Source of the DNA: an uncultured virus (IMG/VR IMGVR_UViG_3300036770_002758) | Taxonomy: Duplodnaviria; Heunggongvirae; Uroviricota; Caudoviricetes | Reading direction: 5' to 3' (one strand) | Length of the DNA stretch: 20,000 bases | Virus record (IMG/VR): IMGVR_UViG_3300036770_002758 | Shown: in pieces, positions 1 through 20,000 of the stretch | Layout of the letters: every line of letters begins with the position of its first letter | Position numbering within the stretch: the stretch's first letter is position 1 | The notes under the pieces: generated by a model | What the model saw: only the letters and a program-made list of their open reading frames with translations | Database searches by the model: none | What the model was told of the DNA's origin: nothing | Translations under genes and position numbers: made by a program

Positions 1-376
1 GAAAGATGTAACCCTGATGTGGGCCAAGCTGGACGAAGTGGACGAGATGTCCGGTAAGTACCAGGTAGACCTTGCCAACTTGTCCTCAGAGCACGTAGAG
101 GCCATTGGCTCTCTTGGCCTTGAAGTCCGCAACAAGGAAGGCAAAGGCTTCTACATCACTGCCAAGTCAACCAAGCCCATTGAGGCTCTTGCGGCAGATG
201 GTTCCATTCTGAAGCAGAAGATCGGCAATGGCAGCAAGGCCAACATCCTGCTTGGTGCCTATGACTGGAACTACAAGAACAAGAAGGGCAAGAGTGCCAG
301 TATTGCCAAGATGATCGTCACCCATGTTGAAACCTTCAAGGGTGATGATGTCGATTCGGATGATGATCTGTTGTAA
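1..376 (+). CDS. Phage single-stranded DNA-binding protein (T7 gp2.5-like), 5' end truncated by the window edge
   Basis: The frame is open back to base 2 (KDVTLMWAKL...). It contains KIGNGSKANI and an acidic C-terminal tail (DDVDSDDDLL), and lies upstream of the exonuclease in a replication module. Confidence 0.7.
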   Translation, partial: KDVTLMWAKLDEVDEMSGKYQVDLANLSSEHVEAIGSLGLEVRNKEGKGFYITAKSTKPIEALAADGSILKQKIGNGSKANILLGAYDWNYKNKKGKSASIAKMIVTHVETFKGDDVDSDDDLL

Positions 377-451
377 TTAGAACAAGGCAGCTTAGGCCTT
401 CTCCTCCCGGCAGCCCAGCCGTCTACGTAGGGCACTTATTGAGGACATTGT

Positions 452-1129
452 ATGCTCCTGATTGATGGCGACATCATCTGCTACCGCAGTCTACATAGCC
501 CTCAAGCTGAGAGCATGGCAGATGTCTGTAACATTGCAGATTGGACAATAAAGAACATCGTTGCCAATGCTGACCCTGTAGTGAAGAACTATAAAGTATT
601 CCTTACAGGTTCAAACAACTTCAGAAAGGACATTGCCGTTACGGCTCCCTACAAGGGACAACGGCCTGAGAAGCCCGAAGGCTTGGAAGACATACGGGCA
701 CACCTGCTGGACTGGCACCCTTCAGTCCTGACAGAGGGCGAAGAAGCAGATGACGCCATTGCCATTGAGGCAACCCAAGGCGGCTCCAGCTACATCATCT
801 GCACCATTGATAAAGACTTCGATCAAGTCCCCGGCTGGCACTACAACTTTGTCAAAGACAAGCGGTATTGTGTATCAGAACGAGAGGGGCTCTTTTTCTT
901 CTACACCCAGATACTCACGGGTGACCGCATTGACAACATCATCGGTGTGCAAGGCATCGGGCCTGTAAAGGCAGAGAAGGCACTTAAGGACTGCAAGGAC
1001 GAGAACGCAATGTTCAAGGTCTGCGTGGACATGATGGGCTACGACAGGGCTGTAGAGAATGGGCGGCTCTTGTGGTTGAGGAGACATAATGGTCAGATAT
1101 GGGAGCCACCTGCGTCTAATGCAGCCTAA
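452..1129 (+). CDS. 5'-3' exonuclease / flap endonuclease (T7 gp6-like)
   Basis: Motifs LLIDGDI, NFRKDIA..PYKGQR, EADDAI, IDKDFDQVPG and LTGDRIDNIIGVQGIGPVKA (H3TH). SD GAGGA upstream. Confidence 0.92.
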   Translation: MLLIDGDIICYRSLHSPQAESMADVCNIADWTIKNIVANADPVVKNYKVFLTGSNNFRKDIAVTAPYKGQRPEKPEGLEDIRAHLLDWHPSVLTEGEEADDAIAIEATQGGSSYIICTIDKDFDQVPGWHYNFVKDKRYCVSEREGLFFFYTQILTGDRIDNIIGVQGIGPVKAEKALKDCKDENAMFKVCVDMMGYDRAVENGRLLWLRRHNGQIWEPPASNAA

Positions 1130-1550
1130 ACCCAAAGCAGTGAAGAAGCGCAGTAAGGACAAGCCTCCTAAAGGATATGATAGCTGGTTTGAGTTTGAGT
1201 TACACCAGCATCTACTAAGAGGCTGCAAGTTCCACTCAGAGACAGTAGAGTACGTCCAGGTAAAGCAGTATCATCCTGACTTCATCTACCATGAAGGCAA
1301 GTTCAAGATATACATCGAAGCGAAGGGACGGTTCAGGGACAGATCGGAAGCAAGGAAGTATGTCGATGTTAAGAAAGGACTACAGAAACAGGAGGAACTA
1401 GTGTTCATCTTCTACAATCCAAAGACACCAATGCCCGGTGCACGTAAGAGATCAGACGGTACTAAGTTGACTCACGGTGAATGGGCAGAACTGCAAGGCT
1501 TCAGACACTTTACAGAAGAGACCATACCGGCATCATGGGGGAAGAAATGA
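1089..1550 (+). CDS. Endonuclease I / Holliday junction resolvase (T7 gp3-like)
   Basis: YDSWFE, YHPDF and IYIEAKGRF form a PD-(D/E)XK motif. ATG 1089 has SD GAGGAG; an alternative start is ATG 1119. Confidence 0.88.
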   Translation: MVRYGSHLRLMQPKPKAVKKRSKDKPPKGYDSWFEFELHQHLLRGCKFHSETVEYVQVKQYHPDFIYHEGKFKIYIEAKGRFRDRSEARKYVDVKKGLQKQEELVFIFYNPKTPMPGARKRSDGTKLTHGEWAELQGFRHFTEETIPASWGKK

Positions 1551-1735
1551 CACAATTGTTAATGCTCACTGCATCCTGTGCATCCATAGCATGTTTGATG
1601 TTGGTCATTGCTGACATCTACTATGAAGACCCAAGCGAAGAAGCATCCAATGCCTACAATCAGGCAACTGGTTTCTTGATCTCTGTTGGCAGCTTGACCC
1701 TACCGATATCCCTGATTAAGTTAATTATAGACTGA
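1547..1735 (+). CDS. Small membrane protein (62 aa, two hydrophobic segments)
   Basis: ATG at 1547 overlaps the upstream stop (ATGA). Hydrophobic stretches LLMLTASCASIACLMLVIA and FLISVGSLTLPISLIKLII. Fills the gap between neighbouring genes. Confidence 0.6.
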   Translation: MTQLLMLTASCASIACLMLVIADIYYEDPSEEASNAYNQATGFLISVGSLTLPISLIKLIID

Positions 1736-1742
1736 GGTGCCT

Positions 1743-2516
1743 ATGCGCATAATGGTCATACCAGACTGCCATGTCAAGCCAGACGTACCGATAGACCATC
1801 TTGGCTGGGCAGGCCAGTACGCAGTAGAGAAGAAGCCAGATGTCATTGTGAACATTGGTGACTTCTGGGACATGCCCTCATTGAGCAGTTACGACAAGGG
1901 CAAGAGGAGCTTTGAGGGACGTAGGTACACAAAGGACATTGAGGCAGGCATTGAGGCCATGTCGGTCTTCATGGAGCCAATCAAGGAAGAACAGTTCAGG
2001 CTGAAGCGCAACAAAGAAAAACAATGGAATCCTCGTTTGATATACACAATGGGGAACCATGAGAACAGGATCAACAGGGCCATTGAGGACGATGCCAAGC
2101 TGGAAGGTCTGATTAGCTTTGATGACCTGCTGCTTGACCAATTCGGCTATGAAGTATATGATTTCTTGGAAGTGGTCACAATCGAAGGTGTAGCATTCAG
2201 TCACTACTTTGCATCGGGTGTCATGGGTCGTCCTGTCACTTCGGCTAGGGCAATCCTGACCAAGATGCACATGAGTGCCGTACAGGGCCACGTTCAGGAT
2301 AGGGACATCGCCTATGCCAAACGGGCAGATGGCAAGATGATGACAGCCATCTTTGCAGGTATCTTCTACCAGCACGATGAGGACTACCTGGGCCGTCAAG
2401 GCAACAATAGCTGGCGTGGCCTGTGGATGCTGAATGACGTTAAGGATGGCAGCTTTGATGAGATGCCAGTATCTTTGGAATATCTGAGGAAGAAATATGA
2501 CCGGAACAGCAAATGA
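1743..2516 (+). CDS. Calcineurin-like metallophosphoesterase
   Basis: Motifs PDCH, GDFWD, GNHE, SH and GHVQ. SD GAGGT at 1734-1738 favours ATG 1743 over GTG 1737. Confidence 0.9.
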   Translation: MRIMVIPDCHVKPDVPIDHLGWAGQYAVEKKPDVIVNIGDFWDMPSLSSYDKGKRSFEGRRYTKDIEAGIEAMSVFMEPIKEEQFRLKRNKEKQWNPRLIYTMGNHENRINRAIEDDAKLEGLISFDDLLLDQFGYEVYDFLEVVTIEGVAFSHYFASGVMGRPVTSARAILTKMHMSAVQGHVQDRDIAYAKRADGKMMTAIFAGIFYQHDEDYLGRQGNNSWRGLWMLNDVKDGSFDEMPVSLEYLRKKYDRNSK

Positions 2517-2838
2517 GTGGGATGATCTGACGTTGACGACACAGTTGAACAAGTGCCTTAACTGGACTGGCCCTGCCAGCAAAGCCAGCAAGGAAGCAGC
2601 AGAGCGTCTCCTGCCCCGCTTTGACAATGTGGACAAACCTGCACACTACAATGCAGGAGGCATTGAGGCCATCGACTACATCAAGCAGCAGTTGGGACAC
2701 GAAGGCTTCATTGCATACTGTGAAGGCAACGTCATCAAGTACGGCCATCGCTGGCGTTATAAGAATGGCGTTGAAGACCTGCGTAAGAAGCGTTGGTATC
2801 TGGAGCGGATGATCGAAGAGGTCAGTAAGGGCAAATAG
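2497..2838 (+). CDS. DUF3310 family protein (T7 gp1.7 nucleotide kinase-like domain)
   Basis: DNVDKPAHY..GGIEAIDYI...GNVIKY..RW..KNGVEDL.K..WYL signature. Confidence 0.85.
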   Translation: MTGTANEWDDLTLTTQLNKCLNWTGPASKASKEAAERLLPRFDNVDKPAHYNAGGIEAIDYIKQQLGHEGFIAYCEGNVIKYGHRWRYKNGVEDLRKKRWYLERMIEEVSKGK

Positions 2839-2845
2839 CCTACAC

Positions 2846-2869
2846 AAAAAGAAGCCCTCCGAAGAGGGC
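2846..2869 (-). terminator. Intrinsic terminator for the - strand structural arm
   Basis: On the - strand, GCCCTC-TTCG-GAGGGC (6-bp stem, C(UUCG)G tetraloop) is followed by TTCTTTTT, downstream of the stop at 2919. Confidence 0.9.
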
Positions 2870-2892
2870 CACATAACAACGAAGAATCTTAC

Positions 2893-2916
2893 GGCCCCTA
2901 ATGGGGCCTTTTTGTT
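2893..2916 (+). terminator. Intrinsic terminator for the + strand replication arm
   Basis: GGCCCC-TAAT-GGGGCC followed by TTTTTGTT, downstream of the stop at 2838. Confidence 0.9.
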
Positions 2917-2918
2917 GG

Positions 2919-5663
2919 TTACGGTTTTGGAGTCCTTTCTGCCGTTTCGGCACCTTGAGTAGCCAAAGATGCTTTACTAAGAACCGAAGCAGCCATCACT
3001 TCGGACACACGTTTAGCCGCCTCATTGATGTCTATCTTGTTCTCCCGTTGCAGCCTTGCAGTATCAGCAATACGCTTCAGGCCTTCAGGATTCAATAGCA
3101 AGTCCATCATCTCCTGATCTCTGCGGCCTGCTGTGCGCATAGTGAACCAACGAGAGAAAAGGATAGATGCCTTATGTGCACCGCTGGATATACGGTCACG
3201 CATAAGAGAACCAAGTTGTGGTGCAGATGTGCCAGTGCTTTTTGCTAAGGCATCGGCCTCTTTGAACGAAGTGGCAAAAGCCATCTTGTCCGGATCAATC
3301 CTTCTAAGCATGTCGTTGGCGTAAGACAGGGCCTGAAGGGACTCAGTGTAAGTACTACCAAACCATTCATTAAACAAGGTAGCATTCTGGTTAATGAAGT
3401 CCCTAGCCGAAGGAGTGCTGAAAGCCTTATTGATAAGAGCAGACCGGATACCTTGTCGAACCGTCCTGGCACTTTCAGGATCAAGATTACGGACAGTTCT
3501 GGAGTATTGATCCAGTTTCATCGGACTAGAAATCATGTCATTGATGGCACTATTAACCCCACGCTCATGAACAGCCCTGAGAATGTTGTTTGCTTGGTCC
3601 TCTGCGTACTGATTGTACTGAGAATCTAAACGTGACTTCACAGCATCCATTCTGGCTACTGTGCCTCCAATGTTGCTCAGTTCGGCACGCAGCCCAGGAA
3701 CAGTGTCCAACAGTGTCTTGTTTTCAGCAAGGAACTTGGCATAGTTGGCAGGCTTGAAATTGCCTTCAGTGTCAAAGGCAGTACGGCGAAGACGCATCAA
3801 GATTGCATCCTTGACGACAGGAATACCCTGATCGCCAACAAAACTAAGGAAGTCACGCGCCCGTTCTGGCTTTGCCAGATAGTTTCCTACAGTCTCAGTA
3901 AACTTCAGGGAGTCCAACTGGCTAAGACCAGCAGCATCGAAAGGGATGCCCAGCTTTTGATAGAATGACCTGTCAGTGGCACGGTAGGCGTCACCAAAGC
4001 CAGGCATCTTGTCTATCTCGGCTGTGAGTGCCTCTTTCATCTGACGAAGCAGAGGGTAACTTGTTTGTCCGTATGAGTTTCTAAGCGCCTTGTTGAGTTC
4101 TTGTTTGAGGCTGTCCAATTGCTCCAACGAAAGATCACGGAACTGTGTAGTCTCTGGTGTACGCACAGGACCAGTGCGGCCACCAAGCATAGCCCCTAAA
4201 GACGGCATGGCCTCAGTGGCAGGGACAACCTGTGGCCTAAGAAGCTGGTTTACTTTGCCTACCAGACTGGGGAACGGGGTGAACAGTTGAGCATCCAAGG
4301 CACCACTGACAAGATTCCACAGATTCCCAACACTGTCTTTAGGGAATACCATCCCTTGTGCAGTATAGTCCTTGATGAGTTTTTCATATTGGATATTCAT
4401 CTCTTGCTTAACTGCGGCTTCCTTGGCATCAATAAGCCTACGGGCAGCAGTACCTACCTGAATAGGCTCTGCCTCAGTACGGGCAGCAGTAAGCACACGG
4501 TCAATACCTTGGTCAATCTGATCTCTGCGGCGAACAGCATTATCCAGATTGATGCCATAGTTGTCCCTAGCGTTTACCAAGTTCCTTCTGATTTCGTCAG
4601 GGTCAGTAGTGCCAAAAAGTCTATCCCTCCTCAGAAGGATAGCATTGCCTACGTCCTTCAAATTGGCCTCTACACCTGCCCTAAACTTGGGAGATTCTTT
4701 CAGCAAAGTCTCCATGTTCTTACGCACAATGGCATTGTCGTAAAGGGCAATACCAGGCGCTACTTCAAAGTTAGGGATCAACTCTGACATGACACGCAGG
4801 GTGTTAATGTGTTGGTCAATGTTAGGCTCAGTCGTGACAATATCGTCAATGACTGTTTTCATATTGGACGTTACAAGGAAATCAGAAGCCTTGTCGAGAC
4901 TGTCTTGAATGCCCTTTTGCTGACGAACAACATTACGGGCCTGAGCAACAGATTCAAGACCACCACCTACCAAGCCAGCAGATGTGCCAGAGATAAGACC
5001 TGCAACGGTGCCTCCTATTTGTCCCCATGTCTGCTGCCATTCAGGGGACGCACCAAGCGCTTCAGCAGTGGCTGACAGCGCATCATAGCCGACAGCACCG
5101 CCCATAGCTGCCGTGCCTGACCCAGCTAAGTTAAGGCCAACACCAAGAACACCACGGCCCCCTAATACGGACATAACTGGATCAGCAGCAATGCTACCTA
5201 AAGCAATACCCCCGTAACGCTGTAAGTTGTTTTCAGGCATTCTGTTTCCGCTACCAAACCAGGTAGCAGCTTTGTCCTGTATTGCCTGCCTGCGTAATGC
5301 CTCATACTCAGCATCAGCCTGTCTGACTTCTTCAGGGGTTACACCAGATCGGATAACGTCAGTAGGGGCGTCAATGCCAAACACCTCATCGGCTACTGTC
5401 TGATTGGCATTAGACAAGGCTCTATAGATAAAATCAGTAAAGTTAGTTTTTGCTGTATCAGCCCAGAAGTTAGTATTGGCCGGATCGGCAGCAGTGGTCA
5501 ACGGGCTTGTTTGAGTAGCTGTTCCCATTGATTTGTAAGCAGCCGACAACTTTACGGCTTCAGATTGCAATCTGGTCCTTTCGCTGTCCGAGATAGTCGG
5601 ATCGGCTTTTTTGGCCTCAATAGCTCTGAGAGCCGATTCTATTTGTTCTTTTGTGACAGCCAT
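2919..5663 (-). CDS. Large internal virion / DNA ejection protein (914 aa; positional equivalent of T7 gp16)
   Basis: Long Ala/Leu-rich, helical-looking ORF with a Gly-rich hydrophobic region. It is the last of three ORFs after the tail tube genes and has a TAATG overlap with the upstream gene. Function is inferred from position. Confidence 0.6.
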   Translation of the reverse strand: MAVTKEQIESALRAIEAKKADPTISDSERTRLQSEAVKLSAAYKSMGTATQTSPLTTAADPANTNFWADTAKTNFTDFIYRALSNANQTVADEVFGIDAPTDVIRSGVTPEEVRQADAEYEALRRQAIQDKAATWFGSGNRMPENNLQRYGGIALGSIAADPVMSVLGGRGVLGVGLNLAGSGTAAMGGAVGYDALSATAEALGASPEWQQTWGQIGGTVAGLISGTSAGLVGGGLESVAQARNVVRQQKGIQDSLDKASDFLVTSNMKTVIDDIVTTEPNIDQHINTLRVMSELIPNFEVAPGIALYDNAIVRKNMETLLKESPKFRAGVEANLKDVGNAILLRRDRLFGTTDPDEIRRNLVNARDNYGINLDNAVRRRDQIDQGIDRVLTAARTEAEPIQVGTAARRLIDAKEAAVKQEMNIQYEKLIKDYTAQGMVFPKDSVGNLWNLVSGALDAQLFTPFPSLVGKVNQLLRPQVVPATEAMPSLGAMLGGRTGPVRTPETTQFRDLSLEQLDSLKQELNKALRNSYGQTSYPLLRQMKEALTAEIDKMPGFGDAYRATDRSFYQKLGIPFDAAGLSQLDSLKFTETVGNYLAKPERARDFLSFVGDQGIPVVKDAILMRLRRTAFDTEGNFKPANYAKFLAENKTLLDTVPGLRAELSNIGGTVARMDAVKSRLDSQYNQYAEDQANNILRAVHERGVNSAINDMISSPMKLDQYSRTVRNLDPESARTVRQGIRSALINKAFSTPSARDFINQNATLFNEWFGSTYTESLQALSYANDMLRRIDPDKMAFATSFKEADALAKSTGTSAPQLGSLMRDRISSGAHKASILFSRWFTMRTAGRRDQEMMDLLLNPEGLKRIADTARLQRENKIDINEAAKRVSEVMAASVLSKASLATQGAETAERTPKP

Positions 5664-6940
5664 TATTGGCCTCCCAGATTCCTATTCACGATGTCTTCAA
5701 TTTCGTTAGAGAACGGGCTTAGTTGATTAGCTTCCCAACTATTAAGAATGTTCTCATCAATGACCCCGTTATACGAATTACGGACACGAGACACTTCTTG
5801 GACACGCTGTTGAGTCAATGCTACATCCAACAGATTGATAAGCTCTTTGATGTTTTCCTTGGTTTCCTTTGTGGCAGTACCGCCTGATATTGTGGTAAGC
5901 CAGTCACCAATGTCTTCAGTGATACCTTTACGTGACCTGAAGTTATCAATTTCGGACTGTGCTCTGGAGTTATTACGGTACAGGGCCGGGATGGCTCCAC
6001 TGATAATTGTAAATGCTTGCGGGTTGGACTCTTCCAGCAAAGGCAACGTAGCTTGTACTCGGCTCAACGAAGCAAGGTCATTTTCTGTGTTAGCAAAAGA
6101 CGGAATGTTGTTAAGGTCTTTATTCAGAATTGAAATGGCTTCAGTAGGAGTAGTGTCCCTGTTGTTCAAGCGAATCATTGACTGAGTGTAGTCATTCAAA
6201 CGTGCTTGATGATCAGGAGTTCCTTTTGGAATACCGGCCTCTTCTAGCATCAACGAGTAGTTACTGTTCCTTTCTGATCCAGTTCCAAGGGTTTTCCATT
6301 CTTGAAATGTTCCAGTAAAACCCTGCTCGACAGCAAGGTTGTATTCCTGAATAGAAGCAGTGGGTGTCGGCTTAGGCTCAACCTTGTCAAACTGGTTAAT
6401 AGCCGCCTGTGCCCGTGCTGCTGCCTGTGTGGTCGTAAGCGCGCCAGAAGCCACAGCGTTCATAAGGCCGGTGATGACCTGCTTGGCCTGCGGAGTCTTA
6501 GCAGCAGCCATATAGGACTCAAGACTGGCAACTCCCGTTGCTGTCTGAAGCTGCTGCTGCAGTGTGGCTTGTCTATTTGCTTCTTCCTGCTTTGCCAACT
6601 CCTGTGCCTGCAAAGTAAACTGCAATGCCAGCGGCCTGTTGCCCGTAGCCATTGCGTTCTTTGCAGCCTGAGTCAAACCTGCCGAAGTGGTCAGATCAGC
6701 CTTACGCAGCGACTCGGCCATAGCTTCCTGTGCAGTCATACCGATACCGCCACGGCCACCAATGGCCTGACGGAACATACCGCCCACATTGGCCCCAATA
6801 CTGGGAGCCTGCATTGCCATCACAGCGGCCATCGGATTAGGACTGTTGATAGCTGCCATCACCGCTGAGGGATCAGGGCCTTGCTGCTGTTGTGGTTGAA
6901 GAAGACTGCTCAACAGTCCCTGCATGAGTTCATTAGCCAT
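5663..6940 (-). CDS. Internal virion / ejection protein (425 aa)
   Basis: Q/A/M-rich N-terminus and SD GAGGT. Lies between the other two putative core proteins. Confidence 0.55.
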   Translation of the reverse strand: MANELMQGLLSSLLQPQQQQGPDPSAVMAAINSPNPMAAVMAMQAPSIGANVGGMFRQAIGGRGGIGMTAQEAMAESLRKADLTTSAGLTQAAKNAMATGNRPLALQFTLQAQELAKQEEANRQATLQQQLQTATGVASLESYMAAAKTPQAKQVITGLMNAVASGALTTTQAAARAQAAINQFDKVEPKPTPTASIQEYNLAVEQGFTGTFQEWKTLGTGSERNSNYSLMLEEAGIPKGTPDHQARLNDYTQSMIRLNNRDTTPTEAISILNKDLNNIPSFANTENDLASLSRVQATLPLLEESNPQAFTIISGAIPALYRNNSRAQSEIDNFRSRKGITEDIGDWLTTISGGTATKETKENIKELINLLDVALTQQRVQEVSRVRNSYNGVIDENILNSWEANQLSPFSNEIEDIVNRNLGGQ

Positions 6941-6951
6941 TGTGTTACCTC

Positions 6952-7827
6952 TTAACGGAAGATGCCAGCAATGCCACCAAGAAGACCTTGGAGGATGCTG
7001 TTGCCCGACTGAACTTCGCCATTGACAACATTATAAGTCGGATTAAGCAGTCCTTGTAGTGCCTGTTGCAGGTAGATTTGACGCAGTGCATTGGCCTGCT
7101 GTTCAGACTGCATACGGGCCTCTGCGCCTGCCAACTGAAGATTGGTACCTGTAGTAGTGCTCTGTTGCTGGAGAAGACGCTGAATATCAGCAAAGGGCGT
7201 AGCGCCTCCCAGCTCCTGAATTTGCATCTGACCAGGCAGGAAGGACTGGCCCAACATACCAGCACCGAGAGTATACGCCTGCATTTGTTCAGTCAGTGCT
7301 TGATTGCGTCCAGTTAATACATTGTTCAGACGCTGTTCTTCAATGGCCTTGTTGAGGGCCAGTTGCTCAGGTGTGCCTCCAAACATCGAAGTCCTGACGC
7401 CTAGACGGCCCTGACCAAGCAGACGCTCTTCAAGGGCCAGACGCTCCCTTTCACGGCTAGGTGCCGCTGCGGCCTCAAGGGCTGCTGTGGTCTCAAGAGC
7501 ACGGGCATCAATGGGCTGTCCAGCCTGACCAAACATGCCAGTGGCCGATCCGGTTAATTGGGAGACAAGGCCCTGTAATTCCGGAGACAGGGTGCTCGTT
7601 GCCCCAGTGCCAGTGACATTGGTCGTACCTGTACCAGTTGTGACCGTATAAGGCTTAAACTGTAACTGAGACTGGACCGTATTGGCTATGTTGCCAAGAT
7701 TTGTCTGGACATCACGACCAGCAGCACGGGCTTCATTAAGGCCATAGTTGGCAAGAGCCACTTGGGCACCTGTTCCCAGCAGTCCGCTAAGGGTATTACC
7801 GCCAAGAATATCTGCAAGAGTTGGCAT
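6952..7827 (-). CDS. Internal virion / DNA transfer protein (291 aa)
   Basis: G/Q/T/A-rich with amphipathic Gly-rich termini (GLLGGIAGIFR). Directly follows the tail tube B-like gene with a TAATG overlap. Confidence 0.6.
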   Translation of the reverse strand: MPTLADILGGNTLSGLLGTGAQVALANYGLNEARAAGRDVQTNLGNIANTVQSQLQFKPYTVTTGTGTTNVTGTGATSTLSPELQGLVSQLTGSATGMFGQAGQPIDARALETTAALEAAAAPSRERERLALEERLLGQGRLGVRTSMFGGTPEQLALNKAIEEQRLNNVLTGRNQALTEQMQAYTLGAGMLGQSFLPGQMQIQELGGATPFADIQRLLQQQSTTTGTNLQLAGAEARMQSEQQANALRQIYLQQALQGLLNPTYNVVNGEVQSGNSILQGLLGGIAGIFR

Positions 7828-9347
7828 TAGATCAGTCTCCCGAGTAGAGCAAGTACGTCAATCTGCTGAATGGACAAGGATGCTCCGTTGATTGTTGAGG
7901 TTAAGCCAATGGTCACGACATATCCTGAGCCACCGGCATTGATAGAGGGACGAGTAATCGGAACACCAACAGAGAATTCTCCCTCATTGAATTCACCTAC
8001 ATTAAACTCAGTGATCTCTCCTCCCTGAAGTGTATAGGGAGCTATTCTGTTGTTCTTTTGGTAGTCATAAGCCCACTGTATATAAGCAACTTCACTGCCG
8101 CCTCCAATTACTGTGAAGGCCAGTTTCTTTAGAAACTTCAGAGTAGTAGCATTGCCGAAAGACAACGGGTTGGTAAAGTATTCAAACTGATAAGTGCTGG
8201 TATTGTCTTTGTAGCCCTCATAGCGGCTAATCCCATCAGGATGACCCATCAGAAGATCACCATTTCGGGCTATGTGGAAAGACAAGGGCTTGATAGAGTT
8301 CCACACAGTAACACGGTTGCTTCCATCTTCCAATACACCACGCATGTCAAAGCAGTACACAATATCAAGGCTTGGTAAACTAAGCAGGTAGAAAGCATCT
8401 TCAGGACTGTAGATGCTCTTGATGTTCCCTGTTTCTACAGCAGCAAATGCAGTAAGGTCATTTCGGACATTCTTGCTAATATCCCGCATCGGAGAGGATT
8501 TCTCCTGGATGACCCTGCCAAGGCTCATTACGCCATTCTCAGACAGGAACAGAATGTCCGTACCTGTGTTCTGCACGCTGTCACGGGCAATGCAGCCTAC
8601 GCCCTCGATGGCATCAAACAGTTCCATACTGGCTGGAGTGTCAGCACCTTGGTACAGCAGAATGCTCCTACGGCCAAAGATGACCAAGAAGTTATTGTGC
8701 TGTGCAAGGGCCACAATCTCATCATTGCCACGGGGCCATACAAGGTCTATGTCAATTGAACCTGTAGCTCCACCAGACCATGCTGAACCATCCAAAGTAT
8801 CTGACCAGTAGACCGTGTGCTTGTCGTCTTCAAAGTCAGCTACAAACAGTTTACCAAAGGCTGCAAGAGCCTCATTGGCTTCAGGAGGAGTACCAGAAGC
8901 ATGTGCATGAGCCGACATGGCCTGAAGTGAATTGTCGTGCTCAGAGTACACCAAAGGTTCATAGCCACGCTGAAAGAAGTACACATGCTCTGCAAGCTCT
9001 ACAATCTTCCAGTTGTCATCCGTGATGGTGTAGCTGCCGGGAGTCACATCGGTCAGTGTGGTTGTACCAGTGAACACCTTGTTATTGCCAGCACTGAATA
9101 CAAGCTGTGTCCCATCGGCCTTCTTGGTGTATTCATAGATGGCATAAATGCCTTGGCTAGACAGGCCAGTAGATGTTGTGGTTACGTACTTGTATCCTTT
9201 ACGGGCACCTACACGACCATACTGGTCAATCACACAATTGGCAGCTACGGAAGCAAACTGAGGAGTCTGCTCAACGGGACTGTCCTGTGTGTTGAGACCG
9301 TAGAAACCCGGAGCAGCAATGGTGATATTTTGTAGCTGCTGGGCCAT
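7827..9347 (-). CDS. Tail tubular protein B / nozzle-like head-stabilisation protein (506 aa)
   Basis: Beta-rich sequence with VYWSD, LVIFGRRSI, GVGCIARDSV and DILFLSENGVMSL, typical of podovirus nozzle proteins. The start is probably ATG 9347 (TAATG overlap) rather than TTG 9362. Confidence 0.75.
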   Translation of the reverse strand: MAQQLQNITIAAPGFYGLNTQDSPVEQTPQFASVAANCVIDQYGRVGARKGYKYVTTTSTGLSSQGIYAIYEYTKKADGTQLVFSAGNNKVFTGTTTLTDVTPGSYTITDDNWKIVELAEHVYFFQRGYEPLVYSEHDNSLQAMSAHAHASGTPPEANEALAAFGKLFVADFEDDKHTVYWSDTLDGSAWSGGATGSIDIDLVWPRGNDEIVALAQHNNFLVIFGRRSILLYQGADTPASMELFDAIEGVGCIARDSVQNTGTDILFLSENGVMSLGRVIQEKSSPMRDISKNVRNDLTAFAAVETGNIKSIYSPEDAFYLLSLPSLDIVYCFDMRGVLEDGSNRVTVWNSIKPLSFHIARNGDLLMGHPDGISRYEGYKDNTSTYQFEYFTNPLSFGNATTLKFLKKLAFTVIGGGSEVAYIQWAYDYQKNNRIAPYTLQGGEITEFNVGEFNEGEFSVGVPITRPSINAGGSGYVVTIGLTSTINGASLSIQQIDVLALLGRLI

Positions 9348-9997
9348 TACACCTGTCTCCAAGTCAACTCAGCCTGATAACGACTGGCTTCGAGGCCAAT
9401 GGCATCTGCCAGTGCCCTATCGGCAAGACTGAATATCTCCTGAGCAGCCATGCCACCAGTCTCGCCACGCTCACGGGTAGCCATTGCCCATGCGTACAGG
9501 ACAATAGGCTGAATGGGCAGGATGGTCGTATCGGAAGCATTCTCCAGTTCGTCTTCACGCACCACCAGATCAAACTGGAGTGTGTAGGAGCCGTCAGGGA
9601 CAGGGTAGACCGTGATGGCCTGATCGCCATTGCTGTCAATCACACCAAGGCTGAACTCATAGGGACTACCCTGTGCTGCACTGTTAAGCACAGATCGGGT
9701 GTTCATCTCGTTCTGAGTAATCAGCTTCATCCTGGTACGGCTAGTGGCATTGATGGCATCAAGGAACTTGTAGTTATGTCCTACGCCAGTCAGGGTCCAC
9801 GTAGCGTCACCAACAGTGGCCGATACGGTCTTTGTGGTACGCAGGTTTGACCAGTCCCATGAATCTTCAACGAGCTTCTTGGCATCGTTAACCATCATGC
9901 CCACAAGCTGCACATATTCGCTGTCGATAGGCGTCAAAGCCTCTGTCTCACGAAGCCTGATAAGGACTTTGTTGATAAGGTTAAGATAGGTAGCCAT
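9347..9997 (-). CDS. Tail tubular protein A / head-tail adaptor (216 aa)
   Basis: TYLNLINKVLIRLRE, VNDAK..VEDSWDW..L and VYPVPDGSYTL are typical of podovirus adaptor proteins. Lies upstream of the nozzle gene. Confidence 0.75.
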   Translation of the reverse strand: MATYLNLINKVLIRLRETEALTPIDSEYVQLVGMMVNDAKKLVEDSWDWSNLRTTKTVSATVGDATWTLTGVGHNYKFLDAINATSRTRMKLITQNEMNTRSVLNSAAQGSPYEFSLGVIDSNGDQAITVYPVPDGSYTLQFDLVVREDELENASDTTILPIQPIVLYAWAMATRERGETGGMAAQEIFSLADRALADAIGLEASRYQAELTWRQV

Positions 9998-12078
9998 TAG
10001 CTAAACATGCCTCTCGGAATATAAGACAGCCGATCATTTATTATCGTAAAGTCCTTTCTGAGTCTAAACAGCTCAGGAAAGAGCAATTCCGATGTTGAAG
10101 GAGAGCCAAATAGCATTCCATCACGGCCTGCTCTACCTCTTTCTCCTTGAAGTCCTTGTGGTCCTTGTGCTCCAGTAGCGCCAGTGGCTCCTGTAGCACC
10201 AGTTTCGCCACGTTCACCACGTTCGCCTTGTGCGCCAGTAGCCCCAGTCGCACCAACGAAACCTCTTTCACCTTGTATACCCTGTGGACCTGCTGGTCCC
10301 ATAGGGCCTACTGGTCCCATAGGGCCTACTGCGCCAGTTTCGCCACGTTCACCACGTTCGCCTTGTGCCCCAGTAGCCCCAGTTTCGCCACGTTCACCAC
10401 GTTCGCCTTGTGCGCCAGTAGCCCCAGTAGCCCCAGTGGCTCCAGTAGCCCCAGTGGCTCCAGTGGCTCCATCTCGGCCATCAATGCCATCTCGGCCATC
10501 AATGCCATCGCGGCCACTAGCTCCAGTAGCGCCCGTAGCACCATCTCGGCCATCAATGCCATCTCGGCCATCAATGCCGTTGGTTCCATTGGTTCCATTG
10601 GTTCCGTTGGTTCCATTGGTTCCGTTGGTTCCGTTGGTTCCGTTGGTTCCGTTGGTTCCGTTGGTTCCGTTGGTTCCATTGGTTCCGTTGGTTCCATTGG
10701 TTCCGTTGGTTCCATTGGTTCCGTTGGTTCCGTTGGTTCCGTTGGTTCCATTGGTTCCGTTGGTTCCATTGGTTCCGTTGGTTCCGTTGGTTCCATTGGT
10801 TCCGTTGGTTCCATTGGTTCCGTTGGTTCCATTGGTTCCGTTGGTTACAGTAGTATTGGTGTTTTGTGCGTTTCTAAGACTTTCTTCTACTTCGCGTACC
10901 AAGTTAATAGGAGCACCAGCGTCAGCAGCGGCTTGATCTTTTTGTTCTTGCGTAGCATTAGGAAAACGAATTAGCCACTCTCGAATAATTGTACGCCAAT
11001 CATCATCTGTAGTAACAGGTCTTTGTGTTGTGGTTTGCGTTGTTTCAGTAGTCTGAGTAGTGCCACTAGGTATGCCTTTATCAGAACCAAGAACACTAAT
11101 TTGCTGACCTTCTTGATACGTATTGTTAGTTGCATTTTCATACTCTTCAATCAAAGCAGGGTTGGTGTTTTGTGCAGTCCATATAACTGCACCAGACACA
11201 GGATTTTTACCTTGATGCCTCCATACAATTCCTTGGTCATCTGTCACCAAATCTCCAAGTTTGTAAGTATCAGTAACACCTCCTGATCCCATGTCTCCTG
11301 CATCCAATCCACCACCAGTATTGAGGTCAGAATCGCCTCCAAGAAGATCAGAATCAGGCTCAAGAGAAGCAGGAAAACGAGCAGCAACAGTCTCTTCAAC
11401 AATGTCGTCAGGAACACCAAATTGTGCTGCTACCTGACGCATCTCTTCCTCAGTAGCATCAGGATTGTTTCTTATCCATACATTGATGGGAATGGTCCAG
11501 TCTCTAGGTTTCCATGTTTCTTGTGTTACAGTTTCATTAACATCGCCGCCTGTAGCCCCCCCACCATTAGGCGCTCCACCACCAGCAGCACTAGGACTAC
11601 CGCCACCGCCGCCCACTGCAGGCTTAGGTACAGGGACCAGCGGAGGAGTCACAAGGATAGGTGTGTTACCGCTAAGAACATAGTAGCCATAGTCATTAGG
11701 ATCGTTGGTATTACGGTAGTAGCCCATATCGTCCTGTACATACCCAGGAGAAGAAGGGGCCTCTACAGCACTACGCTCACGGCTGGAACCGTCAGGCATC
11801 GTAGGATTGTTCCTGAGCCACTCATCCAGAAGAGCATCGGCCTGTTCCTGAGTACCCCACGGCACATCACGCATAAAACCACCAAGAGTCTTACCAAGAA
11901 TACTGGTAAACAGACCCATACCAATACCAGAGGCAATGTTGCCTAAAGTGCCTCCAAACAAACCAGCCTCTGCACCACCAGTAGGGATAACAATAGGACT
12001 GGTAGCCATACCGCCAGCACTGGTCAGTAGCGGATTACCAGTAACGGGATCGGTGAGGATTTGTGTTCCGTATGACAT
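9997..12078 (-). CDS. Collagen-like repeat protein (693 aa), probably virion-associated
   Basis: 80 consecutive Gly-X-Y triplets at 10120-10839. TAATG overlaps at both ends. Confidence 0.85.
10160..10581. repeat. Imperfect collagen-coding repeats ([21 protein letters not shown] blocks)
   Basis: Three copies of ccagtttcgccacgttcaccacgttcgccttgtgc and repeated ccatctcggccatcaatg units. Confidence 0.9.
10582..10842. repeat. 9-bp tandem repeat (GGTTCCRTT)x29 encoding (Asn-Gly-Thr)n
   Basis: 261 bp of contiguous units that vary only at the synonymous Asn position (AAT/AAC on the - strand). Confidence 0.97.
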
Positions 12079-12296
12079 TAGCGGTTCTCACACAGATTGG
12101 CAATAAGCTCAGGGGTCAATTCGGTCCCTTCAGGCACTTTGACACCACGGCCATTGGCCCTGCTGTCCGTAAAGTAACCATCTACTTCTACGTCAACACA
12201 GCCAGCATCAAGGCCAGTCAGGACAGTATCGACAGTAGAGCAACCAGAACAACCTACAAGGGCAAAGATACCTACAAACACAATAATCTTGTTCAT
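12078..12296 (-). CDS. Small lipoprotein (72 aa), possible o-spanin or exclusion lipoprotein
   Basis: ATG 12296 overlaps the upstream [19 protein letters not shown] is a signal peptide II with lipobox LVGC. The specific function is inference. Confidence 0.7.
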
Positions 12297-12667
12297 TTGA
12301 ACCATCCTGTAATTGTCTGATACACACGCACAGCACGGTACATAACACGGCGCTGTGACCATCTAACGCCAAGGACTTCCATTGCTTCCAGAAAGACCCT
12401 ATCGGCATCTGCCTGTGAAATACCTAGTTCCTTACCGTAGACACAGAGGAAGTCATGGACCACTGCGGCTGCTCTGTGCTTACCATTGACCTGACAGAAA
12501 CTATGGAACACCCAAGGTATGCTGGCAAAGTCAGTAGAAAAACCAGGAGGAACTACAAGCTCTTTCTGCAAGAAAGCACTGAAGTACACAAGAGGCCGAA
12601 CAAGAGTAAACACTGCCTTCTGGTCAGCTACTTCAACAATCAACTTTGTCTTAAACTCACTTACCAT
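12293..12667 (-). CDS. DUF1353 family protein
   Basis: VPPGFSTDFASIP...AAAVVHDFL...ADADRVFLEAM...MYRAVR signature. Confidence 0.85.
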   Translation of the reverse strand: MVSEFKTKLIVEVADQKAVFTLVRPLVYFSAFLQKELVVPPGFSTDFASIPWVFHSFCQVNGKHRAAAVVHDFLCVYGKELGISQADADRVFLEAMEVLGVRWSQRRVMYRAVRVYQTITGWFK

Positions 12668-13092
12668 AGCTTCTTTACCCTGATCTTTCCACCACAGTAG
12701 ATGTTACGGGCTGCTGCTATCTCTGCTGCTTCCTTGGCAGAGGCACCTGCATCCATTGCGCCCCATGCCAAGTCCCTACCTGAACCCATTGCGAACGAGA
12801 ACTGTTTGTCCAGTAGTCCTATTGTTGGTGCTCGTCTACGTTCCTTGATGGCCCACCAAAGGTCTTCACCATCCCACACCAATGCCTCTACGTCAGCATT
12901 GTCCTCTACGTTCTTTTGTGGATCAAAGACCCATGCTGCCAGTTCATCCTCTACATCTGCCTCACCAGCAAACCAAAAGGTATAGCCATTGATGATCCTG
13001 CTCTTGTTCTTGTTGGTGTACATTACTGTACTGCCAGATGTCGATCTTGAGTCAGATGCTACAATGCCGTCCTTATAGGCTATGATGGTCAT
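12661..13092 (-). CDS. HslV/proteasome beta-like Ntn-hydrolase peptidase
   Basis: N-terminal Thr after Met (MTIIAY), ASDSRST, FAG, and AMGSG..LAWGAMDAGASAKEAAEIAAARNIYCGG. Confidence 0.8.
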   Translation of the reverse strand: MTIIAYKDGIVASDSRSTSGSTVMYTNKNKSRIINGYTFWFAGEADVEDELAAWVFDPQKNVEDNADVEALVWDGEDLWWAIKERRRAPTIGLLDKQFSFAMGSGRDLAWGAMDAGASAKEAAEIAAARNIYCGGKIRVKKLW

Positions 13093-13117
13093 AGATCACC
13101 ACTTCAAATGTTTTGTT

Positions 13118-13453
13118 TCACGCGATATACGAGAATCCATAATTGGAAGCATAAGTAGTCACCAAAAGTGCAGGAAGAACAGCGAACATTATAGCCCACT
13201 TCGTAACCGAACTCCAATAAGCCGCACTCATCTTCCCCTTCTTGATGTTCTCTGCGTGACGGGCCTTAAAGGCTTTGTTGCGAGCACTGCCGTCAGGACT
13301 GCCCTGCACACCTTGCTGTCCAAAGCGGATCAACTTCACTGTGTCTCCCTCTTTGGCAAGAACTACGTGAGACTTAGAGGGGTGATTAGGTGTACGCTTA
13401 GGCTTGTTGTAGCCGCTAAGGCCATTCTTTTCCAATCTCGGGTCTTTACTCAT
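13118..13453 (-). CDS. Conserved basic phage protein with a hydrophobic C-terminal tail (111 aa)
   Basis: GYNKPKRTP.HP.KSHVVLAKEGD.VKLIRFGQQG...FKARH...KGKMSAAYW, recalled as a widespread hypothetical family in aquatic phages. SD GAGG. Confidence 0.75.
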   Translation of the reverse strand: MSKDPRLEKNGLSGYNKPKRTPNHPSKSHVVLAKEGDTVKLIRFGQQGVQGSPDGSARNKAFKARHAENIKKGKMSAAYWSSVTKWAIMFAVLPALLVTTYASNYGFSYIA

Positions 13454-13462
13454 TGTAGCCTC

Positions 13463-13654
13463 TTATTGATTGAAGTAGCCTTTTCCAGACAACCAAGCAC
13501 CTACGGCCAATGTTAATGCACCTACAAAGTAGAACACCTTACTGACGATGCTCTTACCGATCTCTGTGTAGACTTTCTCAATGGCCCTCTCTGCTGCCCT
13601 TTCGGCTATGCGGTCAATGTCTGCCTCGGTCAAGTAGTTATCATTGTCCTGCAT
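13463..13654 (-). CDS. Small single-TM membrane protein (63 aa), holin-like candidate
   Basis: SD AAGGAG. A charged helix (IAERAAERAIEKVY) is followed by hydrophobic VFYFVGALTLAVGAWL. Confidence 0.65.
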   Translation of the reverse strand: MQDNDNYLTEADIDRIAERAAERAIEKVYTEIGKSIVSKVFYFVGALTLAVGAWLSGKGYFNQ

Positions 13655-13664
13655 TGTGCTCTCC

Positions 13665-14075
13665 TTAGCTGTTTACTGCAAAAAACGACTGACGGAACGG
13701 AACCCACTGGGCATAGATTGAATCAAAATTGTCGTCCTTAATGACAATCGAACTACCATTCTCGAAATAAAACACGGTCGGCGGGAACACCTCGCCAGCC
13801 ATCCGTGCCAGCGTGACGCCCATTGCAACCGCAGTCAGGCCGTCTTGGTCGTTGCGGGTTGCGCTACAATGGATGCCATTAATTTCAATGCCGATAAGTT
13901 TTAGGTCTTGCGGAGTAGACTCAGGCTCAGGCGGCGGCGTAGCCATTACACCATCAAACGTCCAGCCAATCCCTACACCTTCCGGGCATTCAATCCAGCC
14001 TTGCTGCGCTGCAAACTCAGGCGAAGCGACTACGATATTGACAACAATTCCATTTTCAATGATTGCATATTTCAT
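13665..14075 (-). CDS. Putative tail fibre assembly/accessory protein (136 aa)
   Basis: Immediately downstream of the fibre. The N-terminus MKYAIIENGIVVNIVVA...VGIGWTFDG...PPP is typical of genes following Gly-rich fibres. SD GAGGTG. Confidence 0.55.
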   Translation of the reverse strand: MKYAIIENGIVVNIVVASPEFAAQQGWIECPEGVGIGWTFDGVMATPPPEPESTPQDLKLIGIEINGIHCSATRNDQDGLTAVAMGVTLARMAGEVFPPTVFYFENGSSIVIKDDNFDSIYAQWVPFRQSFFAVNS

Positions 14076-14084
14076 AAAGTCACC

Positions 14085-15944
14085 TCACCAAGACGTTACA
14101 CGGCAATAACCATTGCCGCCTGCGCCGCCTGCGCCCGAGTCATAGCCATTGGTTGAAGCGCCGCCACCGCCGCCCCCGGCAGCAATGCCGCCTGCACCCC
14201 CAGCACCGGCTGCGGATGTATTGCCCCAGCCACCGCCACCGCCACCAGTCCCTGAAATACGGCCAGTGAGCGCCGGACTTGTTCCTGATCCTCCGGTAGT
14301 ACCTTGAGTAGTCCCAGCAGCGCCACCGCCGCCTGTCCGGGTAGAATCGGAAAGAGTCCCGCCTGCTGCACCTGGTACAGTTGTGTTGCCGCTTGTAATA
14401 CTGCCACCGCCACCACCGCCCGGTCCGCCATTGACAGAACAGCCACCTTGACCAGCAATGATTCCGTTTGCATCAGGGCGATGGCTCCCGCCAGAAGCGC
14501 CGCCATCCTCAGATTTGAAACCATCACTGAAAGAAGCACCGGAAACAGCAAATGCCCCATATTCACCAACGCCCCCATAGACAGAAAACAGGTTGCTGCT
14601 TGTAGAACTTACAGGGATGGTAAATCCATCATTTATTCCGCCGCCATGACCACCTTCTCCCGAACTGGTAGATCCTTGGTTTCCTGCGTTTCCACCGCGA
14701 GCAGTTACCAACGAACCAAAAGTAGTATTGCCTCCATTAGTGCCGTTTGCTCCGTTTTGATCGTTCGTTGTTCTCGCCGCGCCCCCACTTCCACCAGCGC
14801 CGATAGTAATTGTTTCTGTCGATCCAACATCGGATGCCTTAAACAGGCGTGTCGTTTTACCGCCACCACCGCCACCACCGCCGCCAAATCTGGCACTACT
14901 TGCAGCCCCTCTGCGTCCAGAACCACCACCGCCACCACCGCCCCAACATTCAACCATGACAAAGGTCGCGCCTGCTGGTTTCGTCCATGTTCCACCAGAC
15001 GAAAACGTCTGCACATCGACTCCGGCGGGACCGGCGGCAGATGTCCACGTTGTTCCATTTGATGTTAGCACGTTGCCGCTGGTACCCGGTGCTACAAGCT
15101 GAACTGCGCTTGTGCCGTTGCCAAGGATTACGTTGTTGGCAGTAAGCGTTGTCGCTCCGGTGCCGCCGTTGGTAACAGGAAGAGCACCAGTGACGCCGTT
15201 AGTTAAATTAACAAAATCCCAAGAAGCTGCTGTTCCATCTGTTTTTACATACTTATTAGCGTTTCCTGTTTGAGCAGGAAGTGCCGTGTTAAAAGCTACT
15301 GTTTGTACAAAAGCAGTAGTTGCTAATTGAGTAGTATTAGTACCAACAGAAGCTGTAGGAGCTGTTGGTGAGCCAGAAAAACTAGGAGAATCTGAAAAAA
15401 CTAAAAAGCCAGTACCTGTTTCATCAGTTATAGCACTACGTAAGTTGTCACTTGAAGGTGTACCAAGAAAGGAGTCAATGCCAGTGCCAAAAGAAGTGAT
15501 ACCAGTACCACCATTGGCAACAGGCAAAATATCACTGACGCCCGTGGTCAAAGAAAGGTCAGTGCAGTTTGAAAGATTACCAGACGCAGGAGTACCCAAT
15601 GCAGGAGTAACAAACGTAGGACTAGTAGCAAACACAAGAGCGCCAGTGCCTGTCTCGTCCGTAATGGCAGCAGCCAAATTGGCACTTGAAGGAGTAGCAA
15701 GAAAGGCAGCTACGTTGCTGCCAAGGCCACTAATTCCTGTGGATACAGGCAGGCCAGTACAATTGGTCAGGGTTCCAGACGAAGGAGTACCCAGTACGCC
15801 ATTGCTGTCTACTTTAGAACTAATAGCCGCAGCAATGTTGGTAAATTCTGTGGAAAACTCGGTGCCTTTAATAACCTTTGCAGGGTTACCAGTTGCAAGG
15901 GTATCCTTAGCTCCGAAGTTGGTAGTTACGGTGTAATTGCTCAA
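14085..15944 (-). CDS. Tail fibre protein with glycine-rich C-terminal domain (619 aa)
   Basis: TTG start with SD GGAG. N-terminal anchor-like MSNYT..TNF..KDTL..GNPAKVIKGTEF, shaft repeats (TPSS.NL..AITDETGTG.LVF..SP; LPV.NGGTG), and a C-terminal TF.SGGTWTKP...GGGGGGG...GGNGYCRVTSW domain. Confidence 0.8.
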   Translation of the reverse strand: MSNYTVTTNFGAKDTLATGNPAKVIKGTEFSTEFTNIAAAISSKVDSNGVLGTPSSGTLTNCTGLPVSTGISGLGSNVAAFLATPSSANLAAAITDETGTGALVFATSPTFVTPALGTPASGNLSNCTDLSLTTGVSDILPVANGGTGITSFGTGIDSFLGTPSSDNLRSAITDETGTGFLVFSDSPSFSGSPTAPTASVGTNTTQLATTAFVQTVAFNTALPAQTGNANKYVKTDGTAASWDFVNLTNGVTGALPVTNGGTGATTLTANNVILGNGTSAVQLVAPGTSGNVLTSNGTTWTSAAGPAGVDVQTFSSGGTWTKPAGATFVMVECWGGGGGGGSGRRGAASSARFGGGGGGGGGKTTRLFKASDVGSTETITIGAGGSGGAARTTNDQNGANGTNGGNTTFGSLVTARGGNAGNQGSTSSGEGGHGGGINDGFTIPVSSTSSNLFSVYGGVGEYGAFAVSGASFSDGFKSEDGGASGGSHRPDANGIIAGQGGCSVNGGPGGGGGGSITSGNTTVPGAAGGTLSDSTRTGGGGAAGTTQGTTGGSGTSPALTGRISGTGGGGGGWGNTSAAGAGGAGGIAAGGGGGGASTNGYDSGAGGAGGNGYCRVTSW

Positions 15945-15962
15945 GGTAGGCTCCGAAGTGTT

Positions 15963-15995
15963 AAAGAACTCCCCCAGCCGGTTAGGCCAGGGGAG
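15963..15995 (-). terminator. Intrinsic terminator downstream of the capsid gene
   Basis: On the - strand, CTCCCCTGGCC-TAACC-GGCTGGGGGAG (11-bp stem with two G-U pairs) is followed by TTCTTT, 12 nt after the capsid stop. Confidence 0.75.
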
Positions 15996-16007
15996 GTATT
16001 ACGGCTC

Positions 16008-16891
16008 TTAGTTGTTTACAACCAGAACAAAGCCGCTGTCCGGACGGTAGGTCTTAACACCGTACAGGGTATCAGCGGTATACAGGTTAGCCAGATATTC
16101 CTGCTTGTACTGAGTCTGGCTACGGACACCCACCTGCTCGGCCAAGATGAACGAGTCGCGGTGGAGCAACAGTGCTGCACGAAGGTCTTTGCTGTTACCT
16201 ACTGCGCTGTTGTTAGCAGCAGTTTCGACAACAGGGCTGTTGCTGGAGACAAAGATGTCGATACCGTACAGCTCACCGATCTTGCCTTTCTCAACACGGC
16301 CACCACCATTCATGAAGTCCGAAGACACATAACGGTCGATGCCCATGATGGCATTACGCAGCGAGGGCGGAATGACAAACACACGGCGATCCATCGGTAC
16401 GTCAGCATCGTCCATCTTCTGAATCAAAGCACGGAAGCCAGCATCGGTAAAGACATCAGTGTCGATCACGGTGTCTTCTGCATACAGGGTGAGGCCAGTG
16501 GAAACATCAATGTAGAAAGAAGCACTGTGAGTCCAGTCGTTCGTGCCATCGCCCAGCGTCTGACCCAGCGTCCACAGGTCGTTGTCTACCTGGGTTGCCA
16601 GTGCATAGCCAGCATCGCTGGTGTAGAACTGACGCAGGCTGTCCAGAGCCTGTACGGACACGATGTCCTCAATCAGACGGCTGTATTCAAAGTGACGGTT
16701 GATGATAACCTGCACTTCGGATTCAGTGTTGTTCTGAAGGGTGACAGCGGTGTTTTCCGTTTTGGCATATGCCTGACCACGGATCGGGGCAGGAATATGA
16801 ATCGTGTCACCTTTCTTGCCCTTCATGGACAGCTTTTTGACAAGGTTGGCAAGGACGAGGTTCTTCTCGTAACTTGCCCGGATTTCATCAG
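16008..16891 (-). CDS. Major capsid protein, exon 2 (spliced CDS: 17895-17817 joined to 16891-16008; 320 aa)
   Basis: GKKGDTIHIP, YALATQVD, MDDADVPMDRRVFVIPP, G.IGELYGIDIFVSSN and DTLYGVKTYRP are podovirus coat motifs. The frame continues upstream of the track start (DEIRASYEKNLVLANLV) to the intron 3' end. Confidence 0.9.
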
Positions 16892-17816
16892 CGAGGCTCC
16901 GTGGGCCTTCCGACTATAGCTTTCCCCGCAGGGATAATCTCACTTAGTCTGTGCAAGTCCTTAAAGACTGTTATGGTACGCCAGTAGTTGCTCAATCTTG
17001 TGTTTTTTGAGCTTGCTGTGTTGTACCATCTTGGTAAGGAACATTACTGCAAACGAACTATACGTTTTGGATAAAGAATGTCTCCAATCCAAAATGTGTT
17101 TCTTGCCTACTCCCCTATCGGTAATATATCCACCGAAAGCCTTGTGGAGAAGATCAAGAGCTACTCTATCGTTTTCGTGCGCTGTTGCTTGTATAAGCAA
17201 TTTAGGACCTTTGTGTGACGGCGGGTGGCTGTATATGTAGCTACCGTCCCCATCAAGGTATCCTGCTGTCCATGCCCAAGAAGGATGTTTCTTAGGCTTT
17301 ACTGGACCCGCATCGGCCCTAGAGGCTTTGCTGAACGCACGTAGTTGTTCCTTATCAAGATCACTGAGTTTTTTACCTTTGTACTTTTTACACATCGCCA
17401 ACATCCTGTCAAAGTGCTTGCCTTTAATGACTAGATGTTTAATCAAGCGGGGAAGTAACATCTCCACATCGGAAGTTTTACTAACCGCCCAGACTGTTAT
17501 AGGTGCCCAAGTTTCGGTTCGTTGGCTTTTTGTGTGACTAGAGCCGTAGCCGGTAGACTCGGGGAGTCCTAAAACATATTCATGTTTGTCTATGGATGTG
17601 GCTGCGCTTATTCTCATTGATAATGTTAGTCTGTCTCCAGTAAATTCAAAAGACAAACAACCATCAGCGTCAATAAGTCCAGCAAGGTACTTCACTTCTG
17701 TTTCAGTGATCGTCTTCATCAATCCGCCTATTGTGTTTGGATTGTCTAGGTTCTTTCGTGTTGCCTAGCTATCTAGGTGTCCACGTTATTCAGAGATTAG
17801 GTGGCCTTAGATCAAA
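16892..17816 (-). mobile_element. Group I self-splicing intron (925 nt) carrying a LAGLIDADG homing endonuclease gene
   Basis: The 5' exon ends in U paired to G in P1 (GUGGU/GCCAC) and the intron ends in G. Pairings seen: P3 UAAUCUC/GAGAUUA, P4 CGUG/CACG, P5 CCUAG/CUAGG, P6 AAG-CCU/AGG-CUU, P7 GACUA/UAGUC, P8 UCCC/GGGA, P9 AGGC/GCCU. R-like GCACAGACUA and S-like AAGCUAUAGUC elements are present. Removing the intron restores the capsid frame. Confidence 0.93.
16961..17719 (-). CDS. Intron-encoded double-motif LAGLIDADG homing endonuclease (252 aa)
   Basis: Two motifs, KYLAGLIDADGC and AWTAGYLDGDGS. Basic protein. ATG 17719 (or TTG 17722) follows SD-like AGGCGG. The ORF is visibly more AT-rich than the flanking capsid exons. 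Confidence 0.93.
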   Translation of the reverse strand: MKTITETEVKYLAGLIDADGCLSFEFTGDRLTLSMRISAATSIDKHEYVLGLPESTGYGSSHTKSQRTETWAPITVWAVSKTSDVEMLLPRLIKHLVIKGKHFDRMLAMCKKYKGKKLSDLDKEQLRAFSKASRADAGPVKPKKHPSWAWTAGYLDGDGSYIYSHPPSHKGPKLLIQATAHENDRVALDLLHKAFGGYITDRGVGKKHILDWRHSLSKTYSSFAVMFLTKMVQHSKLKKHKIEQLLAYHNSL

Positions 17817-17895
17817 ACCACAGTTCAGGAACGAAGGTGCCAACATCGGACAGACCGACTGCGCCGGTCATAGTGGGGTAAGTTGAAGTAGCCAT
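17817..17895 (-). CDS. Major capsid protein, exon 1 (MATSTYPTMTGAVGLSDVGTFVPELW plus the first base of Ser)
   Basis: SD AGGAGA at 17906-17901 and ATG 17895, directly after the scaffold stop. Ends in the coat-protein motif FVPELW. Absent from the ORF track because it is short. Confidence 0.9.
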
Positions 17896-17908
17896 TACAA
17901 TCTCCTAG

Positions 17909-18682
17909 TTAAATGACCCTTCCTTCTGCATAGGCATTCCGGATTTCACCGGCCAATGCTGCATAGCGGTCAGGGTCTTCTCGCATGAGTTTAATAATAT
18001 CAGCCCTGCGATACTTCTTCTTCGACTGAGGAACCTGAGCAGAGGTGTTGCCACCTGTGGCTGCTTGTTTTACAGTTGCCTTCCTGGCGGTAGTCTCACT
18101 GGAGACTGTCTGTTGAACAAGCTGCTGACGCTCTTTCCATGTTGAAAACAACTCATCGGCTGCATCAACGTCATACTGCTGGTCAGCTTGTACAAGTAGG
18201 CTTTGACGGACCTTAGAGGCTTTGACCCATTCCAGAAACTTCTCATCCTGAATGATCTGATCGACATCCGGGTGTCTGCGTTTCATCTCGGCCTGTGCCG
18301 TTGCCTGCTTCTGTTGAAGAGTTAGAGTCTTCAGTTCCTTGAAGGCAGGATGGCTCTCTACGGTCTGCGCTACTGCTGCTTTTGGATCAGCGAAGAAGTC
18401 AATTTCTTCAGGCTGTTTCTTGGTCTCGACAAGTTCTGTCTGCTTAGTGATGAAATCATCGACTACTTTACGCAACTCGCCTACTTCATTGGCATGGCGT
18501 CCTAGTGCCTTCTCGGCCTCTTGGTGCATCCTTACAATGTCTACAAGGCTTTTGTTGCGGTACTTATCTGGAAGTCCATCGGGTTCAGGGTTGTCCGGTT
18601 CGGGGGCCTGTTCCTCTGTTGCCAGCTTTTCAAGTGCTTCGATTTCGTTTTCAAGCATACGCTTGTCAATTATTTCTGCCAT
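17909..18682 (-). CDS. Capsid scaffolding protein (257 aa)
   Basis: LPDKYRNKS...IVRMHQEAEK.LGRH.NEVGELRK and a C-terminal DII.LM..DPDRY......I..AYAEGRV. Acidic and helical, directly upstream of the capsid gene. SD GGAG. Confidence 0.8.
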   Translation of the reverse strand: MAEIIDKRMLENEIEALEKLATEEQAPEPDNPEPDGLPDKYRNKSLVDIVRMHQEAEKALGRHANEVGELRKVVDDFITKQTELVETKKQPEEIDFFADPKAAVAQTVESHPAFKELKTLTLQQKQATAQAEMKRRHPDVDQIIQDEKFLEWVKASKVRQSLLVQADQQYDVDAADELFSTWKERQQLVQQTVSSETTARKATVKQAATGGNTSAQVPQSKKKYRRADIIKLMREDPDRYAALAGEIRNAYAEGRVI

Positions 18683-18741
18683 TATTAACTCCGTGCAATA
18701 GCATTATGGAGAAGGGTTAGGGCTACTTGGCTGTAGTTTAC

Positions 18742-18960
18742 CTAATCGTCTGGGGAGGACCGCTTTGCCTCTTTCTCATGAGTCCTTGCCCATTTAAGGG
18801 CTGCGCCTGGGTAGTCGCCAAGGCCCGGAATCTTGAGAAGCGGAGCGGAGATAAGCCTTTCGGCTATTTGGTTGCAGTCCGGGCAGGGTGCTTGTCGGAC
18901 AGAGGAGGCCACATTGGCCTCGAAGGTATGAGCATTAGGGCATCGGAAGTCAAACAACAT
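18742..18960 (-). CDS. FmdB-like zinc-ribbon protein (72 aa)
   Basis: MLFDFRCPNAHTFE...CPDC...AERLISAP pattern (CxxxH/CxxC). Probable start is ATG 18960. Confidence 0.75.
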   Translation of the reverse strand: MLFDFRCPNAHTFEANVASSVRQAPCPDCNQIAERLISAPLLKIPGLGDYPGAALKWARTHEKEAKRSSPDD

Positions 18961-19198
18961 CTTCTTCTGCCTCAAGGGCCTCTACGGTCTGGCGGATAGA
19001 GGCCTCAAAGTTAACAAGGGTCCGAATTGCATCAAGTTGGCCCTGACGGAAGTCAAGATCACGTGGGTCTTTAATGGTTCGGATGTCGTTAAGCTGATTG
19101 ACAGTAACTTCCAACTGATCCTGAAGCTGTTTCCAGCCTTCTGTGTGGAAGATGTCGAAGAAGTTGTCGTAGTAGCGTTCTAGTTCTTTGTTTTTCAC
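18950..19198 (-). CDS. Conserved small phage protein of the head-gene cluster (82 aa)
   Basis: ELERYY..FFDIF.TEGWKQL...DLDFRQGQL. GTG start with an overlap into the next gene. Confidence 0.7.
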   Translation of the reverse strand: MKNKELERYYDNFFDIFHTEGWKQLQDQLEVTVNQLNDIRTIKDPRDLDFRQGQLDAIRTLVNFEASIRQTVEALEAEEDVV

Positions 19199-19213
19199 TA
19201 CTGGTACCCTATA

Positions 19214-19241
19214 ATTATACCATACTTTTTAAAACAGTCAA
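19214..19241 (-). promoter_or_regulatory. Sigma70-type promoter with extended -10, upstream of the head genes
   Basis: On the - strand, TTGACT (19241-19236), a 16-nt spacer ending in TGG, then TATAAT (19219-19214), in an AT-rich intergenic gap. Confidence 0.75.
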
Positions 19242-19246
19242 GGATT

Positions 19247-19417
19247 TTAATGAGTTTCTTGTTCTGCTGCCTTAAACAGGAGTACCTTGCCTTCAGGAAC
19301 TGTCTTTGAAGCCTCTTTGTTGATAAATTCATAGGCTTTGATGACATCATCAGCCGTCCAGCCGCCTTGGGTGTAGGCCATAATGGACAGGAACAGGTTA
19401 ATTTTGTTGTCATCCAT
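19247..19417 (-). CDS. Hypothetical protein (56 aa, MDDNKINLFL...)
   Basis: ATG 19417 with SD GAGG, 1 nt after the upstream stop. Confidence 0.6.
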   Translation of the reverse strand: MDDNKINLFLSIMAYTQGGWTADDVIKAYEFINKEASKTVPEGKVLLFKAAEQETH

Positions 19418-19418
19418 G

Positions 19419-19571
19419 TTATTTGGCCTCTTTGGTAGCTTTAGCGGGCTTTGCTGAAGCCTCTTCAAGGGCTTTGATGCGCTCTTCCATCTCTGAAATC
19501 CGCTTTCGATCTTGCTCAAAGCTGGCATTTACCTGGTTGATGATGTTTTTAAGCTCAGTTGCTGTAATCAT
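19419..19571 (-). CDS. Hypothetical coiled-coil protein (50 aa, MITATELKNIINQVNASFEQDRKRISEMEERIKALEEASAKPAKATKEAK)
   Basis: Read manually; below the ORF-track size cutoff. SD GAGGT before ATG 19571, and it fills the gap between neighbours. Confidence 0.7.
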   Translation of the reverse strand: MITATELKNIINQVNASFEQDRKRISEMEERIKALEEASAKPAKATKEAK

Positions 19572-19584
19572 AAGACCTCACTGG

Positions 19585-20000
19585 TTAAATAGCAGCCGCC
19601 AAATTAGCGGCCAAGTTTGCTGCTTTCTTGGTTTCATCCAAGGTTTTGCCTGTAGAGCCTGCTGATGCGTAAGAAGACACTGCGGCATTCCACACACCAT
19701 TGATAATATCCGTCTTATCCTGGTTGGTTACACCAGAACCTACGGCAACTGTGTAGACCTTACCGGCATACAGAGTAATCGACCCGCCGCCCGTTGTGCT
19801 GGTAACCACAGGGGCTACGCCATCGTCGCGGTACAAGCGAAGGTCGCCAGTGAAGATCACGCCCGTGCTGGCAGTGTTGTCCAGCTTCAGGTTGATTCGA
19901 TCAGTGACCACCTTGTAGTTGCCAGCGTCTTCCGCCACCAGCCCGCCGATCAGCGTGCGGATACCGTCGGCTGTCGTGCGCTCTTTGCACCACCAAGCGT
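19585..20000 (-). CDS. Hypothetical, probably virion-associated protein; 5' end outside the window
   Basis: The frame is open to the window edge (AWWCKERTTADGIRTLIGGLVAEDAGNY...). G/T/S/V-rich with C-terminal DIINGVWNAAVSSYASAGSTGKTL. Confidence 0.6.
   Translation of the reverse strand, partial: AWWCKERTTADGIRTLIGGLVAEDAGNYKVVTDRINLKLDNTASTGVIFTGDLRLYRDDGVAPVVTSTTGGGSITLYAGKVYTVAVGSGVTNQDKTDIINGVWNAAVSSYASAGSTGKTLDETKKAANLAANLAAAI

Follow-up and report, generated by a model that had tools for sequence, protein, structure and literature searches.

The interrupted capsid gene

The window (the whole 20,000-nt stretch of DNA analysed, from an uncultured virus of the Caudoviricetes, IMG/VR record IMGVR_UViG_3300036770_002758) contains the structural module of a tailed phage, and its sole recognisable major capsid gene lies on the minus strand in two pieces. 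Exon 1 (17895-17817), delimited by translation and by alignment to homologues, runs from an ATG (17895-17893), with AGGAG 7 nt upstream, through 26 codons to the first base (T) of a Ser codon; its 3' end, at 17817, reads ...GAA CTG TGG T. Beyond that base the unspliced frame continues as TTT TGA, stopping after 27 codons. An insert of 925 nt follows (17816-16892, minus strand; 166 nt lie outside an open reading frame), with boundaries taken from homologue alignment and from an intron-less DNA allele. Exon 2 (16891-16008, minus strand), recognised by its homologues and by a match to phrog_267, then resumes with CT GAT GAA ATC and comprises the CT of the Ser codon, 293 codons and a stop codon (16010-16008). 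Script translation of the joined exons (79 + 884 = 963 nt) yields 320 aa, with GAACTGTGGT|CTGATGAAATC as the predicted spliced join and ...FVPELWSDEIR as the junction peptide.

These exon coordinates and the 320-aa joined frame had been proposed in an earlier, sequence-only reading, together with a stop after 27 codons in the unspliced frame and junctions obeying the U...G rule of group I introns. The junction coordinates were re-derived by script and agree; the stop and the U...G ends can be read directly, the final base of exon 1 being T and that of the insert (16892) being G. Alignment to intron-less capsid homologues, which the same reading had suggested as a check, also supports it: in all ten aligned full-length homologues the motif ...FVPE(L/I/W)W-S-DE(I/V)R... 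is unbroken at this site, and related capsid loci from viral contigs are contiguous across the junction in 80 of 80 cases. The closest homologues (P0003 and P0004, 87% identity) are intron-less and 320 aa long, exactly the length of the spliced product. The Ser of W-S-D-E-I is recovered only by joining at T|CT; each of the ten homologues has this residue. Two shifted joins fail because they neither restore Ser nor follow the U...G rule: TGG|GCT would give Ala, with G ending the exon and C ending the intron, and TGGTT|T would give Phe, again with C as the last intron base. The exon-1 peptide lines up with residues 1-26 of the 320-aa homologues and is identical to the N-terminus of P0001 at 26 of 26 positions and to the others at 77-92%.

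The identification of the host gene as the major capsid gene, also part of the earlier reading, rests on several lines of evidence: Exon 2 matches phrog_267 (major head protein) over residues 2-293 at 3e-43; relatives are named 'N4-gp56 family major capsid protein' by JGI; homologues carry PF19821, PF25209 and PF05065; and the gene is flanked by a scaffold-like gene upstream and tail-fibre-like genes downstream. The Pfam match of exon 2 to P22_CoatProtein falls below the cutoff (19.6 versus 24). A profile match over the whole protein and a position in the head module place it among the HK97-fold major capsid proteins.

A compact group I core within the insert

The core of a group I intron can be drawn within the insert, described here along the minus strand. 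An 8-bp P1 with loop GAUCU (17821-17801), seen in the fold, pairs GUGGU of the exon (17821-17817) and UUU of the intron (17816-17814) with AAG-GCCAC (17808-17801), setting the splice-site U17817 against G17805 in a U·G pair. The 5' strand of P3 (AAUCUC, 17798-17793) pairs with GAGAUU (16941-16936), where all six pairs are changed on both sides among relatives and 99.1% of alignment cells are paired. P4 (CGUG/CACG, 17785-17782 with 17760-17757; three of four pairs covary) encloses P5 (CCUAG/CUAGG, 17777-17773 with 17768-17764), and folding recovers both. P6 begins with AAG and an extension CCU (17755-17753 and 17750-17748), whose partners (16957-16955 and 16961-16959) lie on the far side of the ORF; 5/5 counted pairs covary and 100% of cells are paired across ~890 alignment columns, a count that leaves out U17748-A16961, a pair read in the window only. 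Between P6 and the ORF, the minimum-free-energy fold contains a hairpin (CAAUCC/GGAUUG, 17744-17720) with a 13-nt purine-rich loop, to which relatives have equivalents by eye; it probably sequesters the ribosome-binding region of the ORF and would thereby have a regulatory role. Downstream of the ORF, covariation places the 3' strand of P6 (CUU, 16957-16955), J6/7 (GCA), the 5' strand of P7 (C, a bulged A, then GACU; 16951-16946) and the 3' strand of P3. P8 follows (UCCC/GGGA with tetraloop UGCG, 16934-16923; 4/4 pairs covary, 100% of cells paired), then the 3' strand of P7 (AGUCG, 16915-16911; 100% of cells paired, three of five pairs covarying and two invariant). The fold ends in a P9 region with a GGC...GCC hairpin and the terminal G (16910-16892); sequence and length vary here among relatives, the hairpin being visible by eye and outside the formal count. 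P3 and P7 are interlocked in a pseudoknot of the kind found in group I introns.

Support for this structure comes from an alignment (A3) of 56 distinct introns, namely that of the window and those of 55 viral loci. Across P3, P4, P6 with its extension, P7 and P8, 99.6% of 1344 cells are paired, and compensatory changes on both sides occur in 21 of 24 pairs, the other three being invariant. A fifth P8 pair (columns 1120-1143) was dropped, as 52 of 56 introns are unpaired there. When columns were shuffled 69.3% of cells were paired and none of 500 shuffles reached the observed value; sliding the partners by 1-3 columns gave 31-43%, a control that is partly circular because the structure was drawn from the same sequences. 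The P7 G-C pair next to the bulge (columns 1105-1153, with column 1104 as the unpaired bulge) is invariant in 56/56 and, by analogy with known group I introns, would bind the guanosine cofactor. Folding each half by minimum free energy yields P1, P4, P5, P7, P8 and the hairpin ahead of the ORF; the energies do not stand out from those of shuffled sequences, z being -2.1 (5' half) and +0.58 (3' half). The core is small, with ~166 nt outside the ORF and neither P2 nor peripheral elements, and it may need a protein to splice.

The assignment of the insert to group I, as first proposed, is upheld by this combination of P3-P8 and P4-P6 domains with a P3/P7 pseudoknot and covariation in most pairs. 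The covariance-model search suggested alongside it turned out otherwise: Rfam gave no match in window 15500-18500 even at E <= 1, and at gathering score it left the LAGLIDADG-bearing introns of 20 related loci unmatched. Two RF00028 matches in one related locus (L103) belong to a different, ORF-less intron type further downstream. An ORF-less twin of the window intron, in the related locus L117, has Intron_gpI as its sole Rfam match, at 15.4 bits (E 0.086) over the full model span with helices mapped alike; two ORF-less introns in L104 score 18.4 and 15.0 bits, in each case the best and only catalytic-intron match. These ORF-less relatives fall far short of the 50-bit gathering score of RF00028 (Intron_gpI); the insert is of group I type by architecture and does not reach membership of that Rfam family. 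One weaker sRNA match at chance level (E 2.6) is also listed for L104.

The case for P1 depends mainly on a few comparisons at the same insertion site, where the guide sequence tracks the exon: a pair that is G-C in the window is U-A or U·G in L083, L085, L086, L089, L093 and L094, and C-G in L117. A P1 predictor found a U·G-containing P1 beside P3 in 52 of 56 introns, a figure that carries little weight because shuffled upstream sequence often did as well, only 14 of the 52 having 0/20 shuffles as good. For the window it sets the splice site one U too far, since P1 runs across the junction; the site is fixed by reading frame and homology. The terminal omega-G is found at 16892 in the window and at L117:2318.

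The LAGLIDADG gene and intron-less alleles

The loop of P6 holds an ORF of 252 aa on the minus strand (ATG 17719 to TAA 16961), which the earlier reading had taken for a LAGLIDADG homing endonuclease. Pfam agrees (LAGLIDADG_1, 31.9 bits against a cutoff of 23.1; 2.6e-7), and both motifs are present with acidic residues intact, LAGLIDADG at residues 12-20 and AGYLDGDG at 152-159. By sequence the closest solved structure is I-MsoI (3fd2_A, 2e-8, residues 3-114). Homologues number 449 in the protein collection, most with precomputed PF00961, and G14, D17, D19, G153, Y154, D156, G157 and G159 are invariant in 36 ORF sequences; part of the family, for example L098, has DGNG in place of DGDG in the second motif.

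The intron had also been described as mobile, a claim for which support exists and is indirect. Firstly, it is present in some and absent from other close relatives. Secondly, in a 572-nt DNA contig from a lake run (X5), 16889 and 17818 are separated by three letters and the sequence encodes an uninterrupted W-S-D in which Ser is AGC; the same run also contains pieces of the intron. Thirdly, L117 carries a 165-nt ORF-less intron (2154-2318) at the same codon as in the window, its final 69 nt identical on visual comparison; its fold is unexceptional against shuffles (z = -0.30). Among intron-less alleles the Ser codon is AGY in 63 of 79, whereas the intron requires TCN, and this split may mark resistant alleles. 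Two further joints in X5 (16118 to 16389 and 16634 to 16843; sides of 20-24 letters, low likeness) probably reflect relatives or repeats and were ignored.

A family of introns in phage capsid genes

Related introns occur in at least 205 viral stretches, and every one that could be scored interrupts a major head gene. Their insertion sites number a dozen or more, spread over at least two capsid families, and a single gene has up to four copies. Where introns are multiple, usually a single copy retains the LAGLIDADG gene. A regex scan found 11 ORF-less introns in seven loci (L096, L098, L100, L104, L117, L135 and L146), each in a capsid gene that also holds one LAGLIDADG-bearing copy. In most relatives the 3' end of the LAGLIDADG gene reads through the ribozyme core (P6', P7, P3', P8 and P7').

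At the DNA level, the window region 15900-18000 has no similarity to any of 50,697 phage records. In the cultured Pseudomonas phage HHBS10_2, the one match to this capsid family is split by an intron of the family described here; the annotation leaves the capsid gene out and places a 'hypothetical protein' on the minus strand over exon 2. Images of this phage show a podovirus, and it has served in lysis tests; the intron goes unmentioned in the available portion of its paper (PMC12141865). A search of the non-subscription literature for prior descriptions of the capsid-intron family found only LittleE, Tuc2009 and crAss-like phages, besides papers on unrelated subjects. The family is large, seems undescribed and was found only in phage capsid genes.

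A proposed splicing scheme and its alternatives

Taken together, we consider it very likely that the capsid gene is split within the Ser codon of PE(L/I)W-S-DEI by a 925-nt group I-type intron that is removed by splicing. The pre-mRNA would fold into a compact core comprising P1 and P3-P9, with no P2 and ~166 nt outside the ORF, in which the final U of the exon would pair with a G of the internal guide sequence. Guanosine, held at the invariant P7 G-C, would attack the 5' splice site; the terminal G would then take its place, and the exons would join as TGG T + CT GAT to encode the 320-aa capsid. Any ribosome entering the unspliced intron would meet TTT TGA and halt after two codons. If the ORF product behaves like other LAGLIDADG enzymes encoded in introns, it would cleave the insertion site in capsid alleles that lack the intron and so bring about homing. 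Splicing is something we infer, because none of the six runs found to contain the stretch is on record as RNA, and those runs are uninformative on expression.

A variant of this scheme, possible if not favoured, retains the group I architecture and makes splicing dependent on protein, with either the intron's own LAGLIDADG protein as maturase or a host RNA chaperone. The small core lacking P2, the unremarkable fold stability and the sharing of capsid genes between ORF-less copies and one LAGLIDADG-bearing copy (11 introns, seven loci) would all suit such dependence, as would the DGNG motif of some relatives, expected if the nuclease is dispensable. Against this, both LAGLIDADG motifs of the window retain their acidic residues, as in active nucleases, and small introns can splice alone, as does the Azoarcus tRNA intron, which at ~205 nt is usually cited as the smallest of group I. 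A more specific proposal, that these minimal group I introns (no P2, ~165-nt core) belong to a lineage as yet undescribed and specialised on capsid genes, whose LAGLIDADG protein serves both as homing enzyme and as a maturase shared with ORF-less siblings, we regard as rather doubtful.

Very improbable, in our assessment, is the insertion of a dead or free-standing endonuclease that broke the gene, leaving a pseudogene or a 272-aa capsid starting at Met 16826. Gene callers do output exactly that 272-aa product, both for the window itself (P0002) and for relatives (P0005 and P0034), and the want of any run on record as RNA would be compatible with it. Yet the exon 1 protein is conserved, its changes relative to L117 being mostly synonymous (nine of 14 changed codons, counted by eye); the N-terminal 48 residues are present in 117 of the best 120 homologue clusters listed; and the Shine-Dalgarno sequence (AGGAG) before the exon 1 ATG has no counterpart upstream of Met 16826. 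The insert, moreover, ends precisely inside one codon and contains a covarying ribozyme core, and a viable phage, HHBS10_2, has the same arrangement. The sequence occurs at 97-142x contig depth in four runs, all of them contigs, so that neither these depths nor the uncovered parts carry any weight.

Other elements are generic alternatives that lack specific support and are barely credible: an intein is contradicted by the TGA that closes the frame two codons past the junction; a group II intron by a core of group I type, with no Rfam match in the region and no reverse transcriptase; translational bypass by a length of 925 nt, far beyond that of known bypasses; and an assembly chimera by single contigs of 5966 and 6025 nt that span all of the region compared with 0 differences (two runs, which may be the source sample), by intron pieces in independent lake runs at 96-100% identity and by an identical stretch in G001, which is not independent because it is an identical 14-kb fragment.

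Relation to known phage introns

The sequence-only reading had called the pairing of a capsid gene with a LAGLIDADG enzyme unusual. The combination is indeed rare, but this overstated the case, given precedents in LittleE and Tuc2009 (PMC3706429) and in crAss-like phages (PMC7886860); novelty seems to lie in the family instead. For mycobacteriophage LittleE, Pope et al. (2013, PMC3706429), who also cite the Tuc2009 capsid intron, used RT-PCR and N-terminal sequencing to show that a capsid-gene intron with an I-CreI-like LAGLIDADG ORF is spliced. As described there, the LittleE intron resembles that of the window in lying in the major capsid gene of a tailed phage, in an exon 1 ending in U and an intron ending in G, in its LAGLIDADG-type ORF and in being missing from related phages (PMC3706429). 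The LittleE ORF, in contrast, encodes 177 aa with an HNH-like C-terminus on the opposite strand, whereas that of the window encodes 252 aa with two motifs on the same strand inside P6; and the LittleE intron was called 'most likely group I' by its authors, whereas the window core is defined by covariation. In the Delta and Zeta groups of crAss-like phages, MCP genes are reported to be split, in some cases more than once, by group I introns with endonuclease domains (Yutin et al. 2021, PMC7886860), known from metagenome assemblies only and detected via protein domains; those phages belong to another lineage than the phage of the window and have a capsid protein of another family.

Classical phage group I introns (T4 td, nrdB and nrdD, SPO1 and Bastillevirinae DNA polymerase, Twort) likewise place a U...G intron in an essential conserved gene, with an endonuclease ORF in a peripheral loop and an early in-frame stop past the 5' splice site. 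They are set apart by larger cores, which include P2 and/or P7.1/P7.2, and by being found with RF00028, whereas the window intron is not at gathering score. I-CreI and I-MsoI are single-motif homodimers that reside within organellar rRNA group I introns, whereas the window ORF sits in the intron of a phage capsid gene and, with two motifs in one chain, its product would act as a monomer. The classical introns carry mostly GIY-YIG, HNH, PD-(D/E)xK or EDxHD enzymes (PMC3984707), and one LAGLIDADG ORF is recorded among 45 introns of the Bastillevirinae (PMC11878797).

Implications for phage biology and annotation

In the phage represented by the window, the capsid, expected to be the most abundant virion protein, would be producible only after splicing. 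Standard gene callers therefore output a capsid cut short at 272 aa, or none at all. The intron family, common yet invisible to Rfam at threshold, is a systematic cause of wrongly annotated capsids in viromes, where the MCP is a widely used marker gene. With its 165-166 nt and rich support from covariation, the core is a candidate for a minimal group I ribozyme, which, if the ~165-nt introns splice, would be smaller than the ~205-nt Azoarcus intron, and the family offers a natural example in which a protein-coding frame and a catalytic RNA core overlap. If the shared-maturase reading were true, a protein encoded in the intron would act as the gate on capsid synthesis and, through it, on the timing of the burst. 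With one endonuclease and intron lineage confined to capsid genes at many sites, the family would make a good system in which to study target-site switching.

Anatomy of the interrupted capsid gene

The capsid gene lies on the minus strand in two parts. Exon 1 (17895-17817) opens with an ATG at 17895, preceded 7 nt upstream by AGGAG, and runs for 26 codons up to GAA CTG TGG T, directly past which the frame is closed by TTT TGA; exon 2 (16891-16008, minus strand) is an open frame entering as CT GAT GAA ATC. Joined by script on the window sequence, the exons form 963 nt and 320 aa, and when the coordinates of all parts were re-derived the exons, insert and stop described by the sequence-only reading proved exact. 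A protein search with exon 2 returned at least 8000 matching proteins, and among the best 120 clusters listed, 117 have lengths of 309-325 aa. The remaining three (the window's own protein P0002, with P0005 and P0034) are shorter, at 270-272 aa, and begin from an internal Met, exactly what a gene caller would yield from an interrupted gene.

Exon 1 aligns to the first 26 residues of full-length homologues (26/26 identical in P0001, 77-92% in the others), exon 2 covers the remainder, and a single residue is left over between them, which is Ser in all ten full-length homologues aligned. T|CT is the only join that gives this Ser together with U ahead of an insert that ends in G, in keeping with the U...G rule claimed for these junctions. 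The proposed comparison with intron-less capsid homologues agrees, with no break at this site in 80 of 80 capsid relatives from viral contigs. A lake-water run belonging to a different study includes one DNA contig that joins 16889 to 17818 with 3 letters between, reading W-S-D with Ser as AGC; 151-nt intron pieces at 96-100% identity occur in the same run. Intron-plus and intron-less alleles therefore both exist as DNA, and the insert (17816-16892) fills exactly the proposed interval.

A covarying group I core

An Rfam scan of window positions 15500-18500 gave no match, and relatives were therefore compared. The LAGLIDADG protein encoded within the insert has 449 homologues at E <= 0.001; 36 were aligned and the alignment searched against viral contigs, giving 205 stretches, from which 78 loci were retained. 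The related ORFs are flanked by a common 5' block and a common 3' block at fixed spacing, with 34 nt between the 5' and 3' strands of P7 in most loci. The intron alignment holds 56 distinct full introns, namely the window (which stands for its own record, L082) and 55 loci; the 22 loci left out were duplicates or near-duplicates (12), had large P8 inserts (6) or were truncated (4). Pairs were counted for a structure that we drew ourselves. Its first version had 95.5% of cells paired; once one false P8 pair was removed and a P6 extension included, 99.6% of 1344 cells were paired, compared with 69.3% in column shuffles (0/500 as high) and 31-43% when partners were slid by 1-3 columns. Changes on both sides occur in 21 of the 24 pairs, and five P6 pairs, spanning about 890 columns around the ORF, all covary and so locate the ORF within the P6 loop. 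P3 and P7 form an interlocking pseudoknot, the P7 G-C pair adjoining the bulged base is invariant (56/56 introns), and a UGCG or UACG tetraloop caps P8.

Folded by minimum free energy, the 5' and 3' halves of the window's intron give P1, P4, P5, a hairpin at the ORF start, P7 and P8, at ordinary energies (z = -2.1 and +0.58). The window's P1 has 8 bp, including a U·G, and among same-site introns the guide sequence tracks the exon (G-C; U-A or U·G; C-G); a family-wide P1 predictor did not discriminate. By architecture the insert is a group I intron, lying below Rfam's operational threshold: the identity first proposed for it is upheld by the covarying core and pseudoknot, and is not returned by Rfam's covariance models.

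The same core also occurs without an ORF. At locus L117 a 165-nt intron (2154-2318) occupies the same codon as the window's insertion, has a short hairpin in place of the ORF and, compared by eye, is identical to the window's intron over its last 69 nt; if it splices, it is unusually small for group I. Its sole Rfam match is Intron_gpI (15.4 bits, E 0.086; gathering score 50), covering the entire model with a helix assignment that agrees with the drawn structure, and two ORF-less relatives at L104 behave alike (18.4 and 15.0 bits). Scanning by regex turned up 11 introns that have this core but lack an ORF, in 7 loci, and up to four introns of the window's core type per capsid gene: L098 (about 140-1790) and L104 (about 2400-4090) would each hold one LAGLIDADG-bearing and three ORF-less introns. 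The L117 capsid gene has a second, LAGLIDADG-bearing intron of the same family some 28 codons downstream, after KGKKGD. At L103, ORF-less introns (3819-4047 and 4143-4363) match RF00028 at 93.7 and 64.2 bits and share the capsid gene with a LAGLIDADG-bearing intron like the window's, so that two different group I core types occur within one gene.

The LAGLIDADG protein

The 252-aa ORF (17719-16961, minus strand) scores 31.9 bits against Pfam LAGLIDADG_1 (cutoff 23.1) and carries two motifs that retain the acidic residues, invariant among 36 relatives, which bears out the endonuclease family originally named. Its best solved relative is I-MsoI, and the PHROGs cluster for its family is labelled 'HNH endonuclease'. 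The window's ORF ends just ahead of P6'; in many relatives the frame extends through P6', P7, P3', P8 and P7', ending right past P7'. In eight loci (L107, L118, L122, L127, L130, L132, L144, L149) the P8-spanning distance is 71-137 nt instead of 34 nt, and the insert, which continues the LAGLIDADG reading frame and is seemingly Cys/His-rich, may encode an extra small domain within P8. Part of the family, including L098, L100, L103, L104, L108, L109, L114, L135 and L153, reads DGNG rather than DGDG in the second motif (intron alignment, columns 785-796), losing an acidic residue; such proteins may be nickases or maturase-only.

Host genes and a cultured carrier

At 61 loci with LAGLIDADG relatives, flanking ORFs match major-head-protein PHROGs (phrog_267 or phrog_3437) in 51, after 9/9 in a pilot; the other ten, short or wrong-frame script picks, matched nothing, and no match to any other function was found among the 61. 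Judged by eye from 5' exons, the introns occupy at least a dozen insertion sites. The window is itself a phage structural module, with a scaffold-like gene upstream and tail-fibre-like and collagen-like genes downstream. On its minus strand, a protein of 693 aa containing collagen-like repeats (9997-12078) matches many tail-fibre PHROGs (best phrog_6320, 2.4e-70), and the layout of overlapping ORFs at 12078-12667 (12293-12667, tail-assembly-chaperone-like, phrog_1158; and 12078-12362) recalls chaperone pairs that are joined through a programmed frameshift. The viral contig of L098 has a suhB/mmgR sRNA match at Rfam gathering level (2752-2825, minus strand, 59.3 bits).

The only cultured phage with a close relative is Pseudomonas phage HHBS10_2, whose sole, unannotated capsid gene of the window's capsid family contains a same-family intron. 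The accessible text of its paper describes a podovirus by imaging, applied in lysis tests, and mentions no intron (PMC12141865). That a viable phage has the same arrangement suggests that introns of this family are removed in vivo. In the HHBS10_2 record (L160; PQ287653.1, 4517-5460 region) the ORF splitting the capsid gene is annotated 'HNH endonuclease', no capsid gene is annotated, and a minus-strand hypothetical CDS is drawn over exon 2.

Precedents, proposed mechanism and significance

As far as the accessible text of each source goes, phage introns mostly encode GIY-YIG, HNH, PD-(D/E)xK or EDxHD enzymes (PMC3984707), in support of the sequence-only reading's premise; Bastillevirinae have one LAGLIDADG ORF among 45 introns (PMC11878797), and the intron of N4-like phage pVa5 lies in td, not in the capsid gene (PMC5746245). 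Other sources show that the combination of capsid gene and LAGLIDADG enzyme was called unusual too strongly: like the window, mycobacteriophage LittleE has a capsid-gene intron with a LAGLIDADG-type ORF, which is spliced (PMC3706429, citing also a capsid intron in Tuc2009), and crAss-like phages carry group I introns in MCP genes (PMC7886860). The window's element therefore belongs to an already known kind; the observation is confirmed and its interpretation supported, with its novelty overstated. No description of this particular capsid-restricted family or of its minimal core was found in the literature covered, which lies mostly outside subscription journals.

By analogy with group I introns, splicing would be guanosine-initiated and two-step, yielding TGG-TCT-GAT. 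So tiny a core may also depend on its protein for splicing, a variant that we rate as less likely than not. Ribosomes on unspliced RNA would be expected to terminate early, and, as established for LAGLIDADG enzymes, homing would proceed by cutting alleles that lack the intron. Of the intron-less alleles, 79 could be scored (L002-L081), and their Ser codon is AGT/AGC in 63 and TCT/TCA in 16; in intron-bearing alleles the junction Ser is necessarily TCN. Since the base just before the intron must be T, we hypothesise that AGY alleles may be poor targets. The appeal of the system lies mainly in the family as a whole and its minimal core, and less in the single locus.
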